Source: Octopus sinensis
Lineage: Eukaryota
Length of the DNA stretch: 64,000 nt
Direction: 5' to 3'
NCBI RefSeq assembly: GCF_006345805.1
Contig: NC_043018.1
Span: 8,308,001 to 8,372,000, forward strand
Shown: positions 1 to 64,000 of the stretch, piece after piece
How positions within the stretch are numbered: the first letter of the stretch is position 1
Layout of the letters: the number at the start of each line of letters is the position of its first letter
Position numbers and translations under genes: made by a program
The notes under the pieces: generated by a model
Told to the model about the DNA's origin: nothing
The model's database searches: none
The model's input: only the letters and a program-made list of their open reading frames with translations

Positions 1-1103
1 CAGAAATACACAAATTTCCCATCCGTTCACTTTGCCAAGCTGGCATGGACAGGAGGAAGTGATTTATTAAATCAATTGCTGTTTGTTTCCTTTTGCTACA
101 GTCGGCTGCTTCTAGCTGGACTATTAATGACTCAAATATACATAAAATGCTGTAGAAGCAGAGGCGGCAGCAGTAGCAGCGGTAGCAGCGGTAGTAGTAG
201 CTGTGGCTGTGGAAAATTAAGCTATATTGCCCCAGGAGTTACAACGTAATGACTCACATAAAACCATGTGACCAGCAGATTAACCTTACAGCCATTGGGG
301 TGTATCTAAACATATACACACAGAGATGTGTGTGTGTGTGTGTGCCTCTGTGTGTGTGTGTGTGTGCCGCTGTGTGTGTGTGCCTCTGTGTGTGTGTGTG
401 TGTGTGCCTGTTGGCATGCGTGTGTGTGTGTGTCCTGGTTTTCAGTACACCATTTCACTGTGTACTGTAAGAGGCAATTAAAAGTGGGGTTGCCATCAGG
501 AAGGGCATCCAGCCGTAAAAATTTTGCCTCAACTAGTCACATCCAACCCCATACTAGCATGGAAATTAGGACTTAAAAAGCAACAATGATGATGTAGATG
601 ATATATATATATATATATATATATATAAAGGAGTTTGCCTGTCAAATTTGTCTCAACACCCAGTATTGAGTACTTTCTTCAGTAAATGCTGGTTGTTATT
701 TATCAATTAAATTGTTCTGTATTTCCTTTTATCCAAAGCCGGGAACTTTTCAGCACCCCCTCATGTATATATAAAATACAAACACACACATATACAGAGA
801 CACAGAAATACACAAATTTCCCATCCATTTACTTTGCCAAGCTGGAATGGACAGGAGGAATTGGTTTGCTAAATCAATTGCTGTTTGTTTGCTTTTGCAA
901 CAGTCAGCTGCTTCTAGCCGGACTATTAACGACTCCAATATAAATATGCTGGCAGGAGTTGGAATGGACATGTTGAAGTTCCCTACCACTTAGACTGTAT
1001 AATGGATTAGCTGTTAGAAATTGGCTGTGTTCAGTTTGGGGTGTTTCAGTGTCTTTGTGTATGTGACTTGTATACATACATGGTAATTGCCTCATCTTGT
1101 CAC

Positions 1104-1420
1104 ATGTAGGGTTGTGGTTGATCGGCATAGGTGACCGTCTGGAAGGAATGTTCTTGTCGCTCCTTTCTGCCAATGGGTAGCCCCCCACTTGCCGGTGCAA
1201 GATCGACTCTACATGGCTGACGCGTCCCCGAATCTCTGCCGCCACACCACCCGCCTTTCAGACGCTGCGTTCGCCCGCCTTTTGATGCCCGCGTTTGCCC
1301 ACCTTCGCTTGCTCGTATGTAGGGTTGTGGCTGATCGGTATAGGTGACCGTCTGGAAGGGATGTTCTCGTCGCTCCTTTCTGCCAACGGATAGACCCCGC
1401 TTACTGGTGCAAGATCGACT
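1104..1420. repeat. GC-rich ~105-bp direct repeat pair (213-bp period), TRIM-like
   Basis: 1104-1208 is near-identical to 1317-1420; the first copy is bounded by tgtagggt...actctaca. Confidence 0.75.
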
Positions 1421-1781
1421 GGTTTACTTTCATCCATACATGTGCATGGATACGATGTCTCACCATGCATCCATTGCCATAGGACTTTATAAAATTCAAA
1501 ACACATCAAGAAATGAAATGATAGCAAGACATCAGGACATCACTGGAGTCATGTCACAAAAGCTTGTACACAGAACTTTTGCCACTTTCTTGGTCACCAC
1601 AGAAGGTTCCAGTAACAAGCACTGCAAGGTGACTGCTACTGTTTTGACTGCAAATCTTATGTCAGATTATCTTACCCCTAGAATTGCTGCCTTCCCCATG
1701 GCTTTGTGAAAAGTAACAGGAGCTTCTTCTATTCCTGGGAAATCCATTTAACCCATAGATGGGATCCTGACAGATATTACC

Positions 1782-2197
1782 TATTTCTTTACTACCCACA
1801 AGGGGCTAAGCACAGAGAGGACAAACAAGGACAGACAAACGGATTAAGTTGATTATATCGACCCCAGTGCGTAACTGGTACTTATTTAATCGACCCTGAA
1901 AGGATGAAAGGCAAAGTTGACCTCGGCGGAATTTGAACTCAGAATATAGCGGCAGACGAAATAACTATTTCTTTATTGCCCACAAGGGGCTAAACACAGA
2001 GGGGACAAACAAGGACAGACAAATGGATTAAGTCGATTATATCGACTCCAGTGCATAACTGGTACTTATTTAATCGACCCCGAAAGGATGAAAGGCAAAG
2101 TTGACCTCGGCGGAATTTGAACTCAGAATATAGCGGCAGACAAAATACCACCAAGCATTTCGTCCGGCGTGCTAACGTTTCTGCCAGCTCACCGCCT
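1782..2197 (-). mobile_element. tRNA-derived SINE family A, dimer
   Basis: Head ggcggtgagctggcagaaac and core gcctttcatcctttcggggtcgat; 17-bp TSD tcctgacagatattacc at 1765-1781 and 2198-2214. Confidence 0.9.
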
Positions 2198-2429
2198 TCC
2201 TGACAGATATTACCATTCCAAGTCAGAACAGACCTGGGAGAAATGGTAACTCCATGCTCCCTACAACTTCAGAACTCCCAAGCTGGAGCCAAACCACTGG
2301 ATGCAGTTTAATGTCATACACACATACATATGTTTGCACGTATATATATTTGTGTGTGTGTGTGCATATTAGTATGTGTGTGTGCATGTTTGTATGTGTA
2401 TGTATCTGTATGTGATTGTGCATGTTTGC

Positions 2430-2640
2430 CATCATCATCATCATCATCATCATCGTTTAACGTCCGCTTTCCATGCTAGCATGGGTTGGACGATTTTGAC
2501 CGAGGGCTGGCGAACTAGATGGCCACACCAGGCTCCAATCTTGATCTGGCAGAGTTTCTACAGCTGGATGCCCTTCCTAACGCCAACCACTCCGTGAGTG
2601 TAGTGGGTGCTTTTTACGTGCCACCAGCATGGGGCCAGTC
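2430..2640 (-). mobile_element. RTE LINE 3' tail
   Basis: ccaacccatgctagcatggaaagcggacgttaaacgatgatg tail, the same as follows the RTE ORF at 29744. Confidence 0.8.
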
Positions 2641-2918
2641 AGGTTTGTGTGTGTATGTATTTGTGTATGTGTGTATGCATGCATGTTTGTGCATGTGTGT
2701 GTGTGCGCGTATGTTGCCATTTCCACTTTTCACATGAAATCATCTGAATCAAAGAAGTATTGCCATGTCTGCAATTCTTGTGACAATTGCATTCCATACT
2801 TGTGAAACAAGTAAAAGGATGCCAACAAGAAGAGTATCCGGCCAATGTACTCCTCTGACCAATGTCAACATAGGAAAATGGATGTAAAATGAATAAACAC
2901 TCCAGTAGATATCTGCTA

Positions 2919-2969
<51 letters not shown>

Positions 2970-2977
2970 TTATTTAT

Positions 2978-3206
2978 TTATTTACTACCCACAAGGAGCT
3001 AAACACAGAGGGGACAAACAAGGACAGACAAGCGGATTAAGCCGATTATATCGACCCCAGTGCATAACTGGTACTTAATTTATCGACCCCGAAAGGATGA
3101 AAGACAAAGTCGACCTCGGCGGAATTTGAACTCGGAACGTAACGACAGACGAAATACGGCTACACATTTCGCCCGGCGTGCTAACGTTTCTGCCAGCTCA
3201 CCGCCT
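2978..3206 (-). mobile_element. SINE family A monomer
   Basis: Same head, core and tail as 1782-2197. Confidence 0.85.
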
Positions 3207-3262
3207 ATATATATGTATGTATATATATATACACACAAACACATGCCGATAAAATCCACACA

Positions 3263-3300
<38 letters not shown>

Positions 3301-3599
3301 TAGATAGATAGATAGATAGATAGGGAAAGAGAGGGAAAGGGGAGAGAAGAATGAGAAAAAGAGAGTGAGAGAGAGAACCGTCGTCCCCCCCGCACACACA
3401 CACACACACACACAAATACACGCCCAATAGCAGTGGTAGAAGATCAAGTGGTTAAGTCCATCTAAGCTGTACAGATATAAAGCAGGTGTTTGTGTCAGCC
3501 AACTGCTGGCCTAAATCTACTCAAATGAACTAATGTTGCACAGTCAGCTGATCTGTATGGAGCAGTGCTTTTGAGGATTCCAGCTGGGACCACATAGCT

Positions 3600-4080
3600 A
3601 TGATGATGATGAGGAGGAGGAGGAAGAGGAGGAGGAGAAAGAGGATGGCAATGAAGATGATAAGGATGATAATGAAGATAATGTGAACAGAAGGGATGAT
3701 GACGATAATGAAAGTACTAATGATACCGACAACGATGACTATAAAGATACGATGACTATAAAGATATGAGGGTGAGGAAATTGATGATAATGTTGATGAA
3801 AAGGATAATGATGCTGATGATGATGATGGTGGCAATGATGATGACAAAAGTACTGATGATGCTGACAACAGTGATGACAATGATATCGACAATTAGTGAA
3901 AATTGTGATGGTGAAGTAATAATGATAGTTATGATGATGATGATGATGATGGCACTGATCAAGATAACGATGATGATAATATTAAAGATGGTGATAGCAT
4001 TAATAATAATGATGATGACAGCATTGATGATGCTATTATTATTGCTGATAATGATTATAATATTGATGATGATGATGATA
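3600..4080. repeat. degenerate (GAT)n microsatellite
   Basis: Trinucleotide runs giving poly-M/D/I ORFs. Confidence 0.9.
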
Positions 4081-4475
4081 ACAAACACATAGTTTGTATC
4101 CAAATGGGCCCAGTGGTGTTAATAAGTTTTATTCCTAACGATACCAGCAACTGTATGGTTTCTGGTTTCAAACTCACTGTGCGGCACCTTCGAAAGAATT
4201 GTCTCATCTGTGTAAAAGTTCAATCACAGTCTTTGGAAGACAAGAAACTCTGATTAAAAGACAGTTTCTGTTTAGCGGGAGATGGGGTAGACTTAATCTT
4301 CTGCCCACCCACCCCGTTTTAAAATCACCTTCACCACCATCATCACGACAACCCCTAGCACCACTTACCATCGAGTCTCCTTTAGCAGAGGTCTTCAGTT
4401 TAAATTCCCTCCCTCCCTTCCTTTCTTCCACTAGTCTTGCAGCCCCTAAGAAAGATTACAGAGGCAGCATTTACA

Positions 4476-4846
4476 TCTATATATATAAAGCTGAAGTTGT
4501 CTGTGTGTGGCATGGTTGGTAGCCTTCAAGTAACACTATCTCCTCCGAGACCCTGCGGCGCAAGTTGACCAAAATTGAGAGTATGATAGTAGAAGGCTTG
4601 CTCTTAATGCCGTAGAAGATAAAATTTAAATTGGACCATGTTAAAACCAAAAATTATTTACATCAAAAAGGTGCTTTTTTTCTATGAAAATCCCGATTTT
4701 TTACGATTTTTTTACTGTGTCGCCAGTTTTCGGTGTATTTCAACCAGAAAAATGTTCACTTAAAGAGATGCAAAATTTTTACTTTTCAAAAATTCCAATT
4801 CTAAAGGGTCAAAACAAACCCAAGCAACGATGGGCAATACTGCTAG
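4476..4846 (+). mobile_element. non-autonomous Helitron
   Basis: 5' TC(tatatatataaag), subterminal hairpin ccca..tggg, 3' CTAG, inserted between A and T; second copy at 54413-54812. Confidence 0.8.
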
Positions 4847-5310
4847 TATCTGATAAAGTCATTTAAAATAATATATTTAATGATGATGATGGTGGTGGTG
4901 GCAGTGGAGGTGGTTAAAGTGATCAATACAGTAGAGATTGTGTGAAGATGATAATACTAAATAGTCGTGGATGTAAACAAATCCTACCATGGATTAAGGT
5001 TGTTAGTATGAAGGATTTAAGGTGAAATATAAACTTGATCTTCCTTTGAATATTTCATTTTTCACTTTGTACACACACTCACTTACACACATGCACACAC
5101 ACACACACACGCATGCATATGTACAGCAAGAGGAGGAGTACAAAGGAAGAGCCTTTGCCAATGTTCTGTAGTGTGAGCATCAAAGGCATGAGATACTCTG
5201 GATTACAAGACAGTGTATCAGAAGGAACTGAGATGTGGGTGAGACGTGTGTACAGATAGATGATGGTGGGCTTGCACTTAGTGATTCTGAATAGAAAGAC
5301 ACATGGAAGT

Positions 5311-5665
5311 CATCATCGTAGTTTAACGTCCGCTTTCCATGCTAGCATGGGTTGGACGATTTTGACTGAGGGCTGGCGAACCAGATGGCTGCACCAGACT
5401 CCAATCTTGATTTGGCAGAGTTTCTACAGCTGGATGCCCTTCCTAACACCAACCACTCCGTGAGTGTAGTGGGTGCTTTTACATGCCACCGGCATGAGGG
5501 CCAGTCAGACGGTACTGGCAACGACCTTGCTCAAATCTTTTACACATGCCACTGGCACAGGTGTCAGTAAGGCAATGCTGGTAACGATCACGCTTGAATG
5601 GTGTTCTTAATACCCTACTAGCACGGGGCTCAAGTGCCAGTAAGGCGATGCTGGTAACGATCACA
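5311..5665 (-). mobile_element. RTE LINE 3' UTR/tail
   Basis: Shared RTE tail sequence. Confidence 0.8.
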
Positions 5666-5674
5666 GTCGAAGTG

Positions 5675-5905
5675 TTACTATGAAAGGGTTATTAAGTGGG
5701 AGGAATGCATGGCAGAAAGAGGGTCACCCCAACATGGACCCAACAGAGGGAGCAGCTATGCTAGATGGCAGCAATATGATAGATAAAGCAATTGAGGATA
5801 TGAAGGCAAGGAAAGCCCTGGTCCATCAGAAATCACCATTGAGATACTTTGGACACCCAGTGGATTGGGATATGACATAGTCACCCGTAGAGTAAATCAG
5901 GTTTC
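5675..5905 (+). pseudogene. decayed RTE LINE ORF fragment (pre-RT region)
   Basis: PNMDPTEG...IDKAIEDMKARKA resembles the RTE segment before KAPGP. Confidence 0.6.
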
Positions 5906-6051
5906 GTAATAATTTGGGGTCAGGAAATTGACAACACAGTAAAATGAATAATATACATACATACTCAAACAACTACAGATACACACGTACACACAACAGA
6001 TACATACAAATGCACTCAAACACACCCATTACAGGTACAAACACATACAAA

Positions 6052-6283
6052 AGGTGGCGAGCTGGCAGAAACGTTAGCACGCTGGGCGAAATGCTTGGCG
6101 GTATTTTGTCTGCCGCTGTGTTCTGAGTTCAAATTCCGCCAAGGTCAACTTTGCCTTTCATCCTTTCGGGATCAATAAAGTAAGTACCAGTTATGGACTG
6201 GGGTCGATGTAATCGACTCAATCCCTTTGTCTGTCCTTGTTTGTCCCCTCTATGTTTAGTCCCTTGTGGGCAATAAAGAAATA
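6052..6283 (+). mobile_element. SINE family A monomer
   Basis: Full unit; TSD acaaacacatacaaa. Confidence 0.85.
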
Positions 6284-6469
6284 ACAAACACATACAAACT
6301 ACAAATGCATACACACACACACACACTCAGGTAATACAGGTACAGACTAGAGATAATATGAACGGCAGATGCAGACACACCCAACCCAATTGCAGTAGAA
6401 TCCCAATCCAACAGATGTTGCTTGAGCAGATTTGATGTGTGACTGAACAACAACAATGATAATGACACA

Positions 6470-7790
6470 CACATCTACATCACACATTCAGATCAAGTCA
6501 CATGACACATCTACAGCGTGTCACATGACAGTTACATTATGTCACATGATGCATTACATGCTTCAGCTACATCACATCACCCGACATGGTTGTATAACAT
6601 CACATAGCATAGTTACATAAGTTCACATGACACAGCTACATCATGTCACATGTTAGAGCTATGTCATCTCTGATTATGCAGTTATATCATATCACATGAT
6701 ACCGTTACATTATGTCACATGACACAGCTATGTCACTCCACATGACGCAGTTACATCACATCGCTATTCAATTATACCACATCACATGACAGAGCTACAT
6801 CGCACCACACATCAAAGCTACATTATGTCAAATGATACAGCTATATCACATCTCACAATGCAGTTACATCACATCACATGACGCAGTTATGTCACGTCAC
6901 ATGACAGCTATGTCCTACCACACAATACAGTGACATCATATCAAATGTGGAAGCACAATGGCCCAGTGGTTAGGGCAACAGACTTGCGGTTGGAGGATTA
7001 TGATTTTGATTCCTAGACAGGGCGTTGGGTGTGTTTATTGAGCAAAAACACCTAAAGCTCCACAAGGCTCTGGCAGGGGGGGGGCGACCCTTGTTATATG
7101 CTTTCACCACAATTTTCTCTCACTCTTTCTTCCTGCTTCTTGAGTAACGCTATGATGGACTGGTGTCCGGTCCAGCTGGGGTGGGGAACACATACACCAT
7201 AGAAACCGGAAAACCAGGCCATGAACCTGGCTAGGCTTGAAAAGGGTGCATAAATAAAAGAATATCAAATGACACAGCTACATCACGTCACATGGTACAG
7301 CTATGTCATCTCTGATTATGCAGTTATATCTCATATCACATGATACCATTACATTATGTCACATGACACAGCTATGTCACTCCACACGACGCAGTTACAT
7401 CACATTGCTATTCAATTATACCACATCACATGACAGAGCTACATTACAGCTACATCATGTCAAATGATACAGTTATATCACATCACATGACGCAGTTATG
7501 TCACGTCACATGACAGCTATGTCATGTCACACAATACAGTGACATCATATCAAATAACACAGCTGTATCACATCTTATGAAGCAGTTATGCTACATCACA
7601 TGACAAAGCTATGTCCTGTCACACAATACAGTGACATGTCAAATGATACAACCACATCACATCGCATATCTCACAATAGATCATATTACTTGTCACATAG
7701 AACACAACACATCCACATCATATCATATGGCATAATGGATATCCCCTAACACATGGGGTAAACATAAATTATCACATGACACATGTACAT
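6470..7790. repeat. degenerate ~20-bp minisatellite (catcacatgacacagctaca)n interrupted by a SINE
   Basis: Recurring cacatgac/cagctac motifs; 6657-6945 matches 7299-7555. Confidence 0.8.
6948..7261 (+). mobile_element. tRNA-derived SINE family D
   Basis: A box tggcccagtgg; TSD atatcaaatg; related to 40066-40372 and 54958-55332. Confidence 0.8.
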
Positions 7791-7818
7791 CAGCTTACTC
7801 ACACATAAACACACAAGG

Positions 7819-8385
7819 CCTATTTCTTTATTACCCACAAGGGGCTAAACAGAGAGGGGACAGACAAATGGATTAAGTCGATTACATTGACTGCAGTGCA
7901 TAACTGGTACTTAATTTATCGACCCCGAAAGGATGAAAGGCAAAGTCGACCTCGGCAGAATTTGAACTCAGAACGTAGCGGCAGACGAAATACCTATTTC
8001 TTTACTACCCACAAGGGGCTAAACACAGAGGGGACAAACAAGGACAGACACACGGATTAAGTCGATTACATCGACCCCCAGTGCATAACTGGTACTTAAT
8101 TTATCGACCCCAAAAGGATGACAGGCAAAGTCGACCTCGGTAGAATTTGAACTCAGAACGCAGCGGCTGACGAAATACCTATTTCTTTATTATCCACAAG
8201 GGGCTAAACATAGAGGGGACAAACAAGGACAGACAAATGGATTAAGCCGATTACATTGACCGCAGTGCATAACTGGTACTTAATTTATCGACCCCGAAAG
8301 GATGAAAGGCAAAGTCGACCTCGGCGGAATTTGAACTCAGAACGTAACGGCAGACGAAATACGGCTACGCATTTCGCCCGGTGTG
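7819..8385 (-). mobile_element. SINE family A trimer
   Basis: Three head-to-tail units joined at aaagaaatag|gtatttcgtc. Confidence 0.9.
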
Positions 8386-9435
8386 ACCAACACACAACAT
8401 CTTCTTCTGTGAGCCCTGTTAACTCACGACAAGTGGCTTGCCTCCATCCCTCGCACACAACGGATTTCCTGACACCAGCAATCGTATATGCGGAAGGTGT
8501 AAGACATTGATGCAGGGGTAAAACGAACATGTGTGTGTGTGCGTGTGTGTGTGCGTGCACGCGAGCGCATGTGCAGGGCGCATTTAGAACAAGACTGAAC
8601 AGGCATCAACAAGTGTCTTATGGCTTAAGACAACAAGCCCCACCCTACCTCGACATGTAGTAGTAGTATTAATATTAATATTGTGGGGGTGAGTTGGGGG
8701 GGGGGCTTTGTATCATCAGTAGCCAATCACCTGACAAAACAATTAGAGCAAAGGAAGTAGGGATGTGGGGGTGGGGTGGGGGAGAGGGGGCCAACAAAGA
8801 TGCCTTTTGTTTACATCCTTCTTAACAAAACTAAGCAGCATTGTCTCTTCACATGACAAGGTGAGCAATATGCTGAATTACAAGATGGTGGTGGTGGCGG
8901 CGGCAGTGGCTGCAGGCATGGTGGTGGTGGTAGTGGTGGTAGTAGTAGTAGTAGCAGCAGCAGTAGTAGTAGAAGTAATGGTAGCAGTAGTAGTAGTCGT
9001 CTTAGTAGAAGCAGTAGTAGTAGTCATTGTAGTAGTAGTGTTGGTGGTGGTGGTGGGTATTCTTGTTTAGCCATAGGCTAACTTCCTTCCAGCAGAGACT
9101 ACAATCAAAGGCATTCCAGATATGGCCACCATAGTCTTTCCAGCCTTTATCTATAACTACATCATCCCACGAAAAGAGTCCCACCAATTTTTTTTTTTTA
9201 ACAAGATGGTAGGTTTCGGTTTGCTGGAATATCTGGTTCCCTCATTGGTGGTGGTGGTGGTGAAGTTAATTGTTGTTTAGCCAAATGTGATCGACACCAT
9301 TTGAACCCATGATCATGGCACTGACTTTTTCAGACATAGCCTAGCTAGGAGTACATTATCGAATAAGCCCATGTTGTTGCAGCTGAGGAAAACGACACCC
9401 AACAACCACCTGTTACACCAATCTCTGTCATACCT

Positions 9436-9663
9436 ATTTCTTTATTACCCACAAGGGGCTAAACACAGAGAGGACAAACAAGGACAAACAGATTAAGTCG
9501 ATTACATCGACACCAGTGCGTAACTGGTACTTAATTTATCGACCCTGAAAGGATGAAAGGCAAAGTCGACCTCAGAGGAATTTGAACTCAGAACGTAAAG
9601 GCAGACGAAATACTGCTAAGCATTTCGCCCGGTGTGCTAACGTTTCTGCCAGCTCCCTGCCTT
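9436..9663 (-). mobile_element. SINE family A monomer
   Basis: TSD aatctctgtcatacct at 9420-9435 and 9664-9679. Confidence 0.9.
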
Positions 9664-9851
9664 AATCTCTGTCATACCTCCACAAAAAACAACCATCTGC
9701 TGATATTTTAAAACAGAGGAAGGCAGCGAGTTAGCAGAATCATTAGCATGCGGCGCCAAAAACTCTGCAGCATTTCAACCCGTGCTAGCACGGGAAAACG
9801 GACGTTAAACGACGATGATAGCGGCGGCGGCGATTACTACTACTACTATAC

Positions 9852-10260
9852 TCTCTTTTACTCTTTTACTTGTTTCAGTCGTTTTGACTGCGGCCATGCT
9901 GGAGCACCACCTTTAGTCGAGCAAATCGACCCTGGGACTTATTCTTTGTAAGCCCAGTACTTATTCTATCAGTCTCTTTTGCCGAACCGCTAAGTGATGG
10001 GGGACGTAAACACACCAGCATCGGTTGTCAAGCAATGCTAGGGGGACAAACACAGACACACAAACATATACGCACACATACATATATATATATATGTACA
10101 TACATACGACAGGCTTCTTTCAGTTTCCGTCTACCAAATCCATTCACAAAGCATTGGTTGGCCCGAGGCTATAGCAGAAGACACTTGCCCAAGATGCCAC
10201 GCAGTGGGACTGAACCTGGAACCATGTGGTTGGTTACCAAGCTACTTACCACACAGCCAC
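9852..10260 (-). mobile_element. tRNA-derived SINE family B (CORE-like, internal TA/TG microsatellite)
   Basis: gtggctgtgtggtaag head, cttgggcaagtgtc core, catggccgcagtcaaaacgactgaaac tail. Confidence 0.85.
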
Positions 10261-10305
<45 letters not shown>

Positions 10306-10544
10306 TGAGTTCAACTTTGCCTTTTCTCCTTTCAGGGTTGATAAAATAATTACCAGTTGGGCACGGGGGGCGGGGGGGTTGATGTGACTTACTCCACCCA
10401 TCGAAATTGCTGGCCTTGCATTAAAATTTGAAACTAATATTTTTAAAAGGTGGTGGGGTGCACAACAATGTGGTTTACTACAATGATACAAAGGCATCCA
10501 CAAGTTCCAGGTTCAATCCCATGACATGGCACCTTGGGCAAGAG

Positions 10545-11480
10545 GCTGAGTTATATGAAGGGGTCAAATTATATTAACCCTTTCGTTACTGTATTTATTT
10601 TCAGATGCTCTGTGTTTCTTCCAATTATTTTAAATATATCAAAGAATTTAGTAAAATAACATCGTTATAATTAAGCTGGTGTTAAGAACATAAATTCTAA
10701 CTAAGGTTTGGTGGAAGATTTTAATTCAGAACTTTTGAAAACCAGACATTTGTACTAAACAGCCAGAGCTGGTTTCAGCCGGGTTGATAACGAAAGGGTT
10801 AAGAGGTTGAATTATATTTAGGTTTTCTAAAAATCCTGACATTTTCTAGTTTATTTCAAAAGCTCAACACATACCTATAGATCATATGTAGTCCACCTAG
10901 AATTGGTGAACATGAAGCAGCAAACATTTTTATGTGTCTTGTGTAGAGAAAAAGAAGTTAGGGTCCAGTTATATTATTGAGTGGCTAAGTTATATTAAGG
11001 AGTTGAGTTATATTAAAGAGTGATGTTAAGGGGTCAAGTTATATTAAGGGGTTAAGATATATTTAGGGGTCGAGTTATATTAAGGGGTCAAGTTGTATAA
11101 ACGGGTCGAGTTGTATAAAGGGTTCAAGTTATATAAAGGGGCCGAGTTACATTCGAGGATCGAATCAAGAGGCTGAGTTATATAAAGGGATCAAGTTATA
11201 TTAAGGGTCAAGTTATATTAAAGGGCTAAGATATATTAAGGGGTCGAGTTGTATAAAGGGGTCGAGTTGTGTAAAGGGGTCCAGTTATATAAAGGGGTTG
11301 ACTTACATTCAAGGATCAAATCAAGAGGCTGAGTTATTTAAAGGGATCAAGTTATATAAAGGGTCAAGTTATATTAAGAGGTTTAGTTATATTAAGGGGT
11401 CAAGTTATATTAAGGGTTAGTTATATTAAGGGTCAAGTTATATCAAGGGGTTTAGTTATATTAAAGGGTTAAGTGATATG
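10545..11480. repeat. ~18-bp minisatellite (ggggtcaagttatattaa)n
   Basis: Many degenerate units, mainly 10960-11480. Confidence 0.85.
10578..10798. mobile_element. piggyBac-like MITE
   Basis: TTAA TSD; TIR ccctttcgtta...taacgaaaggg; inverted copy at 60452-60676. Confidence 0.85.
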
Positions 11481-12052
11481 TAGTAGAAAACACTTGCTCA
11501 AGGTGCCATGCCATGGGACTGAACCTGGAACCATGTGGTTGGGAAGCAAACTTCTTACCACACAGCCACACCTGTAGATTGTGTGTGGTGTATTTATTAT
11601 ACTATATTGTGGTCTGTGGGTTGTGATGTATTATTGGATATTGGTTACGTGGATATTGATTACGTTGATTGCATTATTGTGGGTGGGTGGGGGGGCATAC
11701 GAGTGGTGTAGCTTCCATTATTATATAATTGAGTATTGATTATGTGAATTACATGGATTGCATCATATAATAATGTATTGATTAGAGATTGGTGTGGAGT
11801 GAGAGCTATACAATAATTATCAGTTGTGAAGTGTATGGCATGTGCTGTGTTCATTGTAATGGAATTGTGTTGAGTAGGAATGGTGAGGGTGGCGCTGCAT
11901 TATCAAGAGATTATGTGAAGCATTTAGTGTCAGCTGTATTAAGTTATAGCGTAGTGATTGTGCAGAGGAAGCTATTGACTTATGTCTTGCGTTGATGTAA
12001 GCTGTGTCTACCCAGGGTTACTATTGCAATAATCATTATTATTGTTATTATT

Positions 12053-12498
12053 ATTGAGTGAGAGAGCAGTGCATGCCATCAAAGTGACACTGGGGTAAAA
12101 TATACGAAGCCCAATATACCTATCATGACTACCCGTCTGATAAGGGTACACCTGGCACATGCATCACAACCATATGTGCACGACATGGTGATTTCATATC
12201 AAGATAAACAGCACCTGACCTTGCAGGTGGGGTCCAGTTAGAATTTTCTTCTGGTCAAGTAACCCATCACGCTCAAAAGGTCCCTGAATAAGGGTTGTTT
12301 AAGGATGTTGAACGAAACGCTCATGTTTCCAGAGGTCAATTATTCAAACCCCAAAGAAGCCCCCTCAACACACGGCTATGATGCTCCCCCACGACTTCTG
12401 CTCGTGATCAGAGATGCACATATCAACAGCCACTAAGGGACATGCTCAACTGGTTAAGGTCAAACAACTGACAAGCAAATCTGTGGCATTGAGCAGAA

Positions 12499-12503
<5 letters not shown>
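12053..12503 (-). mobile_element. non-coding dispersed repeat embedded in (TTA)n
   Basis: Partial copy in the opposite orientation at ~51833-52038; flanked by TTA repeats. Confidence 0.7.
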
Positions 12504-12540
<37 letters not shown>

Positions 12541-12541
<1 letters not shown>

Positions 12542-13122
12542 GGCAGTGAGCTGGCAGAATGGTTAGCATGCCAGGCAAAATGCTTAGCGGAATTTCATCC
12601 GACCTTGTGTTCTGAGTTCAAATTCTGTTGAGTTCAACTTTGGCTTTCATCCTTTCAGGGAAGATACAGTTGGATACAGTCGATACAGTTGGTACAGTTG
12701 AAGTACCAGTTGAATACTGGGGTTGATGTAATCGACTCATCCCCTCCCCCAATATTGCTGTCCTTGTGGTAAAATTTGAAATTATTATTATTATTATTAT
12801 TAGGGCAGTGAGCTGTCAGAATCGTTAGCATGCTGGACAAAATGCTTAGTGGTATTTTGCCCGTTGTGAAGGCGCATGGCTCAGTAGTTAGAGCGTAGAG
12901 CTCATGGGCCCGGTTTCCCGGTTCTATGACGTATGTGTTTCCCAGCTGGAGGGGATGCCAGTCCATCGAAGCGTTACTCATTTTTGCCAGCTGAGTGAAC
13001 TGGAGCAACATGAAATGAAGTGTTTTGCTCAAGAACACAACGCGTCACCCAGTCCAGGAATCGAAACCACAATCTTACGATCATGATGCTGACACCCTAA
13101 CCACTAAGCCATGTGCATCCAC
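12541..13122. mobile_element. nested SINE fragments (families A and D)
   Basis: Family A heads at 12541 and 12803; family D-like copy on the minus strand at 12905-13122. Confidence 0.7.
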
Positions 13123-13214
13123 ATTATTATCATTATTATTATTATTATTATTATGATTTATCATTATTATTATTATGATTTATCATTATTGTTATTATCA
13201 TTGAACGTCGAAAT

Positions 13215-13820
13215 AACTATCAATGGAAACAGTAGTTGTGATGCCTGTGCCGGTGGCACATAAAAAGCACTATCCGAACGTGGCCGATGCCAGCGCCGCC
13301 CCGACTGGCTTCTGTGCCGGTGGCACATAAAAAGCACCATCCGAACGTGGCCGATGCCAGTGCCACTCCGACTGGCTTCTGTGCCGGTGGCACATAAAAA
13401 GCACCATCCGAACGTGGCCGATGCCAGCGCCGCCCCGACTGGCTTCTGTGCCGGTGGCACATAAAAAGCACCATCCGAACGTGGTCGATGCCAGCGCCGC
13501 CCCGACTGGCTTCTGTGCCGGTGGCACATAAAAAGCACCATCCGAACGTTGCCAGCCCCGCCTTGGCTGTCTTCCGTGCCGCTGGCACGTTAAAAGCTCC
13601 AACCGATCGTGGCCGATGCTGGACCCCTCCTGGCACCTGTGCAGGTGGCACGTAAAGAGCACCCACTACACTCGCGGAGTGGTTGGTGTTAGGAAGGGCA
13701 TCCCGCCGTAGAAACTCTGCCAGATCAGACTGGAGCTGGAGCAGCCCCTGGCTTCCCAGACCCCGGTCGAACCGTCCAACCCGTGCTAGCGTGGAAAACG
13801 GACGTTAAATGATGATGATG
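13215..13820 (+). mobile_element. RTE LINE 3' UTR with expanded 67-bp tandem repeat
   Basis: Units start at 13245, 13312, 13379, 13446 and 13513; RTE tail plus (GAT)n. Confidence 0.85.
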
Positions 13821-15015
13821 ATTATTATTATTATTGTTGTTGTGATTATTATTGTTTTGTTTTAATTTATATGAGTTGCACCTGAGTCTCTATCAGAGGC
13901 ACCAAGCGACAACAAGGTTTTGCATCTGAAGACCCTAACAGATGAGGTGCCATTCAACTGGAAACACAGATGTCTGTGGGAGAAAAAAAAAATAAACAAA
14001 AACCAGAGTGAGTAAGGTTGCATATTCATGAGAGGAATTTATGTAGGATATGTGAAGTATCCAGGTGGTGAGCTGGCAGAATCATTAGCAGCATTTTTAC
14101 CACCTTTATGGTCTGAGTTCAAAAACCAGTTGAGCATTGGGGGGGGGGGGGCGGTCACTGTAATTGACTTACTCCTTCTCTTGAATTTGCTGGCCTTGTG
14201 CCAAAATTTGAAACCATAATTATCAATTATAACCATAATTAGCAGTCACCCATGCATACCGGCCTCCCTGCTCCACGCCACTGATGTTATCCAAGGGAAA
14301 GGCAAAGGGGCCAATACAGTTTGGCACCAGTGGCAGAATTGTTAACATACCGGACAAAATTATTGGTGGCATTTTGTTTGTCTCTGTGTTCTGAGTTCAA
14401 ATTCCACCAAGGTCAACTTCACTCTTCATTCCTTTGGGGGTCCATAAAATAAAGTATCAGTCAAGTATTAGGCCCAATTCAATTGACTTACCCCCAGCCC
14501 TAAAACTGCTGGCCTTGAACCATTATTATCATTACTAATATCATCATCATCATCATCATCATTATTATTAAAGAAATAATTATCATCATCATCAATTTAT
14601 TTTATTATTTGTTTTAATCAGAACAGATTAATTTACAGTTGACTGTTTTGCTTTGTTTTGTGTCATTATTATTATTATTATTTTTCCTGTCTTTTTTCTC
14701 ACTAAAGCCAGATAAAAGTGATACAGATCTGTTTAAACTATAACAGTCTTTGTGTAATCCATACTTATCAGGAATTAAAAATTTTCTGCTAAGCTTAAGC
14801 TACATCATTCCACATAAATCAATCAGAAATCCACACATGTACCATATTAATTATTGCAGATTTCAAAAGACCACAGCAGCAACATCACCACCACTACCAC
14901 CACCACTATCACCACCACCACTATCACCACCACCACCACCACAGCAGCAGTGAGCCAATGAAAGAACATCCGGATGGTCAGTTATTCAACTTGCTAGAAA
15001 TAACAACCAAATTTC

Positions 15016-15244
15016 TTATTTCTTTATTGCCCACAAGGGGCGAAACATAGAAGACAAGGACAGACAAACGGATTAAGTCGATTATATCGACCCCAGTGCG
15101 TAACTGGTACTTAATTTATCGACCCCCGAAAGGATGAAAGGCAAAGTCGACCTCGGTGGAATTTGAACTCGGAACGTAATGACAGACGAAATACGGCTAC
15201 GTATTTCGCCCAGCATGCTAACGTTTCTGCCAGCTTGCCACCTT
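15016..15244 (-). mobile_element. SINE family A monomer
   Basis: TSD aaccaaatttct. Confidence 0.85.
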
Positions 15245-15289
15245 CTAACCAAATTTCTGTCAAACCACAAGCTCTATTCATCAGCATCA

Positions 15290-16235
15290 ATGTCTACTTT
15301 TCAGTGTGCATATATGATAGACTGTAAGTGATTTGAGAGAAAAACTGGGTATACAAGGCATCGCATGTAGGGTGCAAGAGAGAAGACTGCACTGGTGTGG
15401 GTATGTGATGTGTTTGAATGAAGACAGTTATATCAAGAGGGGCAGATCTTTAGTCAGAAAACAGCATAGCTCCCATGACTTTCGGAAACATTTTTTCAGG
15501 CTGAGAGTTGCTGAAGCATGGAACAAACTGCTGGCATCAGTTGTTAGTTGACAGAGCACTGTATCCTTCAAAACTTCCATGCTTTCTGAGATTTGCCAAT
15601 ACTACACCTGATTTTCTCCCCGCCATACACACGCAAGCATGTATCTGACTCATACATTGTTCGCTTTCCAGACATTTGTACATTACTGCATACTTTATAT
15701 GCACTTTTGACAAGTTGTGGTGCACCTGAGCACTGAATACAATAATTTCATTATTATAATTATTATTTTAATTGTAGAGGGAACATGTGGAAGGAGTAAA
15801 CCCAGGAAGACAGGGGACAAAGTGGTGAGAAAGGATCTTTAGACATTGGGCCTAACAGAAGGGATGACAAAGGACTGTGACCCCTGGTGGTTTGCTGTGC
15901 TTTAGAAGACAAGTCAAGTAAAAATGTGGTTGCCCTGCCCTTGCATACAGCCTTGCCCCTTTCAACCCTCTCCAGCTGAGCGTTTCTAATCTTGCAGGAT
16001 AGTGGGTGCCGGTGCCATATTAAAAGCACCCATATTGGTGCCGCATAAACACACCAGTGCCGATGCTGCGCAAAGGCACTCGGTACACTCTGTGAAGTGG
16101 TCGGTGTTAAGAAGGGCATTCAGTGATAGAAACCACACCAAGACATACATGGAACCTGGGCAGCTCTTCAGGTGGCCAACTTCTGTGAAACTGGCCAACC
16201 CATGCCAGCATGAAAAACAGATATTAAATGATAAT
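15290..16235 (+). mobile_element. old RTE LINE 3' fragment interrupted by a CR1-type 3' fragment (15452-15767)
   Basis: VQERRLHWCGYV (RTE) then RKQHSSHDFRKHFFRLRVAEAWNKL (CR1) with (ATT)n tail, then RTE resumes. Confidence 0.75.
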
Positions 16236-16324
16236 GAAGAAGATTTTCTCTGATTGCATTAAATGATTGTTACTGTCATACAGGCAGTATCATTTATATC
16301 TGATATGCGATATGTAGCCAGTCC

Positions 16325-16750
16325 ACTTATGCATATCTTTCCTTCTTGGGACACAAAACTCTACTTGTGAAGACCTGTTGAGGCAAGTGAAAATCGAAAT
16401 CGATCAACATCAATGGAAATTGCAGCTGTGATACCAGTGCCGGTGGTACGTAAGAGAACCATCCGAACGTGGCCATTGCCAGCGCCGCCCCAACTGGCCT
16501 CGTTCCGGTGGTACGTGAAAAGCACCATCCGATCGAGGCCGTTGCCAGCCTGTCTGGCTCCTGTACCGGTGGCACGTAAAAAGCACTCACTACACTCACG
16601 GAGTGGTTGGCGTTAGAAAGGGCATCCAGCCGTAGAAACATTGCCAGATCAGACTGGGCCTGGTGCAGCCTTCTGGTTTCCCAGACCCCAGTTGAACCAT
16701 CCAACCCATGCTAGCATGGAAAGCAGACACTAAACGATGATGATGATGAT
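16325..16750 (+). mobile_element. RTE LINE 3' UTR/tail
   Basis: Matches the minus-strand 3' UTR at 29150-29710. Confidence 0.85.
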
Positions 16751-16849
16751 GTGAGAACATACCTGGCCAAGGGGAAATATTACCTTTCTTAGAAACAGGT
16801 GAGAGTTGGTGACTGGAAGGGCACCCAACAATAAAAAATCTGCAAAGCA

Positions 16850-17080
16850 GTGATACGGGGAGATATTGATAAATCAGGTATAGCTGATCATGTATGGAAA
16901 AATGGAGACCACCTGCCCCTGTGGGATGAAGTTAAAATAATAGACAGAGAACACCAGTGGAAAATACGAAAACTAAAAGAAGCAGCACATTTGCTAGGAC
17001 ACAACAACCCCCTAGGCAGACCGAGAGCAGATATGAACAGCATATGGGAACTGGTATTAAGGAAGGATAGGAGAATATAA
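16850..17080 (+). pseudogene. C-terminal part of PLE GIY-YIG endonuclease
   Basis: SGIADHVW...H...WDEVKIIDRE...RKLKEAAHL...N pattern typical of the PLE endonuclease C-terminus. Confidence 0.75.
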
Positions 17081-17118
17081 GTTTTATAAGCCCTAAAATT
17101 CACTCAAAAATTGCCCTT

Positions 17119-17190
17119 GGGCATATGGCGTAGTGTTAAGAGTGTCGGTTACTAACCCCAAGATTCCGAGTTCAATTCCAGGCAGTGACC
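17119..17190 (+). ncRNA. tRNA-like Pol III promoter segment inside the PLE 3' region
   Basis: A box tggcgtagtgttaag, anticodon-like loop ttactaa, B box gagttcaattcc. Confidence 0.65.
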
Positions 17191-17262
17191 TGAATAATAA
17201 TAATAATAATAACATTGAAAAATACCTTAGGAATGAGAAATCAGGTTCAAAATTTTCCCAAG

Positions 17263-17305
17263 ACACCTGATGAAGGCTGGAGGGTATATCAGCTGAAACG
17301 TTGTG
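17263..17305 (+). ncRNA. minimal type I hammerhead ribozyme (PLE type)
   Basis: cac-CTGATGA-a-ggctgg(agggtata)tcagct-GAAA-cgtt-gtg; palindromic stem III AACGTT. Confidence 0.75.
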
Positions 17306-17977
17306 GACAAATATCCGTCAATTGTAAATAATGTACATAATTCCTCATCTTTTAAATATAGAACAATAAAAAATCTGACCTATACAAGCATGGAGAAGTG
17401 AACTTTAAATGATAATGATGAAGATGATAAGCTAATTCTGCAACAGACAAAATGTCATTTAGGATCAATGGACTTCAAAAGAATATATAAAATAGTGGAT
17501 GGAATGCCATGTAAAGATGATGGATTGGCAAAAATCCATTTGGATTAGAATTTGAACTCCGAACATAGAGATGGATGATGTGCCACCAACAATTTTGTCC
17601 AATGTGTTAACAATTCTGCCAATTTGCCACCTTGATAATTATGGTTTCAAAATTTGGCACAAGGCCAGCAAATTCAAGAGAAGGAGTAAGTTAATTACAC
17701 TGACCCCCCACCCCGCCCCAATGCTCAACCGGTACTTGTTTTACCCACCCCGAAAGAATGAAAGGCAAAGTCAACTTTGGTGAATTTCAACTCAGAACAT
17801 AAAGATTGAAGAAATGTTGAAGAAATGATGGAGAGTATGGAGTTAGAGGGGAGGTGATGAAGTGGCGGGTTCTGTGGAATAGCAGACAGGTTGTCATGTT
17901 GGAACAATAGACAGGAAGAACCAATAGGCCCATAAATGACATACCTTACAGGTATATGTAGTCATACCTCAATACAA

Positions 17978-18220
17978 AGGCGGCGAGCTGGCAGAATCGT
18001 AAGCACGCCAGGCGAAATGCTTAGCAGAATTTCGTCTGCCACTATGCTTTGAGTTCAAATTCCACCGAGGTCGACTTTCCTTTCATCCTTTCGGGGTCAA
18101 TTAAATAAGTACTAGTTACACACTGGGGTCGATATAATCGACTTAATTCGTTTGTCTGTCCTTGTTTGTCCTCTCTGTGTTTAGCCCCTTGTGGGTAGTA
18201 AAGAAATAGGTATTTCGTCA
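17978..18220 (+). mobile_element. SINE family A monomer plus start of a second unit
   Basis: Ends aaagaaataggtatttcgtc. Confidence 0.85.
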
Positions 18221-19631
18221 GTCTTTCCTCAATGGATTGGAAAATAAATGTTAGATTATCAGATACAACACTTTGCTCCAGTACTTCATGTTCTGATTTC
18301 AAATCCTGCCATGGTCGGCTTTACCTTTCATTCTTCTGGGATCAGTGAAACAGGGCACCAGTTAAGTACTAATAAGGCTTCTATATAATTGACTATTGCA
18401 TTCTTTCTTCCTTTCAGACCAAATGTTTGGCTTTTTGTCTATGAAAGAAATTCTTATTTCTTTCATAAATTGATGAAATAAGCATCAGTAAACCATGGGA
18501 GGAAAGGTGTGAGCTGGAGTGTTGTTAGTTGCATATTTTTTTTGCCTATTTACATTTTGAGTTCAAATCCAACTGAGGTCAACTTTACCTTTCACCCCCT
18601 TGAGGGCCGATAAAATAAAGTACCACTCAAGTACTTGGGTCGGTGTGATTAACTTGTCCCTCTCCCCTCAGAATTGTTGGCCTTGAATCCAGCAATGGAT
18701 TGGCATCTTGTTCAAGAGGGAATGTTGTGACCTTCATCACTTGTACACCATGGAAATCTGATAAACCATCCTTATGATTCATAGAGCTTGAGGGGGAAAA
18801 ATGACAGCAGAAGACTTAGTTGGTCATGCTTGGAAATCCAGCCGGAAAGTCAAATGATGATTGTTTCTCACAGGAGGAGGTGCCTAAGGATTCTAACCCC
18901 AAAACCCTTCTAGGATTAGTGGGCAGAGAAAAGGGATGGATGGATGGATACGTCTATTCACTGTTGTTGCTATTTAGCCCCAAGTTAACTCTGAATGAGT
19001 CGGGAGGAACCATGCCTCCCCCAACCAAAAGAAAATCCACACTAGTCCTAACCATCTTAATTTCATACAACGAATATCTAAGACTATATTATCCAATGTT
19101 TCCTTCCTTTAATTAGAATAATGAGATTTCATTTAATGAAGATCTGGTGGTGGTGGTTATTTATAGCAGATCGAGCAACCACATAGAGGCTCCGTAATTG
19201 ATGTATTTAGCTCTGAGTCCGCCCTAATTAGTAGGTATATGACCAGAAGAATCTTGATCCTGTCATCTATTCAGAAAAAAAATGTATCTAGGATTATATT
19301 ATTAAAAGGGATCGTTTTTCTAACACGATAGGATTTCGCAGTTTTTTCTAGCAGTACAAGCAACTGCACAAAAGCTTTCCTTGTCAGCCCGTGTAATTAA
19401 TATACAATTAATTATGGTATTTATGTTATTACATTGCATATTTAATAACAAAAACAGTTGTCAGATATTTGCTTTCTATATCGCCATTGCTCTAATTATC
19501 TCAATCTGCCTGTCTGCTTTAAGTTTCCCTACCACTTCAAGGAATTAGATGAAGTAGGACATTCAATTAAACCGGCATAGCAGTATCTTCATCAACTGCT
19601 AGAAAAGCAAAGATGTAATTTTAAAAAGATT

Positions 19632-19857
19632 TGTCAGAAAACAACACAGCTCCCATGACTTTCGGAAACATTTTTTCACGCTCAGAGTTGCTGAAGCATG
19701 GAATAAACTGCCTGCGTCAGTTGTTGACTGCCATGACACTGCATCCTTTAAGGCCCTCATGCTTTCCGAAATCCGCTGGAACTACACCTGATTATATATA
19801 CACTTTAGATGAGTTGTAGTGCACCTGAGCACTGTACACAATTATTATTATTATTAT
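19632..19857 (+). mobile_element. CR1-type LINE 3' end fragment
   Basis: Same sequence family as 15452-15767; (ATT)n tail. Confidence 0.8.
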
Positions 19858-19909
19858 AACCAAAAGACTGATAAAGCAGTATCCACAACTGCTACAATGG
19901 CAAAGGAGT

Positions 19910-21680
19910 ATTTTAAAAAGTAACCGCAGATGTATGAAACTGGTGGACCAGCTTATGAAAGTAACAAAACATTTATGGCAAAAGAATTAACCTAGAGGTG
20001 TAGTTTGGGTTTATGCCATCTTCAGATTTTAACCAAGAGAAAACAAATAATCCTAGCATTTGTTGAGAAAGTCTGTAACAGAGCACCGCACTCTGCTGTC
20101 TGGAAGTCAGTAAGAAAACTCAATATGTATGGAGATGCTGTCAGCAAGATGCGAGTTAGCAATGAGCTCAGTAAAGCAATTTAGCATAGAGGAAGGTGTC
20201 TAGTATGCTCAGATCTCAGCCTCCCATCTCTCATCCCACCCCTTCTGTATATTTGGGTTCTCCTGGCCATAAAACAGAGGAATTTAAGTCTAGCTGTCTG
20301 TAGGAGTTTCTGCATGCTGATGACTTAGTGTTCAAAGCTGTCTTAAAGAATTACAGAAGACACTGCCCCGTGCCGGTGGCACGTTAAAAGCACCATCTAA
20401 TCATGGCCGTTTGCCAGCCTCGTCTGGCACCTGTACTGGTGGCACATAAAAAGCACCCACTACACTCACGGAGTGGTTGGCGTTAGGAAGGGCATCCAGC
20501 CGTAGAAACATTGCCAGATCAGACTGGGCCTGGTGCAGCCTTCTGGCTTCCCAGACCCCAGTCGAACCGTCCAACCCATGCTAGCATGGAAAGCGGACGC
20601 TAAACGAAACGATGATGATTCTAAACAGGGAAGTAAAACTTAGAATTAAGAGGCTTCAAAGGACAAAGTTTTAGGGAGCAGGAAAGAAGACAGGACTGTA
20701 CGGCCATCAAAGAAATGGCTTTGCTCATAAACACAAAAGATGTCAATCAGAAGCCATTGGTACATGTAGGAGATGCAGTGGAATTACAGGAACGCTAATA
20801 TAAAAGGAAAAAAACTTTGTTATGTAAGAAATATACAGGAACGGTTAAGACTAAGAGCATTCGAGAAATAAATTCTTTCAACTGCTTGGAAAGTTCCATA
20901 AAAGTAGTTGACAGCTCGTTATCTCATAGATAATTATCCATAAAGGAGTAAGTTCCTAAAAATATCACAGTTAAAGTAAGGGATGGAAAAATTTGAAGGA
21001 GCTATTTCTTCTACAGACAACAAAAGGAATTTCGGATCTTTTCGGTTTGAACGGCAGTTTTTTAAAATAATTTCCACGTAGCTAAACACTTTTAAACTTC
21101 GTATACTGGTAGAATGTGTTTATAAAACATCTTTTTCTCTTGGCTTTATTGAGAAAATTCTATAGTTTGTAAGATATCTGTTGTTGTTTTTCTTCAATTT
21201 CTGCAATTTCAACCAATCAATGACGTCTATTGAGGTAAATAACAGTCTTTACCGTATGAATATGTCCCTCGTTTAAGAAACAGATTGAGTTTATTTACAT
21301 TTCTGAAGAAAAAAAGATACCCTTCCCCCACCCCTAACCAACCCTAACCCTAAAACAGATTGAAATGCAATAGATCGATACTAGGGTTATAATTATGGGT
21401 GAAAATTTCATATGACACCACTAGAAAAAACTGCCGTTCAAACCGAAAAGATCCGGAATTTCTCCCTGAATGAAGGGCAGGATAGCATGATTTTTGAATA
21501 TACATTGCGCTGTTGCATAGTAGCAAAACATGGGTACTGAATGCAGATAATGATGAGAATACTGGGAAGGACCAAAGTGCTTGTGCTCTGCTGGAGTGTA
21601 ATGCTATAAATGTACGTGTTAAATGAACAACAAAGTATAACAAACCAAGTGAAAAACTGGATATATATGAGTAGTCCCAT
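19910..21680 (+). pseudogene. heavily decayed RTE reverse transcriptase, interrupted by an RTE tail (20365-20618) and a MITE
   Basis: Remnants of KLVDQLMKVT, FGFMP and LHADDLV. Confidence 0.6.
21034..21454. mobile_element. MITE with ~30-bp TIRs and 8-bp TSD (Merlin-like)
   Basis: TIR ggatcttttcggtttgaacggcagtttttt; TSD ggaatttc; inverted copy at 62308-62739. Confidence 0.85.
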
Positions 21681-22557
21681 GGAATGTAGACATTTTTATA
21701 ATCTGAATTAATTCTGTTCTTTATATGTTTTAATTATTTTTTTTTAATGATATTACCGACTCCAGTCCTAGGACTCATAGGACTAGTTAACCAGTTTCCA
21801 TGGCATATAAGTGACTAAAACCACAACATTCCCCTTGAAGAGAAACCCAGCCCATTGCAGGGTTAACCATTTACAGCTGAGAGGACTGGAGCAACATGAC
21901 ATGAAGTGCTTTCCTCAAGAACAAAATGTAAAGCACTTTTGGGAATCGAAACCTTGATCTGACAATCATGAGCGCAACACCCTATCCACTAGGCCAAACG
22001 GATTCACATAATCTTTAATTAGAATGAAAATATCTTCATTATTGAAATTTTTTTCTTTATTTATTTAATATGGATAATACTTAAATATCTTTCATTACTG
22101 AAATGCAAGCATAAATGAAATATTTGCATTTTCCATAATAAAGGTAGTGAAACAGAAGACTTTGATAATGAGATTGTTTACAATCTGAAATTGCATCTTT
22201 TATATTCTCCTTCATTGACAATTGACGACAGTAATTCCACAGAGCCTGTTTTTGACAGATGTGCCAAACTTAACATTACATCAACCAATATATCATCATC
22301 ATCATCATCATCATTATTTTAATGTCTAATTTTACATGCTTGCATAGCTCAGGTGGGAGTATTTCCAGGCAGTTTTCCATAGCCACATGTCATTCCTGTT
22401 GCCATCTCAGACTTGTTTCCCCAAGTCTATAGAACAACCAACAGCCCAGATGTGTTTACATGGAGAACTAGAAACAAAGGAACACTGTATGAATAAACAT
22501 TTTGTTTACCAAGATCCTGCAACATATTGATTTGTGCACAAGCCTTGACATAGATTT

Positions 22558-22790
22558 TTTTTTCTTTACTACCCACAAGGGGCTAAATACAGAGGGGACA
22601 AACAAGGACAGACAAATGGATTACATCGATTATATTGACCCCAGTGCGTAACTGGTACTTATTTAATTGACCCCGAAAGGATGAAAGGCAAAGTCGACCT
22701 CGGCAGAATTTGAACTCAGAACGTAACAGCAGACGAAATACGGCTACGCATTTCGCCCGGAGTGCTAACGTTTCTGCCAGCTCGCCACTT
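22558..22790 (-). mobile_element. SINE family A monomer
   Basis: Full unit; TSD-like acatagattt. Confidence 0.85.
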
Positions 22791-23514
22791 TAACATAGAT
22801 TTGTGGTGGGCTGCAAGCATACAACACTGTTAGTGAAGCCATAGTTTGCAATCAGTGAATGAACACACAAGTGCAGATGCGAAACATATGAAGTCACACA
22901 CACACAGGCATACCACATGTGCATGTGTTCTTTCAGTTTCTGTAGGCCACATCCACTTACAAGGCTTTGGTCAGACTGGGGTTATAGTAGAAACCCAAGG
23001 TGCTGTGCAGTAAGACTGAACCCAAAACCATGGGGTTGGGAAATTAACTTTTTAACCACACATGCATGCCTGCATATATTAATCTTTCTGATGCCAGCCT
23101 GCCCAAGATCGGCCCAAGTTCCAGAATGCAAACTTCCTGTTTTAAAAATATCTTACATTAAAACCTTCCATCAAAATTCCATGTTAACCTCTATCCCAAA
23201 CATTAAGGACAAAGTTATTTTACTAAATTCTTCACAATTTTCAAAACAAGGATTAAGGTATGAAAAGTAGAGAGTAAATTCTTCTTAATACTTAGCTAGT
23301 TAATTACAGATGTAGGTATTAGAAATACCTGAATTGGAAAGGTGTCATAGATTCAGTAGGATATAGTGAATGAAGTGAAGCTGTTAACACCCATTAGAGG
23401 TGAAAAGCATTCAGCATAAGGAATAGCAAAATTCAGGATAAAGTACAGTAAAATAAAATAAGTATAAAAAAAGTATAGAGTGTTGTTAGCATTATATGGA
23501 AGTATAAATCTTTG

Positions 23515-23890
23515 AGAGACCTTGGGAGAAGGTCTCCTGAAGGTCTCCTTTTACTAACCATATCCATACTTCTAGCATAATAACCAGTGAAGCTTTTGGG
23601 CTACCTTGTCCTGTCTGCTTGTACTCTTTCTGTGCAAGACTTACACAAGCACGAGCAATGTAGGTAATGCTTTCGACCCTCTTCCCACACATTCTGCAAA
23701 GGTTCATTGCACTTGTGTGGTATATATCCCTTTTCACTGAGTTGGTATTCAATGCCTGATCCTGGGCAGCTACGAGCAGGCTTTCTGTCTTCTTTTTTAG
23801 GTCACCCTTGCTGAGCTACCTCCATGATGCTTCCTGGTCTTTTAAGTTCTTAGTTTCACAGTGGAATCGACCATGTAATTCCATACAGAA
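23515..23890 (-). pseudogene. R4/Dong-like non-LTR retrotransposon fragment (CCHC region)
   Basis: CRMCGKRVESITYIARACVSLAQKEYK motif that precedes REL endonucleases. Confidence 0.7.
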
Positions 23891-25027
23891 TAGAGTTTCT
23901 TGTCTCTCATAGGCTAAATCGTGCTCAGAGTTCATTAGCACTCTCAAGTTCATTTTTGATAAATCCTTAAGCAAAAGAAATCATTATTAGTATTATTATT
24001 ATTATTATTTTTCTTATCATTTCATTATATATAAATCCCCAACACTTTATGTCTGTCTTTGTATTGTCCCCCACCTCATTCTTTTCACTGGTGGCAAATA
24101 AAAGAAGTCATTATTATTCTTATTACTATTAAAAAAGAAATTATTATTATTATTATTATATCATCATTATTATATTCAAATCATGCTTAGGTCAGCTTTG
24201 CCTTTCATCCTTTTGGGTGTCAATAAAACAAGCACCAGTTGATCACTGGGGTCAATGTAATTGGCTCTTCTGCTCCCCACAAATTTCAGGGCTTGAGCCA
24301 ATGGTAGAAAGAATTACCATTATCGTTAAGGCAACAAGCTGGTAGAATCATTAGTACGCTGGGCAAAATGTTTAGTAGCATTTCATCTGTCCTTATGTTC
24401 TGAGTTCAAATTCTGCCAAGGTCAACTTTCCATTCATCCTTTCAGGGCCAATGTACCAGTTACCAGTTACACACTGGAGTCGATGTAATTGACTAGCCCC
24501 TCCCACAAAATTTCAGGTCTTGTACCTATAGTAGAAAGGATTACTATTATTATTATTATTATCATTATTATTATTAATAGCAGTAGTAGTGTTGTTACTA
24601 TTATTTTCTTTTCATTATTATTGTTGTGGTTGCTATTGTTTTTACTATCATCATTCCTTTTTTCTTTACCAATAGATATTTATGGTTCTACATCAAAATT
24701 ACTATTCATTTGTCCATTGTAATTTAGCACAAGCAATTGTGGAATCACTGGTTATTATCCATATCTCCCTTCTTCCTCCCAAGTATTCATTTTTCCCCTT
24801 TCTCTTTCTTCTTCTTGTCCTCCTTCTTCATCTTCTTATCCTTCTTCTTCTTCATCTCCTCTTTCGTCTTCTGCTTCCTCTTCTACTGCTTCTTCATCTC
24901 CTCATCATACTTTTATCTACTTTGGAATTGACTGTACTTGCTCTGTTCATCTTTTCACAATCTATTTACATTTTCATCTTAATTTACTCTTTGTTTCTTC
25001 CCAATATAAGTAAATCACAAAGCTTGG

Positions 25028-25122
25028 CAGCTCTGAAGAAGTGCTGCTATGTTTAAAACCACAAATATTACATAAATTTTCACTTAGAAGTTTTGCGTAA
25101 ACTGCTATTGAAAGCAGAGCTG
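25028..25122 (+). ncRNA. degenerate hammerhead-like motif
   Basis: cagct-CTGAAGA...aaa-ctgct(attgaa)agcag-agctg; stems I and III intact, G12 and cleavage nucleotides lost. Confidence 0.4.
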
Positions 25123-25241
25123 GTACAGAAACAATTGTAATGAATCATTAAGGATGTGTTAAAGTCTTTCTTTATTTTCTTTTTTGAATTATGTTCTGTT
25201 CTTTGCTAAACCCACAACAACAGTTTTACTATCTGGGATTT

Positions 25242-25289
25242 TCTACACCTGAAGAATTTTGATATTAGTCTGGGGTCCAACAGTGTAGA
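25242..25289 (+). ncRNA. degenerate minimal hammerhead-like motif
   Basis: 7-bp stem I tctacac/gtgtaga flanking CTGAAGA-atttt-GATA. Confidence 0.45.
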
Positions 25290-25369
25290 TAGCCAAAACT
25301 CAGGTAGAGGGCTGCAATGGCAATACACAATCATTTTACCCTCCCAGGACCTTACACACACACACACCA

Positions 25370-25629
25370 CTACTTTATTATTTCCCCTTCTTCCTAGCTC
25401 TCCTGTGTGACCCCTCTGTTTAAAGGGGTCACACTATTTGCTTTGATAGATTGCTAGCCACTACACATTCTTTATTTTCTGCCCTTGTTTCTTTCTGTGT
25501 TCCTTCCTGTGAAAGAGTTTAGGCTCGAAACATTAAAGACTTCTTCACTTCCTGAGCATTAAACTAATACATCTGTTTGTTGTCTACACCATCTGTCTTT
25601 TTCTCTTGTTTTTTTGTGAATTCTTCCCC

Positions 25630-25632
<3 letters not shown>
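25370..25632 (+). mobile_element. PLE-like terminal repeat with hammerhead-like motif, followed by (TA)n
   Basis: ctgtgaaagagtttaggctcgaaacattaaag; homologous to 61727-61915 (-). Confidence 0.6.
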
Positions 25633-25689
<57 letters not shown>

Positions 25690-25691
<2 letters not shown>

Positions 25692-25906
25692 AGGGGGTGC
25701 TGAAAAGTTCCAAACTTTAAGGGTATCATGAAAAGCCTGGTTGGAGGATCAACCTTCCAGTTCTTTTGCAGGACTTAGAAAAACTGAAGGACCGCTGCAA
25801 TAAGTGTGTGAATCTCAGCAAGGGAAGATGCTGAACAGAATCATAATTAACTGAACCTCCTGTATTTTCTTTTACCCAAAGCCAGGAACTTTTCAGTAAT
25901 CCCTCA
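25690..25906. mobile_element. mariner-derived MITE
   Basis: TIR caagggggtgctgaaaagttcc / ggaacttttcagtaatccctca, TA flanks; a lone right TIR also at ~727-763. Confidence 0.75.
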
Positions 25907-25910
25907 TATA

Positions 25911-27153
25911 CAGGGTACGGTGAATAAATTGTCATCTAAATTGGAAATTACACAGACATCTCATTTCAATAGATGTATTTACCAAAATTACATTAAAATG
26001 TCTCAAAATACTAAAGAGTAAATGTATTCAATAAAATTGCCATTAGCCTCCAGATGACTTCAGAATCTCTTGCAACTCTTCTGGACAGTCTGTTTAGGTT
26101 GGTGATGCTGCCATAATCCTTGCCTTCAGTTCATCTTTGGCATATCAAGGAGTTTTGTTGGTCTCTCGCTCAACTATGCCCAACACATAATAATCAAGGA
26201 TTTGCAGTCTGCGGAGTTAGGTGGCCAGATGTTAGGGGTGGTGTGGTTTTAGAAATTGTCTGGCAGCCATGTCTGGGTTCTCCTGCTTTTGTGGCATGCT
26301 GCAGAGTCATGTTACCAGACATAGGGTCTTCCAGCAGCCACCCTCTTGACCCAGGTCAACACTACCTCTTCCAGGTACTTGATGTAGGCCACCATGTTGA
26401 GTCTGAGGCTGTGTGGGAAGATGAACAGAAGCATAACATCACCAGTGATCATTCCAAACACAATGATGTTGACTGGATGTTTGATTTTTATCACTCTCTG
26501 TACATGTTTTGGGGACACAGAAAGCCAACGGTTGTTCTGTGTGTTCACCATCTGATCCTGACAGATATTTTTCTCGTCTGAGAAAAACCAAAGCATGTTC
26601 GGTTGAAGGGTATGCTTGAGCTTGTCCAAAAGCTTCATAGCACAGCCTCTCTTCTTGTCCTTGATGGCCTGGAACAAAAATTGGCCCTTCCTCATTTTGT
26701 ATGAGGAATACCAAATGTCTTCATGTACTACCTGATAAAAAAACTCAGTCACTCCCATGTCCCTGGTGATGGACTGGATGTCAATCATGGCTTGGATTTT
26801 GCCAAAAAATTCAGGAGTTCTTTTCTTATCAGAACAATCAGAGTGAGTTTTCTGAGCTGCCATTCCTTCATAATCACCATTAGACTCATCCAATTCTTCT
26901 GAATCCTCTGCACTGTGCTCAAATTGACACCCAAACACTCTGAAATGCTCGTATTGGAGCTTCCAATACAAATGCCAAGCAGTACAGCATGTCATTTCCA
27001 AATTACTGGCAGAGTAAATTGCATCATGGTGCTGTTTTTCTCACAGACGGTGCCCAACTGACCCTACTATACTGTCAACAAAATCAAAAACAAATAATGT
27101 GCATGCACGAAATTAAAAATATAGAATAGCAACAATTTACCCATTGCATCGTG
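25911..27153 (-). mobile_element. decayed Tc1/mariner (maT/DD37D-like) transposon
   Basis: Transposase ORF 26312-27001 with FFSDEK..NTQNNRW, downstream HDSAACH and LDY remnants; degenerate TIRs with TA flanks. Confidence 0.85.
26312..27001 (-). pseudogene. transposase pseudogene (DDD domain), stop/frameshifted
   Basis: LWFFSDEKNICQDQMVNTQNNRWL...YIKYLEEVVLTWV. Confidence 0.85.
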
Positions 27154-27688
27154 TATATATATATATATGCACACACACACATTTATATGCACTTGTATTT
27201 TTGTCTGTGTGTGTCTCTCCACTACCTCTTGACAACTGGTGTTGGTTTGTTTACATCCCCTGTAACTTAATGGTTTACCAAAAGCGATCAAAAGAATAAG
27301 TGAGAGACTTCAGAATAAATACTGGGATTGATTTGTTCAACAGAAACCCTCCAAGGAGGTGCCCCAGCATGGCTACAGTCTAATGACTGAAACAAGTGAC
27401 AGATGAAAGATATGTTCTTGTATATTGCTATAGGATATATAAACATAAACAGGATGTATACACCAGTGTATATAAACAGAACCACAGAACGAATCCTTCT
27501 TTGCTATTCCTGTTTCGGTCTTACATTTTACTTAAGAATGTTTTCGCTGTCAGAATAAAACTGTAGGAAACTTAATCAATAAAATCTCTAGTGAGAGCAT
27601 AAGTGTATTTATAAAATATGGTGAATATTTAATGTATTATCACTACCATGAAAAAATATAACAACTTCATCACCATCATCGTCATTAT

Positions 27689-28105
27689 TAAGGCAGCGAG
27701 CTGGTAGAATCGTCAGCATGCCGGGCGAAATGCTTAACGGTATTTCGTCTGCCGCTACGTTCTGAGTCCAAATTCTGCCGAGGTTGACTTTGCTTTTCAT
27801 CCTTTCGGGGTTGATTAAATAAGTACCAGTAACGCACCTGGGTCGATATAATCGACTTAATCTGTTTGTCTGTCCTTGTTTATCCCTCTGTGTTTAGCCC
27901 CTTGTGGGTAGTAAAGAAATAGGTATTTCGTCTGACGTTACGTTCTGAGTTCAAAATTCTGCCGAGGTCGACTTTGCTTTTCATCCTTTCAGGATCGATT
28001 AAATAAGTACCAGTTATGCACTGGGGTCGATATAATTGACTTAATCAGTTTGTCTGTCCTTGTTTGTCCTCTCTGTGTTTAGCCCCTTGTGGGTAGTAAA
28101 GAATT
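27689..28105 (+). mobile_element. SINE family A dimer
   Basis: Junction aaagaaataggtatttcgtctg at ~27914-27933. Confidence 0.9.
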
Positions 28106-28291
28106 AAAATTATTATTATTATTAAGGCAGTGAGCTGGCAGAAATGTTAGCATACCAGATAAAATGCTTGGCAGCATTTCATCATCTTTACGTTCTGAGT
28201 TCAAATCCTGCCGAGGCCGACTTTACCTTTCATCCTTTCAGGGTCAATAAAACAAGTACCAGTTGAGCATTGGGGTCAATGTAATCAACTT

Positions 28292-28775
28292 ATCAGTTCC
28301 AAGTAATGCTGACTTTTGCAATACATCTAGATTGTAGGGTATTTCTAACGTTTTTGGATGCTTTTTTTCAGATTGGGTAGTATTGAACCCAAGGCTCTGA
28401 TGACAACAGGGATAACCTTTATGTCTGATTCTTATAGATGCCACATCTTGTCAATCTCAGTTCTCAGTTCATCATATTTATCAACCTTTTCTCTTTCTTT
28501 CAGGATGATATATTGATCTCCTGGCACTGCAACATCAATTATCAGGCACTCTTGTTTGTCCCTCCTAAAGGTTACTATATCCGGCCTTCAGTGCTCTAAT
28601 ACCTTGTCTGACTGGAAGTCAAAGTCCCAGAGGATTTTTGCTTTCCCCTTTTTGTCATTACCTTTTCTGGTGTATGTTGGTACCAAGCACCTGTAACCTC
28701 ATATCCATACTTACAACATAGTAACCAGAGGAGGTTTTGGGCTACCTTGTCATGTCTACACTTGTGCTCTTTCTA
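28292..28775 (-). pseudogene. R4/Dong-like REL endonuclease fragment
   Basis: Minus-strand reading gives KILWDFDFQSDK, RPDIV, LIIDVAVP and LQKSALLGT; overlaps 23515-23890 in sequence. Confidence 0.75.
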
Positions 28776-28778
28776 CAC

Positions 28779-29135
28779 AATTATTATTATTATTATTATT
28801 ATCATTATTTATTATTATCATTATTATTTATTATTATTATTATTATTATCATTATTTATTATTATTATCATTATTTATTATTATTATCATTATTTATTAT
28901 TATTATCATTATTTATTATTATTATTATTATTATTATCATTATTTATTATTATTATCATTATTTATTATTATTATTATTATTATTAATATTATTATCATT
29001 ATTATTATTATTATCATTATTATTATTATTATCATTATTATTATTATTATTATCATTATTATTATTATTATCTTTATCATTATCATTATTTATTATTATT
29101 ATAATCATCATCATCATCATTATTATTATTATTAT
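28779..29135. repeat. (TTA/TCA)n microsatellite
   Basis: Direct reading. Confidence 0.95.
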
Positions 29136-30312
29136 TCATCATCATCATCATCATTTAGCGTCCGTTTTCCATGCTAGCATGGGTTGGACGGTTCTACTGG
29201 GGTCTGTGAAGCCAGAAGGCTTCATCAGGCCCAGTCAAATCTGGCAGTGTTTCTACGGCTGGATGCCCTTCCTAACGCCAACCACTCTGTGAGTGTAGTG
29301 GGTGCTTTTTACGTGCCACCCGCACTGGTGCCAGACAGAGCTGGCAAATGGCCACGAACGGATGGTGCTTTTTATGTGCCACCGGCACGAGGGCCAGGCG
29401 AGGCTGGCAACGGACACGAAACGGGGCGGTGCTGGCAACGGTCGCGAAACGGAAAGTTCTCTTACATGCCACCGGCACTGGTAACACATCTGCAATTTCC
29501 ATTGATCGATTTCCATTGATCGATTTCGATTCTGATCCTCACTTGCCTCAATGGGTCTTCACAAGCAGAGTTTCGACATGCCACCGGCACTGGTAGCACA
29601 TCCGCAATTTCCATTGATCGATTTCGATTCTGATCCTCACTTGCCTCAACACGTCTTCACAAGTAGAGTTTTGTGTCCCAAGAAGGGAAGGTATGCATAC
29701 GTAGGCTGGCTCCATCCCATGTAGAAGGCCACGGGTTGTGGACTCACTTGTCCTGCCGGGTCTTCTCGCGCACAGCACACTTCCAGAGGTCTCGGTCTCT
29801 AGTCATTTCCTCAGTGAGACCTAAAGTTCGAAGGTCGTGCTTCACCACCTCGTCCCAGGTTTTCCTGGGTCTGCCTCTTCCACAGGTTCCCTCAACCGCT
29901 AGGGTGTGGCACTTTTTCACACAACTATCTTCATCCATTCTCGCCACATGACCATACCAGCGCAAACGTCTCTCTTGCACACCACAACTGATGCTTCTTA
30001 GGTCCAGCTTTTCTCTCAAGGTACTTACACTCTGCCGAGTGTGAGTACCGGCATTACACATCCATCGGAGCATACTGGCTTCATTTCTAGCGAGCTTACG
30101 CATATCCTCAGCAGTCATGGCCCATGTTTCACTGCCATGTAGCATGGCTGTTCGTACACACGCATCATACAGTCTGCCTTTCACTCTGTGCGAGAGGCCT
30201 TTTGTCACCAGCAGAGGTAAGAGCTCTCTGAGCTTTGCCCAAGCTATTCTTACTCTAGCAGTTACACTTTCAGCACACCCGCCCCCGCTGCTGACTTGGT
30301 CACCTAGGTAAC
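29136..30312 (-). mobile_element. 5'-truncated RTE LINE with intact C-terminal ORF and long 3' UTR
   Basis: ORF 29744-30312 YLGDQVSSGGG..MLHGSETW..RLRWYGHV..GRGRPRKTW; tail (GAT)n; flanked by (TTA)n. Confidence 0.9.
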
Positions 30313-30336
30313 GTATTATTATTATTATTATAATCA

Positions 30337-30368
<32 letters not shown>

Positions 30369-30785
30369 GGTGATTCAAACTCTTCGTTACAAATCAGTGA
30401 ACCTAACAAATGGGACGAGAGATTTCCAGCACTACCAGCATAAATGTGGTCATGCTCTTATAACTACCTAAATGGGTGATATTAAACCTTTTGTGTATGA
30501 CACTTAGATGCAGTTTGTAGGTTAAAAAGATTTTTTAAAAGTTTGCGGTGTCAGCACTAGTAGCACTGATATTGTTTTGACGCCTACTTTCCCATACTTG
30601 CATGGGTCAGACAGAATTTGTCAAGGCAGATTTTCTATGGTTGGATGCCCTTCCTGTTACCAACCTTCAACTCTTTCTATATAAGAGGATTGGAAATGAA
30701 GGACACCACTTGCCCGATGATGGCACCTGTTTATAACTATCATAGAATATGAAGGCAAAGAAACAGTTTCTCTCTCTCTCTCTCT

Positions 30786-30817
<32 letters not shown>

Positions 30818-31024
30818 AATGCACACATCCACAAAAGTGGTGAACTGGCAGAGTCCTGTAAACATTTGAAAGAATTCTTTGTGACATTTGTTCTGACCTC
30901 TGTGTAGAGGTCAACTTTGTCTTGCATCATTTCGTAAATATAAAAACCAACAGAGGGTGGGTGGAATTGGTGAGATTGTAAGTGTCAGACTGGACATCTT
31001 GTGGTAGCTGCTCTAACTGTGTAG

Positions 31025-31071
<47 letters not shown>

Positions 31072-31164
31072 TGCACACACACATACACAAACACACACTG
31101 GGTATCTTTTAGTTTTCTGTTGACCAAATCAACTCGCAAGGCATTGGTCAACCCAAGGATTTAA

Positions 31165-31700
31165 TTATAATAATAATAATGAAATTACTGTGTATAGTGC
31201 TCAGGTGTACTACAACTCATCAAAGGTGCATGTACAGTACATAGAATTATGTACAAAAGTCAGGAAAGTGAACAGTGTATGAGTCATGATATATATGTGT
31301 GCATGTGTATGGAAGGAGGATATCAGGTGTAGTGTTGATGAATTTCAGGAAGCATGGAGGTTTTAAAGGATGCAATGTCTCAGCAACTAACAACTGATGC
31401 AGGTAGTTTTTCCATGCTTCAGCAACTCTGAGTGTGAAAAAATGTTTCTGAAAAGTCATGGGAGCTGTGCTGTTTTCTGACTTTGTAGGCATGCCCACAT
31501 GTGTTAGACACATGGAGCTCAAAAAGGTGTTCAAGGTGGTTGTTGGCACGATGGTTAATAGTTTTGTGGATGTTTACCAAGTCAGTTGCCAGATGTCAGA
31601 GCTTCAATGTATCTATTTCCAGAGAAGCAAAGCATTCAGAGCATGGTAGATGCCTGATGGAGGGTATTTGCTTGGTTGCACATCTCTGAACAGTTTCTAG
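31165..31700 (-). mobile_element. CR1-type LINE 3' fragment
   Basis: KHFFTLRVAEAWK motif; (ATT)n tail. Confidence 0.8.
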
Positions 31701-31734
31701 GAGGTCAATGTCCTATGGACACATAAGAGGTTCA

Positions 31735-32845
31735 GCAATATCAGAGGAAGGTTAACAAGAAAAACAGCTTTTGTGTGTGGAAGTTGCACAGGTACAATAA
31801 ACACTAAAAATGTACAGAAAACAGACTCCGTCAACTGCCAGTGGAGTAAGCTAGTGGTAGCAGATAGCTTCCATTATCTAGGCAACCAAGAGGTGGATGC
31901 TCTGAGAACATAGCTGTGAGAATAAGATTAGGATAGACAAAGTTCAGAGAGCTCCTGCCTTTGCTGGCAACAAAGGGCCTCCTCCTCAGGGTGAAAGGCA
32001 GATTGTATGATGCCTGTGTGCAAACAGCTATACTACACAGCAGTGAAACATGGGCTGTGACAGCCAAGGACATGCATAGACTTGAAAAAAACGAACCCAG
32101 TATGCTTCATTGGATGTGTTATGTCAGTGTGCATGTTTGACAGAGTTTAAGCATCTTGAGAGAAAAGTTGGGCATAGGAGGCATCAGATGTGGTGTGCAA
32201 GAGAGACGACTGTGCTGGTATGGTCATGTGATGAGTATGGACAAGGACAGCTGGGTAAAGAAGCACCAGTCACCAAATGTAAAGGGAACCTGTGGTAGAG
32301 GTAGACCCAGGAAGACATGGGACGAGGTGGTGAAGCATGATCTTTGAACTTTGGTCTCAGAAGGACCTTTGGCAATATGCTGTGCTTGAGAAGACCCACC
32401 AAACCAAGTGAAATCATAGTCATGTCTGATGCTGGTGTCACATAACTGGAACCCATGCCAGTGGCATGTAAAAGGCACCTTTCAAGGGGCCTCACGGGGG
32501 CAAAGTGGCCAATATTGGTAGCATGTGAAAAACACCTTTCAAGTATTGAGCCTTACAGAAGCAATGACCGAGACCTTTGGCACTATGTCATGCTTGAGAA
32601 GAAGAGCCATCAAGCCAAGTAAAATCACAGTTGTGACAGATACTGATGTCATGCAAATGGTACCCATGCTGGTGGTACATAAAAGCACTGATTGCACTCC
32701 CGGAGTGGTTGGTGTTAGCAAGGGCATCCAACCATAGAAACCATGCCAAATCAGACTGGGGTCTAGTACAGCCTTCCAGCTTGTCAGCCTTGGTCAAACC
32801 ATCCAGCCTGTGCCAGTATGGACAACAGATGTTAAATGATGATGG
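31735..32845 (+). mobile_element. decayed RTE LINE 3' portion
   Basis: REKLGIGGIRCGVQERRLCWYGHV..GRGRPRKTW. Confidence 0.85.
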
Positions 32846-33567
32846 TGATGATGATGATAATGATGATAGTGATGATGATGATGATGATGAGGAGGATGAT
32901 GATGATGATGATGATGGTGGTGATGATGATGATGATGATGGTGGTGATGATGATGATGATATATATACACATCATCATCATCATTCAACATCGGTTTTAC
33001 ATGGCATGGGTTGGACGTTTTGACAGGGGCTAGAAAGCCAAAAGACCACATCTGGCTGCACTGTCTGTTTTGGCATGGTTTTTACAGCTGGATACCCTTC
33101 CTAACATGATGATGATGAGAGAGAGAGAGAGAGAGAGAGATGCATACATGGCTATGTATTTAAGAAGTTTGCTTCCTACCATAATGGTTTGGGGTTCAGT
33201 CCCACTGCATGACGGCTTGACCAAGGTCTTCTACTACAGTCCCAAATCGATCGAGGCTAAATTTGGTTTGGCAGATGGAAGGTAAAGGAATACTATCATA
33301 TGCATATGTGTGTGTCCTTTCCTTCATATAGTGTGATAGTTGCAAATGAACGTCAGTCACACGCACACACAGTGTCATTCATTTCCGATATTCTTCAAGA
33401 ACATGTCAGGCCAGGGTGAAATATAACCTAGCTATGTAACAGGTGAAGATTTGGTGACAAGAAGGGTACCCAGCTGTAAAGATATCCATCTCAATAAACT
33501 CCACCAACCCGTGTAAGTATGGAAAACTGAATGTTAAAACAATAATCATGTGTGTGTGTAATGTATG

Positions 33568-33960
33568 CAGGAGTGGCTGTGTGGTAAGTAGCTTGCTTAC
33601 CAACCACATGGTTCCGGGTTCAGTCCCACTGCGTGGCACCTTGGGCAAGTGTCTTCTACTATAGCCTCGGGCCGACCAAAGCCTTGTGAGTGGATTTGGT
33701 AGATGGAAACTGAAAGAAGCCCGTCGTATATATGTATATATATATGTGTGTGTCTGTGTTTGTCCCCCTAGCATTGTTTGACAACCGATGCTGGTGTGTT
33801 TATGTCCCCGTCACTTAGCAGTTCGGCGAAAGAGACCGATAGAATAAGTACTGGGCTTACAAAAGAATAAGTCCCGGGGTCGAGTTGCTTGATTAAAGGC
33901 GGTGCTCCAGCATGGCCACAGTCAAAATGACTGAAACAAGAAAAAAGAAAAAAAAAGAAA
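33568..33960 (+). mobile_element. SINE family B
   Basis: Full head/core/tail. Confidence 0.9.
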
Positions 33961-34343
33961 TGTAGATAGATAAACATTCATACATTTGTGCCAATGTTGT
34001 GTAAGGTTGTTTCAAAATTAATGACTTTTTTTTTTAAATGTCATCATTTCAGTTTGGTTTAGCAACGTAATCATGTTTTGTCTAAATTGCATTTGCTATT
34101 TGAAAGATCAAAAAATATTGTTCTCATCGTTAAGGACCTTGCCCAACCCATGGTTGACCTTGCAAGTGTTAAAGATCTTCAGGTCACAGTTAAAAACGAA
34201 GCAACAGAAAAAAAAAGGAATACAATAGATTCACACCTAATTCTCCTGTATGTACGTTTAAACTTAACTCTGATGCCTGCTACTTACACCTGACTCCAAC
34301 CTTATCCAGACACGACTCACCTTTCAAGGTTAAAAATCCTTAT

Positions 34344-34760
34344 AGGCGCAGGAATGGCTGTGTGGTAAGTACCTTGCTAACCAACCACATGATTCCGGGT
34401 TCATTCCCACTGCGTGGCACCTTGGGCAAGTGTCTTCTACTGTAGCCTCGGGCTGACCAAAACCTTGTGAGTGGATTTGGTAGACGGAAACTGAAAGAAG
34501 CCTGTCATATATATGTATATATATATATGTGTGTGTATGTGTGTGTGTGTTTGTGTGTCTGTGTATGTCCCCCTAGCATTGCTTGACAACCGATGCTGGT
34601 GTGTTTACGTCCCGTCACTTAGCGGTTTGGCACAAGACACCGATAGAACAAGTACTAGGCTTACAAAGAATAAGTCCTGGGGTCGATTTGCTCGACTAAA
34701 GGCAGTGCTCCAGCATGGCCACAGTGAAATGACTGAAACAAATTAAAGAGTAAAAGAGTA
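34344..34760 (+). mobile_element. SINE family B
   Basis: Full head/core/tail. Confidence 0.9.
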
Positions 34761-34796
34761 ACCCATTCACGGTCCTATTTATAACAACAAACATAA

Positions 34797-35120
34797 AACT
34801 GGCACTCGGTCGGTTACGACAACGAGGGTTCCAGTTAATTCAATCAATGGGACAGCCTGCTCATGAAATTAGCATGTCTGTGGCTGAGTACTCCACAGAC
34901 ACATGTACCCCTAATGTAGTTCTCAGGGAGGTTCAGTGTGACACAGAGTGTGACAAGGCTGTTGCTTTGAACTATAGGTACTATGCATTTTTGCCAGCTG
35001 AGTAGATTGGAGCAACGTGAAATAAAGGGTCTTGCTCAAGGACACAACATGTCACTGAGAATTGAACTCACGACCTTGCAATTGTGAGCCAAATACTCTA
35101 ACCACTAAATCACATGCGTT
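34797..35120 (-). mobile_element. tRNA-derived SINE (family D-related)
   Basis: Related copies at 45318-45600 and 21780-22010. Confidence 0.7.
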
Positions 35121-35147
35121 CATAACAACAAACATACACAGCCAATA

Positions 35148-35563
35148 AGGCAGCGAGCTGGCAGAAACGTTAGCGCGCCAGGCAAAATGCTTAGCGGTAT
35201 TTCGTCTGCCGTTACGTTCTGAGTTCAAATTACGCCGAGGTCAACTTTGCCTTTCATCCTTTCGGGGTCGATAAATAAAGTAGCAGTTTCGCACTGGGGC
35301 CGATGTAATCGACTTAATCCGTTTGTCTGTCCTTGTTTGTCCCCTCTGTGTTTAGCCCCTTGTGGGCAATAAAGAAATAGGTATTTCGTCTGCCGTTACG
35401 TTCTGAGTTCAGATTCCGCCGGGGTCGACTTAGCCTTTCATCTTTTCGGAATCGATTAAATAAAGTACCAGCTTCGTACTGGAGCTGATATAATCGACTT
35501 AATCCCTTTGTCTGTCCGTGTTTGTCCCCTCTATGTTTAGCCCCTTGTGGGTAGTAAAGAAAT
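35148..35563 (+). mobile_element. SINE family A dimer
   Basis: Same junction; imperfect TSD atacac(a/t)gccaat. Confidence 0.9.
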
Positions 35564-36129
35564 ATACACTGCCAATGTATTTCTAGGAATTTTGAAAAAT
35601 AATTGAGAATTTGGAAGGAGTTAGTATAAACAGTTGTTGATATTCCACTGGTGTTTAATGTGGTGAGCTGGCAGAATGGTTACTGCACCAGACAAAATGC
35701 TTAGTGGTATTTCTTCCAACTTTACAGTCTAAGTTCAAATGCTGCTGGGGTCAACTTTGCCTTTCATCCTTTCAGGGTCGATAAAATAAGTACCAGGTGA
35801 GTGCTGGGGGTCGATGTAATCAAGTTACTTGCTGCTCTGAAACTGCTGGCCTTGGGCCAAAATTTGAAACCAATGTTACACTGGCATTTTGAACATGGCA
35901 GTAGAGTTTTTCTAATATTCAGTTATAATGGGAGGTTTGGATATGAGCAAGACGGTTTGTATCGCAGAGACAGAAATGTTCTTAAGTGGACTCACACGAA
36001 AAGAGTTTAAAATGAAATATAATTTTTTAAAAAATTATACACACACACACACACACACACATTTACATATGTAATAATAACTATGACTATAGTGCATGTA
36101 TATACAGCTGCATGCGTGCGTACATACAC

Positions 36130-36419
36130 ACAAGTACTGTCCAACTCTCCAACCAATCACATACAGCTAGCTGGCATTCGATTGGCGTATCGAGTTTCAG
36201 GTATTTTGATTAGGTTTTGGATAGAAAATTCACAAAAAGGTCACTTCTATTGATTTTTTTTAATGGCTTTGCGGGGAGACTGGGGAAATGTAAAGATGTG
36301 CATGACCACTCTTGGATGGTTTTGAATGACCATAGAAAGTGCGAGCCCTCTAACTGAAAAATTGTGGATTTGTATAAAGGACACACACACAGACATTTTG
36401 CCGTTTATATATAGAGAGA
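36130..36419 (-). mobile_element. Helitron-like 5' fragment
   Basis: Minus strand begins tctctctatatataaacggcaaaatgtctgtgtgt; no CTAG end seen. Confidence 0.5.
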
Positions 36420-36434
36420 TTATACACACACGCA

Positions 36435-36680
36435 CATGGTGGTTGTGTACTCCTTATGCAGAGTCTGAACCCTCTTGTACCTACTTAGATTTATCATGGC
36501 ATCTGATGTGGCTTCTTAAACCAAATAACGTTTTAAAAAGACACCCACCTAGATCGCATATCTGGTTTGGACCACCAAGAGCTGCAGTTAAGTTCTGATC
36601 TTTGTGGATCTTAAAATATCTTTTGAGGCCACCTTTAGATTTGCAGACCTTATGGCATACACACAGCATTGACAGGTGTG
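36435..36680 (-). mobile_element. RTE-type LINE extreme 3' end (C2H2-like tail)
   Basis: CHKVCKSKGGLKRYFKIH and GLRSHIRCH motifs like RTE C-termini. Confidence 0.55.
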
Positions 36681-36779
36681 CACAGATATATGCACATAGA
36701 CACATACATACACACATACATGTATATATATGTGTGTGTGTGTGTATATATACTCACAGCATAAATACATATATATATA

Positions 36780-37160
36780 TACTCTTTTACTTGTTTCAGT
36801 CATTTGACTGCGGCCATGCTGGAGCACCGCCTTTAGTCAAGCAAATCAACCCGGGACTTATTCTTTGTAAGCCTAGTACTTATTCTATTGGTCTCTTTTG
36901 CCAAACCGCTAAGTGACGGGGACGTAAACACACCAGCATTGGTTGTCAAGCAATGCTAGGGGAACAAACACAGACACAAACATATACACACACATACATA
37001 CATATATATATATACATATATACGACAGGCTTCTTTCAATTTCCATCTACCAAATCCACTCACAAGGCATTGGTCGGCCCGGGGCTATAGCAGAAGACAC
37101 TTGCCCAAGATGCCACGCAGTGGGACTGAACCCGGAACCATGTGGTTGGTAAGCAACTTT
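36780..37160 (-). mobile_element. SINE family B
   Basis: Core and tail match. Confidence 0.85.
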
Positions 37161-37228
37161 CCATACAGGATTGTCACAGTCAAGACTCGGCATATATTTA
37201 ACCATATTTTCATTATAACAATTCTCTT

Positions 37229-37430
37229 GCAGCACGGATTTTTGTCAGTGAACAGGTCGCGGTCTAATAGCGACGAAAATATTTTGACAAATTAAACTTA
37301 AATGTCGAAGTGAATCGAACGGCTTTTGTGTGTTTCTTAAATGGCTTACAAACACCTTCCACGCTGCAATTGTTTTCGTTCCAGCACACGATCTCAGATC
37401 AAATCACTTGCTATGCAAGTACATCTCTGT
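37229..37430. mobile_element. 202-bp insertion with 9-bp TSD, unclassified
   Basis: TSD aattctctt at 37220-37228 and 37431-37439; empty paralogous site at 43995-44036. Confidence 0.7.
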
Positions 37431-37454
37431 AATTCTCTTCTGTTTATCATTAAT

Positions 37455-37674
37455 CCCTTTAGCATTTAAACCAGCCGTATCTGGCCCAAATACTCTTCCT
37501 GTTTCATGTCGAAAGTGGTCAGATCTGACCTCTCACACCTACTCTACTATGTCCTTGTAAAAACAAACAATCACATTATTGAAATCTCAACACTATGAGA
37601 TAATGAATAATTACTTCAAAGCAGTGTGAATAAAAAAGCATTAAGTTTGACAGAGTAATCTCAATGCTAAAGGG
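37455..37674. mobile_element. piggyBac-like MITE (second family)
   Basis: TIR ccctttagcatt...aatgctaaaggg, imperfect TTAA flanks. Confidence 0.75.
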
Positions 37675-37809
37675 TCAAGGGTATTGCTACCCTAAATGGA
37701 TCGATGTACCATACCTTGCTTGTGCATTTCATTTTAGCTTGGCTTCTGTGACTTGGTGCCCTTTTGAACACCAACCACTTTACAGTGCACTTGGGTGTTT
37801 TTTAACTGA

Positions 37810-38356
37810 CACCCAGGAAGACATGGGATGAGGTGGTCAAGCATGACCTTCGAATGTTGCACCTCACAGAGGCAATGACGAAAGACTGAGACCTCTGAAG
37901 ATATGCTGTGACTGCGAAGACCCGACAAATAAAGTGAGTCCATGGCTCGCAGGACGGCCTGCTGTGCTTGAGGAGACCTATTGAGTCAAGTACATCGACA
38001 TCAAAATAAAAATCAAATGGAAATTGTAGTTGTGATACTCATGCCAGTGGTACATAAAAAACACCATCCGAACATGGTCGATGCCAGCGCCGCCCTGACT
38101 AGGGTCTGTGCTGGTGGCACGTAAAAAGCACCAACCGATCGTGGACATTGCCAGCCTCCTCTGGTCCCTGTGCCGGTGGCACGTAAAAAGCACCCACTAC
38201 ACTCTCAGAGTGGTTGGCATTAGGAAGGGCATCCAGCTGTAGAAACACTGCCAGATCAGACTGGAGCCTGGTGCAGCCTTCTGGCTTCCCAGACCCTGGT
38301 TGAACCGTCCAACCCATGCCAGCATGGAAAGCGGACGTTAAATGATGATGATGATG
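37810..38356 (+). mobile_element. RTE LINE 3' end and UTR
   Basis: PRKTWDEVVKHDLR remnant plus tail. Confidence 0.85.
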
Positions 38357-38647
38357 ACCAGTCTTAGAAGACATCCTGTTTTCAACAAGATAAAGGGATC
38401 CTTTTAACACTACACTCTTCACACTGAATAAGGTGATGACTGGCAGTGCATGGGGTGGGAGGAGTAGAGTGTATTGGGTACAATAAGTCCAATGTGGTCC
38501 CTCTTATATAGAGACTATGAAATGGGAAGGAGAGGGCAAATGACAAGGCAGATGGTCAAGGGAAAGAGAGTAGGCAGTTCCAATATGTTTCTTATATACA
38601 GACCTTAAGTTGGATAGGAGATGTCAAATGATGAAGGTGGTAGAATT

Positions 38648-38870
38648 AAGGCGGCGAGCTGGCAGAATTGTTAGCACACCGGGCGAAATGCTTGGCGGTA
38701 TTTCGTCTGCCGCTATGTTCTGAGTTCAAATTCCGCCGAGGTCGACTTCGCCTTTCATACTTTCGGGGTCGATAAATTAAGTACCAGTTACGCACTGGGG
38801 TCGATGTAATCGACTTAATCCCTTTGTTTGTCCTCTCTGTGTTAAGCCCCTTGTGGGCAATAAAGAAATA
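38648..38870 (+). mobile_element. SINE family A monomer
   Basis: TSD gaaggtggtagaa. Confidence 0.9.
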
Positions 38871-39059
38871 AGAAGGTGGTAGAACAGAAGAAAATGGGTT
38901 TTCTGTCAATGGACAGCATGAGTGATACGGACAGAGTGAAAGAGATAAGGATGACAGAAAAGTGAAAGGGAAATAAGATTATGACAAGGTAAGGGGTAAG
39001 CAGCACTTGTAGGCATTGCAGTGAAATAACCCTAGACACACACACACACACACACATAC

Positions 39060-39280
39060 ATTTTATTTATTTTTATTTTATTTAATCTAGTTTCAGCTCA
39101 CGAGCTGTGGCCATGCTGGGCCACCGCCATTTGGTGTTGCTACATGATTTTACTTCACGAATGCTTTTTAGCAAATGCCATTTGGTGCATGAGAGAGTTC
39201 GTTGCAGCTGCCCTCATCTGCACCTCCTGCCGTGAAGTTGGTTCATCTGGGACACCTGACAGGAAGAGATCCAGTTTTAT
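39060..39280 (-). mobile_element. CR1/L2-group LINE extreme 3' end
   Basis: KLDLFLSGVPDEP..NSL C-terminus (compare SLDRFLQRIPDKP..NSL at ~57700); tail shared with SINE B. Confidence 0.8.
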
Positions 39281-40065
39281 TTTATACATGTATATGCATA
39301 CAACAAACCTAAGGATACATACACACATGCCCACATACACACAATCCTAAGGAAACATACATATATAAATTAAACCATTTGGTCCTCACTGCTCCCAACA
39401 TTCTAGCAACTTTCCATTCACTTCTTTCACTTCTGGAGACTTCTTGAAGCAATAGTCTTCATGCAGATACCATTCATGATGTCAGCTCTTGTTTATCAGT
39501 AATGTACTGTTTCCCACTGGTTTTGCTAATAAAAACTATCAAGATGTGGACATATTATTTACGTGGACCATAAATAAACATCACCCATGTCGAAGCAGTG
39601 TGAATGTAAAGACACATGGAGAAGACAAACAAGCACACACAGACTGGAGCTTGCTATGCTAAAATATGTTCCTCTATTTAGTTTCAGTTTGAAATGAAAA
39701 ACTGAGTTAACAGTCAGCAAAGACAATAACTTGTGTGACACTGCACTGGTCATTAGTCAGGGGTGAAAGATGTACCAAATGTAGTCTGTGATGGGCTAAT
39801 GCTAGGACCAGTGATGCAGTCAAGCTATTTTCAAGCTGTCTTTCTGCTGGAAGCTCGCGACAATGAGTTGCTTCTTTGCACAAAATGCCAGCAAAAAGTA
39901 CCTCTTATTATTACAGTTTCTAGCACTATGTTGGCCAAGCACTCTTTTTCAAGATTCTGTAGCATAGCCTGCTCAAGCCTTGAAGTAGTCTGCAATGGTG
40001 ATCTGCATGAGGTTGTACGGATCAGTAAAAGGCCTTTTTCTGCAAGACCTGCTTGAAGTGTAAAT

Positions 40066-40372
40066 GTGGAGGCACATGGCCAAGTGGTTAGAGCAGCGGA
40101 CTCACGGTCAAGGGATCGCGGGTTCAAATCTCAGACCGGACGATGTGTGTGTTTATGAGCAAAACACCTAAGCTCCACACGGCTCCGGCAGAAGGTAATG
40201 GCGAGACTTCTGCTGACTCTTTCGCCACAACTTTCTCTCACTCTTTCCTCCTGCATCTTGCAGCTCACCTGGGATGGACCGGCGTCCCGTCCATGTGGGG
40301 AACCTATGCGCTAAGAAACTGGGAAACCGACCCTTATGAGCCAGGCATGGCTCGAGAAGGAACAAACAAACA
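40066..40372 (+). mobile_element. SINE family D
   Basis: A box tggccaagtgg, B box ggttcaaatc, (ACAA)n tail. Confidence 0.85.
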
Positions 40373-41041
40373 AAGTGTGAATGCACAAACAGAAAAAGTA
40401 AAGTGTACTGCCTGGTCTGCATTGGGAGGTATACGGAGATAATGTGTCAGAACAACCAATTAACAGGTTGTCAAGACTCAAAGCAATTGTACTGTGATCC
40501 TAAGACCAACCCCACAAGAGCATTTATGGTCTCTGGCTCAGCAGACTGGTGGAGGGTGTAACCAGCAGCATGTTGTTCAGAGCTGTGTTTTTGGAAGTAA
40601 ACTTCATGAAGAGCAATGATGTTGACCTTCAGCCTTGACAGTTCATATGTAACCAGACTAGAACATCATTCTGGGGGACCCCTTTCTGCTGCATTATACA
40701 TAATTCTGATATTGGGGCTTTAGCGCTTGTACACTTTGTGAAGCAGGGTGTACCTCTTGTTTGTTTGTTGCTGTTGGACCACATTTGAGTTGTGACTAGC
40801 CATCTGAAGAAAACAGAAAAAAGCTTTAGTTGGGCTGCCCTTATATATATGGAGTAAAACAGTATTGACCTTAGAGAAGACTGCTTGAACATTCAAGATG
40901 CCGTCAGATGACATCATTTCAAATTCAACATCAGTTGACCCCTGTACCTGAACTGCCAACATGCAGGATTGAAACTGCAGTTTCCAATGTCATCTCTGAA
41001 CTACCGTTTTCACCAGTTTCCGCATCATTGCAATGCTTAAT

Positions 41042-41226
41042 GGATGGTAGGGGAGGATGGTTGTAGGGGAGGATGGTTGTAGGGGAGGATGGTTGTAGGG
41101 GAGGATGGTTGTAGGGGAGGATGGTTGTAGGGGAGGATGGTTGTAGGGGAGGATGGTTGTAGGGGAGGATGGTTGTAGGGGAGGATGGTTGTAGGGGAGG
41201 ATGGTTGTAGGGGAGGATGGTTGTAG
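41042..41226. repeat. near-perfect 16-bp minisatellite (ggatggttgtagggga)n, ~11.5 copies
   Basis: Direct reading. Confidence 0.95.
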
Positions 41227-41641
41227 ATATGAGAGTGACTTTCAACCTATGCAATGGATATTTTTAAGTGGATGGCAACAAGCGCATACTGGTATCATCC
41301 TTTACACCAAGGTTTCATCAGTCAGGACCTAACATGCTGCGACTGTAACAGCAGGTTATTTGGCCATAGGAATTGCATCATAGATTCTCTTTCCCAGATG
41401 GCTAATCTGATGAAATTAGTGAGCCTCATCTATCCAGGTCCAGAATTAGAGTTGTTCTCCTCTTAGACTTGTTGCCAACCAAGACAACTGAGCCTAACCT
41501 GTCCATCTGATCACATAGCCAGAGACTTGGTCTCTGCAGCAGAATGTAGAAAGTAAAGTAAGAGAAGCAGTTTCTAGCTACATCTCATCTAGCAAGCCAG
41601 ACTGTGGTCCTGCAGAGTTTCCTTCACCAAAAAGGGAGAAT

Positions 41642-42026
41642 AGGCGTAGGAGTGGCTGTGTGGTAAGTAGCTTGTTTACCAACCACGTGGTTCCGGGTTC
41701 AGTCCCACTGCGTGGCACCTTGGGCAAGTGTCTTCTACTATAGCCTTGGGCCAACCAAAGCCTTGTGAGTGGATTTGGTAGACGGAAACTGAAAGAAGCC
41801 CGTCATATATATGTATATATATATATGCGTGTGTGTGTTTGTCCCCCTAGCATTTCTTGACAACCGATGCTGGTGTGTTTATGTCCCCGTTACTTAGCGG
41901 TTTGGCAAAAGAGACCGATAGAATAAGTACTGGGCTTACAAAAGAATAAGTCCCAGGTTCGATTAAAGGCAGTGCTCCAGCATGGCGCAGTCAAATGACT
42001 GAAACAAGTAAAAGAGAGTAAAGAGA
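41642..42026 (+). mobile_element. SINE family B
   Basis: Full unit. Confidence 0.9.
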
Positions 42027-42299
42027 ATGATTTCCACATGAGTGAGTTGGACATTAGATCCAAATACCCATTTTCCCCTGCTAGAATGGGTTCAACAGGG
42101 ACTTAATTTTCAAACGATATTTTAAGGCCAGGTGGTCTACCTCACACACACACACACACACACATTGCTGTGTGGTTAAGAGGGAGCTTCTCAGCCACAT
42201 TTGGCTGGGTTGAGTTCCACTGTGATGTTTTTTTACTATAATACCAGACTTACTAAAGCATTATGAGTTGATTTCATGGATGGAAACTGAAAGAAGCTG

Positions 42300-42531
42300 A
42301 GGCGGCGAGCTGGCAGAAACGTTAGCACGCCAGGTGAAATGCTTAGCAGTATTTCGTCTGCCGTTACATCCTGGGTTCAAATTCCGCCGAGGTTGACTTT
42401 GCCTTTCATCCTTTCAGAGTTTATAAATTAAGTACCAGTTACGCACTGGGGTCGATGTAATTGACTTAACCCCTTTGTCTGTCCTTGTTTGTCCCCTCTA
42501 TGTTTAGCCCCTTGTGGGCGATAAAGAAATA
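42300..42531 (+). mobile_element. SINE family A monomer inserted in an older family B copy
   Basis: TSD ggaaactgaaagaag. Confidence 0.9.
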
Positions 42532-43406
42532 GGAAACTGAAAGAAGTCAGTGGTCCATGTGTGTGTGTGTGTCTATGTTTGTTTACAATTGCATTTTTTC
42601 TGAATATTCTTTAACTTCAAGTGGTGACACTTTCAATTCCCCTCTCAGCAAGCACTTGGTTTTGCACAATTCAAAGAAATGTGGGGAAAAAAGAGATCTT
42701 TTACTCACAAAAACAGGTAAGGGTTACTTACTTGAAGAGCATTCAACTGTAACAGAATTGCTCCAATAATATATTTGTCTAATACATACTAGCACGGAAA
42801 AACAGACATAAAACAAGCTATGGGGAGGCATAGACAGCTCATCACATCTATCTCTTTGTAGATACCACTGATTCATTTTTCAATCTCGCCTAAATGTGAG
42901 TAGCCATTTAGCTGCCCAACAAAAAGAACCCGTTCCCTCTCATCCCCTTCTTTCATATCTTAACTCTCGTCTCCTAGAATAAAGCCCCTCCTCTCAACTT
43001 TTGTAGGTTTTAAGCTGCATGGCAACCTAACTAGTACTGGTGGTACGAGGGAAGCACCCAGTTCACACTGTAAAATGGTTGGCACTAGGAAAGACATCCA
43101 GCCGTAGGAACCTTACCAAAGCAGGTATTGGAGGAGCTCATTGCAGTCCCTAGATGCATCACATTCTGTCAAACCATCCAAACCATTCCAGCAAGGAACA
43201 TGACATTAATTGATGATTGTGTGTATGTATGTATGTATGTGTGTGTGTGTATGTATGTATGTATGTATGTATGTATGTATGTATGTATGTATGTATGTAT
43301 GTATGTATGTATGTATGTATGTATGTATGTATGTATGTGTGTGTGTGCATGTATGTATGTATGTATGTATGTGTGTGTATGTATGTATGTATGTAAGTAT
43401 GTATGT

Positions 43407-43715
43407 CATCATCATCATTTAGTGTCCGCTTTCCATGCTGGCATGGGTTGGACGGTGCAACTGGGGTCTGAGAAGCCAGGAGGCTGCACCAGGCCCAGTC
43501 TGATCTGGCAATGTTTCTGCGGCTGGATGCCCTTCCTAACGTCAACCACTCCATGAGTGTAGTGGGTGCTTTTTACCTGCCACCGGCTCAGGTGCCAGAC
43601 GAGGCTGGCAAATGGCCACGATCGGATGGTGCTTTTTACGTGCCACCGGCATGGAGGGGGGGCGAGGCTGGCAACAGCCACGATCGGATGGTGCTTTTTA
43701 CGTGCCACCGGCATG
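43407..43715 (-). mobile_element. RTE LINE 3' UTR/tail in (TATG)n
   Basis: Shared tail. Confidence 0.85.
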
Positions 43716-45083
43716 TATGAATGTATGTATGTATATGTATGTGTGTATGTATGTATGTGTGTATGTATGGGGTTCGTATATAAATATGCAATCTATAACA
43801 GGTAACTAAAAGATGTTGACATAGACAAAGCTACCAGACGATAAAAGAACCACTTCAAAGCGCCTGCCCATTCCATTCCAGCTGATAAAAGCAAATGTAA
43901 AAATATCATATACACATATATACCCATCCACTCAGACAATGATGGGTGTATATTATGCCTGTGTTACATTAGACACACACACCCATCAAGATGACATATT
44001 TTCATTATAACAATTCTCTTCTGGTTCTCATTAATCTCTTAATTCGTTTACAAATTTGTTACACGCTCAGACTGAAGTCAGTCGTATTATGCATAGAATT
44101 AGTGTTAAAGTTCACATCAATGTACGTTCACACTCTTAAGTAGATATGCCTGGTAACATATAAATATATGTAGAGAGAGAGAGAGAGAGGAGGAAAGTGT
44201 GGGAGAGATTGTAAAGTGTAAGAGGGAAAGAGAAGGAAAAGGTGTATGAGAAAACAATAGAGAGAGAAAGAAGAGAGGGTGGAAAGAAAAAGATGGGACG
44301 GAAATAGAGAGGGAAACGGTGCTAGAGGAAGGGAAAGTGTGTGGGAGGGAGAGAGAGAGAGCGTCGGATAGAATGTCTGGCGGTATATGCACAGTTTTGG
44401 TAGAAAACTTTTGGCGACACTGGTGCCAACCTGCCTCAGTTTGTAAGCCATGTCTTTTTCTTGGACCTTGGACATCATCGTTAGAGGCGGGTCACTTGCA
44501 AGCATTGGTAAACTGCTACTCTTCCACAAAAATAAGAGCCTAGCCAAAGCTTGCGTCAACAAGGAGAAGCTTTCCAAGTACAGATCCTGGAAGCCGCGGT
44601 CGTAAGAGCGTGTATATACATATATATATATATACATACGCACTTTCCACAAGAGATAGTAAGCTAAGTTTACTATAATATAAGCAAGTTACAGTGAGAC
44701 AGTCTTCAATTTACATCAATATACACTTGACACCAAAAAGGCATACAGTATTGCTTGTTACTCGAAGGAAAGGACCCGCCCGAAAAACGCCTGAGACCCA
44801 CAGAACACGATCTAATCTTATTCTATGAATTGCATTAAATCATTGTCAGATTGGCATCACAGAAGTCACCATGCATGCACATACACACACAGACAAACAT
44901 ACATGCACACACATAAATATATACATACATATACAAATACGACATACATTCATACAAATACATATATATATACACACACGTTCCAACATATATATATATA
45001 CACGTATGTATTTAATTGTGAGTATTCATGGGCATATATACGATATTATTTATATGTGTTGCATGTGCATATATGTATGTATA

Positions 45084-45171
<88 letters not shown>

Positions 45172-45618
45172 TGCAACACATATAAATAGGATCGTATATA
45201 TGCTCATGAATACTCACAATTATATCCATACGTGTATATATATGTTGGAATTATCGAATACACGTGTGCTTACAAACGTATGCTTAACACACACACACAC
45301 ACACACACACACACTTATGACTGGTACTCCATTCGTTGCGACGACGAGGGTTCCATTTGATCCGATCAAACGGAACAGCCTGCTCGCGAAATCAACGTGC
45401 AAGTGGCTGAACACTCCACAGACACAAGCATCCTTAATGTAGTTCTTAGGGGAGATTCAGTGTGACAGAGAATGCGAAAATACAAGTACAACTCTATTTT
45501 TTTTCTAGCTGAGTGGACGTGAAGTGTCTTGCTCAAGGAAACCGAAGTCACGATCTTACGGATGTGAGCAGAGTGCCCTAACCGCTAAGCCACACCCACG
45601 CGCATGCATGCATGCATA

Positions 45619-45679
<61 letters not shown>

Positions 45680-45894
45680 ATAGATAGATAGATGGATGGA
45701 TAGATGGACATGTTATTGCCATTAATTCTTCAATTCTACCATCACTAGAACTATTATTACCGTAGGATAATAAGAAAATGGTGCACAATGAGATAAGAAA
45801 ATAGAATAATTAAAATAAAACAAACCAATTTGTTATAATAGGAAACCGTTGAATCGTCAAACTGGGGAAAAACTACACACACAAAGAAAGAAAG

Positions 45895-46412
<518 letters not shown>

Positions 46413-47917
46413 CTGTGGATATAGAAACATGTAACGGTTTCGTGTAGGATTCTATAGAGATAGGTAGACAGGCAGACGGACAGATAGGTGATACATACAA
46501 AACATACACAGACAACTATAAACATCTGCATGTCTCATTTACGGTTGACTAGCCGTTCTCTTTCGGTATATGTATATATATAGCATCGACACAAATAGAT
46601 GTATACAGACCTATATATATATATGTGTGTCTGTGTGTATATATATATATAAATACAAAGTAGTTATTTAATATGCACTGGTTGGTATTTTATTACACAC
46701 ACACACAAACACTTTGCATCAGTTTGCAGGGGGGGGGGGTTTCGCATATATATATATATACGTTTATAAATTATGCACGCTAAACATGCATGAATATATA
46801 CACATACATACATACATACATAAACAGTTAACAGCAAATACAATTACGAACACTGTGCATTCTTTGCCATCATCAACACACAGCAGATATCTATATATAC
46901 ACACACACACATATATATATATACACACATAGCTCTCTGTGCAGATATAAAGAATGAGAGAGATTTGGGACAAAGACAAAGATTTGCATAAACATACATT
47001 TATAAATAAACACAGAAACTACACACACACATTATTATATATGAGTTTGCTCCGATGGAAATTAGCGTATATATATATATATACACACACATATATATAC
47101 ATATATACATATAGTGAGAGAGAGATTGAGATAGGTCTATATATATCTTTCTATTTGCGTTTGTTTCTCTTTCTTTCTCTGTATATATATATAGACCTAT
47201 CTCAATCTCTCTCTCTCACTATATATATATATGCATACATACTTTATACATGTATATAGATATATATATATATAATAATATGCATGTATGTATTAAGCAT
47301 TTGTGTTTACCGATATATGTAAGACTTTGCTCCGATGGAAATTAGTATGTATATATATATAGACCTATCTCAATTTCTCTTTCTTTCTCTTACTATATAT
47401 ACATATATATATACACACTAATTTCTATCGGAGCAAGCTCATACATATATCGGTAAACACAAATGCTTGATACATACATGCATATTACTGCATATATATA
47501 TATATATATATATATAGGTGTATAAAGTATGCATGCATGTATGTATAATTTGCTTTGTGTGTCTGTGTGTGTAGAAGCAAATACAAACACACACACGTGT
47601 TCTAGGTGATGGGTAAGATGTTAGCCGTTTACCTTATCATGTGCAGTTGGTTTGGTAGAGGTAAGACTCAGATGTGTGATGTTGATAAAGCTGTGATGAT
47701 GGAAAAAAAATGTATAAAACGGGGGGGGACCAGGCGACAGTTAATAATATAATGTCAAGAGATAAAGAACCACCACATTGGTGTGACATCCATGGCAGCA
47801 GCAGCAGCAGCGGCAGCAGCGGTAGCGGCAGCAGCAGCAGAGGCAGCGAGTAAAATTGAACTGATTAAATGCAACGCACATTGACCAGCTGCAGTGACCT
47901 CCCTTGGTGCCACTATA

Positions 47918-49590
47918 CGCACACACACACAGACACGCACACACACAGACAGACACACACACACGTTCTTTTTCTCTGTCTCTCTTTCTCTGTCTCTCTG
48001 TATCTTTCTCTTCTCTTTTCTCTGTCTCTGTCTCTCTTATACTTATACACACGCACACACACACACACGTACACACACGTTCTTTTTCTCTGTATCTTTC
48101 TCTTCTCTTTTCTCTGTCTCTGTCTCTCTTATACTTATACACACGCACACACATTCTTTTTCTCTGTCTCTCTCTTTCTCTTATACTTACACACATACAC
48201 ACACACGCAGGCACGCATACGCACACACATCTTTTTTTTTCCTCTTCCATTTCCTTATCTCTTTTTTGTGTTCTCATTCTCTTTTCCTTCTAATTCCCTC
48301 AGCCTGACTGTCTCTCACTTTCTTTCTTTTCTTCTTTCTCTCTCTCTCTCTCTCTCTGTCTCTCTCGCCCCCGCACATACACACACGCACACACTCTTCT
48401 TGTCTGTTTCCATTTCCTTATCTCTTTTACGTTCTCTTCCTTTCGTTTATTCCTCCCCCTCCCTCTCTCTCTCTATCTGTCTGTATTTGTCTGTATCTTT
48501 CTCTCGCTCTTCCTCTCTCACCTGGAATTAGCTCAGCTCTGTACTGTCTCTGCTCAGCTGACCATCATCTTGACTACGGCTCAGCTTCACCCGCCCCCCG
48601 CCCCCACTCTCTTTCCCTTCCGCTCAACCCATCACACTCACCACAGCCCAATACCAGTCCACCCCCCCCCCGCCCCATCACAACTACTCAGCCTCTTCTC
48701 AGCTCAGTGTCAGCCTCATCAATCCACCCAGTTTTTGCTCGGCTCATCCTCTGTCCCACATCACAACTACAGTTCAACTTCCATCTCTCTCTCCATCCCC
48801 TCTCTCTCTCTCCCTCCCTCTCCATCCCCCCTTTCTCCATCTCCCCTCTCTCTCCACCCCCCTCTCTTCAAGCTATACTATACTTCTACTCTGTCTATCT
48901 GTCTCTCTTTGTCTCTGCCTTCTTGTTTGTCTCTCTCCCTCTGTCTATCTGTCTTTTTGTCTTCCTGTCTCTCACTCTCTTCCTCTCCCCCCTCTCTCTC
49001 TCTTTCTGAGCTGTTCTTGTCTTTCCCTCACTTTATCACCTCCATCACATCCACGCCACACCCCAGTTTCTTTTCTCTCTCTTCACCATCACTCAGTTTC
49101 ATCCCGTCTCTGCTTCTTCCCTAAACCCCCTTCCATCTCAGGTTGTCCCATCCCCACCTCAGCTTCATATCTTCGCCACATCAACCCACCCACCCCCTCA
49201 AATCTCACAGACATTATAAAACAGAATGCAGGGCAGACTTCCTCTTTACCGCTTTACACCAATGCAGCTGGACTCAATTCAGAACATGCATCATCATCAT
49301 TGTCATCGTCATTGTCATCGTCATTGTCATCATCATCATCATCACCATCACCATCACCATCACCATCACCATCATCATCATTGCCATCCTCATCACCATC
49401 ATCCTCATCACCATCATCCTTGTCGTCATCCACGTCATCATCGTCATCATCATCATCATCCTCATCATCATTGTCGTTGTTATCATCATCATCCTCATCA
49501 TCATCGTTGTCGTTGTCGTCGTTGTCGTCATCATCATCATCTTCATCCTCCTCCTCATCATCATCGTCATCGTCATCGTCATCATCGTTT
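47918..49590. repeat. compound CA/CT-rich low-complexity tract and (CAT)n microsatellite
   Basis: Direct reading. Confidence 0.9.
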
Positions 49591-50061
49591 TAATGTACAC
49601 TTTCCCTTGCTTGTGTGGGTCAGATGGAATTCATTGAAGCAGATTTTTCTGCAAGTCAAACACCTTTCTTGTCACCAACATTCACTCACCTGTTTCCTAG
49701 CAGGAAAGCTAATATTTCCCAATTACTCGACAGATTCTTCACAGGAGATTGCAAAATGATGGACACTGCATGTATGACTGAGGCACTCGTTTACAACCAC
49801 TGCACAAAGTCGAAACAAAGAGACACTAATACCCTCACACACACACACAATGACTCACCCTAGACACAATAAGATATATATATATATATTGGCACTAGGA
49901 AAGGCATCCAGCCGTAGGAACCTTACGAAAGCAGGCATTGGAGCTCATTGCAGTCCCTAGATGCATCACATTCTGTCAAACCATCCAAACCATTCCAGCA
50001 AGGAACATGACATTAAAGGATGATTGTATGTATGTATGTATGTATGTATGTGTGTGTCCAT

Positions 50062-50613
50062 GTCAAGTCACTTTCGAGTGCTACTGGTATTATGCAACCC
50101 AGTACAACCTGTTGCATGGTCGGATCGTCGGCGACTAAACCGGCAACCCCACCAAGCTTGCTTGGTGGGGAGGGTGATTATTGGACACCCTGCGGGATGA
50201 AAAACAAAACCCGTCAAAGGGCGGAGGAACTCTTGAGAGTCAACAGCCATCCAATAAATGTCTTAAAGCTGTATCATGCGTGGGGACATAGAAATAATTG
50301 GACTGAATACCCAATCGCGCAGTTAAACCATTGGGAGTGAAGGACTCCTAGCCTTTGTTAGGGCATCCTTCTAGAAGAAGGTAACTCAGGTAACTGGGAT
50401 AACTCCGACATAAAACCTGTGGCTCAGTGGTTACCGATGATGTTGACTTGTTCTTCTTTTCCGATTATGGCTGCTGTTGCTTAGTGAGTGGGATTGACTC
50501 AGTGCACAACCTTTCCTCACTTTAAAATAATCTTCTTGTACAGGCATTACACGATAACAACATTGATTAAGCTTTATGTAATGGCCATACTCGATAACGA
50601 GGGGGCAGCCACC
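50062..50613 (+). mobile_element. non-coding element with RTE-like 5' UTR motif and LINE-like tail
   Basis: gggcatccttctagaagaaggtaactc motif; hairpin 50147-50170; ends gcagccacc before (ATGT)n. Confidence 0.5.
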
Positions 50614-51032
50614 ATGTATGTGTGAATGTATATATTGCTGTGTCTAGGGAGAGTCATTAGGCCAAAATTAATAACACACGCACCGGTTTGATTTCACTCT
50701 TAATCACTCGTTTGCTTAACCTGGCAAACCTGGCCTCCATAACAAATTGGGAGAGAAATCTGTGAAAAGGTTGTAAATGGCAACAAAAGGAATTTGACAT
50801 GACTGTCTGTTGACAACTTTTTTCCCTCTTATAAAGGTAAAATGCACAATCTTTCTGCTGTTTTCACAGCTATATTGTGTTCGGAATATTACTTTCTTGT
50901 CTGTATAACACAATACACATTCAACACTTCTAAAAATAAAATAAAAGTTTGTTTGCACATGTTGCTGTTGCATTCAAAAGAAAAGCGCTTAATTTGTATT
51001 TAGCACTTAATTTGACAGAATTGTTGTCAATG

Positions 51033-51103
51033 GGCAGCTTAGCTTAATGGTAGAGTGCTCAGCCGGTATCCGAGGAGTGTGGGTACATGTCCCGTGGCTG
51101 TCT
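51033..51103 (+). tRNA. tRNA-like pseudogene (GGT in anticodon position, Thr-like) within a repeat
   Basis: Cloverleaf: ggcagct/ggctgtc, gctt/gagt, ctcag/ccgag, gtggg/cccgt; T-loop degenerate. Confidence 0.55.
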
Positions 51104-51309
51104 ATTGACAACTTCTTTTTATCTTATAAGGGAAATAATGCTCAATCTTTCTGCTGTTTTCTAGGCTATACTGTATTTGAAATCATATCTTCTTGTCTGT
51201 ACAAAAACACAAAAAATTTACTGTTTAACCAACTGTTGGTTGGATAGATATTTAACTAACTGACTAATAAAAAAGGAATGGAATTGAACTGGTGTGTGTG
51301 TTGTTAATA

Positions 51310-51820
51310 TTGGCATAATGAGTAAGAGGCATCAGATGTGGTGTACCAGAGAGAAGACTGTTCTGGTATGGCCATGCGATGCATATGGAAGAGGACAGCT
51401 GTGTAAAGAAGTGCTGATCCCTAAATGTGGAGGGAACCTGTGGAAGAGGTAGACCCTGGAAGACAGGGAATGAGGTGATGAAATACGATCTTCAGATATT
51501 GAGTCTCACAAAGACAATGACAAATGACCAAGACTTTTGGTCACTTCCTGTGCTGGTGAAGACACATAAAGCTAAGTGAAATCATAGTTGTAGCCAGAAC
51601 CAGTGATGCATAAAGGGCACCTATGCTGGGGACACATGAAAGGGACTTGTGTTATGTGAAAGGCATCTGTGCCAGTAACATGTTAAAGGCACCTGTGCTA
51701 GTGACATATTAAGGGCCCCCATGCCAATTACACATTAAAGGCACTGGGTATACTCGGTGGCATGGTTGGCATTAGGAAGGGCATCTAGCCATAAAGACCA
51801 AGCCAAAACAGACTGGAGCT
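51310..51820 (+). mobile_element. decayed RTE LINE 3' portion
   Basis: RRLFWYGH..GTCGRGRP remnants. Confidence 0.8.
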
Positions 51821-52662
51821 ACTTGACCTGAAGTAAATTCTAACCGGGCCCCACCTGCAAAGTCTTGCACTCTTTATCTTGATATGAGATCACCATGTAA
51901 CACACATATGGTTGTGATGCATGTGGCTGGTGTACCCTTATCAGATGGGTAGTCATGATGGCTATATTGGGCATCATATATTTGTAACCCAGTGTCACTT
52001 TGATGGCATGTGCTGCTCTCTTACTCAATAATAATAATCTGACATTTAAGTGTAAGTGCAGATAAGAAGTAGAGTAAACATGTACCGAACTTTGTACATG
52101 ACAATGATATGATCTCAGTTGTATGGGACATGCCTGACTCGGCTGACAAAAGGATCAATGTAAACCATCCAGGTATAGTTGTCAATGGCTAAAAATAAAA
52201 ATCTCTGTATTCCAACAGACATTCCAATATCTTACAATCAAAACATGGCATCGAAGCAAGATGGAAAAACTGCCAATGTAGAATGAGGATCTTGAAATAA
52301 GTTGGAATGGTGTGCAAAAGTGAAAAACAATACAAATACATTTTGTTTTTGGATTTGGTTTGCAAGATTCTTTATTTGAGTTCATGTGTTGAAGCATATT
52401 CTGTTGTGTCTGGGGAGAGTCATTTTCTTTTCGTGCCTTATAATTTAACACACTCACAAGATGCAACGAAAATTTTAGGAAAATAAAAATAAGAAATAAG
52501 TGGAAATTTTACCGGTGAGTGTGTTAAATTCTAAGGCACAAAACAAAAATGACCCTCCCCAGACACAACAGAATACAAATACAAATTGGAAAACAAAGAA
52601 GAGACATGAAATAAAATTTTTTTTTGAATTCTCTCAGGAATAATGTTACATACAGTCTAAAA

Positions 52663-53225
52663 CAGTGCTCCTCAAAGTGGTGGCCCACAGACCAGTGCCA
52701 GTTTGCAAGCCATCAGCGGCGAGATGGCAGAATCGTTAGCACGCCGGGTGAAATGCTTAGCCATATTTTGTCTGCCGGTACGTTCTGAGTTCAAATTCTG
52801 CCGAGGTCGACTTTGCCTTTCATCCTTTCGGGGTCAATTCAATAAGTACCAGTTACACACTGGGGTCAATGTAATCGACTTAATCCGTGTGTCTGTCCTT
52901 GTTTGTCCCCTCTGTGTTTAGCCCCTTGTGGGTAGTAACGAAATAGGTATGCTGCGAGTTTCCAGAAAAGAATAGCATAATAGCAATAGTAGCATAATTT
53001 CAGTAATTTCGCCTTATGCACTGCAGTAATTTCACCTTATCAGCTTCTGTAATATTGTATTATTTCTTTACAAAATAAATGTAAGATAAAAAAACTGTCA
53101 ACTTCATTATATACATATTGTTTCAGGTATAAATTAATATTACTAAGAAATATTACTGGTCCCTGGCACATTGGGAAGAAAAAAAAACTGCCGGTATTCC
53201 ACATCAGTTAGTATGAGAAGCAATG
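52663..53225. mobile_element. hAT (Charlie-like) MITE with a SINE A insertion (52716-52950)
   Basis: TIR cagtgctcctcaaa / tatgagaagcaatg; degenerate 8-bp TSD gtctaaaa/gtctgaga. Confidence 0.65.
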
Positions 53226-53441
53226 GTCTGAGAGACGTTCCTGCAAGGCACGGCTCACATTACTAAATAAGATGCATTCAATTCAAGAACACCTTATTTA
53301 ACTTATTCTTATAAATTTTGCAGTTTCTGAATGAGTTTTCATCATTGTTATTGGCAGCAGTAGTGTCACCATCACCATCATCATCATCAGCACTGTCACA
53401 GCTGCCACCATCACCACCACTGCTATCCCCCTCCTCCTCCT

Positions 53442-53472
<31 letters not shown>

Positions 53473-54412
53473 ATCACCACCACCACCATCACCACCACCA
53501 ACTGAAGGTTTGTGAGTGAATTTGGCAGATGGAAACTGCAAGAAGCTTATTGTATATATAAATATGTTTGTTTGTGTGTGTGTGTCTGTGTGCATATATG
53601 TTTGTATGTATGTTGGTGTCTCCTTCTCTCGTGTGATAGTTGGAGGTAAGTGTCACCGTCATGCCAAAAGTGACCTTCGCTTCCAATCTTTGGTGAAAGA
53701 CATGTCTGGCCATGGAGAAATACTACCTTATTTGGAAACAGGTGGGGGTTGGTGACAGGAAGGGCATCCAGCTGTATAAAAATCTACTGCAATAAACTCC
53801 ATTAGTCCCAATTGTAAAATGGATGCTGAATTGATGATTATTATGATGATGACAATGATGACGACGGCAATGACAATGATGACAACGATGATAATGACGA
53901 TGATGATGATGACAACAATGCTGGTGATGATGATGAAGACGGTGATGATGATGATGAAGATGACGATGCTGATGCTGCTGCTGATGATGATGATGATGAC
54001 AACAGCAACAACAATGACGATAACGATGATGATGATGATGATGACAATGATACTTGTGGTGATGATGATGATGATGATGATGAAAGTGATCCTAGATATG
54101 CAATGCCAGACATAAGGATGAAATGCTCATAGCTGCAATGCAATTGATTATAAGTCTGCCTAACCGGGGCTGACTCAGGGAAGTGGAAGGGAAAGGCGTT
54201 AAACAACCACAACAAACTGAATCACCTGATTGGATGATAGAGGAAAAGGTGATCTAATAAAGAAAGATAACTGTGAAAGGATAGTTCCTGAGAATTATAG
54301 AATCATTGTAATTTTGGAAGAAGTCACTACCAGACGACATCAACAAACAAACAAGGAAGCCTCTTGTATGTTTAACTCACTGGCCAGAAATAGCTGTTAA
54401 TTCTATCTCAGA

Positions 54413-54812
54413 CTAGCAGTATAGCCCGGCGTTGCTCGGGTTTGTTTTCTTTTCAACCTTTTAGAATTGGAATTTTTGAAAAGTAAGAATTTTGTATTAT
54501 GTAGCTTGCTATTCTCTTTAAGTGAACATTTTTCTGGTTGAAATACACCGAAAAATGGCGACACAGCAATAAAAAATTCGTAAAAAATAGGGATTTTCAG
54601 AAAGAAAAAGCACCTTTTTGATGTAAATAATTATTGGTTTTAACATTGTCCGATTTGAATTTTTTATTCTACAGAATGAAGAGCAAGCCTTCTTCTATCA
54701 TACTCTCAATTTTGGTCTACTTGTGCCGCAGGGTCTCGGAGGAGATAGTGTTAGTTGAAGGCTACCAAACCTGCCACACACACACAGACAACTTCAGCTT
54801 TATATAGAGAGA
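54413..54812 (-). mobile_element. non-autonomous Helitron
   Basis: Copy of 4476-4846; hairpin cccgagcaacgccggg and CTAG end. Confidence 0.8.
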
Positions 54813-54957
54813 TTAGAAAACAGAAGGCAAAACAGCAGAGTGTTTGCAGTTGGAGCACCTTTTATCAAAACATCAAACGCATGTATAATCAGAGCTCAAC
54901 AAGATGGGTGTAACAACAGAAACAACAACAGCAAAGCAGCAGTTGTTGCTGTTGCTG

Positions 54958-55332
54958 TTGTTGTTGAGTGAATGGCCTTTGTTCTAGAGCTCGCAAGATG
55001 GGAGAAGTCCGAAACGTGGTCCTTTGCTATTCGTAAGACCTGCAGAAGAGAAAGCAGGTCAACCCCCGACACCGAGAGCATCGACGGATGGAGGAATGCG
55101 CTTCCAGGCTCAGCGGTTGCGTAGGAAGTCAGGGACAAGAAACAGGAAGAAAGAGTGAGAGAAAGTTGGAACGAAAGAGTACAACAGGGGTCGCCACCAA
55201 CCCCTGCCAGAGCTTCGTGGAGCTTTAGGTGTTTTCACTCAATAAACACACACAACGCCCGTTCTGGGAATCGAAACCGCGATCCTCCGACCGCGAGTCT
55301 GCTGCCCCAACCACTGGGCCATTGCGCCTCCT
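54958..55332 (-). mobile_element. SINE family D-related, in (GCT/GTT)n
   Basis: Head ggaggcgcaatggcccagtgg; B box ggtttcgattccc. Confidence 0.8.
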
Positions 55333-56057
55333 TGCTGTTGCTGCTGCTGTTGCTGCTGCTGTTGCTGCTGCTGCTGTTGCTGCTGCTGCTGTTACAACAA
55401 ATTGGAAAACAACATGAAAGAAAGCTTTCTGTCAGGCTGGGTTTGCAGAAAAGAAATTCTTTTTATCAATTGATTAAGTATGTTGTGAGAGAACATATCA
55501 ATCTATACAATTGTTGACAAATATGTACACCGTTAACACATATTCAAGAAAGTGTGTCGTGTATATAGTTATATTTTTCTTACAAAACACACAGACCGCA
55601 TAGAAGCGCTTAACTTGACACTGAGACATTAGGTAAGCATAATGTCCCAGTTTCAAGTTGAGCACTTCTCTGTGGTCCATAATGCAGTCAGGCAAACTAC
55701 AATGGATTCGATTTAGATAAAAATATATATTATAGCACTCCCTTATCTTCTTCTTCTTCTTCTTCTTCTTCTTCTTCTTCTTCTTCTTCTTCTTCTTCTT
55801 CTCCTCCTCCTCCTCCTCCTCCTCTGCCAAGAATTTACAACAACCTCAAACCCACAAGTGTAAACCAGACAAGACAGAGACAGACAGAAACAAGCAAAAT
55901 GCCCTCTTTATTTGAATACTACGCAAATATTCTTTTAAAAATCTTTTCTTTTAATTTTTCCAAAATTCAATTTTTCTCCATGACGGAAACCAGTACTGAA
56001 ATATTTTTTATTAAATTACTTTAGCATTTTCTACCTTGACTTTTTTTCCATATTGAT

Positions 56058-56090
<33 letters not shown>

Positions 56091-56091
<1 letters not shown>

Positions 56092-57883
56092 GCTAAAGAA
56101 ATGGCAGAAATACTGCAGAAACAATACTGCTCTGTCTTCAGTGTTCCCACTGATATTGACGTGAGGGAAACGAACGAAGTTGACTCCCAACACAAAATCT
56201 CAGACATAACCTTCACTGCCACCGACATCGTAGCAGCAATAAATGAGGTCAAACATTACTCTGCTGTAGGCCCTGATAGATTTCCCGCTAGTCTCCTGAA
56301 GGAATGTAGATACCAACTTGCAGTCCCTCTGACCAACCTCTGGAGAAATTCGTTAGACGCAGGTTATATACCGAAACATTTTCTATGCCAGTCGGTCATC
56401 CCGGTTTTCAAACAGGGAAGCAGATCCCTTGCAGTCAACTATCGCCCAATCTCACTCACCTCCCACATCATTAAAGTGTTTGAAAGAGTGTTAAGATCAA
56501 GGATAGCTGACTTCCTGGAGACCCACAAACTCCTAAATTCAAATCAGCATGGCTTTCGCTGTGGCAGGGACTGTCTAACACAGCTCTTACACCACATTGA
56601 AGATGTACTCAAAGCCTTGGAAACAGGTTCGAACTCTGACGTCATATATCTTGACTTCAGTAAAGCGTTCGACAGGGTAGACCATAACATCCTACTCTCA
56701 AAATTGGCAAATGTTGGAATCCGTGGAAAAGTTCTACACTGGATTAAGTATTTCCTGGCGAATAGAACACAACATGTTGTAGTTGATGGAGTCCACTCAA
56801 ACCCAGCAAAAGTCACCAGCGGTGTTCCCCAGGGAACTGTTTTGGGTCCGCTACTCTTCATAATTTACGTAAACGACCTTTCCAGTGTCGTACATTACTG
56901 CAAAGTGAAAATATTCGCTGATGACACTAAGCTCCAGCAAATCGTCAATGAAGAAGCAGACCGAACTCAACTCCAGTCTGACCTATATGCTGTGAGTCAA
57001 TGGGCAGACAGAAACAAAATGCAACTGAATGAGGGAAAATTTGAGCTGATGCATTTTGGAAGAAATTCCTCACTAAAACAGCCATACTCTCTTCCTTCAG
57101 GGGAACCGCTCACAGCCTCTAACAATATCAGAGACCTGGGTGTAATTGTTGATGACGATCTCAGTTGGAGTGCACACATCAACAAGAAGGTCGATATAGC
57201 TCGTAGGATGAGTTCCTGGATCTTAAGAACTTTCCGGTCCAGAGAACAAGGTGTCATCATACCACTTTTTTCCTCCTTTGTACGGCCACACCTTGAATAC
57301 TGCTGCCCACTGTGGTCTCCTCACACAAGACAAAACATCTCCAGAATTGAGTCACCCCAGAGGGCTCTCACTAAACAAATTGAAGGCATGGCTGCTCTTG
57401 ATTATTGGGATCGCCTTAAAGCCTTGAAACTTTACTCCCTCCAGCGTCGCCGTGAGCGGTACATCATTTGTACGATGTGGAAAATATACCGCCAACTTTG
57501 CCCAAACGACCTAAACATTAGCTTCAAGGTTCATCCAAGACTTGGACCACAGGCTATACGTCCCCTGATAAATTCAAGATCACAACATACATGTACACTG
57601 CAACATAATTTCTTTTCCTCAACAGGCCCTGCCCTATTTAACATTGTCCCAAGGGAGATCAAAGAGGAAAAGGATCCCATCAACTTTAAACAGAGTCTGG
57701 ATAGATTCCTTCAAAGAATACCAGATAAGCCACCCATAATTGGATACAACTCACCCAACAAGAACTCACTACTTGAACAAAACTTGACTTAAACAGGATT
57801 CGAATAATCCTATCAGGTGGTGCTATTAAGTTAGACATGGCCTGGACCAATCTTTGGTCGAAACATATCTAAGTTTATCTAAG

Positions 57884-57888
<5 letters not shown>
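56091..57888 (+). mobile_element. young 5'-truncated LINE inserted in (TA)n
   Basis: 3' UTR stem-loop gaccaa-tct-ttggtc-gaaac and tandem tail (tatctaagtt)x2. Confidence 0.9.
56092..57792 (+). CDS. LINE reverse transcriptase (CR1/L2 group), 5'-truncated, uninterrupted
   Basis: ~567 codons with GPDRF, NYRPISLTS, QHGFR, YLDFSKAFDRV, SGVPQGTVLGPLLF, FADD and RDLGV motifs; the ORF-track start at 56053 lies in a microsatellite. Confidence 0.95.
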   Translation, partial: AKEMAEILQKQYCSVFSVPTDIDVRETNEVDSQHKISDITFTATDIVAAINEVKHYSAVGPDRFPASLLKECRYQLAVPLTNLWRNSLDAGYIPKHFLCQSVIPVFKQGSRSLAVNYRPISLTSHIIKVFERVLRSRIADFLETHKLLNSNQHGFRCGRDCLTQLLHHIEDVLKALETGSNSDVIYLDFSKAFDRVDHNILLSKLANVGIRGKVLHWIKYFLANRTQHVVVDGVHSNPAKVTSGVPQGTVLGPLLFIIYVNDLSSVVHYCKVKIFADDTKLQQIVNEEADRTQLQSDLYAVSQWADRNKMQLNEGKFELMHFGRNSSLKQPYSLPSGEPLTASNNIRDLGVIVDDDLSWSAHINKKVDIARRMSSWILRTFRSREQGVIIPLFSSFVRPHLEYCCPLWSPHTRQNISRIESPQRALTKQIEGMAALDYWDRLKALKLYSLQRRRERYIICTMWKIYRQLCPNDLNISFKVHPRLGPQAIRPLINSRSQHTCTLQHNFFSSTGPALFNIVPREIKEEKDPINFKQSLDRFLQRIPDKPPIIGYNSPNKNSLLEQNLT

Positions 57889-57933
<45 letters not shown>

Positions 57934-57942
57934 TATAGAAGG

Positions 57943-57993
57943 AGCTTCTACAGGACTAGAACTGTTTCATTCAAGAGAAATCTTCAGGAAGCT
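57943..57993 (-). ncRNA. type I hammerhead ribozyme (left arm)
   Basis: Exact reverse complement of 59199-59249. Confidence 0.75.
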
Positions 57994-58837
57994 AGTTAAC
58001 AAGAATTGTATTGGCATTTATACATTTAGGCAGGTTTAAAGGGGTGTTGGTGGGGGACTTTCTGGGGGTAGGCATAGCGCAAAAAAATCATACTTGGGGG
58101 AGTGGTCAAGGAGTCAGTGTTAAATTAGATATGTATACATACACACACTCACTTGCATACACGTATACACACATGTATATATACACACACGACCACACAT
58201 ACATATACACACAGAAAAATATATATATACACATGCACACACATCTACTCACATACACGCATACACACACAAATCCATACACACACATGCACACACATAC
58301 ACACATATATATACACCCACACATACACATACATACACATATATATACATACATACACATACATATACACATATATATGCATACACATATATATATATAT
58401 ATACACATATATATACATATGTGTACCCATGCATACCTACACATACACACATATATATATACATATACAAATACAGACCCATTCCCTAATTTTAATTTTA
58501 TTATCTTCGTTTATTACTTTTGTTATCTTTGGCCGCTTGGTCACAAACATCTTGGCTATGACAGCCAGACCATTTATCCGTCTACTGGAAAACAATTACT
58601 CATTCACTCACGCACACTCTTTAGCACGTACACGCACTCATTCGTACACTCATACGCATACACGCACGCACGCGTTATATTCATACATACATACATCTAC
58701 ATACATTCACGTATATACACATACGTACGCGTACCTACAGATTCATGTCTACACTCTTAGAAGGCTAGTCTATACATATACACCAATAAATATAAATACA
58801 CACACATACATGTACACCTACATACATGTACACCTAC

Positions 58838-58926
<89 letters not shown>

Positions 58927-59198
58927 CTATTTTTTATTTTTTTTTATTTTTATTTTTTATTTTTTATTTTTTATATTTTTTATTTTCTATTTTTTTTTTA
59001 TTTTTTATATTTTATATTTTTTATTTTTTATTTTTTATTTTTTATTTTTTATTTATTCTCCTATCTAATTTAACACTGACTCCTTGACCACTCCCCCAAG
59101 TATGATTTTTTGCGCTATGCCTACCCCCAGAAAGTCCCCCACCAACACCCCTTTAAACCTGCCTAAATGTATAAATGCCAATACAATTCTTGTTAACT

Positions 59199-59249
59199 AG
59201 CTTCCTGAAGATTTCTCTTGAATGAAACAGTTCTAGTCCTGTAGAAGCT
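59199..59249 (+). ncRNA. type I hammerhead ribozyme (right arm)
   Basis: agcttc-CTGAAGA-t-ttc(tctt)gaa-t-GAA-acag(ttctagtc)ctgt-A-gaagct; GUA cleavage site at 59241-59243. Confidence 0.75.
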
Positions 59250-59411
59250 CCTTCTATATAATAAATTAATTTTACTCTGCTATGTATTGAGTACCTTATT
59301 TACTGTGGTTAACCCCGAATCAACCCGGGACCTACATATATATATATATATATATATAAATATACAAAGATTATATATATATATATATATATATAAAGAT
59401 TATATATATAT

Positions 59412-59627
59412 GGCCAGCCTCGTCTGGCACCTGTGTCGGTGGCACATAAAATCACCCACTACACTCTCGGAGTGGTTGGCGTTAGGAAGGGCATCCAGCT
59501 GTAGAAACACTGCCACATCTGACTGGCCTGGTGCAGCCTTCGGGCTTCCCAGACCCCAGTTGAACCGTCCAACCCATGCTAGCATGGAAAGCGGACGTTA
59601 AACGATGATGATGATGATGATGATGAT
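59412..59627 (+). mobile_element. RTE LINE 3' tail
   Basis: Shared tail plus (GAT)n. Confidence 0.85.
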
Positions 59628-59954
59628 ATATGTATGTATGTATGTATGTATGTATAGACATTTGTGTGTATTTGTTTGTCCCCCCACCATCGCTTCACAA
59701 CTGATGTTGGTGTGTTTAAGTACCCCTAACTTAGCGGTTTGGCAAAAGAGACTAATAGAATAAGTACTAAGCTTGTTCTGATAGATACGAAAGAAACACT
59801 TTCTTGATGTCTACTTCAATTAATAAATTACCAGTGCAATAATAGGGTTGTGTTTCAGTGCTTATACTGCAGAATCTATCTGTCACAGAAGCATCTGGGA
59901 GTCCCAGAATGCTTAGAAATGGAAGCCAGATCACTGAATCTGATATAAAAATAA

Positions 59955-60262
59955 TGCCAGTGCCAGTGGCACATAAAAGAACCATCTGAACGTGGCCGTT
60001 GCCAGCACTGCCTCAACTGGCCTCCATGCCAGTGGCACGTAAAAAAAACACCAACCGATTTTGGCCGTTGCCAGCCTCGCCTGGCACATAAAAAGCACCT
60101 ACTACACTCATGGAGTGGTTGGCGTTAGGAAGGGCATCCAGCTGTAGAAACTCTGCTAGATCAGACTGGGCCTGGTGCAACCTCCTGGCTTCCCAGACCC
60201 CAGTCGAACCATCCAACCCATGCTAGCATGGAAAGCGAACGTTAAATGATGATGATGATGAT
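59955..60262 (+). mobile_element. RTE LINE 3' UTR/tail
   Basis: Shared tail plus (GAT)n. Confidence 0.85.
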
Positions 60263-60451
60263 GAATAAACACAAATGAGATTTGATCAATTATTGATGAT
60301 ATCATTAAGGAACTGACTCATGAGATATATGCTTGACCGAGATCTCATTTCATCTTTTGGTGCACTTTTTCTTATAAGGTCATCAGCTATACATCTAGTG
60401 CTTTTTAGCCATTAGCAACCAGGAGCCATGAAGCAATGAGGTACACCCTAA

Positions 60452-60676
60452 CCCTTTCATTACCAACCCCGGCTGAAACCAGCTCTGGCTCTGTAGTACA
60501 AATGTCTAGTTTTCATAAGTTTTGAATTAAAATCTTCCACCAAACCTTAGTCACAATTTATGTTCCTAACACTAGCTTAACGATAACTAAATTATTTTAC
60601 TAAATTCTTTGTTGTTATATATAAAATAATAGAAAGAAACACAGAGCATCTCAAAATAAATGCGGTAACGAAAGGG
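60452..60676. mobile_element. piggyBac-like MITE
   Basis: Inverted copy of 10578-10798; ctaa/ttaa flanks. Confidence 0.85.
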
Positions 60677-60867
60677 TTAAAACTGGTTGGTTTTAAGCAG
60701 TGTAGCCATAGCATCAAGACCAATGGATGGCAATAACAATAACAACACAGCTAAACCACTGAGCTGCTGGAAGTAACCAAATACCTGTCGTTCACCTGTT
60801 TTTCTGTGTCATTGATAAAGTGCTGTTCCAGGGTAAATAACTGTTTGTAGTACCAATAATATATAGT

Positions 60868-61082
60868 TACTCCTTTACTTGTTTCAGTCATGTGACTGTG
60901 GCCATGCTGGAGCACCGTCTTTAGCCGAGCAAATCGACCCTAGGACTTATTCTTTGTAAGCCTAGTACTTATTCTATCGGTCTCTTTTGCCGAACCACTA
61001 AGTTACGGGGACGTAAACACACCAGCATCAGTTGTCAAGCAATGTTGGGGGGACAAACACAGACACACAAACATATACACTC

Positions 61083-61123
<41 letters not shown>

Positions 61124-61289
61124 TAGGATGGGCTTCTTTCAGTTTCCATCTACCAAATCCACTCACAAGGCTTTGGTAGGCCCGAGGCTATAGTAGAAGA
61201 CACTTGTCCAAGGTGCCATGCAGTGGGACTGAACCCGGAACCATGTGGTTTATAAGCAAGCTACTTACCACACAGCCACTCCTACGCCT
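60868..61289 (-). mobile_element. SINE family B
   Basis: Full unit. Confidence 0.9.
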
Positions 61290-61690
61290 TGTTGATGATA
61301 AAGAAATACTTTTGCTTTTAAAATCTGAACAGAATGTGTGTTATTGCTGTTGACTTCACCTCAACAGAATTACACAGGTGACACACACAGAAATATGGTG
61401 ACACACATACAGAAATATCATATCGTTACATATCTATAAATGTTAGCCAATGCTACAAGTAACAAACAAATGTAAATGCTGACTTTATATAAGCACAAGC
61501 TTGGCTGTGAGGTTTGCTATTATTACCAGTGCAATAATAGGGTTGTGTTTCAGTGTTTATACTGCAGAATCTATCTGTCACAGGAGCATCTGGGAGTCCC
61601 AGAATGCTTAGAAATTGAACTATAGCCTCAAGCTGACCAAAGCCTTTAGAGTGGAATTGGTAGACTGAAGCTGAAAGAAAACCTTGCATG

Positions 61691-61726
<36 letters not shown>

Positions 61727-61729
<3 letters not shown>

Positions 61730-61915
61730 AGAGTTTATGAAAAAGACAAAAGACGAAGACAGGTGGTGTACAAAACAAACAGATGTATTAGTATAATGCT
61801 CAGGAATAGAAAAATTCTTTTACGTTTCGAGCCTACGCTCTTCTACAGAAAGGGACACAGAAAAAAACAAGGAGCAAAAAAAAAATGTGTGTAGTGGCTA
61901 ACGATCTATCATGGC
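61727..61915 (-). mobile_element. PLE-like terminal repeat with variant hammerhead
   Basis: Minus strand cttt-CTGTAGA-a-gagc(gtag)gctc-GAAA-cgta-aaag; ends at (TA)n. Confidence 0.65.
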
Positions 61916-62307
61916 AGTGTCCCAGAATGGTCACAGTCTAATGGCTAAAACAAGAAAAAATAAAAGATAGAAAAGAAAAACAAGATATTTAATATCTGTG
62001 TAGATAGACGAAAAAAATCAACCAGACCAGTTTCAACCTTGTATTGAGATTTCATCAGTAACTGAGGACTCCCTTTAAGGCGTGACAGCCCAAGATCGTG
62101 GCCGTCAGGCACAGGTCGACAGGTCATGACTGTGGCCCAGATAGATGCATTTAATTTATGGGCCTTTGCTGGGGTCTAATGTCTCTCAAAGGCTCCGATA
62201 AGCCCCCCCCCCCCGAAAGCAAGAGGACTAATAGTTCAACTTATGACTTTTCAAATGATGTAAAACTTGCCACCATTAAATACTAAGAAGATATGGTCGC
62301 TATTTTT

Positions 62308-62739
62308 GGACCTTTTCGGTTTGAACGGCAGTTTTTTCTAGCGGTGTCATATGAAATTGTAACCCATAATTAAGACCCTTGTATCAATCTATTGCATTTC
62401 AATCTGTTTTGATGTTAGGGTTAGTTAGGATTAGAGTTAGAGGTGGGGTGAAGGGTATCTTTTTTTCTTCCCAAATGTAAATAAACCCAATCTCTTTCTT
62501 AAACGAGGGACATATTCATACGGCACAGAATGCTTTTTACCTCAATAGACGTCATTGATTGGTTGAAATTGCAGAAATTGAAGAAAAAAGCAACAAATAT
62601 CTTACAAACTATAGAATTTTCTCAATAAAGCCAAGAGAAAAAGATGTTTTATAAACACATTCTACCAGTATACGAAGTTTAACATTTTTTAGTTACCTAG
62701 AAATTATGTTAAAAACTGCCGTTCAAACGGAAAAGATCC
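62308..62739. mobile_element. Merlin-like MITE, second copy (inverted)
   Basis: Same TIRs and interior as 21034-21454. Confidence 0.85.
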
Positions 62740-64000
62740 GTAAAAGTTGCCACCATTATATACTAAGAAGATATTTTAATGATTTTTTGTTTTTTTATGT
62801 GTGCATGGTTGTCTCATCTTCATAAAATGTGCTCAGCAGCCCATGCTTTGTAAGTGCAAATCGCAGCGCTTTATGGATTAACTGTCACCATAGACATTAC
62901 TTATGCAACCCTTACGGGCTTCTATGAACTATTTAGAACAATTTGCATACATCGTTATTTGTTGGTAGAGAGCTGGTTTAATATATTAAGATTATCGGTG
63001 CGTTAACGATGTTGTTTCAACTCAGTGATTGTAATACGGACGATACCGATAAAATATAGTAAATACTAGACGACCAGAAAAATGCTTTGTAAATGAAAAT
63101 TGGTCGGCGGTCGGTATTACATTAAACAAATATGTATATAGCATGTATGAACACACACACACACACACACAGACAGACGCACACGCACACACCACACACA
63201 GACGCACACGCACACACACACACACAGACGCACACGCACACACACACATATAGACGTGTGTGAATAGACACACGCACACATGCATAAACATACGCAAACA
63301 CAAACCTATATACATAAATACCAACAAACACACATGCACACAGATACACAGTCATCCGTATGTGTGTATGTGTGTGTGCGTGTGTGTGTATGAGAGATAG
63401 AGATAGAGAGAGAGGAGTGAGTAAGAGAGAGAGAGTAAGAGAGAGAGAGAGAGAGAGTAAGAGAGAGAGAGAGGATATTTGTGTGTGTGTGTGCAATAGA
63501 AGCTCTTGTACTAGAAATAGTAAGCTTATTTGTCGCACTCTTACCAATCTAATTAACCATTTGATAGTTGTAAACGCGGTGTAGTACAGTGCAAACAATA
63601 ATTACTTAAACCAAAGAGGAAGTAGATTTGTAAGATGGTTCCATTTAGAAAAATTTGGATAAAATATCCCAGTCTTCATTTACGATATAATGTCACTAGT
63701 ATTTAAACACCCAGAAGAATTTACAAGATATGTCAAGTAGATTACAGAACGGAACAGAACTTAGATGTATATCTAAAAAAAAAATAGTGCAGAACTTAGT
63801 AATTCAGTGTGTATCGTCTGTTAAGGACTTTCTGGAATCACTGAGAATAAAATAGCAAAGAAATGACTGTTGGAAAGAGAGCAATTGAAGTAGAAAATAA
63901 ACTGTTCAAATTGATAAGATAAAATAGTTGAAAAAAGATGAAATGTAGAATTAAGAGGTTTGTTGAAGGAAAACGGAAAAGGTACTGGTTATGGTGGATA

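What the first reader, a model, noticed from the sequence alone, without database searches (positions are those of the whole stretch)
57924..59337. Young ORF-less element with a 207-bp near-perfect inverted repeat, each arm holding a complete hammerhead ribozyme
Seen: the arms differ only by one base in a homopolymer as far as I can read. Each has a 6-bp stem I, CUGAAGA core, short stem II with a U-U at its base, GAA, 4-bp stem III with a CTAG-containing loop, and a GUA site. The ribozymes face outward on opposite strands around a 930-bp microsatellite-rich spacer. Known: inverted pseudo-LTRs and type I hammerheads are PLE hallmarks. Inference: transcripts from either strand carry one sense ribozyme preceded by its antisense, so self-cleavage competes with a 207-bp duplex (ADAR/Dicer substrate). 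This could be a built-in switch in a non-autonomous retrozyme-like element.
Basis: partly seen in the sequence, partly recalled or inferred. Interest (0 to 1): 0.8.

Follow-up and report, generated by a model that had tools for sequence, protein, structure and literature searches.

The report
Back-to-back Penelope retroelement stubs with hammerheads
This is a recent insertion of two shortened, back-to-back end pieces of a protein-coding Penelope-like jumping gene, each carrying its hammerhead ribozyme motif, and its many sister copies suggest that the element's RNA likely begins at the first letter of the ribozyme and is likely copied from two fixed start points, one into each side of the DNA break.

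Summary
In detail: 207/208-bp arms differing by one homopolymer base, each with a full type I hammerhead motif. This is not a separate non-autonomous element with a spacer. It is one insertion of a young autonomous Hydra-clade Penelope-like element (RT + GIY-YIG parent in the genome; 1655 exact hammerhead copies) into (TA)n: two 5'-truncated 3' ends back to back. The 'spacer' is mostly the left copy's own 3'UTR; the 207-bp length comes from a deletion private to this locus. Inverted pLTRs, a tail at one end and opposite-strand hammerhead pairs are published. The family adds mechanism: 90 of 92 inverted insertions have one short and one long end; 5' ends pile up at the first base of stem I (about 380 mini-palindromes), 29 nt below a TATAAAT, and not at the cut site. 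A second family (44% identical protein) repeats both patterns. I infer a transcription start at the ribozyme edge and priming from both sides of the break. The scan noted the 5' pile-up before in fish and shark DNA. No RNA ends or cleavage were measured.

The parts
55984..57792 (+). Context: 5'-truncated LINE, open RT frame of 602 codons; its (TA)n tail is the target site
   Evidence: (Pfam RVT_1, E 5e-32)
57888..57923 (.). (TA)n target, left side; no target-site duplication other than TA repeat
57924..58131 (-). Left arm: pLTR end of the left copy, stopping at the family's fixed short (S) end
57943..57993 (-). Left hammerhead motif, predicted cut after 57949; inferred transcription start 57993
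   Evidence: mirror of the right arm
58016..58022 (-). TATAAAT of the left arm
58129..58131 (-). Junction of a locus-private deletion (about 250-380 bp depending on the reference copy), 3-bp microhomology; it sets the 207-bp repeat length
58132..58840 (-). Microsatellite-rich 3'UTR of the left copy (most of the supposed spacer)
   Evidence: 58126-58904 aligns to L083, L082, L050 at 89-92%
58841..58923 (.). (TA)n run in which the two inverted copies are joined
58924..59061 (+). T-rich tract of the right copy's 3'UTR
59062..59268 (+). Right arm: pLTR of the right copy
59170..59176 (+). TATAAAT, 29 nt before the inferred transcription start
   Evidence: positional enrichment in relatives
59199..59249 (+). 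Right type I hammerhead motif; 59199 is the family's 5' wall (inferred RNA start); predicted cut after 59243
59240..59258 (+). Predicted competing hairpin that covers the cut site and the 3' strand of stem I
59267..59339 (+). 'Tail' (about 70 nt) up to the family's fixed long (L) end; in full-length copies it continues into the leader, ATG at +184 from the inferred start
59340..59411 (.). (TA)n target, right side

Best explanation
The 1.4-kb insert consists of two 5'-truncated end pieces of a young, protein-coding Hydra-clade Penelope-like retroelement lying back to back in a (TA)n run, likely made in one integration event in which each side of the cut DNA primed its own cDNA. Shown: the parent (unit about 4.8-5.8 kb: pLTR, hammerhead, tail, RT-GIY-YIG ORF, microsatellite 3'UTR) is in the genome; insertions have one short (S) and one long (L) end; 5' ends pile up at the first base of hammerhead stem I. 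Inferred: the endonuclease cuts both strands of (TA)n; one free end primes at site L (59339), the other at site S (59266) of RNA from the same source copy; the two cDNAs grow inward and are joined where they can anneal, here by self-complementary (TA)n; a later or concurrent deletion with 3-bp microhomology shortened the left copy and left a 207-bp repeat. Inferred for the family: transcription starts at 59199, 29 nt below TATAAAT; priming near this 5' end gives run-off cDNAs of 68 and 141 nt, which are either joined to each other (about 200-bp mini-palindromes) or jump to another RNA end. The ribozyme in the template's 5' copy is mostly uncut. The insert itself is a dead by-product, not a switch.
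For: Parent: ORF pieces with RT and GIY-YIG next to the same arm; 688-codon open frame in L085; 1297 homologues at E<=0.001 among 8000 scored; Hydra motifs RWR, DKT, CxCX5C, CxxC and CxH around E and N (against PMC8557442 section 11). S+L rule: 50 of 51 outward pairs on contig C1 chosen by an exact hammerhead are S+L, 1 is cut-site+L (window left out); in a disjoint set chosen by end motifs 40 of 41 are S+L and 1 is L+L (after reading two rows with AT-rich noise hits by eye); adjacent listed ends give 41 of 41 S+L (overlaps both sets); family B 14 of 15. Neither arm can be a plain copy of the other: the S arm holds 3'UTR that the L arm lacks, the L arm holds the tail that the S arm lacks, and either type can be the long arm. 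Same template: both window arms share a substitution seen in none of the other 136 arms; paired arms share 1.06 substitutions against 0.26 in shuffles, 0 of 2000 reach it (35 rows, of which 2 are loci fetched twice and 1 faces inward). 5' wall: 379/381 strand hits of head-to-head minis, 340 ends followed by C or G; in the motif-independent set 47 of 113 5' ends lie at 134-144, 22 at 145-179, 3 at 180-186, 2 at 11-133. Better palindromes nearby (GTTAAC at 131, CTAG at 136) are not hot spots. Jumps from the wall to other positions: L203, L204, L205, L409. TATA-like word 33-41 nt before the core in 14 of 25 Hydra-type hammerheads, shuffle mean 1.9, max 8 of 2000. Family B: 458 minis with a wall 17 nt before the core, at a YYANWYY match (the initiator consensus is recalled).
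Against: No RNA 5' end, cap or cleavage was observed; all support for the start site is from DNA copies. The cap-G signature is weak: C follows the wall in 86 of 100 listed ends against 14 G, but most of these C are also explained by microhomology; only 5 ends in 4 loci among 30 fetched loci are clearly untemplated C, against 1 G. The TATA window was set after looking at the data, includes the query family itself, and several relatives are kin; 11 of 25 lack the word; family B's best TATA-like word (-27) is poor. One L+L pair exists (L391). Whether long arms are primed at the 3' pLTR of a read-through RNA or arise by a jump is not decided. Junction mapping of long pairs failed for most loci because of the microsatellites, so joining at (TA)n is shown only for this locus and a few others.
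Confidence: 0.75

Rival explanations
1. Fold-back (self-priming): one cDNA folds at a short palindrome and copies itself, giving the inverted arm, as proposed for rotifer Penelope elements (PMC3846280, discussion passage).
For: Arms share private variants; 31 of the first 54 listed mini junctions are perfect palindromes centred on AGCT (counted by eye); L199 joins at a palindrome at the same reference position on both sides.
Against: At this locus each arm holds sequence that the other lacks; S-ended and L-ended arms can each be the ORF-bearing one; non-palindromic joints stop at the same wall (L156, L176).
Confidence: 0.12
2. One reading: a non-autonomous retrozyme-like element whose antisense arm is a built-in switch on self-cleavage.
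For: The insert has no ORF; a read-through RNA would form a 207-bp duplex; hammerhead-bearing tandem derivatives of this family exist elsewhere (L200, L201).
Against: The deletion junction is unique, so this form has not spread; arm lengths differ at every locus; no tandem units here; the element's own predicted promoter lies inside the arm and excludes the antisense.
Confidence: 0.04
3. The 5' wall is made by RNA processing (a 3' splice site or a nuclease) or by an RT pause at the ribozyme, not by a transcription start.
For: 59199-59200 is an AG; in Drosophila virilis Penelope an intron ends at the 5' end of helix I (PMC4209133, results).
Against: Most ends keep the AG; no constant upstream exon follows the wall; RT would meet the 3' strand of stem I first, and there is no pile-up there; in family B the wall is 17 nt before the core; TATA at -29.
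Confidence: 0.07
4. TA-targeting DNA transposon (MITE) or an assembly artefact.
For: Near-perfect terminal inverted repeats in TA context; the assembly has homopolymer errors.
Against: Ends are asymmetric by a fixed 73 nt; the same arm lies beside an RT-GIY-YIG ORF; 29 of 67 clusters on C1 are inverted pairs by exact match alone; the arms carry a private shared variant.
Confidence: 0.02

Closest known systems
Hydra clade of C-terminal EN+ Penelope-like elements (Craig et al. 2021, PMC8557442)
   Same: RWK-type, DKT and CxCX5C motifs, C-terminal GIY-YIG without CCHH, canonical hammerhead, (TA)n target, partial tandems and inverted 5'-truncated copies with a tail at one end
   Different: Unit 4.8-5.8 kb because of a 2-3 kb microsatellite 3'UTR (Hydra elements generally <3 kb); tail about 70 nt rather than the 30-40 nt given for PLEs
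Poseidon element PAc of Anolis (Frangieh et al. 2024, PMC11167929)
   Same: Two internal RT start sites just 3' of the hammerhead that bound the genomic tail; both target strands cut and extended; AT-rich target; uncut RNA is the main template; ribozyme silent without protein; predicted dimer
   Different: In vitro PAc showed no difference in start site between strands, whereas genomic insertions here pair one S with one L in 90 of 92 cases; PAc's ORF starts inside the ribozyme, here at +184
Adineta vaga Penelope insertions (Arkhipova et al. 2013, PMC3846280)
   Same: Inverted pLTRs, tail on one of them, palindromes at the inverted junction, TATA and Inr-like words in the pLTR
   Different: Those copies often have 8-10 bp TSDs; the authors favour self-priming on an antisense template; no link of the start site to the ribozyme in the passages read
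PLE hammerheads and animal non-LTR retrozymes (Cervera and de la Pena 2014, PMC4209133; Li et al. 2026, 10.64898/2026.07.22.740005)
   Same: Type I hammerhead in the pLTR; pairs of motifs 100-700 bp apart on opposite strands already reported in Schistosoma
   Different: Retrozymes are head-to-tail tandem units; this locus has none. Stem III here is a full 4 bp with an 8-nt loop, not the minimal form

Membership tests
Penelope-like element, EN+ | Single ORF with RT and GIY-YIG endonuclease in the parent | tested here: met
   Pfam itself gave no RT or GIY-YIG hit on the L050 pieces, homologues carry PF26215, PF28514, PF01541, PF00078
Penelope-like element, EN+ | pLTRs in direct (partial tandem) and inverted arrangement | tested here: met
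Penelope-like element, EN+ | [quoted passage not shown] | tested here: met
   73 nt, longer than the usual 30-40
Penelope-like element, EN+ | Hammerhead motif in the pLTR upstream of the ORF | tested here: met
Hydra clade | RWK motif and DKT in place of DKG | tested here: met
   RWR and DKT (in L085 DKT is disturbed by an A-run)
Hydra clade | CxCX5C linker; no CCHH; CxxC and CxH flanking E and N | tested here: met
   L050 C-terminal frame, read by eye against PMC8557442 section 11
Hydra clade | Insertion into (TA)n | tested here: met
Hydra clade | Placement in an RT tree with named Hydra references | not tested
   reference sequences are in supplements that were not read
Type I hammerhead ribozyme | Conserved core, three stems, NUH site, covariation in relatives | tested here: met
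   same layout on the sense strand in 30 of 78 related loci; among 24 non-redundant ones U-U at the base of stem II in 17, GUA in 15, stems fully changed; Rfam gives no hit
Type I hammerhead ribozyme | Self-cleavage | not testable with these tools
   only hints: one jump onto the cut position (L134), one end near it (L183), one exact cut-site/(TA)n junction genome-wide
Non-LTR retrozyme | Head-to-tail tandem units, each with a hammerhead | tested here: not met
   only two inverted copies in the window
MITE / TIR DNA transposon | Symmetric TIRs at both termini with TSD, fixed family length | tested here: not met

The most novel reading that the evidence does not exclude
Penelope-like elements replicate with a retrovirus-like strong-stop step built on the ribozyme: transcription starts at the hammerhead's 5' edge, the hammerhead in the 3' pLTR cuts the RNA so that start-to-cut (45 nt here) becomes a terminal repeat, a dimeric RT primes two strong-stop cDNAs from two fixed sites, one per DNA end, and transfer to the 3' repeat regenerates the promoter; failed transfers leave hundreds of 200-bp palindromes. 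This would explain pLTRs, tails, inversions and the ribozyme in one scheme.
Probability: 0.3. Interest if true: 0.78.

Novelty: new member of a known kind. Interest (0 to 1): 0.5.

Why it matters
The locus itself is an ordinary dead PLE insertion. The family matters because how PLEs make inverted and tandem structures, and what their hammerhead does, are stated open questions (PMC8557442, PMC11167929). A very young family with more than a thousand near-identical ends gives base-exact predictions: RNA start at +1 = first base of stem I, RT starts at +68 and +141, one per DNA end, no use of RNA cut at +45. These can be tested with CAGE and with the existing in vitro PLE assay, and intact ORFs of a sister family are in the same genome.

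Tried and rejected
Rfam: no hammerhead hit. Pfam did not recognise the PLE RT or endonuclease pieces. Viral contigs: 13 pattern matches, no relative. Sequencing runs: no RNA holder listed on record as RNA, only contigs; contigs of four guessed-RNA runs cover arm and ORF but cannot show starts, cuts or editing; their loose ends at the wall may be transcribed mini copies. No listed contig of four further runs bridges the deletion junction at 58130 (repeats were skipped, so this says nothing on the assembly). Automatic mapping of inversion junctions failed for most of 35 long pairs because of microsatellites; its '28 of 35 TA' count is not used. Low variation in the hammerhead among copies is not used as evidence of selection, since loci were chosen by an exact hammerhead match. 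A cap-G signature was sought and found ambiguous. A pile-up of 5' ends at the cut site was sought and not found (3 of 113). My descriptor missed family B's hammerhead in most loci (4-bp stem I before a bulge); it was read by eye. Look-ups of earlier notes by place and by sequence gave nothing.

Full report
Observation. The arms are real: 57924-58131 (minus) and 59062-59268 (plus) differ by one base in a T-run, with 930 nt between them. Each holds a type I hammerhead motif as described: 6-bp stem I, CUGAAGA, U-U then 3-bp stem II, GAA, 4-bp stem III with a CTAG-containing loop, GUA. Rfam does not call it, and the hammerhead fold is predicted to be a minor state because a hairpin at 59240-59258 covers the cut site. 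The host is an unnamed animal with a 2.7-Gb genome.

The family. The arm has 1341 first-look candidates, the 41 listed matches being 99-100% identical; the 49-nt ribozyme occurs exactly 1655 times. [quoted passage not shown] Full-length copies read pLTR, hammerhead, tail, leader, ORF, 3'UTR, pLTR, with units of 4.8-5.8 kb; only 30 places read from the tail on into the leader. L085 holds a 688-codon frame that shifts near the end. The protein has 1297 homologues among 8000 scored, about 700 aa long and mostly 39-45% identical, and shows the motifs given for the Hydra clade: RWK-type, DKT, CxCX5C, CxxC and CxH around E and N, no CCHH, (TA)n targets, canonical hammerheads (PMC8557442 section 11). 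No tree with named references was built.

This locus. 58126-58904 aligns to the parent's 3'UTR on the minus strand (89-92% to three natural copies) and 58903-59346 to the T-rich tract, arm and tail on the plus strand. So the insert is two truncated 3' ends joined in a (TA)n run. The left copy lacks about 250-380 bp just inside its arm, with a 3-bp microhomology; that junction occurs once in the genome. The 207-bp figure is therefore an accident of this locus; elsewhere the two ribozymes of a pair lie 47 to 10,478 bp apart (29 pairs among 67 clusters from the first 100 matches). Both arms share one substitution absent from the other 136 arms examined, and paired arms in general share variants far above shuffles (1.06 against 0.26; 0 of 2000; 35 rows that include two loci fetched twice and one inward-facing pair): both arms come from one source copy.

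Two fixed ends, one per side. Ends fall at arm position about 205 (S, window 59266) or 278 (L, 59339), followed by (TA)n; exact end motifs occur 1203 and 1717 times. Of 51 outward-facing pairs on contig C1 picked by an exact ribozyme, 50 are S+L and one is cut-site+L (window excluded). Of 41 further pairs picked by end motifs, 40 are S+L and one L+L (two rows with AT-rich noise corrected by eye). A second Hydra-type family in the genome, 44% identical in protein, has ends 70 nt apart and 14 of 15 minis S+L. A tail at one end only is known (PMC8557442 Fig. 2 legend; PMC3846280), and PAc primes at two sites that bound the tail (PMC11167929). The near-strict pairing points to an asymmetric step. 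Since the S arm here holds UTR that the L arm lacks and the L arm holds the tail, neither is a plain fold-back copy of the other; priming from both DNA ends is the simplest reading (inference).

A 5' wall at the ribozyme edge. Many copies stop at arm position 138 (59199), the first base of stem I: about 380 head-to-head minis of about 200 bp (379 and 381 strand hits) and 340 ends followed by C or G. In loci picked without regard to the ribozyme, 47 of 113 5' ends lie at 134-144, 22 at 145-179, 3 at 180-186 (the cut site), 2 at 11-133, 16 run beyond, and 23 lie above 186, some of them noise. Neighbouring palindromes are not hot spots, and no constant exon follows the wall. TATAAAT starts 29 nt upstream. 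In metagenome contigs, 30 of 78 related loci show a same-strand hammerhead of the same build, with stems fully changed; a TATA-like word lies 33-41 nt before the core in 14 of 25 non-redundant cases including this family, against 1-4 in other bins and a shuffle mean of 1.9 (window chosen after looking, some loci are kin). Family B has 458 minis with a wall 17 nt before the core. I infer a polymerase II start at the wall. The cap-G sign is only suggestive. Four loci show a cDNA that reached the wall and jumped to another position (L203, L204, L205, L409), and one shows a jump onto the cut position (L134).

How it likely works. The endonuclease cuts (TA)n on both strands; one end primes at L, the other at S; the cDNAs are joined by microhomology. 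Priming near the RNA's 5' end gives 68- and 141-nt run-offs, joined as minis or rescued by a jump; longer arms, as here, come from the 3' pLTR, either by priming on a read-through RNA or after such a jump. The template's 5' ribozyme is mostly uncut, as found for PAc in vitro (PMC11167929); the local hairpin or bound protein may hold it off. All steps in this paragraph are inference from DNA copies.

What is known. Inverted pLTRs with a one-sided tail, and opposite-strand hammerhead pairs 100-700 bp apart, are in print (PMC8557442, PMC3846280, PMC4209133). Four full-text searches found no paper that places the start site at the ribozyme edge or states the one-S-one-L rule; subscription papers are missing from the library, among them the D. 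virilis Penelope promoter study (recalled, not read), and supplements of PMC11167929 and PMC8557442 were not read and may bear on this. Seen: PMC11167929 parts 1-2 of 4 (abstract and main text); PMC4209133 parts 1-2 of 4; PMC8557442 passages and section 11; PMC3846280 passages; 10.64898/2026.07.22.740005 part 1 of 5; PMC13282606 passages, nothing on hammerheads or Hydra. Earlier notes of this scan report minis and the 5' wall in fish and shark DNA; I read them after my own counts, and they are not independent proof.

Verdict. The locus is a new member of a known kind, a dead inverted PLE insertion. The family gives base-exact, testable predictions on PLE replication, which is where the interest lies: 0.5.

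Noticed in passing
L200 (G000:C16:42874500-42877900) and L201 (G000:C9:87420100-87422600): Tandem arrays of about 250-bp and 420-bp deletion derivatives of this PLE, one TATA and one hammerhead per unit, inverted in the middle, with one S and one L outer end: retrozyme-like arrays apparently born from the PLE.
   Followed up: partly
L316-L345, L346-L360: Second Hydra-type family with many intact ORFs of about 711 aa, its own hammerhead, 458 mini-palindromes and the same end rules; further families at about 48% to the query are also listed.
   Followed up: partly
L094 (G000:C2:87785700-87795600): Internally deleted derivative in which the endonuclease region is joined to arm position 181-183, next to the cut site, in all three copies of the insert.
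   Followed up: no
window 55984-57890: 5'-truncated LINE with an uninterrupted RT frame; its 3' end has a small stem-loop followed by GAAAC and a doubled 10-nt unit before (TA)n. The same LINE tail lies beside an S end at another locus (loose end).
   Followed up: partly
window 59415-59625 and 60060-60265: Two copies of a SINE-like repeat ending in (GAT)n, 90-93% alike.
   Followed up: no
window 59626-59774 and 60958-61106: Another inverted pair, 149 nt, 85% complementary, probably two copies of a dispersed repeat.
   Followed up: no
window 51033-51103: tRNA-like match (Rfam 35 bits), possibly a SINE head.
   Followed up: no
L052:797-862 in run X4: Contig depth above 20,000 over the upstream part of the arm in one guessed-RNA run, against about 7 over the ORF; unexplained.
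   Followed up: no
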